Positions 1 through 64,000 of a stretch of DNA of 64,000 bases are shown one piece after another. Source of the DNA: an uncultured Nitrososphaeraceae archaeon (GTDB taxonomy: Archaea > Thermoproteota > Nitrososphaeria > Nitrososphaerales > Nitrososphaeraceae); NCBI GenBank assembly GCA_963779615.1, contig CAVZZA010000003.1, positions 864,001 through 928,000 on the forward strand, in the 5' to 3' direction. Each line of letters begins with the position of its first letter. Position 1 is the stretch's first letter. The notes under the pieces are model-generated. The model made no database searches. It was given only the letters and a program-made list of their open reading frames with translations, and had not been told where the DNA came from. The translations under genes and the position numbers were made by a program.

Positions 1-24
1 AAACCAACAAAAGTTAGTGGAAAA

Positions 25-438
25 ATGATCCATAACAAAACAATAGTTGTAACTTCCATTATCGGAAATGAAAACAACATATTGATCTTAAAAAGAAGTA
101 AAAAGGTAAAAAGCTTCAAACATAAATGGGGAGGAGTTAGTGGTTATTTTGAAAAAAATGAAGATTTACTATCAAGAGCTCTGATTGAAATTTATGAAGA
201 AACCAAAATAAACAAAGAAAATTTGACCCTAATGAAGATATTAAAACAAATGACGATAGAAATAGAAAAAGAAAGATCAATAATAATCCAGCCTTTCTAT
301 TTTTATTCAAAATCTAAAAATATTTCTATGAACTGGGAACATAGTGAACACAGGTGGATTACGAAAAATCAAATAAATAATTATGAAACCGTACCAAACT
401 TAACACAATTACTACATGAATGTTTTTTAATAAAATAA
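25..438 (+). CDS. NUDIX-family hydrolase
   Basis: Nudix-box-like SGYFEKNEDLLSRALIEIYEETKI and C-terminal NWEHSEHRW. Confidence 0.8.
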   Translation: MIHNKTIVVTSIIGNENNILILKRSKKVKSFKHKWGGVSGYFEKNEDLLSRALIEIYEETKINKENLTLMKILKQMTIEIEKERSIIIQPFYFYSKSKNISMNWEHSEHRWITKNQINNYETVPNLTQLLHECFLIK

Positions 439-805
439 AACATAAATAGCAATGCCACGATTATTTTTAAAAATAGATAATTTAAAAGTTTTAATTATAA
501 AAAAATACAGACTATAAAAAATATAGCAGGAATAAAATCAATATGAACCAAGAGCTGCAAAACATTGAATAATGCCCTTGGAAATTAACACCTGGAATTT
601 GTAAAAATATAAGAAAAATAGTCGATCTTGAACCATGAGCACAGATCACTAAACAAAAGCAAAACCCAACAAGAATCCCTCACATAATAATAAATACAAA
701 TTGAGATACAGGAGATTATAAACCCGGCAAATTTAAGAAATATTACATATGGAGAGAATTAAAGATTTAAAAAAATAATATATGCAATAAAAGAAGAAAT
801 AATGA

Positions 806-1252
806 TTAATGTGTTCTAGTAACTTTAATTAATTCCCTTAAATGAGATAAGGATCGTACCTGTGCACCATTTACCTTTTTATAAAGACTCCAGAATTGCT
901 CATTTGTAAGGTCTTTTCTTTCTTTCAATATCTTCAAATGACGTCTCATAGACCGTACTTTTATGACATAAACTTCTTTTTTACCCACTCTAGCAGTTTT
1001 TTTTCCCTTTTTTGAACCCTGACCTGTACCATGTTTCTTTTTTATTTGCAATTTTGCCCTTGTTCTTCCTCTTGAAGTTCCTTTGACCTTAGAGGTCCAA
1101 ATAGATCCATTTTTTACTAAGGATCTAATATTTTCGCGGGTAATTGAATCAGCAACATCATCCAATTTATCCGGTTCAAATCTAACACGATTAACACCTA
1201 CCCCAAGGATTCTGGAGACTAACTCCCTTTTCTTACGAATGTTGACAACCAT
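806..1252 (-). CDS. rpl19e: 50S ribosomal protein L19e
   Basis: GVGVNRVRF, ITRENIR and GQGSKKGKKTAR motifs; follows L32e; ATG at 1252 chosen as start. Confidence 0.95.
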   Translation of the reverse strand: MVVNIRKKRELVSRILGVGVNRVRFEPDKLDDVADSITRENIRSLVKNGSIWTSKVKGTSRGRTRAKLQIKKKHGTGQGSKKGKKTARVGKKEVYVIKVRSMRRHLKILKERKDLTNEQFWSLYKKVNGAQVRSLSHLRELIKVTRTH

Positions 1253-1263
1253 AATTATCGCCA

Positions 1264-1698
1264 CTATTGCTCTTTTTTATCGGAGTTTTTTATGTCTGAT
1301 GAAGATCCTTTTGACTGGGCTTTTTTTCCATTAAGCAATTTAATTCCGAGAGACTCTGCCTTTGCAATAATATCTAATCGCTTTTTATTTCCCACGGTAT
1401 GCGCAATACGAGCAGCATCCCTATTTTTATCCAGTGCAGATAAATCGTTAACATTGTAAACCAAATTATCTACAAAACCTGACGGATGTAACCCACGAGC
1501 AAGTTTTGGGCCACCATAACCTATCTTAACCAAAGCTGGATATCCTGAGAATTGTTTACGCATTTTATTATCTATACCGTCCGGTTTTCTCCAGGTGGCA
1601 GCTAACCTTTTATACCTCCAGCTTTCTTGCCGTTTAAATTTAGGACGTCTATCGGAAATCTTTTTACGTTGTTCAAGAAGCTCGTTGTTGATTACCAT
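1264..1698 (-). CDS. rpl32e: 50S ribosomal protein L32e
   Basis: RPKFKRQESWRYKRL..WRKPDGIDNKMR..IGYG..RGLHPSG signature. Confidence 0.97.
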   Translation of the reverse strand: MVINNELLEQRKKISDRRPKFKRQESWRYKRLAATWRKPDGIDNKMRKQFSGYPALVKIGYGGPKLARGLHPSGFVDNLVYNVNDLSALDKNRDAARIAHTVGNKKRLDIIAKAESLGIKLLNGKKAQSKGSSSDIKNSDKKEQ

Positions 1699-1894
1699 TA
1701 TATACCGTTTTATTTTTCCATGAATAAATAAATATGTTTCCTACACCATATCATATATTAAACGAGACAATCATAAGAAAATATCTCGATAAGAAAATGT
1801 TCAAAACTAAAGTAAACAATTAAATAAAAAAGATAAAATTGAGAAAAAAAGGACAAGGAAAAGGATAAAAGGTTTTGATAATAATTATAATCAA

Positions 1895-2518
1895 ATGAAC
1901 AAATATGAATTACCACCTGTTCCATATAGCTATGACGCACTAGAACCCCACATTGATGCAAAAACTATGGAAATCCACCATACAAAGCACCACCAAACAT
2001 ACACTAACAATCTTAATGCAGCTATTGAAAAATGCTCACAAGAAATTCAAAATAAGGACATAACAGAGATTTTATCTAACCTTGATCAAGTCCCAAGCGA
2101 AGTTAGAGGAGCAATTAATTTTAATGGCGGAGGATTTGACAATCACAGAATATTTTGGAATAATTTATCTCCAAATGGAGGTGGAGAACCGAAGGGTTCA
2201 ATTGCCGATGCAATAAATAAATCGTTTGAAAGCTTTGCAAATTTTAAGGAAAAATTTACATCCAGTACAATAGCGATTCAAGGCAGTGGTTGGGGATGGC
2301 TTGTATATAACACCTCAAGCAAAAAAGTAGAATACAAATCAATGCCAAATCAGACAAGTCCTAGAACAGAAGGATTAGTTCCTCTTTTAGGCTGTGATGT
2401 ATGGGAACATGCATATTACCTGAAGTATCAGAACAAAAGGCCAGACTATGTTAATGCATGGTGGAATATCGTAAATTGGACTGACGTAAGCAACAGATTT
2501 GATGAAGTAAAAAGTTAA
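1895..2518 (+). CDS. sod: Fe/Mn superoxide dismutase
   Basis: LPPVPYSYDALEPHI, HHTKHH and DVWEHAYY metal-ligand motifs. Confidence 0.97.
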   Translation: MNKYELPPVPYSYDALEPHIDAKTMEIHHTKHHQTYTNNLNAAIEKCSQEIQNKDITEILSNLDQVPSEVRGAINFNGGGFDNHRIFWNNLSPNGGGEPKGSIADAINKSFESFANFKEKFTSSTIAIQGSGWGWLVYNTSSKKVEYKSMPNQTSPRTEGLVPLLGCDVWEHAYYLKYQNKRPDYVNAWWNIVNWTDVSNRFDEVKS

Positions 2519-2565
2519 TCAATTCATCTATTTTTTAAAACTTTTACAATCGAACATTCAATTAA

Positions 2566-3318
2566 TCAATTAATTAAATCAATACGTCCAAATCCTTCCC
2601 TGATTGTTGTATTGATATTCATGGTATAGTTATAGATTTTTTCAGAATATTCGTTTAGTGTTACCATCATATCTTTATCGATTTCTTTACAAATATAAAA
2701 GCCAGGGCAGTCACCAGTAAGTTGAAAAGAAGCGTGAACAGAAATTCGGCTATGCTCATATTGAGTCCATGAAAAAAAAGGATACAACCAACACACCCCA
2801 GGTTTATCCGGATGAAGAGTACAAGCGCCATGATCATTTAGAAATCTACAAGATAGAGGCTTTCCATTATCACCCTCATTCTCATCACTTTTTCTTTTTA
2901 AATTGATCATGGTTAATGAAGAGATAAGTTTAGAATTATCTGAGTCATATGCGGAGGCATTATCCCAGGATGCTACGTATGTCTCTTTCTCTATAAATTC
3001 GGATCTATTGCTAAAACCCAAGTTTTTCGAAATTTTTGATATATCATCAACAGTTAAAGGTAAACGACCCTGACGATTACAACAATTATGACAATCAGGC
3101 CACAAACATCTCCATAAAAGAAAAAGAGAAAGATCAATTATATATGGAATGTGAAAAGTAACTTGATTTATCTTAATTGCATAATCTTGCAAATCAGTTC
3201 TTTTTCCCAAATGTAAATCCCTAACAATCGGGTCAATATCCCATTTTTCTGAAAGCATATCAAGCGATGAAGATATAAGATTAATTTCATCAAGAGCAAT
3301 CGTAGGAATAGTCATCAC
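2566..3318 (-). CDS. YkgJ-family cysteine-cluster (Zn/Fe-chelating) protein
   Basis: CLWPDCHNCC, CRFL...CTLHPDKPGVCWLYPF and DCPG motifs. Confidence 0.8.
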   Translation of the reverse strand: MMTIPTIALDEINLISSSLDMLSEKWDIDPIVRDLHLGKRTDLQDYAIKINQVTFHIPYIIDLSLFLLWRCLWPDCHNCCNRQGRLPLTVDDISKISKNLGFSNRSEFIEKETYVASWDNASAYDSDNSKLISSLTMINLKRKSDENEGDNGKPLSCRFLNDHGACTLHPDKPGVCWLYPFFSWTQYEHSRISVHASFQLTGDCPGFYICKEIDKDMMVTLNEYSEKIYNYTMNINTTIREGFGRIDLIN

Positions 3319-3395
3319 ATGTAGAATTATAAAACCCGTTGTTTAAATGTGACTATGATATCAATCAAAAAGGCAGAAAATCAAATAAAAGGAAG

Positions 3396-3743
3396 ATGGG
3401 ATTAGAAAATTATAGACCAAATGAAAGAAAAAAAGGAAAACATGCTTCCTCCACAGAAAACCGTCGATTAGTATGGGAGTATGTCATTTGGCCACTTGTA
3501 CTTTATGTCAATAAAAACTATTTTACATTGAAAGAATATCACATACAAAGGGACACAATCTGCAAAGAGAAAAACATTTTGCCATCAAAGATTGCCGGCG
3601 GATTTGTCTCATTACTAGTCAAAGGAATTTTAATTCGTGAAAAGGATATCTATTCTATTCATTACAAGCTTATACCATATATGAGAAAAAAGGTCAATTT
3701 GGACTATGGTACTGTAATACGAGAGATAAACGCAAAAAAATAG
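3396..3743 (+). CDS. hypothetical protein, possible winged-helix domain
   Basis: Open frame with ATG at 3396; GFVSLLVKGILIREKDIYSI resembles a wHTH recognition helix and wing. Confidence 0.55.
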   Translation: MGLENYRPNERKKGKHASSTENRRLVWEYVIWPLVLYVNKNYFTLKEYHIQRDTICKEKNILPSKIAGGFVSLLVKGILIREKDIYSIHYKLIPYMRKKVNLDYGTVIREINAKK

Positions 3744-3785
3744 ATATATTGTTATCGCATAACCAGATATCATTAATTTTTCAAT

Positions 3786-4200
3786 TGCTGTTAACTTAAA
3801 AAATTTCTTTATCACAATGATCAATGAATGAATCAGTCAGTAATTTGTTACAATGTATTTCTTCTTTCCACTAAAAGGAAAACAGTGAACAAAACTTTCA
3901 GATCCATCTTTGAGATACTGAATAGCAGCAGTCCTTAGATTTTACGATTCTCAAATGTAGAAAGGATGATACTCACGGATATTCATGAATTTACAAATTT
4001 GTAGGCAACGCATCTTCATCAATGGAGACTACCACTATCCGTTTTTATTGCATCTGCCCCAAACGGAATAAACATTCACAACAAGCATATTTCTTTCAAT
4101 AGATATTCGATATGAAGGTTCTTTATCCTTGGTCTCAAAAGCAACACATCAAAGTCAACTTTAATTTGAGTTACACATATAATAAATTCACAAACATTCC
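3786..4200 (-). pseudogene. IS6-family (IS240-type DDE) transposase relic
   Basis: Minus-strand fragments VAFETKDKE, RISIERNMLV, ICKFMNI, IQYLKDGSESF, FIDHCDKEI resemble the C-terminal half of archaeal IS6-type transposases; end motif CTGTTAACTTAA at ~3788. Confidence 0.6.
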
Positions 4201-4392
4201 TTCTTTTTGGAGAATTTTTATTTGATGTGTATCCTTGAACCCCTTATATATGAGAACAAGATCTAATCAACAAACCTATTCAATGCTTTTGCAGAATTAA
4301 TTTTGCATGAAAGCCCAACAGAAGATAAGATAGAATAAATCTCTTGCATAATTGACCCTAAACAGATTTATGGTCATCTTTCTATCAATCTC

Positions 4393-5303
4393 ATGTCCCT
4401 TCTTTGCTCTCGTATGACGGCTCATCCAAAAAAAATTGCTTTTCAAGTCATTCACCGGCCTCACAGTAGAAGAGTTTGATAATACCTGCAGCAAGATAGA
4501 AAGAAAATATGAAAAACACGAGGTCCAGCGCTTATCCAAAAGAAAGGATAGAGAAGGGGAGATAGGTGCAGGCAGGCGTTTCAAGCTAGACACAAAGAAC
4601 AGGTTTCTGATGCTTTTGGTCTACTGCCGTCTTTGCATAACCCACACGTTGGCCGGATTTTTGTTTGACTTGGACCACAGCAACATCTGCATGGATATAC
4701 AAAAGATTGAGTCGCTGGGAAGGGGTGTGCACCAACACCTCAAAAGATGTGCAGGTAACCAAAAGGCTGCGTACACCCCAAGAGGCTGAAAGGCATTTCC
4801 CGGGCTTTATAGCCTTCACAGACTGCACAGAACAGCAGATACCAAGGCCTGAAAACAGGAGGAGAAGGAAGACATACTATTCTGGCAAGAGGAAAATGCA
4901 TACCGTAAAGACACAGATTATGGTTAACGACCAGGGCATAATCATTCACAAAGCAAGCCACAAGAAAGGAAGAAGGCATGGCTATGACATTCATGAGTCA
5001 CTGTAACCCCCAAACAATTTGCCAGCGTGTTTGACCTTGGACACCTTGGAGGGGGAGAGGCTTTCCAGAGCAAATATCATCCCCGCCAAACAAAAAGAAA
5101 CGAAACACAGGATTGCCTCAAGAGGAAAAAGACTACAACAAAAGCCATTCTAAAAGAAGGATAGCAATAGGGCATGCTATCTGCAAGATAAAGAATTGCA
5201 GGATTCTTGCAGACATATTTAGAAGCAGACTAATAAAATACAACAGGTATCAGACATCGTGTCAGGCCTAGTAAACTATAGAACAATGGATCATCGTATC
5301 TAG
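4393..5303 (+). pseudogene. Frameshifted transposase (HTH + DDE, ISL2 group)
   Basis: FKSFTGLTVEEFD, GAGRRFKL, AFTDCTEQQIPRP, YYSGKRKMHTVKTQ, SGLVNYR spread over several frames with stops. Confidence 0.85.
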
Positions 5304-5348
5304 AAACCTACACTACACCACACTAGACGGACAGTTTGTTTCTAATAA

Positions 5349-5487
5349 TGCTTTGTTGCATAACTCAAATTTTCGTGTTTTTTAGGCGTGTTATTTTTAT
5401 TTCCATAAGGGGAATAATCCATATTCGCATTATCATGATAAGTGCTCTATTATAAATTGACGAATTTCACAGTTATGCAACAAAGCA
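5349..5487. mobile_element. MITE, subfamily A (139 bp)
   Basis: Perfect 17-bp TIR TGCTTTGTTGCATAACT; flanks TCTAATAA / TCTAATTA; reverse-complement homolog at 37394-37531. Confidence 0.9.
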
Positions 5488-5659
5488 TCTAATTATGAAA
5501 TAGATCTAATACAAAAACAATGTCTTTTGATTTTTTTCTTTGTTGTTAAAATTTCAACAAAATAGAAATGACTATAAATCTGACATTTCTAAGGTTGAAC
5601 CATTTAAACAAAGATAAAATAAAATATTAGAAAGTATTATGTTAAATTGTAGCTCGGGA

Positions 5660-5800
5660 AGCCCGGTCGAACCAACAAAAGCTGAGATGTTGGTGCCGAA
5701 TCTAGCGGTCAAACTCCATGTGGGGCCAAGGATTTCAGGCTCTGGATCTTATAACAAGAAAAGAAACCTGGAGACAGCAGTTCGAATCTGCTCCGGGCTA
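5660..5800 (+). tRNA. tRNA-Gln(CUG) with three introns (5670-5700, 5713-5729, 5746-5765)
   Basis: Acceptor AGCCCGG/CCGGGCT-A, T-arm AGCAG-TTCGAAT-CTGCT, anticodon arm TCAGG-CT-CTG-GA-CCTGG; removing three BHB-bounded inserts yields a standard cloverleaf; no encoded CCA. Confidence 0.9.
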
Positions 5801-5894
5801 CTTATGAAACAACATACCACATATCAATAAAGAAATCATATTTACATTATCAATTCAACAAAAAAGGTCATTTAATAATTCATAATGAGAGAAA

Positions 5895-7454
5895 TTATGT
5901 ATACGGACCTGCTTTAAATATTTCATCAGGTACCGGCTCAAACTTTTTGAAATTACTAATAAATAAATTTGATAACCTTTTCGCTGAAAAATCATATTGC
6001 TTTTTATCATGCCAAGTGTTTCTCGGATTTAAAATTACTGAAGGTACATCTGGACAGGAAGCAGGGTAATCAAGATTGAAAATGTCATGGTGATTATAAG
6101 ACACTTTATCCAAATGCCCATTTATAGCAGATGAAACTATTGAACGCGTATACTTTAGATCTATGCGCCTTCCAATACCATATGGCCCTCCAGACCACCC
6201 AGTATTAATAAGGTAAACCCTTGAATTATGCTTAGTGATTTTATCACCCAATAATTTAGCATATTCTGTAGCCCTAAGAGGCATAAAAGGAGCACCGAAA
6301 CATTGTGAGAAAGTCTCTTTTGGTTCGGTAATACCCCTTTCGGTTCCTGCCAATTTACTAGTATAGCCGGACATAAAATGATACATAGCTCCTTCTTTTG
6401 AGAGCCTTGAGACTGGTGGCAATACACCAAAGGCATCAGCTGTTAAAAAAATAATAACAGAAGGATGACCACAAATACTCGGTATAACTGCACCGGGAAT
6501 AAATTCAAGAGGATAAACAACTCTGGTGTTCTCAGTTGGACTACCGTCAGAAAAATCAGGTTCCCGCGTCGATGGATTGATCACCACATTTTCCATCACA
6601 GAGCCAAATCTAATTGCATTCCAAATTTGTGGCTCTTTATCCTTATCAAGATTAATGCATTTAGCATAGCACCCGCCTTCAAAATTAAAAACACCGGTAT
6701 CTGACCATCCATGCTCATCATCGCCAATCAATTTACGATTCTCATCTGCAGAAAGAGTCGTCTTCCCGGTTCCGGAAAGACCAAAAAATAATGCAGACTT
6801 ACCATCATTACCCAAATTGGCAGAACAATGCATAGGAAATATCCCTTTGGGAGGCAAAATAAAATTCATGATTGAAAACATAGACTTTTTTATTTCACCG
6901 GCATAAGATGTTGAACCCATAAGAACCAATTTCTTTTTAAAACTCATAATAATGAAAGTCTCAGATTTTGTTCCATCTGATTCTGGCAACGCAGCAAAAT
7001 TATTAATCGATAAAAGAGTAAACTCTGGAATAAAATTCACTCGTTCATCTTTAGAGGGTTTTATAAAAATCTGACTAGCAAATAAACTGTGCCAAGCTGT
7101 ATCTGTTATGATTCTAATAGATAAACGATTCAATGGATCTGCTCCTACAAATCCATCAAAAACATAAAGTTTATCAGTAATATTATTGTCATTAATAAAT
7201 TTTAGCATTTTATTCAATATCTTTTCAAAGTTTTCTTCTGATATCGGATGGTTAACCTTTCCCCAATCGACAGAATCTAAAGTAATATCATCTTTTACAA
7301 TAAATTTATCATCAGGAGATCGGCCGGTAAATTTTCCAGTCTTTACAGACAGAGAACCAGTAACAGACAATTCGCCTTCGCGATTTAGAATAGCTGATTC
7401 AACTAATAGAGGAACTGATAAATTCTTACACCCCTCATTAATTGCCAATTCCAT
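5895..7454 (-). CDS. pckA: Phosphoenolpyruvate carboxykinase (ATP)
   Basis: TGRSPDDKF, YAGEIKK, MHCSAN, FFGLSGTGKTTLS, IGDDEHGW, NFEGGCYAK. Confidence 0.97.
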   Translation of the reverse strand: MELAINEGCKNLSVPLLVESAILNREGELSVTGSLSVKTGKFTGRSPDDKFIVKDDITLDSVDWGKVNHPISEENFEKILNKMLKFINDNNITDKLYVFDGFVGADPLNRLSIRIITDTAWHSLFASQIFIKPSKDERVNFIPEFTLLSINNFAALPESDGTKSETFIIMSFKKKLVLMGSTSYAGEIKKSMFSIMNFILPPKGIFPMHCSANLGNDGKSALFFGLSGTGKTTLSADENRKLIGDDEHGWSDTGVFNFEGGCYAKCINLDKDKEPQIWNAIRFGSVMENVVINPSTREPDFSDGSPTENTRVVYPLEFIPGAVIPSICGHPSVIIFLTADAFGVLPPVSRLSKEGAMYHFMSGYTSKLAGTERGITEPKETFSQCFGAPFMPLRATEYAKLLGDKITKHNSRVYLINTGWSGGPYGIGRRIDLKYTRSIVSSAINGHLDKVSYNHHDIFNLDYPASCPDVPSVILNPRNTWHDKKQYDFSAKRLSNLFISNFKKFEPVPDEIFKAGPYT

Positions 7455-7664
7455 CTTCTAGATTTGCTTCACAATACCAATAGTTATAATCTTTGGGGTA
7501 GATTGTTATTAAAGATATAGACTGTAAATCAAAAAAAAATTTTTTGTTTGAAAAGTTTTTTATAATTATTACAACACATTTTAAAAAAAAATTAAAAAAA
7601 TAACATCAAAATCCAAAGTATATAGATATCTTAAAAGAGGAATGTATCCAACAATAAATAAAGT

Positions 7665-8453
7665 TTATTTTACCAGGAAATCCGACAAATCAATATTAAA
7701 AAAATATTTTAAAATTTCAACATAGCTTTTAACAGGTGGAGGAATGTCATCTTCGCAAGTCAATTTAAGATCCTTAGCGTTAAACCATATTATTACACTT
7801 TGCAAAATATTAAGGAAACGAACATGACGACTTTCAACAATTCCAAAAGATTGAATATATTTTTCTGCTAAACGCCATGATGCCGTGAAATCGATGCAAT
7901 TGCTTCCATATATACTTTTTAATTGATCTTTGATGTCCACTCCTATCGTAAAAGGCTTTTTACACAAAATAAGCGGAAAATCGACCTTATCAGGAATAAA
8001 CAAATCCGGTGGAGACCATATAGATATTATTTTAGTCCCATCTTGGACCTCATATTTGAATTTATATGATAACTTTTCGTTAATTTTTTCATCAGTAAAC
8101 CAGGAAAAAATAACGGTGGCTTCAGACAGAGATGATTTTGTCACATCATCTTGCATGATATCTACATTTTCATCAGACAAATCGATTTTTGATTTAATAA
8201 AATTGACTACATCCGGATTGCTTTCTATACCAATAGCTTTTCTAACACCATATTCTCTTTTTGCAATCAAAAGAGACGAATAATTATTACCTATACCCAA
8301 ATGGTAAAAAACATCATCTTGGTTTAAACCTGAAAAAGAAAATATTTTTCTAAAAAAATTTTCAGGAATAACAATATCATCACCAGATATTACCGATGGT
8401 GGAAGAGTGGAAATAAAATCATCAACATCCAATAATTTTATTTTTTCAGACAC
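7665..8453 (-). CDS. SAM-dependent methyltransferase-like protein
   Basis: DVFYHLGIG (motif I-like), AIGIE and ATVIFSW; extra C-terminal helical domain. Confidence 0.65.
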   Translation of the reverse strand: MSEKIKLLDVDDFISTLPPSVISGDDIVIPENFFRKIFSFSGLNQDDVFYHLGIGNNYSSLLIAKREYGVRKAIGIESNPDVVNFIKSKIDLSDENVDIMQDDVTKSSLSEATVIFSWFTDEKINEKLSYKFKYEVQDGTKIISIWSPPDLFIPDKVDFPLILCKKPFTIGVDIKDQLKSIYGSNCIDFTASWRLAEKYIQSFGIVESRHVRFLNILQSVIIWFNAKDLKLTCEDDIPPPVKSYVEILKYFFNIDLSDFLVK

Positions 8454-8534
8454 CTATAAAAATTATTTTCAGTTTGGAATTTTTAATAGGGGATATACAA
8501 CAAGATAAAAAAGTGATTAAAAATATGGATGAAT

Positions 8535-8846
8535 TTAAACTTCCACATACACATTGTTATCTTCAACTACGATTTGATATGTTTCTTGATTTTTTAACTT
8601 CTGAGGAAACCAAATAAGATTTCCGTTTTCAACATTCCATTTAGCAGAATGCCAAGGACAGACCAATTCTTTATCATTAAGAACAATACCTTCATGCAAC
8701 TCGGCGCCCGCATGATTACAAATATTATTTATACCGTAATAGTTCCCATTTACATTTACTACCAAGATTTCTTTCCCCCCAGCAGTAATATTTTTCAAAG
8801 ATCCTAGAGGTAGATTTTCGACTGTATCCACTAAAAACTTTGTCAT
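8535..8846 (-). CDS. Rieske-type 2Fe-2S ferredoxin
   Basis: CNH...CPWH ligand motifs. Confidence 0.92.
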   Translation of the reverse strand: MTKFLVDTVENLPLGSLKNITAGGKEILVVNVNGNYYGINNICNHAGAELHEGIVLNDKELVCPWHSAKWNVENGNLIWFPQKLKNQETYQIVVEDNNVYVEV

Positions 8847-8904
8847 AAAATTTATGCAAAATAAAAGTATTTTAAAGTATTTAAAGAAATAAAGTTTATG
8901 ACAT

Positions 8905-9843
8905 TTAATCGGCTAATTCCTGATTAAGAAGTTTTATCAATAAAGCTTTTTGTACATGCAACCTATTTTCTGCCTGGGTCCAAACAACTGAATGATTTCC
9001 ATCAATTATTTCAGATGTTACCTCTTTACCTCGCTTAGCTGGAAGGCAGTGCATAAAAATATAATCCTGTTTTGCGTGTTTAACAACCTCATCATTAATT
9101 TGATATTTCGGTAAAAATATAGCATCCCTTTTTTCTTTTTCATGTTCTTTTCCAATGGATATAAAAGTGTCTGTGGTAACAACATCTGCTTCTCTAACAG
9201 CCTCAAAAGGATCATTAGTTATCAGTACAGAGCTATCATTTTTTTTGCTTTCAATTCTTGCTGTATTAATTATCCAATCCAATGGTTCATAATCGGGAGG
9301 AGTTGATATGTTAATATTAATACCCAATTTTGAACATCCTAGTAACAAATCATTGCATATATTATTACCGTCTCCTATGAATGCCAATGTAATACCACTA
9401 AGTTTCTTTTTATATTCAAAAATTGTCAACAAATCAGCCAATATTTGACAAGGATGGAACAAGTCAGATAAACCGTTTATCACAGGAATGGTGGAATATT
9501 GAGACAATTTCTCGAGATCATTGTGTGAGTGCACCCTTGCCACAAGGCAATCTAGGTATAGAGAAAGTGTTCTTGCAGTATCTTCTATAGATTCACCTCG
9601 AGATAACTGCAAATCATTAAACGAAAGATTAATTGCATTTCCTCCTAATTGCAATATTGCAGTTTCAAAGCTAATTCTTGTCCTTGTTGAGGGTTTTTGA
9701 AAAATCATACCTAAAATTCTGCCCCTTAATTGTTTCTTTGAATCTTGGAAATTTACCTGGTTTTTTAGAATCCCAGCAAGATCAAGTATATCCAAAATTT
9801 GTTCAGAGGATAAATCACAAATGCTTAAAACATTTTTTTTCAA
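8905..9843 (-). CDS. argF: Ornithine carbamoyltransferase
   Basis: STRTR, HPCQ, GDGNN, HCLP and QAENR motifs. Confidence 0.95.
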   Translation of the reverse strand: MKKNVLSICDLSSEQILDILDLAGILKNQVNFQDSKKQLRGRILGMIFQKPSTRTRISFETAILQLGGNAINLSFNDLQLSRGESIEDTARTLSLYLDCLVARVHSHNDLEKLSQYSTIPVINGLSDLFHPCQILADLLTIFEYKKKLSGITLAFIGDGNNICNDLLLGCSKLGININISTPPDYEPLDWIINTARIESKKNDSSVLITNDPFEAVREADVVTTDTFISIGKEHEKEKRDAIFLPKYQINDEVVKHAKQDYIFMHCLPAKRGKEVTSEIIDGNHSVVWTQAENRLHVQKALLIKLLNQELAD

Positions 9844-9904
9844 TATGAAAAATGGAAAAAATCTTTAATTTAATGTTTTCAAAAACGAGAAAAGAGAAAA
9901 ACCG

Positions 9905-11251
9905 TTATTTTTTTTTCTTAAACCATCCAAACAATCCTTTTTTCTCCCTGAGATCAGAATCGTTATCAATATTTGTTTTAATTTTTTCTTCTACTTCTAA
10001 TTTTTTGTCGTCAGTGGTAGTATTATCGCTTTCCTGGGTAGCAGGCTCTACCGCTTTCATGTTTGCATCATGAATGGAGCCACCAAATTCTTCGATATCA
10101 CTTTCCGATTTCAATTCCGGGATGATATTGGTTGATTCAATAATACTTTTTTGCTCATTTTTTTTATCTTTATCAGCAGTTACCGAATCCATACTATTTT
10201 TATCATCATTAAAACCATTAACTCCTGTAAGTCTTGAAACAGATTTTATTGTTTTTATTTCTGCATTATCAAAAGAATTAGAATTTTTTTCTATCTCAGG
10301 ATCATTATGTAAAGGAATATCGCCAGAGATTGATAATGAATCGTTATTGAAAATTGCATCTATAAATTTTTCATTATTAAATAAAATTAAATCATCATAT
10401 CCTTGTCCCATACCAAGATATACTATAGGTTTAGATGTAATATAAGAGATAGATATCGCAGCCCCTCCCTTCGCATCAGCATCTGATTTTGTCAGGATTG
10501 CGCCATCAAATTCAGTATACGAAAAAAATTCCCTAGCCTGGTTTATAGTATCGTTACCAGCAAGTGAATCTCCAATAAATAATTTTATATCAGGCTTTAT
10601 AACTTTAACAATTTTTCCTATTTCATACATAAGATTTTTTGCCGTTTGCATTCTTCCAGCTGTATCAATCAAAACGGTATCGACATAGTGTTTTTTAGCA
10701 TATTCTAATGCATCTCTAGACACAGCTGATGGATCAGCACCATACCTTTGAGAAATAATCTTTATAGAGAGATTTTCAGCATGTTTGGTGATTTGCTCTA
10801 TTGCGCCAGCTCTATGAGTATCTGCTGCGGCAATAACTACAGAAAAACCATTTTTTTTTAGTAAATTTGCGACTTTAGCTACAGTAGTTGTTTTTCCAGT
10901 TCCATTAATCCCAAGAAAAACCATTACAAATGGACCATCTTTTTTCTGTTTTTTTTCTTGAATCATACCTAACAAATCAATTGATCCTGCCTTAGACAAT
11001 ATTTCCGAAAAATTATTCTTTAGAGTAGACGCAATAATTTTCTCTGCAGTTTCATTTTTTTGAATCTTCATTCCAACTAAGTTATTTTTTATTTGCATTG
11101 AAAGATCATCAATAACTTCTTGCGAAACATCACTTTCCAAAAGAGCAACTTGTAAATCAAAAAGACTTTCCTCTAAATCCTTTTCAGAAAGCTCCTTTTG
11201 ACTGATACTTTTGGTAGCATTAGAAAAAGCGCGTTTTAATTTATCAAACAT
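9905..11251 (-). CDS. ftsY: Signal recognition particle receptor FtsY with C-terminal acidic extension
   Basis: GINGTGKTTT, DTHRAGA, DTAGR, TKSD, GQGYDDL; ~150-aa low-complexity tail. Confidence 0.95.
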   Translation of the reverse strand: MFDKLKRAFSNATKSISQKELSEKDLEESLFDLQVALLESDVSQEVIDDLSMQIKNNLVGMKIQKNETAEKIIASTLKNNFSEILSKAGSIDLLGMIQEKKQKKDGPFVMVFLGINGTGKTTTVAKVANLLKKNGFSVVIAAADTHRAGAIEQITKHAENLSIKIISQRYGADPSAVSRDALEYAKKHYVDTVLIDTAGRMQTAKNLMYEIGKIVKVIKPDIKLFIGDSLAGNDTINQAREFFSYTEFDGAILTKSDADAKGGAAISISYITSKPIVYLGMGQGYDDLILFNNEKFIDAIFNNDSLSISGDIPLHNDPEIEKNSNSFDNAEIKTIKSVSRLTGVNGFNDDKNSMDSVTADKDKKNEQKSIIESTNIIPELKSESDIEEFGGSIHDANMKAVEPATQESDNTTTDDKKLEVEEKIKTNIDNDSDLREKKGLFGWFKKKK

Positions 11252-11323
11252 ACAAAATCACCAACTATCAAAATATAAATATCATATTTAGTGGAAAAAC
11301 ATCAATAGAATGTATAAATCAGG

Positions 11324-11812
11324 TCAATGATAAAGGTGACCAGAATTCTCGGAAGGATTATAATCTTGGCCTTGTGTTTGACCTACATACGAATTAACAG
11401 TATTCTGGATTTCCATCATACGATAGGAAATTTGTTGTTTTTGAGATGATAACTGCTTTGCTGCAGTTTCAAACTCTTTAGATCGTTGTTCGATAAAATT
11501 AATAGCATCATCTTTTTTCTTCTCAACCACTGCACCAGCACCAACATTTACAAGAACTTTATCTATCGGGTAAACTTTACTTTTTACATATACTCCTATA
11601 CCAAGTGGAACTAATGTAGAAGTATCTGAATCTACAGATAAATTTTTTATCGCTTCAAAGGAATTATGAGACTCTTCTAACAGTTTATGCAACAATGACT
11701 CTTTGGATACGATATCATTATAATAGGATTCGAGTAATTTGGATTCTTGTATCATCTCATTGATAGAATGCTCTGTCATACTACGATTATTTTCTGCACC
11801 AGCTGTTGCCAT
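11324..11812 (-). CDS. pfdA: Prefoldin alpha subunit
   Basis: LVPLGIGVYV..VLVNVGAGAVVEK hairpins between coiled coils; conserved position upstream of ftsY. Confidence 0.9.
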   Translation of the reverse strand: MATAGAENNRSMTEHSINEMIQESKLLESYYNDIVSKESLLHKLLEESHNSFEAIKNLSVDSDTSTLVPLGIGVYVKSKVYPIDKVLVNVGAGAVVEKKKDDAINFIEQRSKEFETAAKQLSSQKQQISYRMMEIQNTVNSYVGQTQGQDYNPSENSGHLYH

Positions 11813-11879
11813 AATACAAATAATTTAATCACCATATTATAACCTTGACCTTAAAAAACAATGGCTGTGTTTCACATAA

Positions 11880-12470
11880 TCATCATTCATTAACACAATA
11901 GTCAACAAATACATATTGAACCAATGTATCACAAGTTTTAATTTGCAAGTCTTTTTCTTTTGTAGAGAAAGTAGTGACATTAAAGCAGCTCAGTATTTGG
12001 TATTATTCTATTATAGATTGTATTATTGCTCTTTCAATAATACCTATCTCATATTATGAATTCAGGTCACTCTACACATCTATAAAACTACTAAATATTC
12101 TGAATATCATGCAATGTCTTTTTGGTAAGACAATGTTTCCCATATCAATTAATCAAATACATGAGAAATTTTCAATATCAACAAGCATTTTTCTTTTAAA
12201 TGAAAAGTAAATATCGTAAATTTTTTATAAGTAGATTCAATTGCAAGCCTAAATCAAGGTAAATGTATTTTCAACTTTTAACTTTATATAATATTCGATT
12301 CGTTGTAGGTTCAGTATTTTTCGTATTTTTTTCTTCTGCAACATTTACGGCGTCATTTAAAGTTTGAATCACTTTTAAATGGTTGGGATTGGATTGGTTT
12401 TGACAAAACAAGATAATTGTTGCTAAGTCTTCTTAATGGAAGACCAATGAGGTACAACTTTAATGTGTAT
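11880..12470 (-). pseudogene. Heavily decayed IS6-family transposase relic
   Basis: Minus-strand fragments LYLIGLPLRRLS, LAIES, SFKRKMLV, IIERA, KTCKLKLVIHWFNM in the expected order. Confidence 0.5.
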
Positions 12471-12591
12471 ATAATATATTTGAGAGATATTATTTCAGTA
12501 CTATCACAGATAATAAAATTTTCCAAAAAAAAATTGAATAACTATAACCGTGGAAAAACTAGTATATTATATGAAAGAAATATTTTTATCC

Positions 12592-12756
12592 TTATTCAGT
12601 TTTCTTTTTTGTATCGCTTTTTGATCTAAATAGCGCTTTCAATTTGTCTACATTTGTAGTTAGTGCTTTTATAGTTTCTTCAATTTTTTTTATATCATTC
12701 ATTGCTGATTGTTCTTTTTTATCACTGTTTGATTTTTCAGATTTTTTTGTACTCAT
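12592..12756 (-). CDS. Putative 54-aa basic coiled-coil microprotein
   Basis: MSTKKSEKSNSDKKEQSAMNDIKKIEETIKALTTNVDKLKALFRSKSDTKKKTE, translated by hand; below the ORF-track cutoff. Confidence 0.45.
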   Translation of the reverse strand: MSTKKSEKSNSDKKEQSAMNDIKKIEETIKALTTNVDKLKALFRSKSDTKKKTE

Positions 12757-13062
12757 ATATTTTGCTAATCGTTAATCTTTAAATACAATATGTTTCTTTT
12801 TTTTAGAAAAAAGTATCATTAAACCTTTATTCTATATTAATGAATCTATTTCCCTTTTTAAATTATAAGAATAGTTTTTTTAAAAATCCGATTAATTAAA
12901 TTTGAAGATATGAAACATACTGTTATAATTTATTATAGATGTTATCATAGGATTTAAGCAATTTTACTCTGGTTTCTAAACCTCAATCTTCCAGCGATAC
13001 AATTATTGAAACCACCTAAACCAACAAGAATATATTAATATTGTAAAAAATAAAAATCATTA

Positions 13063-14109
13063 TTGGTACAAATTTTTCTTAACGGATATGGAAATATTGG
13101 AAGACGTATAGCTACGGCATTATCAAAAGATAAGTCGATCAAATTAGTTGGTATCGCAAAGTATTCACCTGATGAGGAAACTGAAAACGCAATAAATAAA
13201 GGGTATAGTGTTTTTGTTCCCAAAGAACTTGAAAAGCAATTCCAAAATAAAAACTACATGATCAGCGGTACAGTCGAGGAAGCAATAAAGCAAGCCGACA
13301 TTGTCATTGACGCTGCAAAAGAAGGTAAAGGATTCCAAAATAAGAGGAAATATTACATACCATTAAAGAAAAAAGCTATTTTTCAAGGTGGAGAGGACAG
13401 GAATGGAAGATTGTCCGTGGCAAACATAATTCACAACTCCAGAGTCAATTATAATAATACACAAGACCAAGATTATGTAATTCAAGGAAGTTGTAATGTA
13501 ACTGGCATGGGTAGAATAATTCAACCTCTTATTGAAAATTACGGTGATTCGATCGCAAGATATGATGTTAACCTGGTCAGAAGATCTGCAGATTTAGAAG
13601 ACACAAAAGAGATTAAAGACTCTATCGAATGGGACAAACAACCCCATCACCAAGATGATGTAAAAGATTTCATTCCTTCAATAAATTTGTATGTTGATTC
13701 ATTAAAAGTTCCTTCCAGAATGATGCACCTCCATCAAATGGCAATAAGATTTAAAGATAAACCCCCGTCAAAAGACAAAATTCTAGAAATTTTTAATAAA
13801 GAATATGGTGTTGCTGTCATCGACAAAGCAAACGGTACAGCAGACATAAGAAAGAAAGCCATAGAGTTAAACTTTGACCATGGTGATACTGGCATGGTTC
13901 ACATTCATAAAGAAATTCTAAAAATTCAAGATGACATCGTAAAGATATCTTATTCTGACGATCAAACTGGAATGGTAATACCAGAAAATTATATGCTCCT
14001 CCAATCGATGGTTTTTAAGAAGTCAAAAACAGAAGCATTGAAGCAGACAGATAAAATATTCAACATTAAAAAGAAAAGGAAAGTGCTGGAAGAAGAATTT
14101 CAAACATAA
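13063..14109 (+). CDS. gap: Archaeal type II glyceraldehyde-3-phosphate dehydrogenase
   Basis: NGYGNIGRRIA, AIFQGGE, catalytic SCNVTG, RRSAD, PHHQDDV. Confidence 0.9.
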   Translation: MVQIFLNGYGNIGRRIATALSKDKSIKLVGIAKYSPDEETENAINKGYSVFVPKELEKQFQNKNYMISGTVEEAIKQADIVIDAAKEGKGFQNKRKYYIPLKKKAIFQGGEDRNGRLSVANIIHNSRVNYNNTQDQDYVIQGSCNVTGMGRIIQPLIENYGDSIARYDVNLVRRSADLEDTKEIKDSIEWDKQPHHQDDVKDFIPSINLYVDSLKVPSRMMHLHQMAIRFKDKPPSKDKILEIFNKEYGVAVIDKANGTADIRKKAIELNFDHGDTGMVHIHKEILKIQDDIVKISYSDDQTGMVIPENYMLLQSMVFKKSKTEALKQTDKIFNIKKKRKVLEEEFQT

Positions 14110-14627
14110 TTAAAATTTTTCAACAAATAGGAAAAATCGAGTAAAGAGATATTTACAGTCGATAAACAAAACAATGCTAATTTTTATAATTTATAATTTA
14201 TAGAAAATAGTAACATAATGAATAACATAAAAATTAAATGGTATTTAATTTTATAAAACTAATTAAAACACAGTAAAAAAAAGTTAAATTAGGCTCAACT
14301 TTAGTTTTTTTTAAGGTCTTGTATTAATATGATTTTTCACGACAATAACAAATAAGACATTCTATGTGAACTTTAATCATGCAAAATAGCGGTGATTTCT
14401 TTGAACATTCAATAAACATATTTGACAAAAAAAATATTTCTCAAGTCAACCGAATTTAAAACCTAGCAGTAAAAGTTAATCTGAAAGGAAGGAGAACCGA
14501 TGGTTACTACCACTGTTACTACTGATTGTATTCAACTATGGATATAAATTGGCATCATTTTGTTAGATAATTTTTTTTTGCTATTGAATTTATCAAAAAA
14601 AGAAGAAACGATGATGTGACATAATTT

Positions 14628-16145
14628 TCAATTATTTTTTATTCCGAATATACGGTCAAAATAATCAGAGGGTTCTGACAATAATCCTGTGGAAGTGTTC
14701 TCACCTTCTTTTATGTTAGCCAAATTTCTTGCCAATTTTTTCTTGTATTCTAACTGCATTTGTCTTGCAATTTGGATACGTTGAGCCTGCGGAGATCCAG
14801 CACCATGCATAGATTCAGTCAAGTAGCCTACCGCATTTCGCCCCATAGTCATATCTTCAATAAGCCTAGCTATTCGGACTTTATCTTCGGTGGCAACACC
14901 CTTTTTACCTTTCAAATATTTTTCCAAAAGGGGTCCGGTTACAGGGCTTCGAAAATCTTGTTCTGAAGGCATGGTAACCATTAGAGCTCCTGCAATATCT
15001 TGAGCGAGGCGTCCAATTTCATAAGGAAATCGAGTTACGTTATGTTTGCAAACATTCGCAAGCATTTCATCGTTAATGTAGTTGCCAGAGGGAGTTTTAT
15101 AGGCTTGGTGAGAAGAGGCAATTCCAGCAGCAAAGATAGTTTCATTCAGATGAGTCATTTCTATCAGTTTATCTTTGATATGGGAAGCATTTGTAATTCC
15201 ATTATATTCGGCAGCTGAGGCTGCAGCGCCAATCAATACGTCGCCAAGTCCTGTCTTACACACATAACTTCGCCTATGATAACAAGTAAACCTCTCAACC
15301 AAAGTGGCTGCAAAGTCCACCTCGCCATCCATAAAGATTAATTCGTTTGGAATAAACACATTGTCAAAAATAATCAATGCTTCCTGGCCTGAAAATTGAG
15401 CATTACCTGAATCAAGATCACCAGGTTCCATACTTCGAGTATCACAAGACTGTCGTCCATATATGTAAGTAATACCTTTTGCATCAACAGGGATTGCTCC
15501 AACTATAGCATAATCCCTATCTTCAGGCTTTAAGCGCATTGTGGGCATAACTATTAGCCAGTGAGAATTTATGCAACCTGTTTGGTGGGCTTTTGCCCCT
15601 TTAATGTAAACTCCTTTATCATCTCTTTTTACAATATGTACAAACATATCCGGGTCGTCTTGTTGAGACGGAGAAAGGCTACGATCGCCTTTAACATCAG
15701 TCATCGTTCCTCCAATGACCACATTCTCATACTGTATTTTTTTAATAAAATTAACTAGACGATCATGATAGGTTGCATTGTATTTTTTATCCATATCAAA
15801 TGTTGTAGAATATAAAGCATTTATTGCATCCATTCCTACACAGCGTTGAAAACAAGTTCCGGTTTTTTGACCTAACCTTCTTTGCATTCGATTTTGATTT
15901 ACCAGATCCTCAGCACTTTCAACAATATGTAAAAAACGGTTAACCTTTAACCCGGTTAAGGAAGACGTTGTAGAACCTAAATCAGGGTCGTCGACTGCCA
16001 AATCATACGTAGCAGCAAGGGCATTAATTGAAGGTCTGATCATAGGATGATCAACTGGCTCCTTCACCAATTCTCCAAAAAGATAAACTTGTAAATTTCT
16101 ATTTCTCAAACTGTCTATATATTCAGACCCATTTTTAATAGGCAT
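14628..16145 (-). CDS. abfD: 4-hydroxybutyryl-CoA dehydratase (3HP/4HB cycle)
   Basis: GTCFQRCVGMDA, MTDVKGDR, GAKAHQTG, YHRRSYVCK, ESMHGAGSPQAQR. Confidence 0.95.
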   Translation of the reverse strand: MPIKNGSEYIDSLRNRNLQVYLFGELVKEPVDHPMIRPSINALAATYDLAVDDPDLGSTTSSLTGLKVNRFLHIVESAEDLVNQNRMQRRLGQKTGTCFQRCVGMDAINALYSTTFDMDKKYNATYHDRLVNFIKKIQYENVVIGGTMTDVKGDRSLSPSQQDDPDMFVHIVKRDDKGVYIKGAKAHQTGCINSHWLIVMPTMRLKPEDRDYAIVGAIPVDAKGITYIYGRQSCDTRSMEPGDLDSGNAQFSGQEALIIFDNVFIPNELIFMDGEVDFAATLVERFTCYHRRSYVCKTGLGDVLIGAAASAAEYNGITNASHIKDKLIEMTHLNETIFAAGIASSHQAYKTPSGNYINDEMLANVCKHNVTRFPYEIGRLAQDIAGALMVTMPSEQDFRSPVTGPLLEKYLKGKKGVATEDKVRIARLIEDMTMGRNAVGYLTESMHGAGSPQAQRIQIARQMQLEYKKKLARNLANIKEGENTSTGLLSEPSDYFDRIFGIKNN

Positions 16146-16211
16146 ACTATAATTAGCAAAGGATGATATTTGAATATTCGCATAAAATTAGAAAAAATAA
16201 TTATTAAAATG

Positions 16212-16350
16212 TGCTTTGTTGCATGATTATTGTAAATCGTTTTTTGTTAGTGTTTTAGCTATTATCCAAAGAGTAACCAGTCATGATTTAATATGGATTA
16301 CCAGGAAGGTGGCATAGTTTTAACTGTATTTCGAATCTTACAGCAAAGCA
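16212..16350. mobile_element. MITE, subfamily B (139 bp) with 9-bp TSD
   Basis: TIRs TGCTTTGTTGCATGATT / AATCTTACAGCAAAGCA; perfect flanking direct repeat ATTAAAATG at 16203-16211 and 16351-16359. Confidence 0.88.
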
Positions 16351-16411
16351 ATTAAAATGATAAATCAACAATAAAAAAAAATTTATCCATAGATTCAGAA
16401 TCAAAACATAA

Positions 16412-16756
16412 TTGAATCAAATCAACAATCTTAAAGAAAGCATCATCAGTGCTCTGGAATTAAGTGAAGAAGAGGTAGAAATTTTTTTAGCATTGATAAA
16501 GGAAGGGAAAACATCATCAGTGAATTTTAAGAACCATTTTTTTTCTTCAGCAGAAAAAATGATAGAAAATTGTAAAAAGCTCGAACAAAAAGGAATGATA
16601 ATAGAGATAAAAGAAAATGAATTTCAGGTACTTCACCCAAGATTTGCAATAGTTAACAGATACAGAAGATTATGCGAGGAGAAAAACATCCAATTCAAGA
16701 AAAATTTAAAAATTGACAACATAGGAATAATGCTTGAAAATTATCAGAAAGCATAA
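16412..16756 (+). CDS. TrmB-like wHTH protein
   Basis: LELSEEEVEIFLALIKEG...CKKLEQKGMIIE...FQVLHP. Confidence 0.6.
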   Translation: MNQINNLKESIISALELSEEEVEIFLALIKEGKTSSVNFKNHFFSSAEKMIENCKKLEQKGMIIEIKENEFQVLHPRFAIVNRYRRLCEEKNIQFKKNLKIDNIGIMLENYQKA

Positions 16757-16809
16757 TAACCATTAGTGCAAGGGCTAAATAAGGGAAAAACCTTAAATAA
16801 ATATCTAGT

Positions 16810-17232
16810 ATGCAATCCTCATCTTCCAATAATCAAGACAAAATTGTTTACTTTGGTGTGATCAACATCAATGAATACGGTAAAAACATAGGAGCAGTTG
16901 ATGTATGGAGAAGTGTAATTACAAAAAAAATATTGTGTGAAGAGAAAAGGCTAGGTATTCTGGACATATCTGAAAATATCGGAATGCCAATTATAGATGA
17001 CAAAGAAATATGGGCGGTAGCAGTCAATAAGCATAGGAAAGGAAAAGATAGATGGAAATTAATAAAATTACCAGAAAAAGGTAAATTTGATTTTACAGAT
17101 ACTGATGATGAGACCAAGATATCGGTAAACGTTGGGAACTTAAGAATAATAGATCCAGATTGGTGGAGCTTTTTAGTTTCAAATAACATTAACAAAAGCG
17201 TAGAAATATCAGAAGAAAAAACACAGAAATGA
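16810..17232 (+). CDS. hypothetical protein
   Basis: 140-aa ORF with host-like codon usage; ATGA overlap with next gene. Confidence 0.7.
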   Translation: MQSSSSNNQDKIVYFGVININEYGKNIGAVDVWRSVITKKILCEEKRLGILDISENIGMPIIDDKEIWAVAVNKHRKGKDRWKLIKLPEKGKFDFTDTDDETKISVNVGNLRIIDPDWWSFLVSNNINKSVEISEEKTQK

Positions 17233-17546
17233 TATCCGATATTCCCGAAAAATACAATCAAATTAATTTCAAAATACATATCAAAAACGTAGCAGAAGGA
17301 GCGGTAGCTAGTAAGTTATCAGGATTTTTTTCAATTGACAACAATATATTTAATTTTAAAGCAGTAGCATTTGGAAGAATAGGAGGTCAAAACATTAACA
17401 TAAAGATATCTGATACAAAATATAATCAAATTAAAAATATGGGCATGGATCCTGAAGTAATCTTAAGCATAATTCAAAAAAAGATAATTGAAGGAGATAT
17501 AACTTTTGACGAAAAAGATTTGAAAAGAAGAACAGAAATGGAATAG
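17229..17546 (+). CDS. hypothetical protein
   Basis: 105-aa ORF translationally coupled to the previous gene; AVAFGRIGGQN motif. Confidence 0.7.
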   Translation: MISDIPEKYNQINFKIHIKNVAEGAVASKLSGFFSIDNNIFNFKAVAFGRIGGQNINIKISDTKYNQIKNMGMDPEVILSIIQKKIIEGDITFDEKDLKRRTEME

Positions 17547-17556
17547 ATGATACTAA

Positions 17557-18369
17557 TCACAGTAATGCCTCACTCAATGCAGAACCACAAGTACAATCAT
17601 TTCTACTATCAGATATTAATGGCACTAATTTTGAGATTATTGTCCGGGTAATTTCTGCATTCTTATGCAATGTTTCAATAACCTCTTTAGTGGATACAGG
17701 TTGTTCTGCCCAAACGTCATAATCCGTTATTGTTGAAATAGACAAATAACAAATTTCGCTTTCCCTGGCTAAAACACATTCAGGGATCAAAGTCATTCCT
17801 ATAATATCGGCATGATATACATCCTTAAATATTTTAGATTCTGACCGGGTGGAAAATCGTGGCCCTTCAACACAAACATAAGTTCCCTTATCATGAAATT
17901 TTATACCAAGATCATGGATGCATTTATTAGCGATTTTTCTTAAATATATACAAAAAGGATCTGCCATGGATATATGGCACACTTGTGAACCATCAAAGAA
18001 TGAATAATTTCTATTCTTTGTAAAATCAATAAATTGATCAGGCAACATTATATCTCCAGGAGCATAATTATAGTTTAGGCTACCTACCGCAGAAGGTGCG
18101 ATTATTCTCTTTACCCCCAGATCCTTTAAAGCCCATACATTAGCTCGATAATTGATCATATGAGGAGGAATTTTATGACCTTTACCATGCCTGGGAAGAA
18201 ATGCAATTTTTTTCTCACCGGCCATACCCACAATTATAGAATCGGATATAGGACCATAAGGAGTATGAGGTTTAATGGTTTTTATTTCCTGAAACAGGTC
18301 ATTATCGTATATACCAGTACCACCAATTATTGCGATCTCTACTGAATCCTTGTCTTTATTGTCACACAT
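17557..18369 (-). CDS. mtnP: S-methyl-5'-thioadenosine phosphorylase
   Basis: IIGGTG, PRHG..H..PPH.INYRAN, EGPRFST, IGMT..PE, TDYD. Confidence 0.95.
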   Translation of the reverse strand: MCDNKDKDSVEIAIIGGTGIYDNDLFQEIKTIKPHTPYGPISDSIIVGMAGEKKIAFLPRHGKGHKIPPHMINYRANVWALKDLGVKRIIAPSAVGSLNYNYAPGDIMLPDQFIDFTKNRNYSFFDGSQVCHISMADPFCIYLRKIANKCIHDLGIKFHDKGTYVCVEGPRFSTRSESKIFKDVYHADIIGMTLIPECVLARESEICYLSISTITDYDVWAEQPVSTKEVIETLHKNAEITRTIISKLVPLISDSRNDCTCGSALSEALL

Positions 18370-18903
18370 TTAATAAATCACCATCGAGTTAACAGAATAC
18401 CCTTTTTCCCGCAACAAATTTCCTCCGCCAAGTGAAGATAATTCCACTATAAATGCAAATCCAACTACATTGCCACCAAGCGTTTCCACTAATTTTGCTG
18501 CAGCAAGGGCTGTTCCGCCAGTTGCCAATAGATCATCAGCAATCAATACATCTTCGTCTTGTTTAATAGATTCGGACTGTAGCTCCATTATTGCGTTACC
18601 ATATTCTATATCATATGTTTGTTTTACTGTACTGCCGGGCAATTTTCCCGCTTTTCTTACCATAATTACACCTGTATTAAATTTCAGTCCTAATACTGTA
18701 GACAATATAAGCCCACGGGCTTCGATCCCAGCTACATAATTTATATGACTAGTTTTAAATCGTTCATAAAAATATTCGCCCATTAAGGCCAGCGATTGGT
18801 TGTCCTTAAACACTGGAGTAATGTCTCTAAATAAAACACCTTGTTTTGGGAAATCATGGTAATTTTTAATAAGACTTTGAATATGATTTTTATCCATATA
18901 CAT
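18370..18903 (-). CDS. apt: Adenine phosphoribosyltransferase
   Basis: DFPKQGVLFRDITP, GIEARG, RKAGKLPG, DDLLATGGT. Confidence 0.95.
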   Translation of the reverse strand: MYMDKNHIQSLIKNYHDFPKQGVLFRDITPVFKDNQSLALMGEYFYERFKTSHINYVAGIEARGLILSTVLGLKFNTGVIMVRKAGKLPGSTVKQTYDIEYGNAIMELQSESIKQDEDVLIADDLLATGGTALAAAKLVETLGGNVVGFAFIVELSSLGGGNLLREKGYSVNSMVIY

Positions 18904-19003
18904 AAACTTTTTTTATTTATACCCGTAAAAAACATTTCTAGAATAATCAATGGATATAAATAGTATTTATGTAGACAATGCGGAAAATAAATAGAGAATT
19001 CCT

Positions 19004-19609
19004 ATGAAATTATCCGATGCACGAAAAGATCAGTATAGAAAACTTGCAAAAGAAAATATGTACAGAAGTCGGGCGATATACAAATTATCTCAGTTGAACA
19101 AATCACACCATTTTCTAAAAGAAGGAATGAAAGTTATTGACATTGGAGCAGCTCCGGGGGGATGGCTACAGCTTGCTTCTAAAATAACCGGTTCAAAAGG
19201 CACTGTTATCGGAATAGATTTGAAAGAAATAGAACCGATCCCTAATGTAATCACAATTGTCGGAAGCATAGAAAACGAAAAAGATATAGACAAATTAATC
19301 AGCTTAATAAATGGCAAGGCAGACGTGGTATCTTCAGATTTAGCCCCAAATGTATCGGGTTTATGGGAGATGGATCACTTGAAACAAATAGATCTTACGA
19401 GAAAAGCATTGGAGTTTACAAAAATAGTATTGAAAGAAAATGGTTATGCGCTATACAAAGTTTTCCAAGGAGAAGACACTGCCGAATTTATAAATTATTT
19501 AAAAGAATTTTTTCTAAACGTAGTTATAACAAAACCTGACGCCAGCAGAAAACAAAGCAGTGAAATATACATATTATGCAAAAAACACAAAAAAAAATTA
19601 CAAAAATAG
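19004..19609 (+). CDS. rlmE: 23S rRNA Um2552 methyltransferase (RlmE/FtsJ)
   Basis: YRSRAIYKL, DIGAAPGGW, SDLAPNVSG, KP.ASR..SSEIY. Confidence 0.93.
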   Translation: MKLSDARKDQYRKLAKENMYRSRAIYKLSQLNKSHHFLKEGMKVIDIGAAPGGWLQLASKITGSKGTVIGIDLKEIEPIPNVITIVGSIENEKDIDKLISLINGKADVVSSDLAPNVSGLWEMDHLKQIDLTRKALEFTKIVLKENGYALYKVFQGEDTAEFINYLKEFFLNVVITKPDASRKQSSEIYILCKKHKKKLQK

Positions 19610-19643
19610 AGTAAAAAAGATCTTCAATTCAAATCATAAAGAA

Positions 19644-20766
19644 CTAAAGTAATTTTTCTGCCTCTTCAAGTTTGGAAACCTCACCATATTTATGAACAAG
19701 ACTCCTTAGTTTTTTTTGCGGGCCACCATTATCTAAAGACTCCTTTACGACGGATATTCCTTCTTTAAACGAATTTACCAAGTTTCCAGTTAATAATATT
19801 GCGGCACTGTTTAACAATACAACATTTTCCTTGTACTTGTTTGATTTAATTCCATAAATTACACGCATTGTTTCCATTACTGACTGGGACTTATTTTTTA
19901 CAGTAAGCTCATTCAATGTAGATTTTGGCAATCCAAGAATCAGAGGGCCCCAAAGTAAACTCTTTAAAAGAATATATGCCATTATCTTGAAGAGACACGT
20001 TGATAATGGTATTTTTACAACTAGTAGACAATTCATCCATTCCATCATGTGAATAAACAACCATAGCGTTTTTTAGCCCTAAAAGTGGTATCATTTTTGG
20101 TACAATATGTAATAAAATTGGATCGGAGACACCAATAACTTGACCATATAAGTTTGAACATGGATTGCATAGGGGGCCTATTTTATTGAAAATTGTACGC
20201 AAACCTAATTCTTTTCTCACATGTGAAGCATTTTTTAAACCAGGATGAAACTTGGGTGCAAAGATAAAACCAAAACCAAGTAATTCAATAGATTGAGCAA
20301 CCAAATTAGGTTCGATGTCTAAATTGTAACCCAAATATTCAAAAAAATCTGCACTTCCACTTTGACTTGATGAAGATCTATTACCATGTTTAGCAATAAC
20401 AACTCCATTACAAGAGCTTGCCACTAGAGCAGATGCAGTACTTATATTAAAAGTATTTAAAAAATCGCCCCCAGTTCCGCAATTGTCTATAATAGGAAGG
20501 TTGACAGATGGAGAAATTTTGATGGACTTAGATTTTATGGCTTTGACTGTTCCACTAATTTCATCTAAATTTTCACCATTTAACAATAAAGCCATCAAAA
20601 ACGCTGAAATAAATATTTCAGAACATTCACCATTAAGAATATTAAGAACAACATCAAAAATTTCTGTTCTACTAAGATTTTTTTTTTCAGCTAATTTTTT
20701 TAATATGCATTGGTTTTGAGTCCTATTTCCACCAAAGTAATCGAATTTTTGATTGGCGGTGTTCAT
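19644..20766 (-). CDS. trpD: Anthranilate phosphoribosyltransferase, +1 frameshift near 19940
   Basis: DNCGTGGD, KHGNRS, GSAD, NKIGPLCNP, DGMDEL; C-terminus (LGLPK..VLLNSAAIL) continues in another frame. Confidence 0.9.
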
Positions 20767-21353
20767 TTTTTTATCACACTAATAAAATTCGATAAAATTT
20801 TTTTTCCTTCTCCGGTTAAAATGGATTCTGGATGAAATTGTATACCTTCTATAAAATATTTTTCGTGTTTTACCCCCATTATTTCTCTATCATCCAAAGA
20901 TTGAGATGTTATCTTTAAACATCTAGGTAGAGACTCTTTATCCGCAACAAGAGAATGATATCGAGTAGCAATAAATGGATTAATTACATTTTCAAATAAA
21001 CTAGAATTTGAATAATATTCAATCACACTAGTTTTGCCATGTTTGATTTTTACCGCCCTTTTGACTTTTCCACCATAAGCATGCACTATTCCCTGATGGC
21101 CCAGACAAATCCCCAAGATTGGAAATTTATGCCCCAACTGAGTTATAACATTATTGCAAATTCCAAAATCCTTTTTAAATTTAGGGTGACCTGGGCCTGG
21201 CGATATAACAATTGCATCGGGATCCATTTTTAAGATATCTTTTAAAGTAATTTTATTATTTCTTTCTACAAATGGAGTGGTATTAAGAACCCCCATCACT
21301 TGAGCAATATTATAAACAAATGAATCATAATTATCGATAATTAGTATTTTCAT
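20763..21353 (-). CDS. trpG: Anthranilate synthase component II (glutamine amidotransferase)
   Basis: IDNYDSFVYN, ISPGPG, GICLGHQ, RYHSL, QFHPES. Confidence 0.93.
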   Translation of the reverse strand: MKILIIDNYDSFVYNIAQVMGVLNTTPFVERNNKITLKDILKMDPDAIVISPGPGHPKFKKDFGICNNVITQLGHKFPILGICLGHQGIVHAYGGKVKRAVKIKHGKTSVIEYYSNSSLFENVINPFIATRYHSLVADKESLPRCLKITSQSLDDREIMGVKHEKYFIEGIQFHPESILTGEGKKILSNFISVIKK

Positions 21354-21410
21354 TTATTTTTAAGACCATACTCTATTAACATGAAGGTAACTATATCGTT
21401 ATCTAAAGTA

Positions 21411-22322
21411 TCAACTCAAAGATAACAAACTCTTATACTTTTTATACCTAGCCATAACATCATTGAAATCAATGTCCACTAGTTTATTTATTCCAAAGTC
21501 TTCTATTGCAAATGTGCCCATAATATTTCCAAACATGATTGACTCCTTAACCAAATCAAGATTGTCAAAAAAGTTTTTTTGATATTTTGAAATAAGAAAG
21601 CCAATAAAACCACCAGCAAATGAATCACCAGCACCGGTTGGGTCAACAACATCTTCTAAAGGGAATCCAGGAATTGGAAAAACATCATCATTGTAAAAGA
21701 GAAGAACTCCATGTTCTCCTTTTTTTATTATAACAAATTTTGGTCCCCATGAAAGGATTTGTTTTCCGCATTTAATTAAATTAGACGCATTACACAACAG
21801 CCTTGCTTCTTGATCATTTATTATCACACCGTTGGTTTGCTCCATCATAGATATTACCGAATTTTTTTTCTCTCGAATCCAAAATTCAATTGTATCACAA
21901 ACAACCAACTCTGGCTGATTAAATTTTTTTAGTATTTTTATATTTTGATCCGGATCATTATTAGCAAGATAAACAAATTTTGAGTTTGCATACTCTAATG
22001 GGACAACAGGTTCATAGTTTTCTATGACATTTAGTTCCGTTTTATTAGTGGTTCTATGTGACAAATCATAATCAAAAGAAGAATCGTAAAAAAATGTTTT
22101 TTTCTCATTGTGTTTCATCAGCCCCCTTATGTCAATCCTATTTTCTAGAAGAATTTGATAATTTTGAGGAAAATCATGCCCCACTATACCGATTAATGAC
22201 ACAGGCACAAAAAAAGATCCGGACAAAGAGGCATAAGTAGCGGCTCCTCCCAATATACGCTCTTTTGTTTGAAATGGAGTTCTAGTGGTATCCAAAGCTA
22301 TTGAGCCAAAAACTGTTAGCAC
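21411..22322 (-). CDS. PfkB-family carbohydrate/nucleoside kinase
   Basis: GSIALD, LGGAATY, KKGEHG, DPTGAGDSFAGG; GTG at 22322 is the likely start. Confidence 0.9.
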   Translation of the reverse strand: MLTVFGSIALDTTRTPFQTKERILGGAATYASLSGSFFVPVSLIGIVGHDFPQNYQILLENRIDIRGLMKHNEKKTFFYDSSFDYDLSHRTTNKTELNVIENYEPVVPLEYANSKFVYLANNDPDQNIKILKKFNQPELVVCDTIEFWIREKKNSVISMMEQTNGVIINDQEARLLCNASNLIKCGKQILSWGPKFVIIKKGEHGVLLFYNDDVFPIPGFPLEDVVDPTGAGDSFAGGFIGFLISKYQKNFFDNLDLVKESIMFGNIMGTFAIEDFGINKLVDIDFNDVMARYKKYKSLLSLS

Positions 22323-22383
22323 ATAAAAAAAAATAAAGGCATCAAATATAAAATATTGGAATAGAAGTATATCAAACAACTAT

Positions 22384-22953
22384 ATGGAGAGAAAATTCAA
22401 AATAGTAGTGGGAATTACAGGGAGTTCGGGGGTAATCTATGGAATAAAATTACTGTATTTTTTGAACAGATTTGAAGTTGAAACCCATGTAGTTTTAAGC
22501 AAATGGGCCGAAAAAAATATAGAAATTGAAACCGATGAGAATATAACGCAAATAAAAAAACTGGCAGCGTTTGAATATAAAGAAAATGATATGGCAGCCT
22601 CGATTTCTAGCGGCTCTTTTAAGACAAATGGGATGATAATAATCCCCTGTAGTATGAAAACACTGGCAAGCATAGCAAATGGATATGATGACAATTTAAT
22701 ATCAAGAGCGGCATCAGTTACCATCAAAGAGAATAGAAAGCTAGTAATTGTTCCCCGAGAAACGCCTTTATCGCAAATCCATCTTTCCAATATGCTAAAA
22801 CTTGCAAAAATAGGAGTTATTGTTTTACCCGCCATGCCTGGCTTTTATCACAGACCAAAAACAGTAAATGATTTAGTATTACACATCGTAGGTAAAACTT
22901 TAGATCAGTTTGGGATAAATAACGATGTTTTTAAAAGATGGGAGAATAATTAA
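22384..22953 (+). CDS. ubiX: Flavin prenyltransferase UbiX
   Basis: GITGSSG, SSGS, PCSMKTLA, PRETP, PGFY. Confidence 0.93.
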   Translation: MERKFKIVVGITGSSGVIYGIKLLYFLNRFEVETHVVLSKWAEKNIEIETDENITQIKKLAAFEYKENDMAASISSGSFKTNGMIIIPCSMKTLASIANGYDDNLISRAASVTIKENRKLVIVPRETPLSQIHLSNMLKLAKIGVIVLPAMPGFYHRPKTVNDLVLHIVGKTLDQFGINNDVFKRWENN

Positions 22954-23262
22954 ACTTAACTTATTTAAAATTATAATAATAATTTGAATAGAGTTAATAT
23001 TCATGTAATTAGGCAACTAATTTATACTGTCATATGCTGCCGTATTGAAACCACCAACTATAAAAAAACAAGTTTTTCTCGTTGATCACTGTAGAAGAAT
23101 AAATCGAAGGGTAGAAAAAACACAGAAACATATGGTCTTTTTAAAAGCAATTAGTAGAAGGTCTAATACGAATTGTACATAACATTATCAGGTTATCGAA
23201 ATGAAATTAACATGATAAAATTGAATTAAAACATTATTTCAACCCAAACTAGCAGACAATCA

Positions 23263-23847
23263 TCATTTACCATCATTCTTTTCCCAAAGATCCATTTTCT
23301 CTAGTTTTTTCTTTCTTCTATATTCTTCAAGCATATGATAAACAGATTTATGCGAGCTTCCTTTGCATAACATTGTAACAGCATTAACTGCCAGGTTAGT
23401 TTCTTCGTAATTTCCAATAAAACCTACAAAATGGCCATATACAGACAAGTAGGCACCTGTAAAATCTTCAACATTTCTCCTAGTTTTGCCACTCTGACCT
23501 ATTATTCTAGACTTAATTCTTTCAAGAGAATTTATAGATTTGCCAGAATATTCCCTCAAATCAACAAACTGAAGAACATTTTCCTCATTTAACAAACTAT
23601 ATGCTCTTTGTGGAGAAAATCCCTTTGAAACAGCCGTGATTATTTCCGATGCTTTAAAAACTCCAACATCAATTGATGGATTATCGTTTTTAAATCCAAT
23701 ACTAACATCTCCTGATTCTCCATCAATATCAAGGTGTACATTACATTTGGACTCTATTTCCAATTTAACCAAGCCTTTTTTTCCAACTAATGCACCAATT
23801 CTATCTTTTGAAACCTTAATTACTTTGAAAATCCCGTTAAAAGTCAC
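23263..23847 (-). CDS. KH-domain rRNA-processing protein (Dim2/Pno1-like)
   Basis: RIGALVGKKG, GFSPQRA, RIKSRIIGQSGKTR, GSSHKSVY. Confidence 0.9.
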   Translation of the reverse strand: MTFNGIFKVIKVSKDRIGALVGKKGLVKLEIESKCNVHLDIDGESGDVSIGFKNDNPSIDVGVFKASEIITAVSKGFSPQRAYSLLNEENVLQFVDLREYSGKSINSLERIKSRIIGQSGKTRRNVEDFTGAYLSVYGHFVGFIGNYEETNLAVNAVTMLCKGSSHKSVYHMLEEYRRKKKLEKMDLWEKNDGK

Positions 23848-23924
23848 AATAAATAATAAATAAAACGGTCTAAAAAATATTTCAACACAAAGGTGAAATA
23901 ATAAGAATCATACCAGTAACTGAT

Positions 23925-24179
23925 TCAACCACCGTGAACAACAGATAGAATAGTTACAATATCTCCTGAGGAAATTTTTGCATTATATCCTCCTAATAGT
24001 GAAGATTCAATTCCGTTGATAGCGATCATGATATCATTTTTATTTATTGTATTATTGGAGTAAAAATTATTTTCCAAATAAGAAATAATCCCAGTGACAC
24101 TTGATGATTCTTCATTTATTTTTAATTTTGAATGTCCCACTAATTTTTTAATACCACCAAGCAAATTGATTTCAATCAT
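23925..24179 (-). CDS. Ubiquitin-like sulfur carrier (MoaD/ThiS/Urm1-like)
   Basis: Beta-grasp size, IAING, C-terminal HGG. Confidence 0.85.
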   Translation of the reverse strand: MIEINLLGGIKKLVGHSKLKINEESSSVTGIISYLENNFYSNNTINKNDIMIAINGIESSLLGGYNAKISSGDIVTILSVVHGG

Positions 24180-24181
24180 AT

Positions 24182-24421
24182 TTACTCCTTAGATTTTTCT
24201 GGAGATTCTAAAACATCTTCAGAATAAGCCATAGAAGCATTCTGTTGAGCAAGATTCCTGTTAACTACAGAAGTAATAAAACCAGCTATTTTGTTTCTCA
24301 ATTCTTTAGAACGAACCTGTGCATAATTTTTAATTGCTTCTTTGTTTTCATTAAAATCAATTGTAAACTTGTCAGGATAACGTTCCAATAATTCATTAGA
24401 CATACGTTTAACTCTATCCAC
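24182..24421 (-). CDS. rps17e: 30S ribosomal protein S17e
   Basis: FTIDFNENK, SKELRNKIAGFIT. Confidence 0.95.
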   Translation of the reverse strand: MDRVKRMSNELLERYPDKFTIDFNENKEAIKNYAQVRSKELRNKIAGFITSVVNRNLAQQNASMAYSEDVLESPEKSKE

Positions 24422-24508
24422 ACTATTAGGAAAAAAACATAGCTATTTTATCTTTTATTCCAAAAAATAGCAAATAAAATAAAATTATTCACAACAATAA
24501 ACATACTA

Positions 24509-25285
24509 CTATTTGGCATTTAGAAAATCAATCGAATTTTTGAAAATAATCTCCTTCAATTCATCAAAGCTTTTTTTAAGAGCAATTGAGGCAAAATTAT
24601 TTAAGCTTACTATAAATGCTGGCGAGGTAATAACATTCTCAAAACAATGCTTGTATGTTACGGGACCATCAGTTTCCAACAACAACAAAGAGAGGTCGGA
24701 TTCTTTTAAAAGTATTTTTTTATCCTCCGAATAGAGCAAATAAGGGCCAAAAGAGACATAATAACCTAAATCATTAATCTTCCGTAAAAAATTTTTGCTT
24801 CCGTCGTACCAATGAAATACAACCTTTTTTAATTTATAAGATGTCAAGATGTCTAGTATGTCTTTTAATGATCTCCTTGAGTGAATTGAAACAGGTTTAT
24901 TATATTTTTCTGCCAGATCTAACATGTGAGTAAAGACAGTTTTTTGTATTTCAAATGTGTTGAACCTATTGTTAATGGTATATGTTGGATCAAGGCCAAC
25001 TTCGCCTATTCCATTAATAATTTCTTTATTTGTTAAAAAAAAGTCATTAAAAGGCTCCAATATTTCTAAATCAGCATGTTCTGGATGTATACCAGTCAAT
25101 ATTTTAAATAAGTTTGAATTTAAAAAATACTTTTTTTTAATATCAATGTTTTTAATAGAGGATTCCAAATCCACTGAAACCGAATAAACTTGAATTTTTA
25201 AATTACATATAGTACAAACCATTAGTTTTAGATATTCATCATACATTTTATCTGAAAGATGAATATGCGAGTCTACAAAATACAA
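24509..25285 (-). CDS. tatD: TatD-family nuclease
   Basis: DSHIH, GIHP, IGEVGLD, IHSR, FHW, LETDGP. Confidence 0.92.
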   Translation of the reverse strand: MYFVDSHIHLSDKMYDEYLKLMVCTICNLKIQVYSVSVDLESSIKNIDIKKKYFLNSNLFKILTGIHPEHADLEILEPFNDFFLTNKEIINGIGEVGLDPTYTINNRFNTFEIQKTVFTHMLDLAEKYNKPVSIHSRRSLKDILDILTSYKLKKVVFHWYDGSKNFLRKINDLGYYVSFGPYLLYSEDKKILLKESDLSLLLLETDGPVTYKHCFENVITSPAFIVSLNNFASIALKKSFDELKEIIFKNSIDFLNAK

Positions 25286-25402
25286 CGAATATTTTAAAAT
25301 TTATGACTATAATAACTATTCTAGCATTGTTAAAATCAATAACACGATAGGCATTAAACATAATAGACAAGTTATTTAAATAAGAAAAATGAAATGTATT
25401 AG

Positions 25403-25624
25403 ATGTCTTCTGAAAATGAAATAGCATTAGCGTCAACATACAGAATAATTAAAAAATTTGGCGCGGAAAGGGTTAGTGACGAAGCAGCAAATGAATTAAG
25501 AAAAATTTTAGAAAGAATAGGAGAAAATATAGCAAAACAAGCAGTCGATCTAGCATATCATGCACGTAGAAAAACAATAAGACCTGAAGACATTATACTT
25601 GCTGCAAAAAACTATCAAAGATAG
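25403..25624 (+). CDS. Archaeal histone (HMf-like)
   Basis: RIIKKFGAERVS..A..EL...A.HARRKTIRPEDI histone-fold signature. Confidence 0.93.
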   Translation: MSSENEIALASTYRIIKKFGAERVSDEAANELRKILERIGENIAKQAVDLAYHARRKTIRPEDIILAAKNYQR

Positions 25625-25689
25625 GTAAAAATAAACACACATCAATTGCAAAAGAAATATAAGTTTTCATGTAAGTGAAGACTGTTGCT

Positions 25690-25783
25690 GGTGGGGTGGC
25701 AGAGCGGCCATGCGTTCGCCTGCAGAACAAAATAACAAAATTCAGATAGCGAATATATAAGGGTTCGAATCCCTTCCCCACCT
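25690..25783 (+). tRNA. tRNA-Cys(GCA) with 22-nt intron at 37/38 (25726-25747)
   Basis: Acceptor GGTGGGG/CCCCACC with U73, anticodon stem TTCGC/GCGAA, T-arm AAGGG-TTCGAAT-CCCTT. Confidence 0.92.
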
Positions 25784-25805
25784 CTATGGTATTCTTAGTT
25801 TACTC

Positions 25806-26417
25806 TCAATATGATAAGATTTTAAAGGTATGAAAATAATTTTTATCATGGATAATTTTAGTTATTTCTTCTTTTATCTGATTCAAATCCAAACTATAAA
25901 ATTTCCCTAATCTTTCGGATAACTTTTCCAATGAACGCTTTAATATAGAAATAAAAATGTCTAATTCATTTTTTTGATAATGGACAAATGCAGCGTTTAT
26001 CAATATTATGCCATTTAAAATTCGTTTTTCTGTTCCGGATGATTCTTTCCATATCCCTTCCAAAACTTCATGAGATTTCCAGAATCTTTCGGTGTTAAAT
26101 AAGAAAACTGCATGGTCCACAACATTCTCTTTAGTTAAACAATGTTCTGATGCAGAGAGGTCATCACAATACAGTATCGAGCCAACAGAAGTTAACCTTG
26201 ATGATATCGCATTTTGAAATAATTCTTGTTCGAAGCTGTGTACACTTAAATCTATTTCAACAAAATAGCTTGATATTCTAACCTCTCGCACTTCTATCAT
26301 AGAAAATTCCTGCAAGAGAGCCCGAATATGCTTTATGACATATTTATAATCCTCTGGAATATATGATTTCTTTTTGTTATCCAAGTAAACTAAATACCTT
26401 TTATTCATATATACCAC
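25806..26417 (-). CDS. DUF309-domain protein
   Basis: LFNTERFWKSHEVLEGIW..GIILINAAFVH motif. Confidence 0.85.
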   Translation of the reverse strand: MVYMNKRYLVYLDNKKKSYIPEDYKYVIKHIRALLQEFSMIEVREVRISSYFVEIDLSVHSFEQELFQNAISSRLTSVGSILYCDDLSASEHCLTKENVVDHAVFLFNTERFWKSHEVLEGIWKESSGTEKRILNGIILINAAFVHYQKNELDIFISILKRSLEKLSERLGKFYSLDLNQIKEEITKIIHDKNYFHTFKILSY

Positions 26418-26609
26418 ATTATATTGTATTGAGCAATTAATTAATTATTTTATACCCTTTAATTATTAAACTAATAATAATAAACTATTAGGAATAATTA
26501 AAATTTGGGTATTTTATAATCAACACTATATAAATCTTATAAAACAAAGTGGATTGTTTAATAGAATAATTTATGTTAGTTTTTATACTATAAAATCAAC
26601 GTAAAAATA

Positions 26610-27770
26610 GTGGACCAAAAACTAAAATTTTATGGAGTAAAGATATTAAGTTTATTAATTCTCGCAAGTTTTTCGAACTATTCCCTTGATTCTGTTTATC
26701 CTCAAACATCTAATGATAAAAATAATAAAAATGGCATTAAAGAAAATAGTGGATATATAAACAATGTCACAGAATACGATAAAAATAAAAATTGTTCAAA
26801 TGATGCAAGCAAAACCCCTAACTCTATAGAATATCTGACATATTTTAACTGCGGTCATGTTAGTATAGATGGGAAAAAACAGCAGACAACAAGGGAATTT
26901 ACACTTATTGCCGAAGAAGGTAAAACAATTCCCATTTCAAATCAGGGTCACCAATTCAAGGCATGGACTTATAATGGAACTGTTCCCGGCCCAACCATGA
27001 GAATGACCGAAGGAGATTTGGTGAAAATCACAGTTATGAATTTGGGTAAAAACGCTCTACCCCATTCATTTCACATGCATTCAATTCATCCTGCCGAATC
27101 TGACGGAGTAGATGGACCTGGTGGAACCATAATGCCGGGTCAAAGCTTTACATACGCATTTACAGCAAAACCATACGGCGTATATCCATATCACTGTCAC
27201 GTCAATCCCATTGCAGATCACATTAACAGAGGGCTGTATGGTATGTTCATAATAGACCCAAAAGATCCAAGGGAACAGATGCAAGAGTTTGCAATGCTAA
27301 TGAACGGCTACGATATGAACTACGAGTTGGAGGGTCCAGTTACTATACCTGCAGTCGATAAAAAAGACCCTACAAAGTTTATAGCAGAAGAAGAAGAGGC
27401 AGAAAGAAGTAACGAAATTTACACAGTAAATGGCAAGGCATTTGAGTATATGGATTATCCCATTGATATAAAACAAGGAGAAAACTATAGAATATATCTA
27501 GTAAATATGCTTGAGTTTGATTTAATAAACTCATTTCATCTGCATGGAATGATGTTTAAATACATAGCATCAGGTACAGGAACAGAAGCAGAATACACAA
27601 ATGACATAGTGACGTTATCTCAAGGAGACAGAGGAATTTTGGAATTTAAAGCAGAATTTCCAGGAAAATACATGTTTCATGCCCATCAAACAGAATTCAC
27701 CGACCTAGGCTGGATGGGGTTTTTTAATGTGATTGCGTCAAAAAATGACAATAATCCCAACAAAATTTAA
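26610..27770 (+). CDS. Secreted two-domain multicopper oxidase
   Basis: N-terminal hydrophobic segment; YNGTVPGP, HSFHMH, YHCH..HINRGL, NSFHLHG, FHAHQ. Confidence 0.9.
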   Translation: MDQKLKFYGVKILSLLILASFSNYSLDSVYPQTSNDKNNKNGIKENSGYINNVTEYDKNKNCSNDASKTPNSIEYLTYFNCGHVSIDGKKQQTTREFTLIAEEGKTIPISNQGHQFKAWTYNGTVPGPTMRMTEGDLVKITVMNLGKNALPHSFHMHSIHPAESDGVDGPGGTIMPGQSFTYAFTAKPYGVYPYHCHVNPIADHINRGLYGMFIIDPKDPREQMQEFAMLMNGYDMNYELEGPVTIPAVDKKDPTKFIAEEEEAERSNEIYTVNGKAFEYMDYPIDIKQGENYRIYLVNMLEFDLINSFHLHGMMFKYIASGTGTEAEYTNDIVTLSQGDRGILEFKAEFPGKYMFHAHQTEFTDLGWMGFFNVIASKNDNNPNKI

Positions 27771-27792
27771 GCCATCTGTTTTTTTACTTATC

Positions 27793-28959
27793 TGAGGCAT
27801 GTCATAATTCAAATTATCTCGATATAATCCACATCAGCTTAAAGCTAACCTCTGGAATATTATTTTGAGTACAACTGTCCCAAAGTAGATCTTGACAGAT
27901 TGAATGAATCCATCCTTTTTTACATCCCGTATCTGACAGCCTTATGCCTTGGCAGCATACCGGGAAACGCGGTAGACCACGCATCTGTTCTCCAACCGCA
28001 ATTAAGGTGTTTTGTTGTACGGACGGCTTCGACATGATCTTGACAACGCTTTGCACATGTTTTTAAATGCAGATTGTCAGCTTAACCGCAATTTAGCCTT
28101 TGCATGCGGTCTTGCAATAATACCTGGCAGACGTACATTTGACAGGCTGCCACAGAAGACCATTTCGGCAGATGCAAAAAAAGAGAACATCAACAATGGG
28201 GGATATCCATTTGCAGCAGCAGAAGGATTGGTGGTTGACCATTCTATAACAGCAACAACAGCACTCTCCTAAAAGCAAATGGTCGTCTATGGCACAAGTC
28301 ATCCATTCATGAAAAAAGGAGTTGCACCTCGTTCGGCATTGACACGGATGCAAGGTGGGGACAAAATCACACCAAGGGATGGATTTTTGGATACAACCGC
28401 ATCTGACACCTGCAATAGGTAACCTTATAGCACCATCGACAGCAGATGATGCAACCACTGCCAATGTGCCGGATAACCAGATGCACGTTTCTTTAACATC
28501 CTCTTCTTCTTTGGCATTCTCCTTATTACCATCTTTACGCCTATACGGCAGCTGATGCTGGTTATGGTGACAGGAAACTGTGCAAACACAGCAAAAGGAT
28601 CTTGGGAATAGGTGTGGTCCGTCCTTTAGAAAGACACGAAAGTACTTTCAAAAAGAGGCTTGAGCTTGCATGTTTTTGCAAATCTGCAGTCGTATAGTCC
28701 ATCTACAACCAGAGGGGAATACAAATAGAGCTGCTGATAGAGCATATCAAGTCAGTCTTGGGATAGACCCATTACCAGCACGAGGATTTCATGCCGTATC
28801 TGCAATTGTACTGGTGTCTGTTTTGCCCTATCATCCAATGGTATGTTATAAATGTAAAGTAGGCAAATCCAATCCAAAACCAATAAAATGCGTGCTTGGG
28901 ACAGGCTGACATGGAGTTAAGGACAAAGACAAGTAATTTTGAATTATGACCATGCCTCA
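27793..28959 (+). mobile_element. Degenerate DDE-type IS (IS4/IS5/IS982-like) with pseudogenised transposase
   Basis: TIRs TGAGGCATG-TCATAATTCAAA (27793) and TTTGAATTATGACCATGCCTCA (ending 28959); fragments GRPRICSP, PGRRTFDR, GIDTDARWG, TANVPDNQM, DAGY, IDPLPARG; elevated G+C. Confidence 0.85.
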
Positions 28960-28964
28960 AATAT

Positions 28965-29132
28965 CTAATAAACTGATTCTGAAGAAGGTCTTAATCCTCT
29001 TTTTTTCGATAAATAACCGCAGTTCAAGCACTTGTACGAACGTTTTCTTTTATAGGTATAAATTACATCAGGTTCATCAAAAAATTCATGTGATGTTTTT
29101 AGCATACAATTAGTGCAAAATCTTTTTTCCAT
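28965..29132 (-). CDS. 55-aa zinc-ribbon microprotein
   Basis: MEKRFCTNCMLKTSHEFFDEPDVIYTYKRKRSYKCLNCGYLSKKRGLRPSSESVY; two CxxC motifs; co-oriented downstream of sucD. Confidence 0.7.
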   Translation of the reverse strand: MEKRFCTNCMLKTSHEFFDEPDVIYTYKRKRSYKCLNCGYLSKKRGLRPSSESVY

Positions 29133-29193
29133 TTAAAAGCATCACATAAAATAGTAAATCTAATCCAAATTTTAATTTATTATGACATATTCC

Positions 29194-30120
29194 TCATCTC
29201 TTCAATAGATTTTTAAGCAATAAAGGAATTTCTCTTGGGCTTTTTGCTACAGGAACATTTGCTTTAGAATAGTTGGTAATTTTTGATTCTGCAGAACCAT
29301 AATTCCCATATACAATCGCACCGGCATGACCCATTCGTGTTTCCTTTGGCGCAGCTCGTCCAGCAATATAAGCAATAACAGGTTTGGAGAAATTAGTTTT
29401 TACGATATATTCAGACAATTGTTCTTCTGCATCGCCCCCAATCTCACCCACTACTACTATGGAATCAACATCATCACGATCTCGTATTAGTTCAAAAGAA
29501 TCGATAAGATTGGTACCGTTTATTGGATCGCCACCAATGCCTAATCCTAAACGCTGGCCATATCCAGATCGAGAAAGGTGAAACGATACTTCATACATTA
29601 GAGTGCCGCTTCTTGAAAACACCACAGTATTTCCTTTAGTAAATGGGCCAGCAGGCATAATTCCCACTTTCATAACTTTAGGGACAATAACTCCGGGTGT
29701 ATTGGGCCCAATCATTCTGGCACCTTGTTTTTTTGCATATTCACATATTTTTATAGAATCCAAAACGGGAACATGCTCTGGTATTGCAACTATTAACTTT
29801 ATACCACTATCAATGGCTTCTTTTGCTGCTTTATAAAAAAATGGAGCAGGTACAAAAATGCCTGAAATAAAAGCACCTGTTGACTGAACCGCTTCTTTCA
29901 TAGTGTTATATATTGGAATGCCCTCAAAATTAGAGCCGCCCTTTCCAGGGGTTACACCTGCAGTAACATTTGTCCCGTAACTTTTCATTAATTTTGTATG
30001 AGTTGAACCAAAGCTTCCGGTAATGCCTTGAATTATTACTGGTTTTTTTTCAAAATCTGGATCATTTGGCAAGCCAGTCAATATTTCAAATATGTCAAAT
30101 TGCAAAGTCAAGCTTATCAT
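29194..30120 (-). CDS. sucD: Succinyl-CoA synthetase alpha subunit
   Basis: IQGITG, GVTPGKGG, IGPNTPG, SRSGTL, GEIGG, RMGHAGA. Confidence 0.96.
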   Translation of the reverse strand: MISLTLQFDIFEILTGLPNDPDFEKKPVIIQGITGSFGSTHTKLMKSYGTNVTAGVTPGKGGSNFEGIPIYNTMKEAVQSTGAFISGIFVPAPFFYKAAKEAIDSGIKLIVAIPEHVPVLDSIKICEYAKKQGARMIGPNTPGVIVPKVMKVGIMPAGPFTKGNTVVFSRSGTLMYEVSFHLSRSGYGQRLGLGIGGDPINGTNLIDSFELIRDRDDVDSIVVVGEIGGDAEEQLSEYIVKTNFSKPVIAYIAGRAAPKETRMGHAGAIVYGNYGSAESKITNYSKANVPVAKSPREIPLLLKNLLKR

Positions 30121-30122
30121 TT

Positions 30123-31232
30123 TTAATTAGTATTTACGTTTGAAACTACTGCATTTATTGCTTCCTCTACAGTATCGAATAACTTTGCCCTACTACCCTG
30201 CAGCATTTGTTTTGCTTTTTCAGACTCCGCACCAGATATCCTAGCAAATACAGGGACGTTTATTATATCATTTTTGTAGGCATCCAATATTCCCTGAGCT
30301 ACAAGATCAGTTCTAACAATTCCCCCAAAAAGATTAACAAGAATTGCTTTTATTTTTGGCAATTCACTGATTACTTCAAGAGCTTTGTAAATAGTTTCAC
30401 TTGTTGCCTTTCCACCAAAATCAAGGAATGATCCCGCCTGACCATTAGCATCAGAAACCATATCCAATGTAGACATAACTAACCCTGCACCATTTCCAAT
30501 AATAGCTATATTACCGCCCAACTCTACGAATGAAAACCCATTTTTAGAAGCCTGTTTCTCCAATTCACTCAAATACAGATAGATTTTTAATTCTTCATGC
30601 CTAAATAAAGAATTATCATCAATAATCACTTTAGCATCCAATGCAACCAATGAACCGTCTGACAAAATTGCCAGTGGATTAATTTCAGCAAGTTCTGCTT
30701 CTTTTTCAATAACAAACTTAAAAAGACGTAGTAATAAATCCACAAAACTACTTTTGGAACTATCAGGGATATTTAATTTATTTGCAACATCATTTGCTAT
30801 ATCCAAAGAAATTCCATCTATGAATAAATCCTGGATGACCTTATTCTCTGTCTGTTCGATATCTACTCCGCCTTCGGCTGATGCAATTATAGAAAAACAC
30901 CGTTTACTCCTGTTTAAGAAAATCGATAAATAAAGTTCTTTAGAGATATCAACCATTTTTTCCAGCAAAATACCTCTAGGTAATTCACCTTTTACTTCTT
31001 TATTCAGGAGATCGTTAAATTTTGATTCAAATTCCGAAGGCCCCTTACATTTCTGTATTGCACCAGCTTTGCCCCTACCCCCAACTGTTAATTGGGATTT
31101 TAAAACAAATGGATAACCCAACTGTTGTGCACCGTTTTTGGCATCACCAATATTTGAGGCTAGAAAAGACAATGGAGTTTTTATTCCATATTGATTGAAA
31201 AGCTCCTTTCCCTGATATTCAAGTAATCGCAT
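30123..31232 (-). CDS. sucC: Succinyl-CoA synthetase beta subunit
   Basis: LLEYQGKELF, GGRGKAG, EINPL, GNGAGL, FGGI. Confidence 0.96.
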   Translation of the reverse strand: MRLLEYQGKELFNQYGIKTPLSFLASNIGDAKNGAQQLGYPFVLKSQLTVGGRGKAGAIQKCKGPSEFESKFNDLLNKEVKGELPRGILLEKMVDISKELYLSIFLNRSKRCFSIIASAEGGVDIEQTENKVIQDLFIDGISLDIANDVANKLNIPDSSKSSFVDLLLRLFKFVIEKEAELAEINPLAILSDGSLVALDAKVIIDDNSLFRHEELKIYLYLSELEKQASKNGFSFVELGGNIAIIGNGAGLVMSTLDMVSDANGQAGSFLDFGGKATSETIYKALEVISELPKIKAILVNLFGGIVRTDLVAQGILDAYKNDIINVPVFARISGAESEKAKQMLQGSRAKLFDTVEEAINAVVSNVNTN

Positions 31233-31276
31233 CTTTTTAAAGATTTAAAAATGCTATTTATAAATAATCCTTTTTA

Positions 31277-31801
31277 TTATTCAACTATCCATTTTTTTTC
31301 TGATGAAATGAAATATTTTGTCAAATTTGAGGATGGAGGAAAAGGAGAAGAGGTTATATTTTTGATATCACCTAAATAAAATGAAAAGTTTTTTAGGCTA
31401 TTCATTAATTTTACATATCCATTAACAAGAGGTCCAGATGGATTGCCATTTAACAGGGTTTGCATCAATTCATTATTTTGTTCGATAGAAACATCAATAC
31501 TACTTTTAACTTGGGTTAAATTGGTTTGATTTCCAGACGAAAAATTATTTAACTGATTGCTCACTTCATTTTTTAATATCATATACTGGTTGTTAACAGA
31601 AATCAATGTGTCATTAGGGTTTGAAAAAGGCATAGCGACATTATTTGAAGTGTTATTTTTATTGTTGTCTTGGGGTAAAAACCAGACTATAAAGCTGGCT
31701 CCAACAATACCGATAACTATGAATAAAGTTACAATTAATCCCTTTTTATCCAATTTATTTTTTTTAATTTTATCGCTACTGAATTTTTTATCCGAGGGCA
31801 A
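31277..31801 (-). CDS. Single-pass membrane protein
   Basis: Basic N-terminus, one TM segment (LIVTLFIVIGIVGASFIVWFLP), helical ectodomain. Confidence 0.7.
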   Translation of the reverse strand: MPSDKKFSSDKIKKNKLDKKGLIVTLFIVIGIVGASFIVWFLPQDNNKNNTSNNVAMPFSNPNDTLISVNNQYMILKNEVSNQLNNFSSGNQTNLTQVKSSIDVSIEQNNELMQTLLNGNPSGPLVNGYVKLMNSLKNFSFYLGDIKNITSSPFPPSSNLTKYFISSEKKWIVE

Positions 31802-31911
31802 TAATCCTTTTAAAATAAAACATAATTATTACTTTTTGATTATATGATGATAATAATTAAGAGAAAATATAAATAAAAAAAAACATGAAAAATTAAAATA
31901 TTGAAAATATA

Positions 31912-32241
31912 ATGAATGAAATGAAACAAGAAAACAATTATGCTTTACGTAAAATTAGATATCAAGAAACTCAAATTGCTAACATCTGTGATTTGAATCT
32001 GGTAGGTAAAGAAATCAATCAGGAGGATTTTACAATCAACATATCAAAAGATTATTTTTATAGCGAGGAGATCACAAATGATGATGCGATAAAGATTCTT
32101 AATTCATCCTCAATAATAAATTTGGTAGGAAAAAACATTGTGGACCTTGCCCTTAGTCTCAATCTTGCTAAAAAAAATAGTGTAAAAACAATAGAAGGTG
32201 TACCTTTTCTAATGATATTTAAATTCAAAGGGGTATATTGA
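31912..32241 (+). CDS. DUF424-family protein
   Basis: ICD..LVGK, INLVG..IV, IEGVPF. Confidence 0.85.
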   Translation: MNEMKQENNYALRKIRYQETQIANICDLNLVGKEINQEDFTINISKDYFYSEEITNDDAIKILNSSSIINLVGKNIVDLALSLNLAKKNSVKTIEGVPFLMIFKFKGVY

Positions 32242-32276
32242 TATTTTAAGGTTAGGTAAAAAATTATCTGTGTTGC

Positions 32277-33053
32277 TTATCCATTTTTATAATTGTTAAC
32301 CAAGTTATGAATATTCTGCAATTCAAGAAGTGGGTCTGGAGAACTTGTTATTGCGCGCCCTATTATTAAATAATCAGCCCCGCATTCCAATGCTGACTTA
32401 ATATCCCCCCCTTGTGTAATTAGTCCTGGAGAATAGATCGGAATTTTAGGGTTTTTCGAAGAAAACTCTTTCAATACGTCCAGTCTGTTACCCCCTATAA
32501 CAATACCATCAACTTCAGAATCTTTTGAATTTTGATAAAAAACTCTGTATAGCGTTGTGGGCTCCTCTGGTTTATGATTTGAGGCATCAACTACATGGAC
32601 CCCAAATCCTTCTCTAGCACTGCTGTGGCTCATGTAAACTAGAGAAATAACACCACAATTCAAAGAATGCGCAAAATCAACTGTTGTTTGAAGATTATTT
32701 TTTCCGATAAAAGGGTTAACAATAATCGAATCAAATCCCATTGAATGGAGATAGTCAATAGTCACATCATTTGTATTTGGAATATCATTTAGTTTAATAT
32801 CGGCTATAACCTGCAATTTCTCCCTATGAGCAACATAATTTATTTTTTTTAATTCAGTAAAAGATAATGGCAATATTACATGAAAATTCAATTTAACTGC
32901 GCAAATATATTTACCTAATTTTCTAATTAAATCCAACACATATGTAAATAAGTTATTTGTACCGTATTTTGGATCTATAGCCAAAATCAAGTTGCTTTGC
33001 TTATCTTTGCACAGAATGCCTATCCGCTCAGAAAAAGGAATTGAAGGAGTCAT
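32277..33053 (-). CDS. pyrF: Orotidine-5'-phosphate decarboxylase
   Basis: ILAID, IADIKLNDIPNT, SPG..QGG, IIGRAI. Confidence 0.93.
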   Translation of the reverse strand: MTPSIPFSERIGILCKDKQSNLILAIDPKYGTNNLFTYVLDLIRKLGKYICAVKLNFHVILPLSFTELKKINYVAHREKLQVIADIKLNDIPNTNDVTIDYLHSMGFDSIIVNPFIGKNNLQTTVDFAHSLNCGVISLVYMSHSSAREGFGVHVVDASNHKPEEPTTLYRVFYQNSKDSEVDGIVIGGNRLDVLKEFSSKNPKIPIYSPGLITQGGDIKSALECGADYLIIGRAITSSPDPLLELQNIHNLVNNYKNG

Positions 33054-33542
33054 ATTACAATTTAACAAGTGGATAGAATTCATCTAATTTAATTATTTTC
33101 AAGTAAACAAATCATGTTAAAGGCACAATTACAGGAACAAGACTGTTAGTTTTGATGAACCCATGAGTAGAAATGTTAGCCATCATTCAGTTCCAACAGA
33201 TATAAAAGATATGATGAGGTGATGAGGTGATGTATCGACAACATAAAGAATACCAGCAAACAACATGCTTTGCTTTCATCATCATAATCATAAAATATAG
33301 AAACTCTTGGAAAAATAAATAAAAATATTAAATCACTAACCAGAGTATTTGTGGGTATAAAAAATATCAAAGAGATTTATCGCTAAAAACACAGGAAAAA
33401 ACCAAGCACTTGTTTTGCCTCAAATGTGGGACATTTTAGGAATAAACGGATCAAATGATTAAAGATGCTACTAATAACAATTTGAAGGGCGATATTAATG
33501 AAATAAACAACATTTAATATTGAAAAATAGTTCAAATGCTAT

Positions 33543-34184
33543 ATGACAGGTTACCCCGAAGATGATATTAAAAATGCAGCAGAGATAAGGGAATGGTTGA
33601 CCAAATTAATTTCTGAAAAACAGGAAGAAATAGAAAGAATTAAAATAACATTATCGTTGATTGACTCGGTATTAAAGCAAGGGAGTTTTAAAACTGCAGC
33701 AAACCTTAATTTAAATAAAAAATCGTTATCTAATGAAAAATCATCGATTGTTGAAAACGGGATCAAGAAAGAAGACATTTCACGCATTCAAAAAAATCAG
33801 GAAGAAAAACCACAAGCACTTGAAACTAGACAGATAAAAAGAATGAAAGATAATACAGTAATTGCGCAGGTTGAAGTTTCGAAGGAAAGAATAGAAATAA
33901 TTCCGATGGAATCGATTAACTTTAATTTAGAAACGCCACCTTTCAAATCTTTTTTTATAAACAGGATTCTAGAGGGAATGAAAAGCAAGGACACAGATAA
34001 AATGAAACAAGGGCAACTATCAGAAACAGACATAATTTCCTTTTATACACGGCCTAAAGAAAACAGCGAAAACATCATAAAAAAAATAGAAATTAATAAT
34101 TATAGGGACAAAGAAAGAGTAAATGAAATATTCAATACTGTAGCGTGGGTATTTACAAGAATGCTGGAAAAAGGTGAAAAGTGA
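33543..34184 (+). CDS. hypothetical protein (N-terminal coiled coil)
   Basis: 213-aa ORF; stop overlaps the guaA start (TGATG). Confidence 0.75.
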   Translation: MTGYPEDDIKNAAEIREWLTKLISEKQEEIERIKITLSLIDSVLKQGSFKTAANLNLNKKSLSNEKSSIVENGIKKEDISRIQKNQEEKPQALETRQIKRMKDNTVIAQVEVSKERIEIIPMESINFNLETPPFKSFFINRILEGMKSKDTDKMKQGQLSETDIISFYTRPKENSENIIKKIEINNYRDKERVNEIFNTVAWVFTRMLEKGEK

Positions 34185-35720
34185 TGGATAAAATAATCGT
34201 TTTAGATTTCGGATCACAGGTACAGTCATCTAATATCTAGAAGAATAAGAGAATCTAATGTTTATTGTGAATTATTACCATATAATACACCAATAAAAAC
34301 AATTACGGAATTAAAACCAAAAGGGATAGTTTTGTCAGGCGGACCTGCAAGTGTTTACGAAAAAAATTCTCCAAGGCCGGATGAAAAAATATTTGAACTG
34401 GGTGTCCCAATTTTAGGAATATGCTATGGGCACCAAATCATAGTAGACCATTTTAAAGGAAGAATAAAAAGGGTAATAAACAGAGAATACGGTAATGCGG
34501 TGTTAAAAATAAAAGACAAGAAAAATTTATTTAAAAATATAGAAACAGACAACATACAGTGTTGGATGAGTCACAGCGATACAGCTGAAATAATTCCAGA
34601 GGGATTTGATATTTTAGGAGAGACCAGCAACTCATCTTCAGCAGCCATTGGTAACACGAAAAGTAAAATATTCGGATTGCAATTTCATCCAGAAGTTGCA
34701 CACACTGAAAAGGGGATGGAAATACTCAATAATTTTTCCCATGTAATCAGCGAAGCAAAACAGGATTGGAATATGACTAATTTTATAGATAATAGCATCA
34801 AAGATATAAAATCAAAGGTCGGAGAAGAAAAAGTATTATGTGCAGTTAGTGGGGGTATCGATTCCACAACAACTGCAGTTTTGATTCATAAAGCAATTAA
34901 AGATAATTTAACATGTATTTTTGTCAATCATGGCCTTTTAAGAGAGGACGAAGAAAATATTGTAAAAAAACTTTTTAATGAAGAATTAGGCATACATGTA
35001 AAATACATAGAAGCTCAAGAAATATTCTTAGAAAAATTAAAAGGGATATCGGATCCGGAAGAGAAAAGAAAGATAATTGGAGAAGAATTTGCTAGAGTTT
35101 TTACAGAATTTGCAGAAAAGGAAGGCCCATTTCAATGGCTTGCACAAGGGACACTATATCCAGATGTTATTGAAAGTGGAATATCCACAGGTCCGGCTAC
35201 GGTGATCAAGACACACCATAATGTGGGAGGACTGCCAAGTTGGTTAAACCTAAAAGTAATAGAACCTTTAAGGTATTTGTATAAAGATGAAGTTAGAAAA
35301 GCTGCAAAAATACTTCAAGTACCCAAGGTATTACTTACAAGGCACCCCTTTCCTGGCCCAGGACTTGCAGTGAGAATTTTAGGAGAAATAACTGATGAAA
35401 AGATAAAAATTACGAAAGCAGCTAGCAAAATTGTAGAAGATATATTAACAGAAGATAAAATCTACAGCAAGGTTTGGCAAGCTTTTGCAATAGTAGGTGA
35501 CGATAAGGCCGTTGGAATTCTTGGAGATAAAAGGGTATATGGCCACATTGTGACAATAAGAATAGTCCAATCAATGGATTCAATGACAGCAGATTGGGTA
35601 AGAGTTCCATACAATACGTTGGAAAAAATTAGTTCAAAAATTACAAACGAGATAGAAAATGTAGCATGGGTAACGTATGCAATTTCAAGTAAACCGCCCT
35701 CTACAATCGAGCCTCAATAA
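34184..35720 (+). CDS. guaA: GMP synthase (glutamine-hydrolysing), +1 frameshift at 34220
   Basis: MDKIIVLDFGSQ from ATG 34184 joins YSHLISRRIRE after one extra G; GICYGHQ, QFHPEV, SGGIDS, KTHHN, KPPSTIE. Confidence 0.93.
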
Positions 35721-36401
35721 TTTACTATACAGTAATTTGTCGAATAACTACCAAAAACATTTTATTGTTTTTGTTGTATAACTTGAGGTTGTATATTCAT
35801 TTGTTATTTTAGCAGGGCCATATCCATTCTCCTCAAAATCAGGATTATCTTGGCAAGTTCCTTTAACCATTCCTCTATTTTGATACCATGACTGTATATT
35901 AACACTTTTTATGCGATGAATAGATTGATCCACAAGTTTTGCGCTATTTTTTACTTGGTATGTCATACAATAAAAAAGCAAAATAAATCTGTGGCTTTTT
36001 CCTTAACTTTATACTATCCATACCAAAGGTATTTCTTTGTTTCTCCAACACGATTTGAACCCTACAAGAACTTCAAGTATAAAACCACAGATTACATGGA
36101 TAAGGAAAAGTAATACCTGCATTTCTTAACCTGCTTTTTTTGTTAATGTTCTCAATTAATTTGACTTAAATTGAATTTGTACGGTGGTTTAGTCAATATA
36201 TAACCAGTTGAATGATGGTTTTCTATCGTATATAATGCAGTCCTTTTGTTTATCAACAACTTTGAGTGACTCGAGTAACTCATGTGTCAAAGGGCTTATA
36301 TCGTTTAAAGTTAAGGGAAAATCAATATTTAAACTTAATTTTTAGTTTTGGTTTGTATTGGTTGTATGCATGGAGTAGATATGTTTATGGACTGCTTGAT
36401 C

Positions 36402-36537
36402 TGCCTTGTTGCACGATTCTAAAAACAGTTAAAACTATGCCAATTTATTAGCAAACCACATTATATTTTACTGTTTACTCTGTGGATATAGAACTAAAAC
36501 GTTAAAAAAACGAGTTATTGAATCATGCAACAAAGCA
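36402..36537. mobile_element. MITE, subfamily B (136 bp)
   Basis: TIRs TGCCTTGTTGCACGATT / AATCATGCAACAAAGCA; flanks TGCTTGATC / GGCTTGATC (8/9); interior homologous to the reverse complement of 16212-16350. Confidence 0.85.
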
Positions 36538-36652
36538 GGCTTGATCTATTTTTGAATGATATTATATATAAAATAAATGAATAGGTAAAAAAGCAAAAGT
36601 GTTGACTTAAAAGTCTAAGCTATATAAACCATCCCTATATACTATTAGCTAT

Positions 36653-37260
36653 GTGAATAAACCATCATATGTTTGTTCAAAATGCAAAAGAGCTTTTAGA
36701 AGAAGGTGGAATGCACAAAGACATACTGACACAGTCCATAAGGGATTGTCCGATATCAAATTCAAACATAAACAAGGAAATAGTGCAAATGCCATTAACA
36801 AACCTGGCCGCTACCATCCTCTTTTGCAGCTGCCTCCACACCCTGGAAATATAGGCAAATGCATCAACATAATTCAAAAGACTCTTCATTTGCACCATTT
36901 AACAATAGTGATTCACCTCTGAAAAAAACCAAACAAATCGGCTGTGACTATGGATGAAGGCGAAAAAGAAGACTTTCTCAATAACACTTTGGAAAAAATG
37001 GCAATCTCTATTGAGAGGCTGGAAAAACTGTTTTTGAGAAATTATGTATACCTCGTAAAAATATTGAAAATATGCTATCCCACATCATTATTGATGCATT
37101 GACAATGCCTGATCCGGTTAAATTTATTCAAGACAAATTTACTTATTACAATAGGCAATATTACAGTGCCAAATGATAAAGTATGTGGCCAAATCTTATG
37201 AGATGGATTATTTTGCTGCCACGGAATATTTGAAAAGTGTTATTGGCCAGGTATTTGTGT
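36653..37260 (+). pseudogene. C2H2 zinc-finger protein, probably frameshifted
   Basis: CSKCKRAFRRRWNAQRHTDTVH (C-x2-C-x12-H-x4-H); ORF ends at 36922 but coding-like sequence continues in other frames to ~37260. Confidence 0.6.
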
Positions 37261-37393
37261 AAATGATTTATACAAAAATGTTTATTTTCCTTTGCTTGGA
37301 GCAGGTGCCTTTTTGCCACTATTTGATGGACTGATCGGGATTAAATTCCTTGTAGTAACAAGGGCTCTAATACTTTAAGAATGTATTAATTTG

Positions 37394-37531
37394 TGCTTTG
37401 TTGCATAACTATGAAATTCGTCAATTTATAACAGAGTACATATCAGCATAATACAAATATCGATTATTCCCTTACGGAAATAAAACTAACACACCTAAAA
37501 AATACGAAAATTTGAGTTATGCAACAAAGCA
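37394..37531. mobile_element. MITE, subfamily A (138 bp)
   Basis: Perfect TIR TGCTTTGTTGCATAACT; near-identical to the reverse complement of 5349-5487; no clean TSD. Confidence 0.9.
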
Positions 37532-38751
37532 GTAAATTAAATTCATCTGTTAATAAATTGTAATATAAACAACAATTTCAAATTAAAGGTCATTTGAAGT
37601 CATATTGCACAGGAAACTTTGACGGTATATTCGACGAAATTGACTGAAAAGTTGACGAAAAATGACGGTTTTTAATTAGGTGGAGTTGTTATGTCTAAAA
37701 CCATCTTCAAAAAAGGAGGTTACTTGCAATAGAATAAATGTGGTTGGACGAGCCATCTAAAAAGCAAAAAAAAAGTTTGCCAAGGGCTAACATTTTCCTA
37801 GCGCTTTTTCGAATATAATGACACATTGGGAAAGAAAGAACAGAAAGTCCCAAAATTGATGGTAATGGAGTTTGTAGTATTATGAGTATAAAATCAGGTT
37901 TTTAGATTTTCTCCCCTATCAGATAAAAACGCGTTACACTGTAGAGTAGGAATTAATTATATAGGTATACTCAGGCTACAGATCTGCAATATCCATAATA
38001 TTGTTTCTCTATATACATATCAAAGTTCTTTTTTTGCTTAGCTTAATGAAGAGGATGATAGCATATGGAGGACAATGTTGTACAACAGTCGCATTTAAAA
38101 AAGCATATATCTCTATTAAGGAAAAAAACCCGTTTTAACCTATCAAATCAGAATTTCTTTATTTTATCTTAGAGGCATGTAATTCCTCACGCGGAGAAAA
38201 AAAGGAAAAACAGTTGGATTGGAAACCAACTTTGCGGAATAAAATAAAAAGAGAGTTAAAATAGACATACAACAGATAACACAAATAAGAAACCTCAAAA
38301 AGTTTGCAATAGCCTTTCTTGATTGGCTTACAAACATACAGAGTCATTGAATAAGTATTTCTTTCTACTACATAAATTCCAAAACTTTCAGTAACTGCAA
38401 TAAGGAGAACCATGGCCATGACGCATATGCGATAATGAATGGGTATCGAGTCATAGTCACACAAACTGGAACTAAAAATAATTAAAGACAGTCCAATGGA
38501 AACAAGATAGGAAAAAAGGAATTAGTCAATAAATGATATGAATATTTAAAACTAAATTTTAGAATATTAAAAGGCTCATTTTTTTCTTTTATCGCTGTTT
38601 ATTTTTGCTTTGTTTAGACGTTTCAATTTCACTATAATTAAAAATGTCAAACCCCAAACAATCAAAGACAACGAGATTTGACCAATCATCCAAAAACAAC
38701 CTCCCAAAATGGCAAGGCCAAAGCCTGTAAAACCAAGAACTTTTTTTGTAT

Positions 38752-39498
38752 TCATTTTAATTTATAATTAATTATCCCATTAATTACTGAATTGAATTTA
38801 AAAGACGAAACATTCAATAGTACAGAGTTAGATTTTTTTGCCAACACCTCAATTAAGTGTTTTGCGATAGATAATTTTTTCTTTTTTAATGTTAAATTGG
38901 TTATGATTTTTTTTGAAAAATGCCCTACAGGAGACGCAAAGTCCATTCCAACTAACCAAATCTCTGCAGCTTTGAACTCATCGGCTAAAAACACACACCT
39001 GTCACCATCAGTAAATCCCCCAAAATTATAAACGTTATGAAGAGGAAATACCTGAGTTGTTCCAAGGAAATACCTAAACTTTGGAACAAATTTTATAATT
39101 TTATTGATATTGTCCCCATGAGAATGTATTATCAGTGTTGACCCTAATTTATTGGAAGACAATAAAGAATCCATATTGCCATCAAGATCGGTCACAACAA
39201 AATCAGGAACAATACCCAACTCAAGGCATAATTCTGTTGATCCATCCGCCGATATTATGACAAAATTTGAATGATCCTTGATAAATTTTTGAATCGATGG
39301 CTCTTCTATGCTTGGTCCGGCACCAATTACTAATACTTTTTCGTTGGTCAATTTTTTAAAACAGTTTAATCCAGGCGATCTATCTGAAATCAGACCGGAT
39401 AAAATTAAAGAACTTTGAATATCTTTTTTTATGTCAAGGTTTAGTTTGGGTAAAATTTCCAAATAATGCGGATACCAATCAGCAAATCTCATAGACAA
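38752..39498 (-). CDS. mptE: 6-hydroxymethyl-7,8-dihydropterin pyrophosphokinase (MptE/DUF115)
   Basis: VIGAGPS, ADGS, VVTDLDG, HSHGDN, NFGGFTDGDR, GMDF. Confidence 0.88.
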   Translation of the reverse strand: MSMRFADWYPHYLEILPKLNLDIKKDIQSSLILSGLISDRSPGLNCFKKLTNEKVLVIGAGPSIEEPSIQKFIKDHSNFVIISADGSTELCLELGIVPDFVVTDLDGNMDSLLSSNKLGSTLIIHSHGDNINKIIKFVPKFRYFLGTTQVFPLHNVYNFGGFTDGDRCVFLADEFKAAEIWLVGMDFASPVGHFSKKIITNLTLKKKKLSIAKHLIEVLAKKSNSVLLNVSSFKFNSVINGIINYKLK

Positions 39499-39636
39499 TA
39501 AACTAAAATAATTATTTTAATATAGATATTCATCATATTTATTCATATAATAAAAAACAACAAAAAAGTACTTAATCCACATAGATTATTTTTTGAAATC
39601 AAAACTCATTAATAAATCAAACAGGTACCAACAAAT

Positions 39637-40062
39637 ATGAGTGAAATAAAAACAGATAATTTTTCAGATCAAGAAATAAAAGAGATTTACAAATTAAAGA
39701 ATATTGCCATAGTTGGAATGTCACCCAGTGAAGGCAAACCATCACACTATGTTCCAAAATATTTAATAGAAAAAGGATATAACGTAATTCCAGTCAATCC
39801 AAACTATTCAGAGATTCAGGAAAAAAAATCATATGGAAAAGTTTCAGAAATTCCGGACATGATAGAGATAGTAGACATTTTTAGAAGGTCAGAAGATGTA
39901 TTACAAGTAATAAAGGAGTCAATAGATAAACAAGGAATAAAAGTGATATGGATGCAAAAGGGCATACACAACAAAGAAGCAGAAAAAATCGCCGCAGATA
40001 AAGGAATAAAAGTGATATACAATAGGTGCATGTTAGAAGAACACAAAAGGTTATTCACATAA
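39637..40062 (+). CDS. CoA-binding protein (YccU-like)
   Basis: IAIVGMS, PVNP, VDIFR, WMQKG, NRC. Confidence 0.92.
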   Translation: MSEIKTDNFSDQEIKEIYKLKNIAIVGMSPSEGKPSHYVPKYLIEKGYNVIPVNPNYSEIQEKKSYGKVSEIPDMIEIVDIFRRSEDVLQVIKESIDKQGIKVIWMQKGIHNKEAEKIAADKGIKVIYNRCMLEEHKRLFT

Positions 40063-40145
40063 TCTTTTAGAAAAACTCTAAATTATTAATAAAATGCAAC
40101 AAGTAATTTAATAAATAGAGATTACTTTATTTTGTTGTATAGTTA

Positions 40146-41333
40146 ATGCCTAGATCAGGCCAATCGAATAATAAAAGAAATTTTACAAATAATAACAACC
40201 GTAATGCAATACGATCGTTTCAAGGTTACAACAAAATAATAATTATTTGTATAGACAGAGATGATGACATAGGAATCAAAGGTGGACTTGAGACACCAAT
40301 AATAGGCAAAGAACTTTGCATTGAAGCAGGAACAAGTCTTGCAATAAAAGATCCAGAAGATTCTGATTGTAATGCAATCTTTGGGGCAATTAAATCCTAT
40401 GAAGAATTTAGGACAAAAGGCCACGATGTGGAGGTCACTCTTGTGGCAGGCAGATTTAACAGAGGCATAGAGGGGGATGCAAAAATTGCACAAGAAATAG
40501 ACACAGTATTGGATAAATATAATGCAGATGGAGCAGTAGTTGTCTCAGATGGAGAAGATGACGAAACAGTAATTCCCATAATTCAAGGAAAAATTCCAAT
40601 AATTTCAATTCAAAGGGTAATAGTTAGACAAAGCAGAAGTGTAGAATACTCATATGCTATTTTGGCACGCTATATAAAAATATTATTTTACGATCCTCGG
40701 TATTCCAAGTTTTTCCTCGGTTTACCCGGTGCATTACTCGTAACCAGCGGGCTTTCGATAATTTTTGGATTTTCAAGAGAAGCATTTGCTTTGGGCTTGA
40801 GCATGTTGGGTTTGGCATTTATTGTAAGGGCATTTGACATAGACAAATCAATAGCTACGTTATCCAAACCAACGCCTTCAGGATTCATAAGGATATTCTC
40901 ATATTTTGCAGGAACATTGATTATTTTAGCATCAATACTGAATGGAATATCGCACATTCCTCCGAATTTAATAGAATCACAAAAAGGAATAACTTCAATA
41001 ATTACAAATAAATCAATACTAGAGAGTTTTGCATCAGGAACCATTACATTGTTATGGATAGGAATATCAACAATTTTTGCAGGAGTGTTATTAAGCAATT
41101 GGTTTAAGGGCAGTATAAAAATAATATATGATATTTTAAGATTGGTTGTTCTTGCTTTGCTTTATATACCAATGCTACAGTTCACATCACTCATCAGCGC
41201 AAGGGGGAATCCATTTAATCTGATTTCTTCTCTACTGATAGGGCTGGCAATTACTTTAATAGTTGCAACGTTTCTTTTTCAATACTTTAGAAATAGAAAA
41301 GGTGGAGAGGCGCTTAAAAACGACAATCAATAG
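40146..41333 (+). CDS. DUF373-family membrane protein
   Basis: CIDRDDDIG, DPEDSD.N, SDGEDDE, VRQS; multiple C-terminal TM segments. Confidence 0.88.
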   Translation: MPRSGQSNNKRNFTNNNNRNAIRSFQGYNKIIIICIDRDDDIGIKGGLETPIIGKELCIEAGTSLAIKDPEDSDCNAIFGAIKSYEEFRTKGHDVEVTLVAGRFNRGIEGDAKIAQEIDTVLDKYNADGAVVVSDGEDDETVIPIIQGKIPIISIQRVIVRQSRSVEYSYAILARYIKILFYDPRYSKFFLGLPGALLVTSGLSIIFGFSREAFALGLSMLGLAFIVRAFDIDKSIATLSKPTPSGFIRIFSYFAGTLIILASILNGISHIPPNLIESQKGITSIITNKSILESFASGTITLLWIGISTIFAGVLLSNWFKGSIKIIYDILRLVVLALLYIPMLQFTSLISARGNPFNLISSLLIGLAITLIVATFLFQYFRNRKGGEALKNDNQ

Positions 41334-41376
41334 AAATAAACATGTTTCCAAAAGTTTGGTATTATAATAATAAATC

Positions 41377-42186
41377 ATGTCCATATTAGATAAATGCTTA
41401 AAAGTAATCTACAAACTCTCAAAACATAATATAATCTATAAAATTTATGAAAAACATCTTTTAAATCAGATAAATCAATACCCATCCCCACAACACATAG
41501 GTATAATTTTAGATGGCAACAGAAGGTGGTCAAAAATAAAAGAAGTGGAAAAAGAGAAAGGCCATAAAATAGGTGCAGACATAGCAGAAGATTTGCTTAA
41601 CTGGATATATGATTTAGGGATAAAAATAACTACAGTTTATGTGCTTTCAGACGAAAATCTGGAAAGGGAGCCATACGAGATTAATAATATTTACTCGCTA
41701 TTAGAAGAGAAACTAGATAAATTATACAAGGATACAAGGATACACAACAAACAAATAAGGATAAAGTCGATAGGGGATTTCAAGAAATTACCAGAAGGGC
41801 TTCAGAGAATATTAAAAAAACTAGAGATAATAACAGAAAATTACCAAAATATGTATTTAAATATAGCTATTGCGTATGGAGGACAAAAGGAATTATTGAA
41901 TGCGATAAAGAAAATAGCAATATCGGTTAAGCAAAGCAAAATAGAAATTGACGAAATAGATGAAAAACTAATAGAATCAAATTTGTATACAGCACACCTT
42001 CCACAAGCAGAACCTGATTTAATATTAAGAACTTCAGGGGAAAAGAGATTGAGTGGTTTTTTATTATGGCAGAGTGCGTATAGCGAACTTATTTTTGTAG
42101 ACATTTTTTGGCCTGAATTCAGAAAGATAGACCTAATGAGGGCGATAAGGACATACCAAAAAAGATCCAGAAGATATGGAAAATGA
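41377..42186 (+). CDS. uppS: cis-prenyltransferase (undecaprenyl diphosphate synthase family)
   Basis: HIGIILDGNRRW, AYGGQ, RTSGEKRLSGFLLWQ, WPEF. Confidence 0.95.
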   Translation: MSILDKCLKVIYKLSKHNIIYKIYEKHLLNQINQYPSPQHIGIILDGNRRWSKIKEVEKEKGHKIGADIAEDLLNWIYDLGIKITTVYVLSDENLEREPYEINNIYSLLEEKLDKLYKDTRIHNKQIRIKSIGDFKKLPEGLQRILKKLEIITENYQNMYLNIAIAYGGQKELLNAIKKIAISVKQSKIEIDEIDEKLIESNLYTAHLPQAEPDLILRTSGEKRLSGFLLWQSAYSELIFVDIFWPEFRKIDLMRAIRTYQKRSRRYGK

Positions 42187-42225
42187 GTAAAAGAAAAAAG
42201 TTAATATCATGCCATTTTTTACACA

Positions 42226-42372
42226 ATGGGAAGAATGCCTCAGCATGGAGATATAGAAAAAGAGACAAAAAAAATATACTGTGGTTATTGGATGACAATG
42301 GAGGAATGGGAAGACATACATGATTACAGTACGGGTGAAAAATTTGACGATTCAAACATTAGAATAGATTAA
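42226..42372 (+). CDS. 48-aa acidic microprotein
   Basis: MGRMPQHGDIEKETKKIYCGYWMTMEEWEDIHDYSTGEKFDDSNIRID; fills the uppS-Nudix gap in the same orientation. Confidence 0.6.
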   Translation: MGRMPQHGDIEKETKKIYCGYWMTMEEWEDIHDYSTGEKFDDSNIRID

Positions 42373-42425
42373 AAGCCAGAAGAAAAATAATTAGGAACAT
42401 ATTTTTATAAGTGTAAAAATCACTC

Positions 42426-42875
42426 ATGGCAATGTATGACGAAGTTTCTGCTGGGGCGGTATTACATACTATAGATGAGAATTTTGAAACAAAATACCTG
42501 ATTCTCAATTATAGCTATGGGCACTGGGATTTTCCAAAGGGAAATATTGAATTTGGGGAAACCGAAATCGAAACAATCAAAAGGGAAGTAAGGGAAGAAA
42601 CAGGAATAGAAGACATAAAACTAATAGAAGGTTTCAGACAGCAGATCTCTTACAAATATAGAAAGAAATCAAAGTTGGTAAATAAATCAGTCACATATTA
42701 CCTTGCAGAGACCACTTCCAATAAAGTGATATTATCATTTGAGCACATTAACTTTGCGTGGTTAAATTTCAATGATGCGTTAGAAAAACTATCTTTTGAT
42801 AATAGCAAAAGGGTTTTGAAAAATGCAAAGGAATTTCTTTCCAATGCAAAGGTAAATGACATTAAAACTTCTTAA
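42426..42875 (+). CDS. Nudix hydrolase, Ap4A-hydrolase-like
   Basis: SAGAV, HWDFPKG, REVREETG, LSFEH. Confidence 0.9.
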   Translation: MAMYDEVSAGAVLHTIDENFETKYLILNYSYGHWDFPKGNIEFGETEIETIKREVREETGIEDIKLIEGFRQQISYKYRKKSKLVNKSVTYYLAETTSNKVILSFEHINFAWLNFNDALEKLSFDNSKRVLKNAKEFLSNAKVNDIKTS

Positions 42876-43486
42876 ATTTTACAAAAATTTTGACAGCCAT
42901 CATCAAAATCCATCAAAAAGGAATTTAACGCGCTTATAGAAACAAGTGGGATGCCATCAATAAACTGGATGGCATTCGGCAAAAATGTCAATACAATCGG
43001 AAGAGCATTTTTTATATTCATTTTTGTTTTCTCTAAAAAAAGCACGCTACGGCTTTTTTGTTTCTCGGCAATATGTTTAAGACCAGTTAGAGAATTCTTT
43101 TTCCAGTGTTTGCAATCAATTAACAAAGCTTTTTGAGATTTTATGCCTACTATATCTATTTCCCGCCTAGGGTTATTTAATCGAAAATTTTTATAAACAG
43201 AATAACCATGACACTTCATTATTTCGGATGAAAACAACTCAAAATCATGCCAATTTATTTTGCTACATATGCTAACCAAATCAACACCATTGTAAACAGC
43301 TATCAATGCAATAGTAAGTTTATTATGAATTGAAATGCCTATTTTATTGTCTTTGATTTTTATGTCATATTGGGAGAGAAAGAACAACAATTCATCAAAA
43401 ACATCACTATTGACAATACCGAAATGTTCTAAACCAGATTCAAAGTTATCCAAGACATAAACTAACAGCGAGGGATTAAGACTCAA
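42872..43486 (-). CDS. PD-(D/E)XK nuclease-fold (Mrr-like) protein
   Basis: WHDFE, EIDIVG, IDCKHW. Confidence 0.75.
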   Translation of the reverse strand: MSLNPSLLVYVLDNFESGLEHFGIVNSDVFDELLFFLSQYDIKIKDNKIGISIHNKLTIALIAVYNGVDLVSICSKINWHDFELFSSEIMKCHGYSVYKNFRLNNPRREIDIVGIKSQKALLIDCKHWKKNSLTGLKHIAEKQKSRSVLFLEKTKMNIKNALPIVLTFLPNAIQFIDGIPLVSISALNSFLMDFDDGCQNFCKI

Positions 43487-43526
43487 AGAATATTATAATT
43501 TATAACATCAAAAGAAAAAAAAAGAA

Positions 43527-43934
43527 TTATTTTACTACTATTGTACCAGACATTTGTGGATGTAACTGGCAATAGTATGGGAATTCTCCGGCAGCAGCAA
43601 ATGTATGTTCAAATGTATCGCCTTTGCTAAGCAGTTTGGTTAATCCAGAATCAAATTCTTTACCAGAGTCCGGGGATCCTGTAGTTCCGGATGTAATGGT
43701 GTGCTGAACAGAGTCATCGTTTGTCCATATAACCTTTTGGCCAACTTTTACTTCCTGAGGGGAAGGAGGACTGTATGCTTTATCTGTCAAAGTGGATGCT
43801 CCCGGAACAATGGTGATTGGGAAGTCGGCACCCTGAGCGAAAACATTAAAGTTTCCACTGGATGAAACAGCCACTACACTAAGAATTGCAAGTAGACTTG
43901 CTGCAATGTAAACTGGTTTATTTACCTTTTTCAT
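43527..43934 (-). CDS. Plastocyanin-like blue copper protein
   Basis: Signal peptide from ATG 43934; WTNDDSVQHT and YYCQLHPQM type-1 Cu ligands. Confidence 0.92.
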   Translation of the reverse strand: MKKVNKPVYIAASLLAILSVVAVSSSGNFNVFAQGADFPITIVPGASTLTDKAYSPPSPQEVKVGQKVIWTNDDSVQHTITSGTTGSPDSGKEFDSGLTKLLSKGDTFEHTFAAAGEFPYYCQLHPQMSGTIVVK

Positions 43935-44220
43935 TAAAGTTACATTATAATATAGAGTTAATAAATATTGTGAGATTATAAAGGTAAAAACTTGTATTAG
44001 ATTTAGGTGGACTCTAAAATAACTTTCAATATTTATTAAAAAAATATAAATAATCCAACATTTAAAAATTTTCAATGTTTTATCACAATAGGTAGGTTTA
44101 AGTATCAAAACCACACCTGACAAAAAAATATAAAGGATAAAATAAAGGGAGCAATACAAGCACAAATTTTCCGGCGAATAAAAAAACATAATAAGGCATA
44201 TCAATCATTTTTAATAAACG

Positions 44221-44466
44221 ATGTCTAAGACTTGTTTAAAATGCAACAAAACCTTTGAGGAAAGCGAGGTAGAAGATCCAACATCGCAAAAATATCCATC
44301 CTGCCCTGATTGTTGGAAAGAATGGACTACCTATGCAGTAATGGTAATGAATGAAATGAGACTTGATATGTCGCTTCCAGAACACAGAAAAGCTTTAAAG
44401 AAATACGAAAAGGGATTTTTTGAAAAAACTCTTGGGGAGATAGAGAAAAAGCCAGAAAGCAAATGA
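44221..44466 (+). CDS. Fe(II)-trafficking / YggX-like protein
   Basis: CPDCWKEW...VMNEMRLDMSLPEHRK.L resembles YggX; N-terminal CLKC. Confidence 0.7.
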   Translation: MSKTCLKCNKTFEESEVEDPTSQKYPSCPDCWKEWTTYAVMVMNEMRLDMSLPEHRKALKKYEKGFFEKTLGEIEKKPESK

Positions 44467-44523
44467 CAATAATTTAATAGAGGTTACAAACACCTCCAGT
44501 AATCAATCTTATCTATTTACTAT

Positions 44524-44982
44524 TTATCCAACATTTGGGATTAATTTTACAAATTTCTTCGGGTCAGGGGTGTTTAATATTGTTTCCATGAAACAATACC
44601 ACAGTTTATCCCTTTTATTTTCAGGCAGATCATTCAGTATTTTAACCAAAGATAAAATAAATTGACTATCAAAATCCCTCAACTCCGGGGGATTTAGATG
44701 CAACTCTAATAGATACGAGTAAAAAATAGAGTTTATTGAAGAGTTATCCATTTCGGACAGAGAAGTCAACCATGAATTAAAAAGATCCAACACTTTGGGT
44801 TTTTCTATCTTGCCATAGTTCTTTAAAATATTGGTGATTATTTCCTTTTTTTCGGATTGGTCAAAACCATTAAATTCATCCAATCTTTTTTTGATAATGG
44901 CATTTCTGAATCCAACAGGCAAGTTTGACAAGATAATCAGAATATTTTCAATGAATTTTGATGCTGATGAGTTTTGACCCAT
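44524..44982 (-). CDS. hypothetical protein
   Basis: Helical 152-aa ORF from ATG 44982. Confidence 0.65.
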   Translation of the reverse strand: MGQNSSASKFIENILIILSNLPVGFRNAIIKKRLDEFNGFDQSEKKEIITNILKNYGKIEKPKVLDLFNSWLTSLSEMDNSSINSIFYSYLLELHLNPPELRDFDSQFILSLVKILNDLPENKRDKLWYCFMETILNTPDPKKFVKLIPNVG

Positions 44983-45114
44983 GTAGAAAAATATTGGTTC
45001 TGTAATTTTTTTCTTACGGAATATGATTTTACAGGAAAAAAATAATAACAATGATAATAATTTAAAATGGAACTATTAAGATTAAATATTATATAATTTT
45101 TATAAAAATGATAT

Positions 45115-46122
45115 ATGCCTTGTACGGTTACGATAGGTGGATTTTATGGCGACGAAGGAAAAGGGAAAGTTATAGCTTATTTGGCAATTAATGACAATTA
45201 TAATTTGGCCGCAAGAGGGGGAGTAGGACCTAATGCAGGACATACCTTTGTCCAAAACAATAAAGAATATAAAGTTAGGATGTTACCTAGCGCAGTATTA
45301 AACAAAGATACGAAACTATTGATTGGGGCAGGCGTATTAGTGGAACCTAACACGCTTTTGAAAGAAATCAACACATTTGATGCGATTGACAGAACATTCA
45401 TAGACTTCCAGTGTGGCATTATTGAACAGCATCATCAAGAGAGAGACAAGAAAGATGATCATCTAAAAGAAACCATTGGCACCACGGGTACTGGAACTGG
45501 CCCCGCCAATGCAGACAGAGCATTGAGAAAATTAAAACTTGCAAAAGACATTCCTGAAGTGGCTTTATTCTTGGAAGATATCAGTAATTCGATTAACTAT
45601 TCAATAGACAATAAAGAAAATGTTCTCATAGAAGGGACACAGGGAACTTTTTTATCGCTGTATCATGGAATGTATCCGTTTGTAACTTCTAAGGATGTAA
45701 CTGCTTCTGCAATATGTTCTGATGTAGGTGTGGGTCCAAAAAAAATAGATGACGTTTTAATTGTTTTTAAATCATATGTTACGAGAGTGGGAGAAGGTCC
45801 GTTAGCAAATGAAATAGGTACTAAAGAAGCTAAAGAAAAAAATTGGTTGGAATTTGGTAGTGTAACAGGGAGGGAAAGAAGAGCAGCACCCTTTGATTTC
45901 AATCTTGCAAAAAAATCCATTCGAATTAATAGTGCTACCCAGATTGCACTAACAAAATTAGACATCATTTTTCCTGAATGCAAAGGTATTAAAGATTATT
46001 CAAAACTTACAAAAGAAGCAACCAAATTCATAGAGAACATTGAATCTGAAGCAGGTATTCCGGTTACAATAATAGGCACAGGAGCTGAAATTAATGATAC
46101 CATAGATCGAAGAAAAAAATAG
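45115..46122 (+). CDS. purA: Adenylosuccinate synthetase (short archaeal form)
   Basis: GDEGKGK, GPNAGHT, EGTQG, YPFVTS, VTGRERR, TKLD. Confidence 0.96.
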   Translation: MPCTVTIGGFYGDEGKGKVIAYLAINDNYNLAARGGVGPNAGHTFVQNNKEYKVRMLPSAVLNKDTKLLIGAGVLVEPNTLLKEINTFDAIDRTFIDFQCGIIEQHHQERDKKDDHLKETIGTTGTGTGPANADRALRKLKLAKDIPEVALFLEDISNSINYSIDNKENVLIEGTQGTFLSLYHGMYPFVTSKDVTASAICSDVGVGPKKIDDVLIVFKSYVTRVGEGPLANEIGTKEAKEKNWLEFGSVTGRERRAAPFDFNLAKKSIRINSATQIALTKLDIIFPECKGIKDYSKLTKEATKFIENIESEAGIPVTIIGTGAEINDTIDRRKK

Positions 46123-46479
46123 ACAGATAATTTACAAATGTGAAGAAAGAAAGCATGGGTTCAATCAGGTTTAAACTATGCAAAAACAATCCATCGAAGA
46201 TAGAAAATACTCTTTAGAATCACTAAATAAACAGATGACAAATATATTAAAATCCACATAGTTTTGCCATTATTTTTTATTTGAAAATAAGTTTAAGGAA
46301 GCAGATTATGATCTTTATGCATATTCAGTTACACAACTCACCTATTTATCAAAAGGCAGCAATGACAGGTACAAAATTCAAACCCCACAACAATACACAA
46401 TCTGATAAAAATTAGCTTTTAATTTAAACCAAAAAGAAAACGCTTATAATCCTAGCAAATACTAAGGATAAAGGTAATA

Positions 46480-47916
46480 TTGTACTTCAAAGAAGGTCTC
46501 ACCTTTGATGACGTTCTTCTTGTTCCAAAGAGATCGCCAATAATGTCAAGATCTCAAACGGATTTAAAAACTAAATTATCAACCAATATCAAAATCAATA
46601 TTCCAATAATTAGTGCCAACATGGATACAGTTACAGAATCAGGCATGGCTAGTGCTTTGGCAAGAGAAGGAGGCATAGGAATAATTCACAGGTTTACGAC
46701 AATACAGGATCAAGTTAAAGAAGTATTAAAGGTAAAAAGAAGTGAATCAGTTATAATAGAGCAGCCTTACACAATTGGTCCACACAACACGATAAAAGAA
46801 GCTCATGCCATCATGTCTGAAAAAGGCATTTCGGGCTTGTTAGTTGAAGATGACAATAAAAAACTTTGTGGGATAATCACACGTAGAGACATTGTATTTG
46901 AGAAAAATCTGAACATGAATGTTTCAAGTTTGATGACCAAAGATGTCATTTCTGCAAAAGTCGGAACAACAATAGAACAAGCGAAGGAAATACTTCATAA
47001 AAATAAAATGGAAAAATTACCTATTCTTGACGAAGAAGAAAAAATTATTGGCCTAATAACTGGGAAAGATATATTAAAAATGGAAAAATATCCCAATGCA
47101 TCAAAGGATAAGAAAGGAAGGCTACTAGTTGGTGCTGCAGTAGGCGTGAAAGACGATTATCTTGAAAGAACCGAAGCGTTGCTAAACAATGGAGCAGATG
47201 TAATTGTGGTAGATATAGCCCATGGACATAGTGACAATGCAATAAATACGGTAAAGCTAATAAAAAAAGCATTTCCAACCTGCGAGCTAATAGCTGGAAA
47301 CGTAGCGACTGAAAAAGGAACGGAGGATTTAATAAAAGCAGGGGTTGATGCGGTAAAGGTAGGGGTAGGTTCAGGTTCTATATGCATTACAAGAATAATA
47401 ACAGGTTCAGGAGTTCCACAATTAACTGCAATAATAGATAGCGTAAAAATAGCAAAGAAATACGATATTCCAGTGATTTCGGACGGAGGAACAAGGACTT
47501 CAGGAGATGTAACCAAAGCTTTAGCAGCGGGGTCATCTTCTGTAATGATAGGAAGCATGTTTGGAGGCACAGACGAAAGTCCAGGCAAAACACTAGTCAA
47601 AAACGGAAAAAAATATAAGATGTATAGAGGAATGGCTTCGTTTTCGGCATCATTAGGTAGGAAATACAGAGAAAATGCAGAGATGAATATAGACAATGAT
47701 GATTTGAATGATTACGTTCCAGAGGGAGTAGAGGCAATGGTTCCCTATAAAGGGAGTGTTATAGAAATAATACGGCAATTAGTTGGGGGTGTAAGATCAG
47801 GTTTAAGTTATTGCGGCGTAAAAACAATTAGCGAAATGTATGAAAATGCAGAGTTTATAAAAATTAGCGCGGCCGGATATAAAGAAAGCCAGCCTCACGA
47901 TGTGGATGTGATTTAG
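46480..47916 (+). CDS. guaB: IMP dehydrogenase with CBS pair
   Basis: LTFDDVLL, SANMDTVT, GSGSICITR, DGG, YRGMAS, EGVE. Confidence 0.97.
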   Translation: MYFKEGLTFDDVLLVPKRSPIMSRSQTDLKTKLSTNIKINIPIISANMDTVTESGMASALAREGGIGIIHRFTTIQDQVKEVLKVKRSESVIIEQPYTIGPHNTIKEAHAIMSEKGISGLLVEDDNKKLCGIITRRDIVFEKNLNMNVSSLMTKDVISAKVGTTIEQAKEILHKNKMEKLPILDEEEKIIGLITGKDILKMEKYPNASKDKKGRLLVGAAVGVKDDYLERTEALLNNGADVIVVDIAHGHSDNAINTVKLIKKAFPTCELIAGNVATEKGTEDLIKAGVDAVKVGVGSGSICITRIITGSGVPQLTAIIDSVKIAKKYDIPVISDGGTRTSGDVTKALAAGSSSVMIGSMFGGTDESPGKTLVKNGKKYKMYRGMASFSASLGRKYRENAEMNIDNDDLNDYVPEGVEAMVPYKGSVIEIIRQLVGGVRSGLSYCGVKTISEMYENAEFIKISAAGYKESQPHDVDVI

Positions 47917-48568
47917 AAGTACACTGGAGAAGGGTATATCAATACCTTATTTCAAAGTCACAAAAACAGTTGATACATTAATCAATAGCCCATTCCTGAC
48001 AAGTAACAGCAACAGCCAAGTTTTACCCTAATCAGGTTTTTAAAAGCGCCTTTATTTTTAATATTTTATTAGATGTAAATAGGTACACCCGGTCAATAAA
48101 AAAAGTATATTTTTATTTGTAGAAACGTAAAAGGCAAGTTTTCACCTAATTGATGGCAGTAGATCTTGTATTATTTTAACAAATACAAGTGCACACAATT
48201 TAACTTATGATGATATCTCATTTACATATTTGCACTTCCAATATCAAAAATAACAACTATTTAGCAAAAACCCTAGAGGCGATATTAAATTATAAAAGAT
48301 ATTTACAAAGACAAATAATATAATAAATTTATAATTTAAGCTGTGATGTATTTATCGTTGAAATGGAGAATATTATCTAGTTACAGGAATAAGATTCTAA
48401 AGATAAATCACCCCAGAGCATTATAAAACACTACAAATCTAAGCACACTTCTTTAAACTTACATTGTTTAATTAACAATATAGAAATTAAATATTGGATC
48501 ATTCCTTGATAAAAAAAACAAAAAATTAATTTTTGATATTGATTTTCGGTTTACGAAAATAAAATTAA

Positions 48569-49582
48569 TTATCTTGTCGAGTTGTTTGTTTCACCTAGTG
48601 GAATATTAATGAATGGAACTGCACCGACATTGTTGCTGCCGCTGCCGCTGCCGCTGCCGCTGCCCCCTACGCTACCGGTTACTAATGGAAGTTTTCCATC
48701 CCACCTTTGTGCTTTTAGCCAATCAAGATAGGTGGTGCTATTTTTAAGCTGTTTATCAATTATGTTTATAGCTTCTGATTCTCCTTGTGCCTTTAATATA
48801 TTGGCTTGTCTAGTACCTTCGGCTTGTGCAATGTTGCCTTTTTGATCACCTATAGCCTTTGCTTCAGTTTGCTGGGCTTCAATTTGTATCCTTCGAAGTT
48901 CATTTGAAGCTTGTAATGCGCGTTGTTCAGCTTCTACTTTAGACTCTACTGCCCTAACAAACTGTTCAGAAAACTTGAAATCGGTAATTGAAATGGTATC
49001 AACTACTATGTTATAGGGAGCCAACCGGGTCTTTATCTGTGTTTCAATTTCAGACTTTACAAGTTCCCGTTTTGTAATTAATTCTTCAGCATTAAATCGA
49101 GCGGTAACTTGCTTTACAGACTCCTGAATAGCAGGCACTATAACCCTATTAGAATAATCAAATCCAAGCTGTTTATACAATGCCGGAACAGCATCGGGGT
49201 CTACATGATAGTTCAATGCAACTTCTGTAACAACGTTTTGGAGATCTTTTGATGCAGAGGTAGTACTTTCAACTATTTTTTGAGTCCTGACTTCAAATTG
49301 TACAATAGAATCTCTAAACGGAAGAATAAAATGAAGACCTTCGCTTAATGAAACGCTGGTATCTATAGCACCAAATTTTAGCAATACACCACGAAAGCCA
49401 CCATCAACAATTTTTACACTGGATGACAAAATAACAAAGATAATTACTACTGCGATTATTGCGGGAATTGCTATTCTCAGGGGACTGGAGAATCCCATTC
49501 CACCACCTCCACCAACATCTTCCAATGGTTCACCATCGGGAGTAATTCGTCTACTTCGTTTACGTCGGAAAAAATTAGCCAC
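48569..49582 (-). CDS. Prohibitin/SPFH (band 7) membrane protein
   Basis: TM helix, EGLHF..PF, SKDLQ, AVESKVEAEQ, RWDGKLP. Confidence 0.92.
   Translation of the reverse strand: MANFFRRKRSRRITPDGEPLEDVGGGGGMGFSSPLRIAIPAIIAVVIIFVILSSSVKIVDGGFRGVLLKFGAIDTSVSLSEGLHFILPFRDSIVQFEVRTQKIVESTTSASKDLQNVVTEVALNYHVDPDAVPALYKQLGFDYSNRVIVPAIQESVKQVTARFNAEELITKRELVKSEIETQIKTRLAPYNIVVDTISITDFKFSEQFVRAVESKVEAEQRALQASNELRRIQIEAQQTEAKAIGDQKGNIAQAEGTRQANILKAQGESEAINIIDKQLKNSTTYLDWLKAQRWDGKLPLVTGSVGGSGSGSGSGSNNVGAVPFINIPLGETNNSTR
48635..48664. repeat. (GCTGCC)5 hexamer microsatellite encoding (GS)5
   Basis: Five perfect copies in the 3' part of the SPFH gene. Confidence 0.9.
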
Positions 49583-49631
49583 ATATAACTAATAGAATTG
49601 AATTAATTTAAATATTTGTAAAATAATTTAC

Positions 49632-49925
49632 TTATTTGCGATTACCAAAATGTTCTAAAAATTCCTTAGATAACTTTCCGGTGTCCATCAAACTAAACTC
49701 CTCTTTTAAATTATTTTCTTTTATCCATACAATGTTACCATCTAAATCAATTATGATAAGATTAGACCTTTCCAAATATCTCAAAATTGCATTTATCTTA
49801 TCCAAAGTTAAGCGAGGCGATAAAATCTTTCTAAAATCTCTCAATTTAGGAAATTGCGGTACTTCCTTAATTTTATTTAAAAAATATTCTACATCAGATT
49901 CTGAAAAGTCATTTGAAGCAGACAA
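49632..49925 (-). CDS. hypothetical wHTH-like protein
   Basis: INAILRYLERSNLIIIDLDGNIVWI. Confidence 0.65.
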   Translation of the reverse strand: MSASNDFSESDVEYFLNKIKEVPQFPKLRDFRKILSPRLTLDKINAILRYLERSNLIIIDLDGNIVWIKENNLKEEFSLMDTGKLSKEFLEHFGNRK

Positions 49926-50068
49926 ATCCCTTTTTTTATTGATTTTTTTTTTATGTATACAAATTTTTGTGAAATTTTTACTAATAAGTCTTTTCGTGAT
50001 AATTGCTGGGGTAGCTTATTAGATGATGCCAATGTTCTTTATAAATAAAGAGAACATATAATTGAAAA

Positions 50069-50400
50069 TTGAAAATTGAAAACATTATTGATGCTCAGCC
50101 TTTTGTTTTACTACTAACTATATCCTTATCAACAGGAATTCATAATTGGGGAAATGGATTAATTGTATCAGCTATAATAGCAATAGGAGAAACATTATCA
50201 AGTCCATTTCTTGTGATGGGGTTTGTTTTACACATTGTTTCCGAAGGGATCACAATTTAATCCCCATCAATTAAAACCAAAACATGAACAATAATATCAG
50301 TCTATTGGGTATTAAAAATAATTTCTAAACTCCTAGTTATTATTAGTTTATTTATTGCAAACCAGCGGTATTCAAATATCACATTAACGCATTACTACCT
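50069..50400 (+). pseudogene. ZIP-family metal transporter fragment
   Basis: GIHNWGNGL and GFVLHIVSEGI are decayed versions of the two HNxxEG motifs of ZIP transporters. Confidence 0.55.
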
Positions 50401-50733
50401 ATAGAACTGACTCCAACATTCAGACGTTTTTGCAACAACTAGACACAATTAAAAACGGCGAAAACAAAGAAAGAAAATATGACTGAAACAAAATAAAAGT
50501 CCAATCATTTCAATCTGTTTGAAACAAGATTGGATTTAATGTGTATTGAGTTTATTAATATATCGCATAAAAAAATAAACAAGGGATTATCCTGTACGAT
50601 AAGTTAAACATACGGTTAGTCAATAGAAGAGCCCGGCAGAATAAAGAATAATCAGCCTGATAAGGACTTGCTTTGTTCGTGGTATTCATAATGGAAAAAA
50701 GAAGAAAAAGGGAATCAAACGAGAACATGCAAA

Positions 50734-50990
50734 ATGGAAGATTATCTTGAAGTGATTTGTGAAATTCCAACAAAAAGATGCGTTACCACTGCAGACATTT
50801 CCAAATACCATAATGTCAGTTCTCCAAGAGTGAGCAGAATTGTAAAAAAACTAAATGAAAAACAGGATTTAATTATGAAAAGTACAGCAATCCAAGACCA
50901 ACATCTGAAGGCATTCAAATTGCAAAACCAGGTGCTGAAGGAATGATTATCATATTCATTCCCGAACTACCAAAAAACTTGAAGAATTTA
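50734..50990 (+). pseudogene. DtxR/MntR-family metal-dependent regulator fragment
   Basis: MEDYLEVI..TTADISKYHNVSSPRVSRIVKKL, then NYEKY..TSEGIQIAK after a frameshift. Confidence 0.7.
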
Positions 50991-51099
50991 TAATGATAAT
51001 TTAAAAGAGAATCAAAAATTGATTGAAGATTCACAGCAATAAGATATAAAAAAACATAGTCAAAATAGAACTACAGTTATTAGTGCCTAATGTTAAGCA

Positions 51100-51393
51100 T
51101 CATGGGAAGGGCAATTTAAGGTACGAGTCATAATAAGAAATATCAACAATCTTATTATTAAAAGAAAGGCCAGCCCCACTTAATTTATTATCAAAATACT
51201 TGCCACAAAGATTCAGAAAATCACAACTTGTGTTCAAGGTTTGATTTGGTTTAGAAACCTTAGATTGGACATAAGTGAAATACTGATCTGGAAATGATTC
51301 TGAAAAAGTATATTTAAGCGACAACCCATCTGTTGATAAAATAATCATAAATGCAACAGAAGAAATGGCAATAGATTTAGATATCAAATTCAT
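51100..51393 (-). CDS. Putative exported protein
   Basis: Signal-peptide-like N-terminus; C-terminal YLKLPFP. Confidence 0.5.
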   Translation of the reverse strand: MNLISKSIAISSVAFMIILSTDGLSLKYTFSESFPDQYFTYVQSKVSKPNQTLNTSCDFLNLCGKYFDNKLSGAGLSFNNKIVDISYYDSYLKLPFP

Positions 51394-51610
51394 ATAGGAT
51401 TACAATGTTTTTGAGAGTAAATTATAATTGCATTTCCATCAATAGTGCTATTATTTTGATTCTAACAGATATACTAGAAAAAATAACACCTTAAAAAGAA
51501 AAGATCTTGTAATAACCATCAATAAAGTTCCAATTCAATAAAAAAATTGGTGATTGTAATAAGAATATGTAATTATTTGATATTAAAAGAAGTATTTTTA
51601 TATGCAATAG

Positions 51611-52357
51611 TTATTTTATGAATTCGAGAGAATCTATGAATGATCTTACAAAGTTAAAGTTTTTAGAATGGGCATTTTTATCAGACTCATACTCAAGAAT
51701 ATAGACTTTTTTATCTTTAACTATTAAAACACATATAACCTTATTGATTTTATCGCCACTCGTAAATTCAAAAACTATCACCCTTGAAGGTAAATTATTC
51801 TTAAGAACTACTTCTCCTGATTCAGATTTTTTAAAATTAAAATTCTCAAGTTTCTTGTCCAGAATTTTTTGAAAGAACGTAATTGCAAAACCATCCAATA
51901 TAGATTTTTGATTTTGTTTATAATTGGCAAAAATGTTTACGAGATCGTTAAAAAAGTTGTAATTCAGTTTATGCGAATAAATCGAAAAACGCTGAGCATC
52001 ATCTGGGGAATGAAAAAAAACTAATTCTCTGTAATCCGGATCAAGTTCCAAGTGTGTGACTGGATTTAAAAATCCAACTAGCCAGTTTTTAGGATAGTTT
52101 ACGGTGAATCCCTCTACAGAATTTACATAATTATAATAATTGATGTCCTTATTTGTACTATTAAATATAAAAGAAGGGTTGGATGCAATTGAAAGATTGC
52201 TAGAAGATGCAAAAGCCGAGATCCAGTTAGGCACAACAAAATAAAAAATAGATAAAACTATAAACAGCAAAATATAATTTTTTGGGGAAACACCATATAC
52301 ACAGATAGCATTTAAATACATTATTGACATTTTAATAAAACCCATCTCACTTATCAC
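51611..52357 (-). CDS. PsbP-like exported protein
   Basis: TM segment, YVNSVEGFTVNYPKNW, KVYILEY...FIDSLEF. Confidence 0.65.
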   Translation of the reverse strand: MISEMGFIKMSIMYLNAICVYGVSPKNYILLFIVLSIFYFVVPNWISAFASSSNLSIASNPSFIFNSTNKDINYYNYVNSVEGFTVNYPKNWLVGFLNPVTHLELDPDYRELVFFHSPDDAQRFSIYSHKLNYNFFNDLVNIFANYKQNQKSILDGFAITFFQKILDKKLENFNFKKSESGEVVLKNNLPSRVIVFEFTSGDKINKVICVLIVKDKKVYILEYESDKNAHSKNFNFVRSFIDSLEFIK

Positions 52358-52601
52358 AAATAAGTTAACTAATGAAAATAAATATAATAAGATTTTTAGA
52401 TTTATGCAGATTACGAACCGTAGCTTTTAATACGGAAAAAATAGAAATTTGGTTTTAATCCGTGGCTCACCTGTAACAAAACAGCACAAAGAAAAATTGG
52501 TACAAAGAAACAAAGGATAGAAACATCAAAAAATGACAAAGAAAAGGTATATTTTCAGTTGAAATTTTAATGTATCATAGATAAAAGGGAATTGATTTCA
52601 A

Positions 52602-53369
52602 TTGCAGGTGTCTGACAAACAGAAAAGTAATGACAGGAAAGACATTGGAACCCTTATAGTGGTTGAGGGGATAGATGGGTCTGGAAAGTCAACTCAAATA
52701 CACCTGCTGGATAGATGGTTGAGATCAAAAGGATACAACGTTTTTTTTACCGAGTGGAACTCTTCCGCATCTGTTAAGGAAATTACCTCCAAGGGCAAGA
52801 AAAAGGCCATGTTGACCCCAACAACCTTTTCTCTCCCTCACGCAACGGATTTTGCTGACAGGTATGAAAGGAATATTTACCCGCTGTTGAGGGCTGGGTA
52901 CATCGTACTTGCGGACAGGTACGTCTATACCGCGTTGGCAAGGGACATTGTTAGGGGATGCGACAAGGAATGGGTGGAAAACATCTACAAGTACGCAATT
53001 AAACCTGACATAATTTTTTATTTTCAGGTGCCTGTAGAAACTGCAGTCAACAGAATCATAGCAAGCAGGCCAAAACTAAAATATTATGAGGCTGGAATGG
53101 ATTTAAAGTTAAGCAAAGATGAACATGAAAGATACAGGATATTCCAAGGGAGAATCGTTGATGAATATGAATCAATGGTAAACCCGGAGAGGTTCACAGT
53201 AATTGACGGTACCATGGACATTGAAAAACAACAAAACATGGTAAGAAAACGCGTCCTAAGGTCCTTAGGCAACAAAAAAACACTCCTGGGTGACACACTT
53301 CAGGAAGGTAACGATATAAAAGTGGTGACAAGGGACGAGGTTAAAGCAGCCAATCAGCAAAAACAATAA
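52602..53369 (+). CDS. Thymidylate-kinase-like protein A (intact P-loop); candidate polyphosphate kinase catalytic subunit
   Basis: EGIDGSGKST, FTEWNSS, HATDFADR, LADRY, YYEAGMD. Confidence 0.85.
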   Translation: MQVSDKQKSNDRKDIGTLIVVEGIDGSGKSTQIHLLDRWLRSKGYNVFFTEWNSSASVKEITSKGKKKAMLTPTTFSLPHATDFADRYERNIYPLLRAGYIVLADRYVYTALARDIVRGCDKEWVENIYKYAIKPDIIFYFQVPVETAVNRIIASRPKLKYYEAGMDLKLSKDEHERYRIFQGRIVDEYESMVNPERFTVIDGTMDIEKQQNMVRKRVLRSLGNKKTLLGDTLQEGNDIKVVTRDEVKAANQQKQ

Positions 53370-53433
53370 AATAAAGTTTATAGATACGGGAATAAAGTAT
53401 CTTCAGGACATAGAGATAAAGGGGTCTTTTGTA

Positions 53434-54075
53434 GTGATAGAGGGTCCCGATGCGTCAGGAAGAAGCACACAGATTGAAAAAATAACAACAAAACTTGAGG
53501 CTGATGGGCATGCAGTAATAAACGCAGGATTGCGGAGATCGGATCTTATCTCCAAAGGCATCCTTGAGGCAAAAAGAAATCACCTGGTTGGGAAAAGGGC
53601 AATGGCTCTTTATTACGCGGCAGATTTTGCAGACCAGCTGGAAAAAAAAATCATTCCGGCGCTAAAGGCAGGTTTCATTGTGATTTCTGACAGATACATA
53701 TACACACTGATAGCAAGAAGCTCTGTCAGGGGAATAGACAAAAACTGGCTGCACAGCTTATTTAGTTTTGCCATCAAACCGGATTTGGTTTTCCACTTGG
53801 ATGTAGATCCGCATAACTTGATACACAGGGTGTTTCAGAAAAACTACTCCCTGGACTATTATGAGTCGGGGGTTGATCTTGGGATTTCCAGCGACATTTT
53901 TGACTCATTCATAAAATACCAGTATGCACTGAAAAGGGAGTTTGAAAGGATGAGGGCAAGGTATAACCTGATTAACATAGACGGCAATGAAAGCATTGAG
54001 AAGGTGTACCAGCAAATCCAATCACAAATAGACGAATTTTTAATATCGGAAAACAAGGAATCGGTAATAAGGTGA
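53434..54075 (+). CDS. Thymidylate-kinase-like protein B (degenerate P-loop); candidate partner subunit
   Basis: EGPDASGRST (K to R), YAADFADQ, SDRY, YYESGVD; frame is open upstream to ~53329. Confidence 0.85.
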   Translation: MIEGPDASGRSTQIEKITTKLEADGHAVINAGLRRSDLISKGILEAKRNHLVGKRAMALYYAADFADQLEKKIIPALKAGFIVISDRYIYTLIARSSVRGIDKNWLHSLFSFAIKPDLVFHLDVDPHNLIHRVFQKNYSLDYYESGVDLGISSDIFDSFIKYQYALKREFERMRARYNLINIDGNESIEKVYQQIQSQIDEFLISENKESVIR

Positions 54076-54110
54076 AATTACAATGTTTATCCAAATTTAA
54101 ATAGGAGGAA

Positions 54111-54449
54111 ATGGATAGATTTAAAAATATACGATTTATAATGCAGTCGTCAAAGATATTGCCGGTAGTTAGGATAAATAAAAGATCAGTACATGGACCG
54201 CTATTGTTATTAATAATTGCTAGCATCATCTACATAACGTTTATAAATATTTTGCTCAATCCAGCATATGCCAAAGAGATTAAATTATATGACGAGATTG
54301 ACAAATGCCAATCATCAAACACCAACAATGATGATACAAAGCCTTACACACAAAATTCAGGAAATTGTGACAGAATAATAATAAACAGTGAAAAATGCGA
54401 TTCTTTTACTTCTATGATATTATCGTTTGGAAGTATAAAATGTTCTTAA
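54111..54449 (+). CDS. Putative membrane/exported protein
   Basis: Hydrophobic segment ending PAYA; four Cys in the ectodomain. Confidence 0.5.
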   Translation: MDRFKNIRFIMQSSKILPVVRINKRSVHGPLLLLIIASIIYITFINILLNPAYAKEIKLYDEIDKCQSSNTNNDDTKPYTQNSGNCDRIIINSEKCDSFTSMILSFGSIKCS

Positions 54450-54484
54450 GTATCATACAACACTGTTGTTGGTAGAGAAAACAC

Positions 54485-55219
54485 GTGACCTCCATTCCAG
54501 AATGGAAAAGATGGATATTATATAATTTAATTGGTGAAGGAATCCACACCGTATTGTTTGAAGACCAAATTAAAAAACTATCAGGAAGACACTATGAAAA
54601 CAATCTTACAGTTGCGTTAAATGTTTTAGTGGATATTGGAATATTATTAAAACTAGAAACCAACAAAAGGAAAAAATTCATTGTTAACTATGAAAGATTA
54701 AATGATGCTCAAAAAATATTGAACGATAATAGAAACTGGATACACGGCAAAGAAAATGAAAAAGATAATAAAAACATCAATCAATATTTTTCAGAACCAG
54801 AGGGATATAATTTCTGGTTTAACATAGAAGAACCTCCACGCAAGAAAAAAAGCATATACAATTTATATTATAAGAAAACAGACAATTTGGATTTTTCAGC
54901 CCAAATAATAACTCAAAAATATTCACGAATATTACACATGGGATCTTTAAGACAAAATAATTCAAATATTTCAAAATTATGGAGAGCCTGTCAAGAATTG
55001 TCTATAATATCAAAAAATGGAGAATTCATTTTGCAAGATTTGCAAGATAAAGAAAGAAAAGCCTGCGGAAATAACAGGCAGCGAGGTAAGATATCTTTAG
55101 CAATATTCAAAAAATTAGAATACATACAAGAAAATGGCAAAAAAGGAAATTCAACATCATTCAGACTGACAGGAAAACAACCCCCTTTCACAACTCTAGA
55201 TGAGATAATTAATACATAG
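54485..55219 (+). CDS. hypothetical protein, possibly two wHTH domains
   Basis: 244-aa ORF; ALNVLVDIGIL and AIFKKLEYIQE...FRLTG segments. Confidence 0.65.
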   Translation: MTSIPEWKRWILYNLIGEGIHTVLFEDQIKKLSGRHYENNLTVALNVLVDIGILLKLETNKRKKFIVNYERLNDAQKILNDNRNWIHGKENEKDNKNINQYFSEPEGYNFWFNIEEPPRKKKSIYNLYYKKTDNLDFSAQIITQKYSRILHMGSLRQNNSNISKLWRACQELSIISKNGEFILQDLQDKERKACGNNRQRGKISLAIFKKLEYIQENGKKGNSTSFRLTGKQPPFTTLDEIINT

Positions 55220-55276
55220 TAAAAACAAACTAATCTAAACGCAAACCTCTTATTAAATTATTTAACATCATTTGGT

Positions 55277-55825
55277 ATGGAAATACTTGAAGATAAAATT
55301 TTAGCTAAAAGCATATTCCAAAAATACACAGTTAACCCAAAGAATTGGAATTTTGTAATTTCCACAACATCTATAAATGATGGGTTTTTTGATGCAACAG
55401 TAACAAATCCCGACGAAGCATGGCAGTTGAAAATCGATTCATTATACAAACCATTTCCGATAATTGCAGGAACAAAAGTAGATACGGAGTCAACAAAAAT
55501 GAAGAAAATAATTAACAAAGATATTGTTCCCTTTGGATATAGAAAAATAGATCCGCCAGTGTTAATGAACCTATTTAAAAAAATATCACAAGAACAAGAA
55601 GTGATTGCAACAAAAGATACAAATCACATAAATAATGAATTAAATTCTCTTTTAGGATCGCTTGAACCAACAGTCCCGATAAAAGGTATTGATTATTTAT
55701 ATGGACCATTTCTATTCACGGATAAAAACATCATAGACAAGAATCCCTACCAGAAAGATATATCTGAAAAACTAGCATTAAATATGAAGAAAAAAATTAA
55801 ACAAAGATATCCTAGCTATGGATAA
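55277..55825 (+). CDS. hypothetical protein
   Basis: 182-aa ORF overlapping the start of the esterase. Confidence 0.7.
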   Translation: MEILEDKILAKSIFQKYTVNPKNWNFVISTTSINDGFFDATVTNPDEAWQLKIDSLYKPFPIIAGTKVDTESTKMKKIINKDIVPFGYRKIDPPVLMNLFKKISQEQEVIATKDTNHINNELNSLLGSLEPTVPIKGIDYLYGPFLFTDKNIIDKNPYQKDISEKLALNMKKKIKQRYPSYG

Positions 55826-56823
55826 AAAATTAAAAGGGCAAATAAAAATCATCAAGTTTAAAAGCAAAGTTTTAGAAAACAACCCCCTAAAGGATCCTTA
55901 TGTAAGAGACCTATTAGTCTACCTTCCAGAGAAGTATTCCGGTCATTCAAGAGGCTACCCAACAATTTTTTTGCTACCTTCTTTTGGAAATAATAATTAT
56001 TCCACCGTTAACAATAATCCATTTTCTTTGACAATTTATCAAGTATTAGAAAATTTAATTCGTGAGAATAAATGCGGTGAGATGATAATTGTGAGTATTG
56101 ATTGTTTTAATAAGTTTGGAGGAAGTCAATACTTAAACTCAAAGGCAATTGGCAACTATAGAGACTATTTAATAAAAGAAATTGTGCCTTATATAAATTT
56201 AAAATATAATGTATCCAATAATGCGTTACTAGGAAAGTCATCAGGCGGATATGGAGCAGTTACAATTGGTATGCAATATCCAAAAATATTTAAATCAATA
56301 GCTGCACACTCGTTTGATTCAGCGTTTGAATATTGCTACTTACCGGACTTTCCGTTAGCATTTAAAATGCTTAAAAAAGAAGGTGGTCCAAAGAAATGGC
56401 TAACAAACTTTTGGAAGAAAGAGAACAAAAATGAAAAAAATGACTTTGTTACTTTAAATATACTTTCTATGGCAGCACATTACTCTCCAAAAGAATCTGA
56501 TGGAGGCAGAGTTGGAATTAATCTTCCATTTGATTTAAAGACAGGAGAACTAAATGAACAGATATGGAATAAATGGAAAACTCAAGATCCTATAAATATG
56601 GTTAAAAAATTTAAAAATAATTTGAAAAATATTAATTTATTATTTTTTGATTGTGGAATGAATGACGAATTTAATTTATTTATCGGAGCAAAAGTTTTTA
56701 GTGAAAGGTGCAAAAGTTTCGGAATAAGTCATGAATATTTGCAGTACCGATGGAGGGCATTTTAATACGAGTTTTAGGTATGCCATATCTTTATCAAAAA
56801 TATACAACTCCCTATCAAAATAG
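55818..56823 (+). CDS. Alpha/beta-hydrolase (putative esterase), +1 frameshift at ~56748
   Basis: VYLP, GGSQYLNS, GKSSGGYG nucleophile elbow, DCG..DEF; deleting one C restores YDGGHF and a stop at 56823. Confidence 0.85.
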
Positions 56824-56907
56824 CATCTAATTATAAATAAATCGCCTGCACCAAATGCCAAACACATCAAATAAAAAAATTAAAAACTGCAAAGAAAACA
56901 ACTCCAC

Positions 56908-57825
56908 CTAATCAACAAAAGTCAACCAAGAGTTACTATTGTTATTTTTGCCTTTTACAATTTGCTCGTAATGACTTTGTATTTTTTTAGTGACTGGACC
57001 GATCTTTCCATCACCTATAACTCGATGATCAATTTTGCTTATAGGAACAATCTCAGAGGCCGTACCCGTTAAAAAGGCTTCCTCAAAAAAATACAACTCA
57101 TCTCTTGAAATATTTTCTACCCTAAGTGGAATACTATTTTGCTTTGTTATTTCAATAACAGTATCACGAGTTATTCCCTCCAAAGCACCGGTAGAAATTG
57201 GTGGTGTATACAATACACCACCCTTCACAAAAAAAATATTTTCAGCAGTAGCCTCTACCACAAATCCATTTGAATTTATCATTATTGCTTCATCAAAACC
57301 CGATTTTAAGGCCTCCATTCTGGCTAAAGCAGAATTAGCATAATTTGAAACACCCTTTGCATGTGTTGGCATAGATCTAACATCGAGTTTCATCCATGAG
57401 GAAACCATAGCATTAATGCCCTGTTCTCTATCTTCTTTTTTGATATGTTCAGTCCAATTCCAAACAGCTATAGCAACAGAGACTTTATTAGGCAACGGGT
57501 TGACACCCAATTTGCCATAACCATAAAATGCGATTATCCTAATATAACACTCACTCAAATCATTGGCCCTAACAGTATCAATGGAAAATTGTTTTATATC
57601 ATCCCGTGTATATCCAAAATGCATAAAATAAGCTTTGCCACTATCAAATAACCTTCTTATGTGATCATCCAATCTAAAAATTGCAGGTCCATTATCGGTA
57701 TTATAGGATCTAATTCCCTCAAAAATACCAGTCCCATAATGTAGTCCATGAGTTAAAACATGTATTTTAGCTTCGTTATAATCCACTAACTGTCCATCAA
57801 ACCATATCTTTTTACTTTCCAACAT
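56908..57825 (-). CDS. ilvE: Branched-chain amino acid aminotransferase
   Basis: LHYGTGIFEG, FRLDDHIRRL, LEGITR, EAFLTGTASE. Confidence 0.95.
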   Translation of the reverse strand: MLESKKIWFDGQLVDYNEAKIHVLTHGLHYGTGIFEGIRSYNTDNGPAIFRLDDHIRRLFDSGKAYFMHFGYTRDDIKQFSIDTVRANDLSECYIRIIAFYGYGKLGVNPLPNKVSVAIAVWNWTEHIKKEDREQGINAMVSSWMKLDVRSMPTHAKGVSNYANSALARMEALKSGFDEAIMINSNGFVVEATAENIFFVKGGVLYTPPISTGALEGITRDTVIEITKQNSIPLRVENISRDELYFFEEAFLTGTASEIVPISKIDHRVIGDGKIGPVTKKIQSHYEQIVKGKNNNSNSWLTFVD

Positions 57826-57848
57826 TAGTTTCCATTAAATAAATACAA

Positions 57849-59264
57849 TTAGTTTATAATTGTACCTTTTGAATGTATCGATTTAATGACCTCTTCGACA
57901 CTGTTATCTTCAACAACTATAAGAATTCGTGAGGTTTCTTCTTGAGCATCTATATTTAATATATTAATATCTTTTTGGCTCACTATACTACTTGTTTCTG
58001 ATACAATCTTTGGAACTTTCCACATGGAATCACCTATAAGAGTAACAACTCCTCTGGAATACACCATTTCTACTTTTGAATAAAAAGAACGAAAAACTTT
58101 TTCATGTCGTTTGACATAATCTGCATCTAAAAACAAAAATCTGGTCATCTCATGGTTATCCTGTTTGAAAGGGGACAATTTTATAAAATCATGGTACTGT
58201 CTTTGTTTTTCCAGCAGCGCCACAAGATGCGAAGCTGCGATAGACTCCATTCTGACTATAACACAGTTTTTTTTCCCAGTGACTATTTTAATTTTTGACT
58301 CATGTTCTGACTCTTCAGCGGATATTTTTTTTTTAATTTTTGTAAAACGACTAGGATCAGAAATATTTGTTATTTTGATTGGTATGTTCAGATTATTATC
58401 ATCTATATCTTTTATAGCCACAGGGTCCAATATCTTCATCCCAAACATTCCAGCTAGTTTAGCCTCATTGTAAGAAAGTGATTCCACATAATGTAGATTA
58501 TCTGAAATTATTTTTGGATCTGCACTCAACACTGCATTATCTTTTTCAAAGTCAATAAGAACATCATAATTCGAAGAAAGCAAAATGCCTAAATCTGCAG
58601 CTGTCCTATCGGAACCACCCCTTTCATATGTTGTTTCCAAGCCATCGATTGTTTTTCCAATAAATCCACCGATACACACAACATCATTAAATTTTAATAT
58701 ATTAACCAAAGAAGCCAAATGTTTTTTAGAATCAGCTAAAAGGAAATTGGCTGCTTCAAAATTGTCATCGGTAACTATAGGCCAATCATTTATGTCAACA
58801 TATTCTGAATCAATGCCATTATTTTTTAGGATATAGTTCATTAAACAGGATATAGCAATTTCACCACTGTAAGCAAGTATCCGTGACCTACTCACATCTA
58901 CAAACCGCCTATTTTCGGCGACTTGCTTAAGTGAAACTATAACGATTTTATTGAATTTTTCTAAATCAGCTTCAAACTCTTTTCTACATCCATTTGACAG
59001 ATATTTGTAAGATATTTTCAAGTAAACATTTTTTAATACATCGATATCCACAGGAGTGAATGAAGCATAATTTTTAGATATCCTAATAGCAACATCAGTC
59101 ATTGATAGATTCTTTCCCTCATAATGAGTAAGTGGAGCAGAGAATACAGAGATAATCTTGGCGTTCTTTTTTAATTCTTTAATCCTGTCTACAATCACAG
59201 GGATTTTAACACCATCTACACCTAACGCAGACCCACCAAATTTTACTATTATCAAAGGTTCCAA
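57849..59264 (-). CDS. Aspartate kinase
   Basis: VKFGGS, ERGGSDRTA, SADP, LSYNEA; C-terminal ACT-like region. Confidence 0.88.
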   Translation of the reverse strand: MEPLIIVKFGGSALGVDGVKIPVIVDRIKELKKNAKIISVFSAPLTHYEGKNLSMTDVAIRISKNYASFTPVDIDVLKNVYLKISYKYLSNGCRKEFEADLEKFNKIVIVSLKQVAENRRFVDVSRSRILAYSGEIAISCLMNYILKNNGIDSEYVDINDWPIVTDDNFEAANFLLADSKKHLASLVNILKFNDVVCIGGFIGKTIDGLETTYERGGSDRTAADLGILLSSNYDVLIDFEKDNAVLSADPKIISDNLHYVESLSYNEAKLAGMFGMKILDPVAIKDIDDNNLNIPIKITNISDPSRFTKIKKKISAEESEHESKIKIVTGKKNCVIVRMESIAASHLVALLEKQRQYHDFIKLSPFKQDNHEMTRFLFLDADYVKRHEKVFRSFYSKVEMVYSRGVVTLIGDSMWKVPKIVSETSSIVSQKDINILNIDAQEETSRILIVVEDNSVEEVIKSIHSKGTIIN

Positions 59265-59291
59265 TATAAAAATTATAAAGTCATCCAGTTA

Positions 59292-60374
59292 TTAATTATT
59301 CAAAATTTTATAGATAATTTTGGCAGCTTTTGATACACCATTGTCAACTTTTTCTACTTTATTATGCTCAACACCACAAAGTTTCTCCTCTATTAATCCA
59401 TCCAGTTTAAAAATATCATCATATTTGAATCCTAATAATTTCGCTCTATATTCTTGTTCAAAATGATTTTTTATTGGAATAAATATACCAGGTGTACCAT
59501 AAACCATACTTTCATCAATTGTCGATTTCCCACCAAGTGAAATGACCAAATCAGACGCATTAACGAATTCATGTCCGTTACCCATGATTCCCAAATATCT
59601 GCACTTTCCAGATTTTGGTAATTCGGTATACCGTGTGGACAAAATAACAAGCTCGTATTCAGAATTATTCTTTATCCGCGAGAAAGACTCGATTGTTTTT
59701 TTTAATAGATACAAACCGGCATTTGTTCCTCCAGTAGAAACTAAAATAGTTGTCCTATCGAATGATAGTTTTTTTCGCAACTCCTCCCTTGTACTATATA
59801 TTTCTCTGACAATCGGACCCACATAGAAAAAATTATCTTTATCTTCCCCGAATTCGGGCAGGATTACACAATCAGAAGATTTAATAAGATTGCACATAGA
59901 ATTGTTAAGAACCTTTTCAAATCGAGAAAATAAAAAAGATTTACCAAATTGAGTCTTCAGTATATCAGTAACAAAAACTCTTTTTATGCCAAGGTCTTTG
60001 GTAAACATTAATGAAGCAAAATCTTCGTCACTCACCATTAAATCTGGAAAAATATTTTGATGACCATCAAAATAAAAAAATTTCTTAAGGCTGTTTTTAC
60101 AATTATTATAATAATAAAGATACTTTAAAAGCCAGAAAAAACCATGAGATAGTTTTCCATCAATTACCGAAAAATTAGGAGGATCATACAAATTTGAGGT
60201 ATGCATCATACCATTGTAAATAGAATTATTCATTTTTGATACAAGGTCAAAGGCTGTTGAACCTGTAACAAAGGCAAAATCATTGTAACCATATAACTGC
60301 ATGATTTTATCCATAATTGCGATATCCCTGGTAATGTGACCCAAACCTATAGGACTTGAGAAAAATAATATCAT
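59292..60374 (-). CDS. GT-B glycosyltransferase (GT28/MurG-like)
   Basis: GLGHITRD, VGPIVR, STGGT, GGKSTIDE, HFEQE. Confidence 0.88.
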   Translation of the reverse strand: MILFFSSPIGLGHITRDIAIMDKIMQLYGYNDFAFVTGSTAFDLVSKMNNSIYNGMMHTSNLYDPPNFSVIDGKLSHGFFWLLKYLYYYNNCKNSLKKFFYFDGHQNIFPDLMVSDEDFASLMFTKDLGIKRVFVTDILKTQFGKSFLFSRFEKVLNNSMCNLIKSSDCVILPEFGEDKDNFFYVGPIVREIYSTREELRKKLSFDRTTILVSTGGTNAGLYLLKKTIESFSRIKNNSEYELVILSTRYTELPKSGKCRYLGIMGNGHEFVNASDLVISLGGKSTIDESMVYGTPGIFIPIKNHFEQEYRAKLLGFKYDDIFKLDGLIEEKLCGVEHNKVEKVDNGVSKAAKIIYKILNN

Positions 60375-60472
60375 GAACTAGTGCCCCATAAAGACATAAA
60401 AGGCAGAAATTAATTATATTTTACTAATTATTTCTAATTCATAGAATCAACGTAATAAAATAAATATAATAA

Positions 60473-60748
60473 ATGTATAACAAAATCATGGAATGTGCAG
60501 TTTATGATACATACGTTACAAAAAAAGACGGCAGAATAATGCATTTTGATGTTATTGTAGAGGCAAGTACTCCTCATGAAAAAGCAATTGAATATGGAAT
60601 AGAATTTTTACAGAAGGCCGACCAAGGAGGTCAAAAAATGACTCAGGAAGAATGTCAATTTTGCCACATCCAAGAAGCTCCACCAATGGTTGAAAAAAGC
60701 ATCACAGATAATGGATATTACATCCAAAAAATGGAAGGATGTCCATAA
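60473..60748 (+). CDS. DUF2024-family protein
   Basis: VYDTYVTKKDGRIMHFDV, ECQFCH, MEGCP; probable start at ATG 60488. Confidence 0.85.
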   Translation: MYNKIMECAVYDTYVTKKDGRIMHFDVIVEASTPHEKAIEYGIEFLQKADQGGQKMTQEECQFCHIQEAPPMVEKSITDNGYYIQKMEGCP

Positions 60749-60932
60749 AACAATCAAAGGCAACTCCCAAGTCATAAAAGTTTATGTTTTTTTTATTAAT
60801 TCCAGAACCTGCAAGCATCTATAATTCGCTAAATCAATGATTTTAAATGGTATTAAAAAATAACAACAGGCAAATCTAATCAAAAGAAACCCTAAATAAA
60901 ATAAAAGTGATAGAGAATACTATAACCCAATG

Positions 60933-61166
60933 TCATTTAGTAAGTTCTAACAACGTTAATGTAGATTTTATTTCATCAAGACGCCTTAAGAGTATAATTT
61001 TTCGTTGCAAATCCTCCCTGTCATTTGCAGTAATTGTAACGATTATATCGTATACTCCATATACCCGATACACCTTATCTACATAGCTAAGATCTCTAAT
61101 TTCCTGCATTACCTTTGCTTCCGATCCTAAACTACAATTAACCAAAACAAAGGCATTATATTCCAT
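60933..61166 (-). CDS. Lrp/AsnC ligand-binding-domain protein
   Basis: AFVLVNC, VYGVYDIIV, STLTL. Confidence 0.9.
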   Translation of the reverse strand: MEYNAFVLVNCSLGSEAKVMQEIRDLSYVDKVYRVYGVYDIIVTITANDREDLQRKIILLRRLDEIKSTLTLLELTK

Positions 61167-61237
61167 ATATCTTGCTTATCACATAATAAAATAAAACCTT
61201 TCTCTTTCAAAACAAATAAATAAAATAGAATAAAAAA

Positions 61238-61513
61238 TTATTTTCTTCTTGCTGTGATTGTGTGAGTATGGTCGACATACCACCTAATTCCATCTTTAAA
61301 TTTGCCCCACCAATCCATAAAATCATCACTACTTTCTGCCTCAAAAAGTAAAAATCCATTATATTCCGTGCCCCAGGCATGATTATATTCACCTATAAGT
61401 TCTATGCCCTGAGGTAAACTTTTCTTAATGTCTTTCCATTGTTCATTTGCTTTTTTTGTTTCTTCAGGACTCATTGTTTTAAATCTATAAAAAACTAAAA
61501 AAGTAGCAGCCAC
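61238..61513 (-). CDS. hypothetical dimeric alpha-beta barrel-like protein
   Basis: Y.HAWGTEYNGF motif; GTG at 61513 is the likely start. Confidence 0.65.
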   Translation of the reverse strand: MAATFLVFYRFKTMSPEETKKANEQWKDIKKSLPQGIELIGEYNHAWGTEYNGFLLFEAESSDDFMDWWGKFKDGIRWYVDHTHTITARRK

Positions 61514-61923
61514 AGTATCTATTAAGAACATTACATTTTAAATATTACTATTCATTTTCCTAAATATATGGTTATTTATTGGCATAATTAAATAATACTT
61601 GTAAATATAATGAGTTTTTACATATTTTGATAGAAAAAAGAAAAAAAAGAAAATCTACCAAATATCGTTTTAACACATAGTGATGTATAACAGTAATGTT
61701 CTTTGAATATATTTCAAACTCACTGTCTGATCTATTATTTGCGGACAACAAAGGTAGCACAATTTAGCCTTAGAGCCCATTTAACCATTAATTGATTCTC
61801 TCAAAAACTTTTGATGTTATAGGTCAGATATTTGAAACCAAAAAGATAAATCAAAAGAATCCGCTAAAGATGATTTTAACTCAAAAAAAAAGTTTTGGCA
61901 TAGAACTAGAATATAAAAGAACT

Positions 61924-62866
61924 GAGCCCATCCCAAAAATTACCTTTCTGTAGATTATGATACTACATGACAGCTGAATCAAGCCATGATAGTTTCCTGT
62001 CTTCTTTTCGTATCTTGTAAACAGCTTCCTGAACCTGTTGTGCCATGAGTTTGCTCTCTCCACAACCCATCATCTTGCAGAGTGTCTTTTCCGTAGTTTT
62101 ATGTCTTTTTTCATTTTCTTCTCTCCCCTCTTATTCTTTTGTGCGGCATATAAGGCAGATATCCTCGTTTGATGATTTCATGTTTTACCTATATGGAACT
62201 GTATGTCCTATCAAAGCACAGATGCTGTAGACAACTTCCCCCCTTTCTCCTTTTTTCTATTTATGCAGAACACAAAACAGGTTGCCCGATAACTATATTA
62301 TCAATCATATCCGTTGCTGCCTTTGTGTCATTAGAGCTGGCTGATGCTATGACAGCTAAAAACGGATGCCTTTTTTGTCTGTCAAGATATGCCTTTTTGT
62401 GCCCAGATTGCCTTTGTCAGGGAGATTGCTTCCGGTCATCACCCCCCCAAGAGAGCCTTTATTGATATGCTGTCTAGGGATTGCCAGGGCCATTTGATTC
62501 TTTTATTGCCATCATATGCCTTGTCAACCCAATCCGCATCTTTTTGAAAACATCTAGTTCAACCCATTGCTGAAACCTTCTGTGACATGTGGAACCAGAG
62601 CCATATTCTCTGGACAGCATTTTCCACTGGCATCCAGTTCTTAGGATGTAGAATACACCATCAATTACTTTTTTAAATGGTACAATTGGAAGACCAAACA
62701 GTTTTAGGCGGTTTCTCTGGGCAAAACATTACTAATCTAATTCCATAGTTCATCAGCAATCTTTAGCAGTGCAATTATCCTTTCTTTTATGCTTCTTCTG
62801 GACACAGGTCACACTTTAGCAGTGACTACTACAAGCAATAATTCTATCGGTTTTTGGGATAGGCCA
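61924..62866 (-). mobile_element. Degenerate IS5-family (IS1031/IS427-like) element
   Basis: TIR-like GAGCCCATCCCAAAAA (61924) and TTTTTGGGATAGGC (62851-62864); fragments DGVFYILRTGCQWKML, GSGSTCHRRFQQW, WVVERANSWHNRFRKL..RYEK with multiple stops and frameshifts. Confidence 0.85.
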
Positions 62867-63259
62867 TAAGGGAGTTGAATTTTTTTAAAAAAATAAGGAG
62901 TAAAAATCAAAGACACACATAGAATGTCAAAATCATTAACAGTATTTGTTCTGTTTAATGTAACTATCATTGACCAAATCAGGCAATTTTATTTGGCAAT
63001 TTATGATAACATGAAAGATCCGTTACAATCGACAATAAAAGATAGATCAATACCATTATTAGATAATGCCAAGTTAGCCCATTTTGAATAATGATCATTG
63101 TACAAAGAAAAAACAAATATTGCAAAAAACTAATAATCAGCCCATCATTAATATTTTAATCAAGTTCGCTAAAAAAAATTACAAATTATGAATAATTGTG
63201 TTCCCATCATAAAGAATTCTTTTAATATGCAATAGTTTAAAATCGACTAAAAATATAGA

Positions 63260-63409
63260 TTATAAATCAGACATACCAAATTTATGGTAACATGAATTGC
63301 ATTTGAATTTTTCTTTCCCGGGGCTACTAGATATTACATCCAATTGGCCCTTTGTCCTACAATTTGGGCATTTTCCATAGATCGTTTTTTTCGTATTCCT
63401 ATAATTTAT
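63260..63409 (-). CDS. ~49-aa zinc-ribbon microprotein lacking a canonical start
   Basis: INYRNTKKTIYGKCPNCRTKGQLDVISSSPGKEKFKCNSCYHKFGMSDL; CPNC and CNSC; only ATA is available as a start. Confidence 0.45.
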   Translation of the reverse strand: MNYRNTKKTIYGKCPNCRTKGQLDVISSSPGKEKFKCNSCYHKFGMSDL

Positions 63410-63811
63410 TAAATATTATATAAGCTATACTATCAGAACAAACTTTTTTAGTTAAAACATTATTCTTTTTCTTTTAGAAACAAGAGTTACAATTTTCGGG
63501 CAAGGTTAATGCACATGTTCATCCAATTTTAAAATAAATGGTTTTTTGATTTTCATCGTATCACAACACCATATATTATTGATTGCCAGTTAAATTGGTT
63601 TGAAGGGAAGAAACTACATTTTTCAATTAAGTAAATGATTTAGATGAAACAACAGGTGACAAAACCAATAAAAGGAATAAATGCGTACGATAAATTAAAA
63701 TGAAAGGTTGTAAAGTACTTGGACTAATATTAAAAAGTACTTAATAGTGCTCTAAGGAAGTTTTTGCAAAACAAGATACATTATGTAGGTGAAGTTCATA
63801 ATAAAAATGGT

Positions 63812-63994
63812 TCAAACTCCAATTGTACATTCTTTGTTGGTTTTTAACTTACACTTTTGATCATGCCTCCAACTCCCATTATAAAATATTTGAAGATGAT
63901 TTATTCCATCGGTTTCTTTTTCAATTCGTCTAGTGCCATTTTCAGGATTAGTGGATCTGTTTCGTTTATCAAAAGGCTCTATAAATTTTCTCAT
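63812..63994 (-). CDS. hypothetical small protein (may extend beyond the window)
   Basis: 60-aa ORF at the window edge; no recognisable motif. Confidence 0.3.
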   Translation of the reverse strand: MRKFIEPFDKRNRSTNPENGTRRIEKETDGINHLQIFYNGSWRHDQKCKLKTNKECTIGV

Positions 63995-64000
63995 AACTAT

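Follow-up and report, generated by a model that had tools for sequence, protein, structure and literature searches.

A leader segment copying the 5' acceptor strand accompanies the position 10/11 intron in tRNA-Gln genes of the Nitrososphaerales and may serve as a decoy during splicing

The window analysed here is a 64,000-nt stretch of DNA (G000:C3:864001-928000) from G000, an archaeal genome of 3.17 Mb with 36% G+C. Reading positions 5660-5800 of its plus strand by hand revealed a tRNA-Gln(CUG) gene interrupted by three introns. Joining the four exons listed in Table 1 by script produced a 73-nt sequence that ARAGORN identified as tRNA-Gln(CUG) and that forms a cloverleaf, with an acceptor stem of seven pairs, six of which are G-C. 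On the unspliced window ARAGORN reported 0 tRNA genes, and Rfam at its gathering score found a single tRNA in the whole window, at 25690-25783, missing the tRNA-Gln locus; an Rfam search of 5500-5950 at E values up to 10 returned chance-level matches only and no tRNA. The gene is present in 33 of 33 congeners searched, and the conservation of individual columns was scored in an alignment of 30 congeners.

Table 1. Features of the tRNA-Gln(CUG) locus, in window coordinates; column conservation refers to the alignment of 30 congeners.
Feature	Position	Strand	Remarks
Promoter block, TATA-like, AGATAAAATAAAATA	5612..5626	+	13/15 columns invariant; flanks on both sides vary
5' leader	5649..5659	+	5649-5658, putative decoy strand; A5659, spacer
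Exon 1, tRNA positions 1-10	5660..5669	+	nt 5-8 at 5664-5667, predicted central BHB helix with intron; 5669|5670 is a circular contig junction end
Intron 1, position 10/11	5670..5700	+	outer helix 5671-5677/5688-5694; GCCG at 5695-5698; 3' bulge 5699-5701
Exon 2, D-stem 5' strand and D-loop	5701..5712	+	11/12 columns invariant
Intron 2, D-loop	5713..5729	+	boundaries placed by hand to close the D-arm
Exon 3, D-stem 3' strand and anticodon stem 5' strand	5730..5745	+	anticodon CUG at 5742-5744; the 76-nt circle has its junction end at G5745
Intron 3, canonical position 37/38	5746..5765	+	both ends are circular RNA contig junction ends
Exon 4	5766..5800	+	T-arm 5776-5792; 3' acceptor strand 5793-5799; discriminator A5800; 33/35 columns invariant
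First trailer base, C	5801..5801	+	pairs with G5649 in the leader helix; C after the discriminator in 30/30 congeners

The genome also encodes candidate enzymes for processing such a transcript, with two matches to the splicing endonuclease domain PF01974 (99.1 and 72.7 bits, in open frames of 226 and 222 aa), one match to RtcB (568.8 bits), and an RNase P RNA. The presence of two endonuclease-domain genes fits the heteromeric, broad-specificity splicing endonuclease that is assigned to Thaumarchaeota in a passage of the review PMC4090602.

Intron 1 has the features of a BHB motif. The preliminary description had paired tRNA nt 5-8 with the GCCG of the intron, and the two strands do pair in this way, forming a central helix of C5664-G5698, G5665-C5697, G5666-C5696 and U5667.G5695. 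This 4-bp helix is flanked at the splice sites by two bulges of 3 nt each (5668-5670 and 5699-5701), and the intron-internal helix comprises 7 bp. An exon-side outer helix, formed by nt 1-4 or the leader with nt 12 onward, was sought by eye and none was found; because this helix is absent, the motif is a relaxed one. Among the 30 congeners, the arms of the outer helix and its loop are variable (0 of 10 loop columns invariant) and 5695-5700 are conserved, and in the wider set of 85 intron-bearing genes described below each helix pair is preserved in 84-85 of them, one compensatory change being seen.

Upstream of exon 1, leader nt 5649-5658 (GTAGCTCGGG) lie antiparallel to 5792-5801 (TCCGGGCTAC) in 10 consecutive pairs, 8 of them Watson-Crick and 2 G.U (U5654.G5796 and G5658.U5792). 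The helix spans T-stem position 65, acceptor positions 66-72, the discriminator A5800 and the trailer base C5801, confirming from the sequence the 10-pair match through the discriminator into the trailer that had been noted earlier, and its leader strand ends 1 nt upstream of the tRNA 5' end at 5660. The leader is also a direct near-repeat of the real 5' acceptor strand, from which it differs by one C-to-U change (AGCTCGG versus AGCCCGG). An alternative gene model with the upstream copy as the true exon 1 was rejected: it would place a base other than U at position 8 and require a 9-nt intron, and the junction of the circular RNAs described below places the cut at 5669|5670.

In this genome by itself, the match is only mildly unusual. 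When the 30 upstream nt were shuffled and compared with the 19-nt target, runs of at least 10 pairs arose in 207 of 20,000 shuffles (about 1%) and runs of at least 8 in 1,993 of 20,000. When a 20-nt leader was scored against an 8-nt 3' strand throughout the genome, tRNA-Gln(CUG) scored 8, and the best run among the 36 other tRNA genes was 1-4 in 32, 5 in one, 6 in two and 7 in one. The weight of the observation rests on comparative data.

The full length of 10 pairs is peculiar to this genome, with T at the position of 5657 in 28 of 30 congeners reducing the run to 8. The preliminary description had proposed that the leader out-competes the acceptor stem by virtue of its greater length, and for this genome the calculated duplex energies agree, at -17.4 kcal/mol for the leader versus -14.6 kcal/mol for the acceptor strand, which makes the leader 2.8 kcal/mol stronger. 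The proposal does not extend to most CUG orthologs, in which the 8-pair leader duplex has an energy of -13.6 kcal/mol versus -14.6 kcal/mol for the acceptor strand, or to the UUG genes, in which the leader forms 5-8 pairs.

The 11-nt leader is conserved to the same degree as the exons. Across the 30 congeners, 10 of 11 leader columns and 9 of 10 exon 1 columns are invariant, compared to 1 of 22 columns in the 22-nt upstream spacer and 0 of 29 in the trailer beyond C5801. The distance from the promoter block to the G of GTAGC is 22-23 nt in 30 of 30 congeners. In archaea the distance from TATA box to start site implies a start about 23 nt downstream of such a block. Based on the conserved spacing and this distance, we infer that transcription starts near G5649, in which case the leader would consist of little more than the complementary segment.

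The second tRNA-Gln gene of the genome, tRNA-Gln(UUG) (C1:194370-194478, minus strand), is organised similarly. Its leader, TGCCCGGAA, stands before AGCCCGG, and it also contains a 10/11 intron, with the central helix CGGT:GCCG. Both the leader copy and the intron are present in 30 of 30 congeneric UUG genes examined. A genome-wide scan of the tRNAs found none with two candidate 5' strands besides the two Gln genes, and these are also the only genes of the genome with introns whose central helix uses acceptor nt. The intron-less tRNA gene at C4:180595-180669 of G000 has a conserved leader with a 7-pair match to its 3' strand, but this match is broken by a G-to-A change in 9 of 21 congeners, so that conserved leaders do occur elsewhere and maintained pairing does not.

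For comparison across the order, 108 tRNA-Gln genes (CUG and UUG) were parsed from 61 genomes of 20 families, and leader runs were counted against positions 66-73. Left out of the count were the CUG gene of G048, which has an acceptor variant outside the search pattern and reads as intron-less with the leader CAGT, as well as L112, which lies at a contig end, and L113, which is a different tRNA; one or both Gln genes are missing from the set for G019, G030, G037, G038, G045, G046, G052, G053, G055 and G058. The 10/11 intron is present in 85 genes (41 CUG and 44 UUG) from 10 families, all 85 of which have a leader match, with runs of 5 (2 genes), 6 (31), 7 (41) or 8 (11) pairs that end 1-8 nt ahead of +1. 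Among the 23 genes without this intron the runs were 2 (1 gene), 3 (6), 4 (10), 5 (5) and 7 (1), so that only 1 of 23 reaches a run of at least 6. The alignment of tRNA-Gln loci across the order, which had been suggested as a check in the preliminary description, thus yielded no gene that has the intron and lacks the leader match; complementarity to 66-71 accompanies the intron, with 2 of 85 genes at a run of 5, and is lost in 22 of 23 genes without it. The UUG leaders mostly form 6 pairs (range 5-8) and usually pair with 66-71 only, leaving the discriminator uncovered. In genes with only D-loop or anticodon-loop introns, the leader element is absent.

The same association is apparent within individual genomes. 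In 8 genomes of 6 families (G041, G057, G042, G043, G044, G059, G049 and G054), the intron is found in only one of the two Gln paralogs, and in 8 of 8 that paralog has the longer run (7-8 pairs, versus 3-5 in the other). The intron resides in the UUG gene in seven of these genomes and in the CUG gene in G042. On a quick, midpoint-rooted tree of a single protein, aEF-2, in which 9 of 26 branches are unresolved, the combination of intron and leader copy is scattered over the families, with sister contrasts between f4 and f9 for CUG and between f19 and f18 for UUG. The simplest reading is that the combination would have originated long ago in both Gln genes and that intron and leader copy were then lost jointly several times. 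Since the two probably arose once, the association between them rests on these joint losses.

The changes that the leader has undergone are also informative. At each leader position opposite 67-71, between 83 and 85 of the 85 genes retain a standard pair. Internally, C-G is replaced by U-G at three positions, and G-C by C-G in G050, whose two Gln genes both have the acceptor stem AGCCCCG/CGGGGCT, the leader AGCCCCG and the intron strand GCGG instead of GCCG, so that leader, stem and intron changed together in this family. The spacer between the copy and +1 exists in 14 variants of 1-8 nt. In families f4, f7, f8, f9, f14 and f15, the leader is an exact 7-nt copy of the 5' strand.

Two CUG genes from genomes of the set had unusual leaders. 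The intron-less CUG gene of G047 has the leader AGTCTGG-A, with 7 pairs including two G.U, and this leader may be a decaying relic. In the CUG gene of G054, a displaced copy was observed 19 nt upstream.

Folding the precursor with and without the leader, as had also been proposed earlier, indicated that in the model the presence of the leader switches the structure from acceptor stem to central helix. Without the leader (5660-5800), the minimum-free-energy fold contains the acceptor stem, and the central helix is absent; in the fold of 5645-5805, which includes the leader, the latter pairs with 5792-5801 and so takes up the 3' strand, and the CGGU:GCCG central helix forms. With the native leader, the complete central helix had a probability of between 0.00 and 0.56, and in 14 of 40 genes this value was below 0.10. 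Because this measure was too noisy, we used constrained ensemble energies instead, taking as the modelled cost across orthologs the energy of forcing the central helix with open bulges. For the CUG genes (n=40), forming the BHB conformer cost 2.1 kcal/mol when the native leader was present, 6.7 when it was absent and 4.5 when it was shuffled, the native value being lower than that without a leader in 40 of 40 genes and lower than the shuffled mean in 38 of 40. For the UUG genes (n=30), the corresponding costs were 3.5, 6.9 and 6.6 kcal/mol, with the native leader lower than either comparison in 30 of 30. The leader therefore lowers the modelled cost by 3.4-4.6 kcal/mol, and the native value is below that without a leader in 70 of 70 genes. 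In the CUG genes, part of the energy effect is also obtained with shuffled leaders (4.5 versus 6.7 kcal/mol).

When intron 1 was removed in silico, the nearest-neighbour model did not return the precursor to the acceptor stem. The mean acceptor probability was 0.09 for CUG genes (n=40) and 0.22 for UUG genes (n=30), with leader helix probabilities of 0.89 and 0.70, respectively. Given that the model favours the leader helix after splicing, a return to the native stem would need a contribution that the model does not include, from tertiary structure, modification or RNase P.

Assembled contigs from four soil metatranscriptome runs provided evidence at the level of RNA, from near-identical organisms other than this isolate. 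No contig covered 5560-5668, which carries no information on the transcription start, as the contigs were built from 31-letter words and leader plus exon 1 spans only 21 nt; nor are amounts readable from the contigs. In two runs from different studies, a 126-nt contig corresponds to a 96-nt cycle plus 30 letters of overlap and joins 5765 to 5670, and in a third run from a third study, a 106-nt contig corresponds to a 76-nt cycle plus 30 and joins 5745 to 5670. Each circle runs from intron 1 through exon 2 and intron 2 to exon 3, some also including intron 3, and the junctions imply that cuts occur in nature at 5669|5670, 5745|5746 and 5765|5766. For intron 2, no junction was found among the circular contigs. 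The 3' site of intron 1 likewise gave no junction in the circular contigs, all of which keep this site uncut, implying that the BHB is not always cleaved on both sides. We interpret the circles as dead-end by-products, since release of exon 1 would abolish the central helix and make the 3' bulge unrecognisable. Dead-end circles of this kind fit a metastable BHB.

In our view the leader is probably a decoy: by occupying the 3' acceptor strand it would leave nt 5-8 available to the BHB and would maintain a helix resembling the acceptor stem in stacking contact with the T-arm. A decoy strand had been put forward in the preliminary description, and the core part of that proposal is supported by the tie to the 10/11 intron (85 of 85 genes versus 1 of 23), by the pairing-preserving and compensatory changes, and by the modelled drop in BHB cost. 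According to this model, the leader of about 11 nt would act in cis as a decoy, or 'anti-acceptor', strand: resembling the 5' acceptor strand in sequence, it would pair in its place with positions 66-72 of the 3' acceptor strand, and here also with 65, 73 and +1. With the 3' strand occupied, nt 5-8 would be able to base-pair with the 3'-terminal part of intron 1, giving the central 4-bp BHB helix, which the heteromeric splicing endonuclease would cut, the leader-bound fold presumably being the substrate in vivo; without the leader, the GC-rich 7-bp acceptor stem would form and the BHB would not. Removal of intron 1 and ligation of the exons by RtcB would eliminate the central helix, after which the true 5' strand would displace the leader and RNase P would remove it, so that splicing would presumably precede RNase P cleavage. 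A possible starting point for the strand exchange is position 66, which the leader leaves unpaired in most species and from which G7 could initiate it. The preference for the leader helix predicted after splicing is a weak point of the decoy model.

More tentatively, the element could represent an ancient 'anti-acceptor' leader found throughout the order, one that would be an obligatory folding switch for introns next to the acceptor stem, would fix the order of splicing, strand exchange and RNase P cleavage, and would be discarded upon loss of the intron, its failures leaving the half-cleaved circles seen in soil; the same principle of a decoy in leader or trailer might also serve other archaeal introns of the acceptor stem or T-arm.

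It is also conceivable, but in our judgement unlikely, that the leader helix does not shift the folding equilibrium and mainly keeps exon 1 tethered to the rest of the precursor, both during the pairing of nt 5-8 with the intron and after the cuts have been made, for RtcB to join it to exon 2. Exon 1 is only 10 nt long, circles in which the 5' site is cut and the 3' site is uncut are expected if exon 1 is lost after the first cut, and the co-occurrence of intron and leader fits equally. However, the energy model predicts a large effect of the leader on formation of the BHB itself, and after both cuts exon 1 could re-form the 7-bp acceptor stem untethered. Holding exon 1 in place is compatible with a decoy function, as is a role in end processing, and sequence analysis cannot separate the holding of exon 1 from the decoy role.

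A role confined to end processing, with the leader helix blocking RNase P, and perhaps 3' processing, until the later steps while the endonuclease finds the BHB without the leader, seems to us distinctly improbable. Such a block would agree with the extension of the helix across the discriminator into the trailer and with the RNase P RNA encoded in the genome, and in bacteria a leader paired with the 3' end is reported to impede progression to the catalytic RNase P complex (PMC9433436). It would leave unexplained, though, why the element goes with the 10/11 intron and not with introns of the D-loop or anticodon loop, and the UUG leaders, with their uncovered discriminator, argue against it as well.

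We regard as very improbable the idea that the leader is what remains of a past duplication of the 5' acceptor strand, one that arose for example from insertion of the intron and was kept for DNA-level reasons such as the initially transcribed sequence, with no role in RNA pairing. The near-identity of the leader to the adjacent 5' strand, with exact copies in the six families listed above, and the degraded copy kept by the intron-less G047 CUG gene are what such a history would leave behind. Yet the copy has been kept across 10 families while the neighbouring spacer varies in length and sequence, its internal changes are confined to those compatible with pairing to the 3' strand, including the compensatory change in G050, and 22 of the 23 genes that lack the intron also lack the copy, among them genes whose intron-bearing paralog sits in the same genome. 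Chance complementarity is hardly credible, since all 85 intron-bearing orthologs and paralogs, from 10 families, retain the match and that of the control tRNA gene is broken in congeners, even though about 1% of shuffled leaders reach 10 pairs, about 10% reach 8, and 1 of the 36 other tRNA genes has a 7-pair match.

A decoy leader would resemble the three-strand competition switches of bacterial leaders, namely terminator/antiterminator attenuators and riboswitch platforms. As in these switches, mutually exclusive helices would share one strand and a third element would decide between them. The bacterial switches control transcription or translation in response to a signal, whereas here the presence of the intron would decide and the output would be the order of RNA processing.

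Non-canonical tRNA introns in archaea pose a folding problem, given that the BHB competes with the cloverleaf, and the route to the splicing-competent fold has so far been left open. Our data point to a solution encoded in the gene, with the leader standing in for the 5' strand. If confirmed, this would give a pre-tRNA leader a specific structural function together with a built-in rule for processing order, and would supply a sequence signature for tRNA gene finders, introns of this kind having been missed here by both ARAGORN and Rfam. A search of full-text literature found no published account of a leader imitating the 5' acceptor strand, although a prior mention may exist in the primary surveys of Marck and Grosjean 2003 and of Sugahara and colleagues, which lay outside its scope.

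Among known systems, intron 1 belongs with the non-canonical archaeal BHB introns as reviewed in PMC4090602, by virtue of its 4-bp helix between exon nt 5-8 and the intron, its two 3-nt bulges and its intron-internal outer helix; the descriptions consulted place the motif within exon and intron and make no mention of a leader that would remove the competing acceptor stem. In the split and permuted tRNA genes of Nanoarchaeum equitans, Caldivirga, Thermofilum pendens and Cyanidioschyzon merolae, pairing between leader and trailer builds the BHB, according to passages of PMC4090602, PMC3218864 and PMC4033280. What these genes share with the one described here is base pairing by sequence beyond the mature tRNA that would enable processing by the splicing endonuclease. 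They differ in that, in the split and permuted genes as covered by those passages, leader and trailer form the BHB and the endonuclease removes both, whereas here the leader pairs without bulges with the 3' acceptor strand of the mature tRNA and is presumably removed by RNase P. Inspection of the 5659|5660 junction likewise found no BHB and no 4-bp helix with a 3-nt bulge, which sets the gene apart from the split and permuted type.

The nearest bacterial likeness is found in Escherichia coli, where leader positions N-1 and N-2 pair with RCCA, extend the acceptor stem collinearly by 1-2 pairs and act as an anti-determinant for RNase P, as reported in PMC9433436. Both cases involve pairing between the leader and the 3' end that is expected to hinder RNase P, but the E. 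coli leader described there extends the acceptor stem and the leader here would replace its 5' strand. A5659 (position -1) is unpaired, and the leader helix uses 66-72 and thereby excludes the acceptor stem, so that it does not constitute a collinear extension. Pairing of the collinear type was observed in intron-less Gln genes of other families, in which GGT before +1 lies opposite ACC at 73-75.

Soil metatranscriptome contigs revealed two RNA circles derived from the tRNA-Gln(CUG) precursor, a 96-nt form recovered in two runs, each from a different study, and a 76-nt form from a single run. Both contain intron 1, exon 2, intron 2 and exon 3, and they differ in whether intron 3 is included (96 nt) or absent (76 nt). 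In these half-cleaved products of tRNA-Gln(CUG), intron 1 remains uncut at its 3' site and intron 2 at both of its sites.

The 10/11 intron and the leader copy of the 5' acceptor strand (the decoy, proposed to pair with the 3' acceptor strand) are also found together in the paralogous tRNA-Gln(UUG) gene of the source genome, as they are in tRNA-Gln(CUG). Intron 1 of this paralog has short tandem TTAAG-like repeats and is 36 nt long, whereas most relatives have 15-23 nt.

Five intron-less tRNA-Gln(CUG) genes from other families (L038, L042, L043, L048 and L049) carry GGT at the end of the leader, directly 5' of +1, where it faces ACC at positions 73-75. This pairing is a collinear, three-pair extension of the acceptor stem and is unlike the decoy type. 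At L042, GGTAGCCCGG is present as a second copy 19 nt upstream of the gene, and the two copies flank a small hairpin (AGCCC...GGGCT); a decoy-like leader, AGTCTGG-A, precedes the intron-less L044. The second copy at L042 and the decoy-like leader at L044 may be relics of intron loss.

Genes and features considered in the window, the source genome (G000) and other genomes of the order
Feature	Locus	Position	Strand	Details
96-nt RNA circle		window 5670-5765
76-nt RNA circle		window 5670-5745
tRNA-Gln(CUG)	L042	G054:C13		intron-less
tRNA-Gln(CUG)	L044	G047:C12		intron-less
tRNA-Gln(UUG), paralog	L051/L052	G000:C1:194370-194478	minus
tRNA, 75 nt	L147/L148	G000:C4:180595-180669	minus	intron-less
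Second tRNA gene of the window		window 25690-25783		25-nt intron in anticodon loop; Rfam 49.6 bits
aEF-2	L121	G041		in-frame TAA
aEF-2	L124	G057		in-frame TAA
aEF-2	L139	G050		in-frame TAG

The 75-nt intron-less tRNA of the source genome has a conserved leader, ending in ...CAG(A/T)GCTG(G/A)GCTT, and a promoter-like block approximately 50-60 nt upstream. Among 21 congeners, 9 have a disrupted version of the seven-pair match between this leader and the tRNA's own 3' strand.

Run on the whole window, ARAGORN returned no match for the second tRNA gene, as was the case for tRNA-Gln(CUG). Among the genes for aEF-2, the single protein used for the quick tree of the order, one in-frame stop was observed inside the match in each of three genomes, representing two families.
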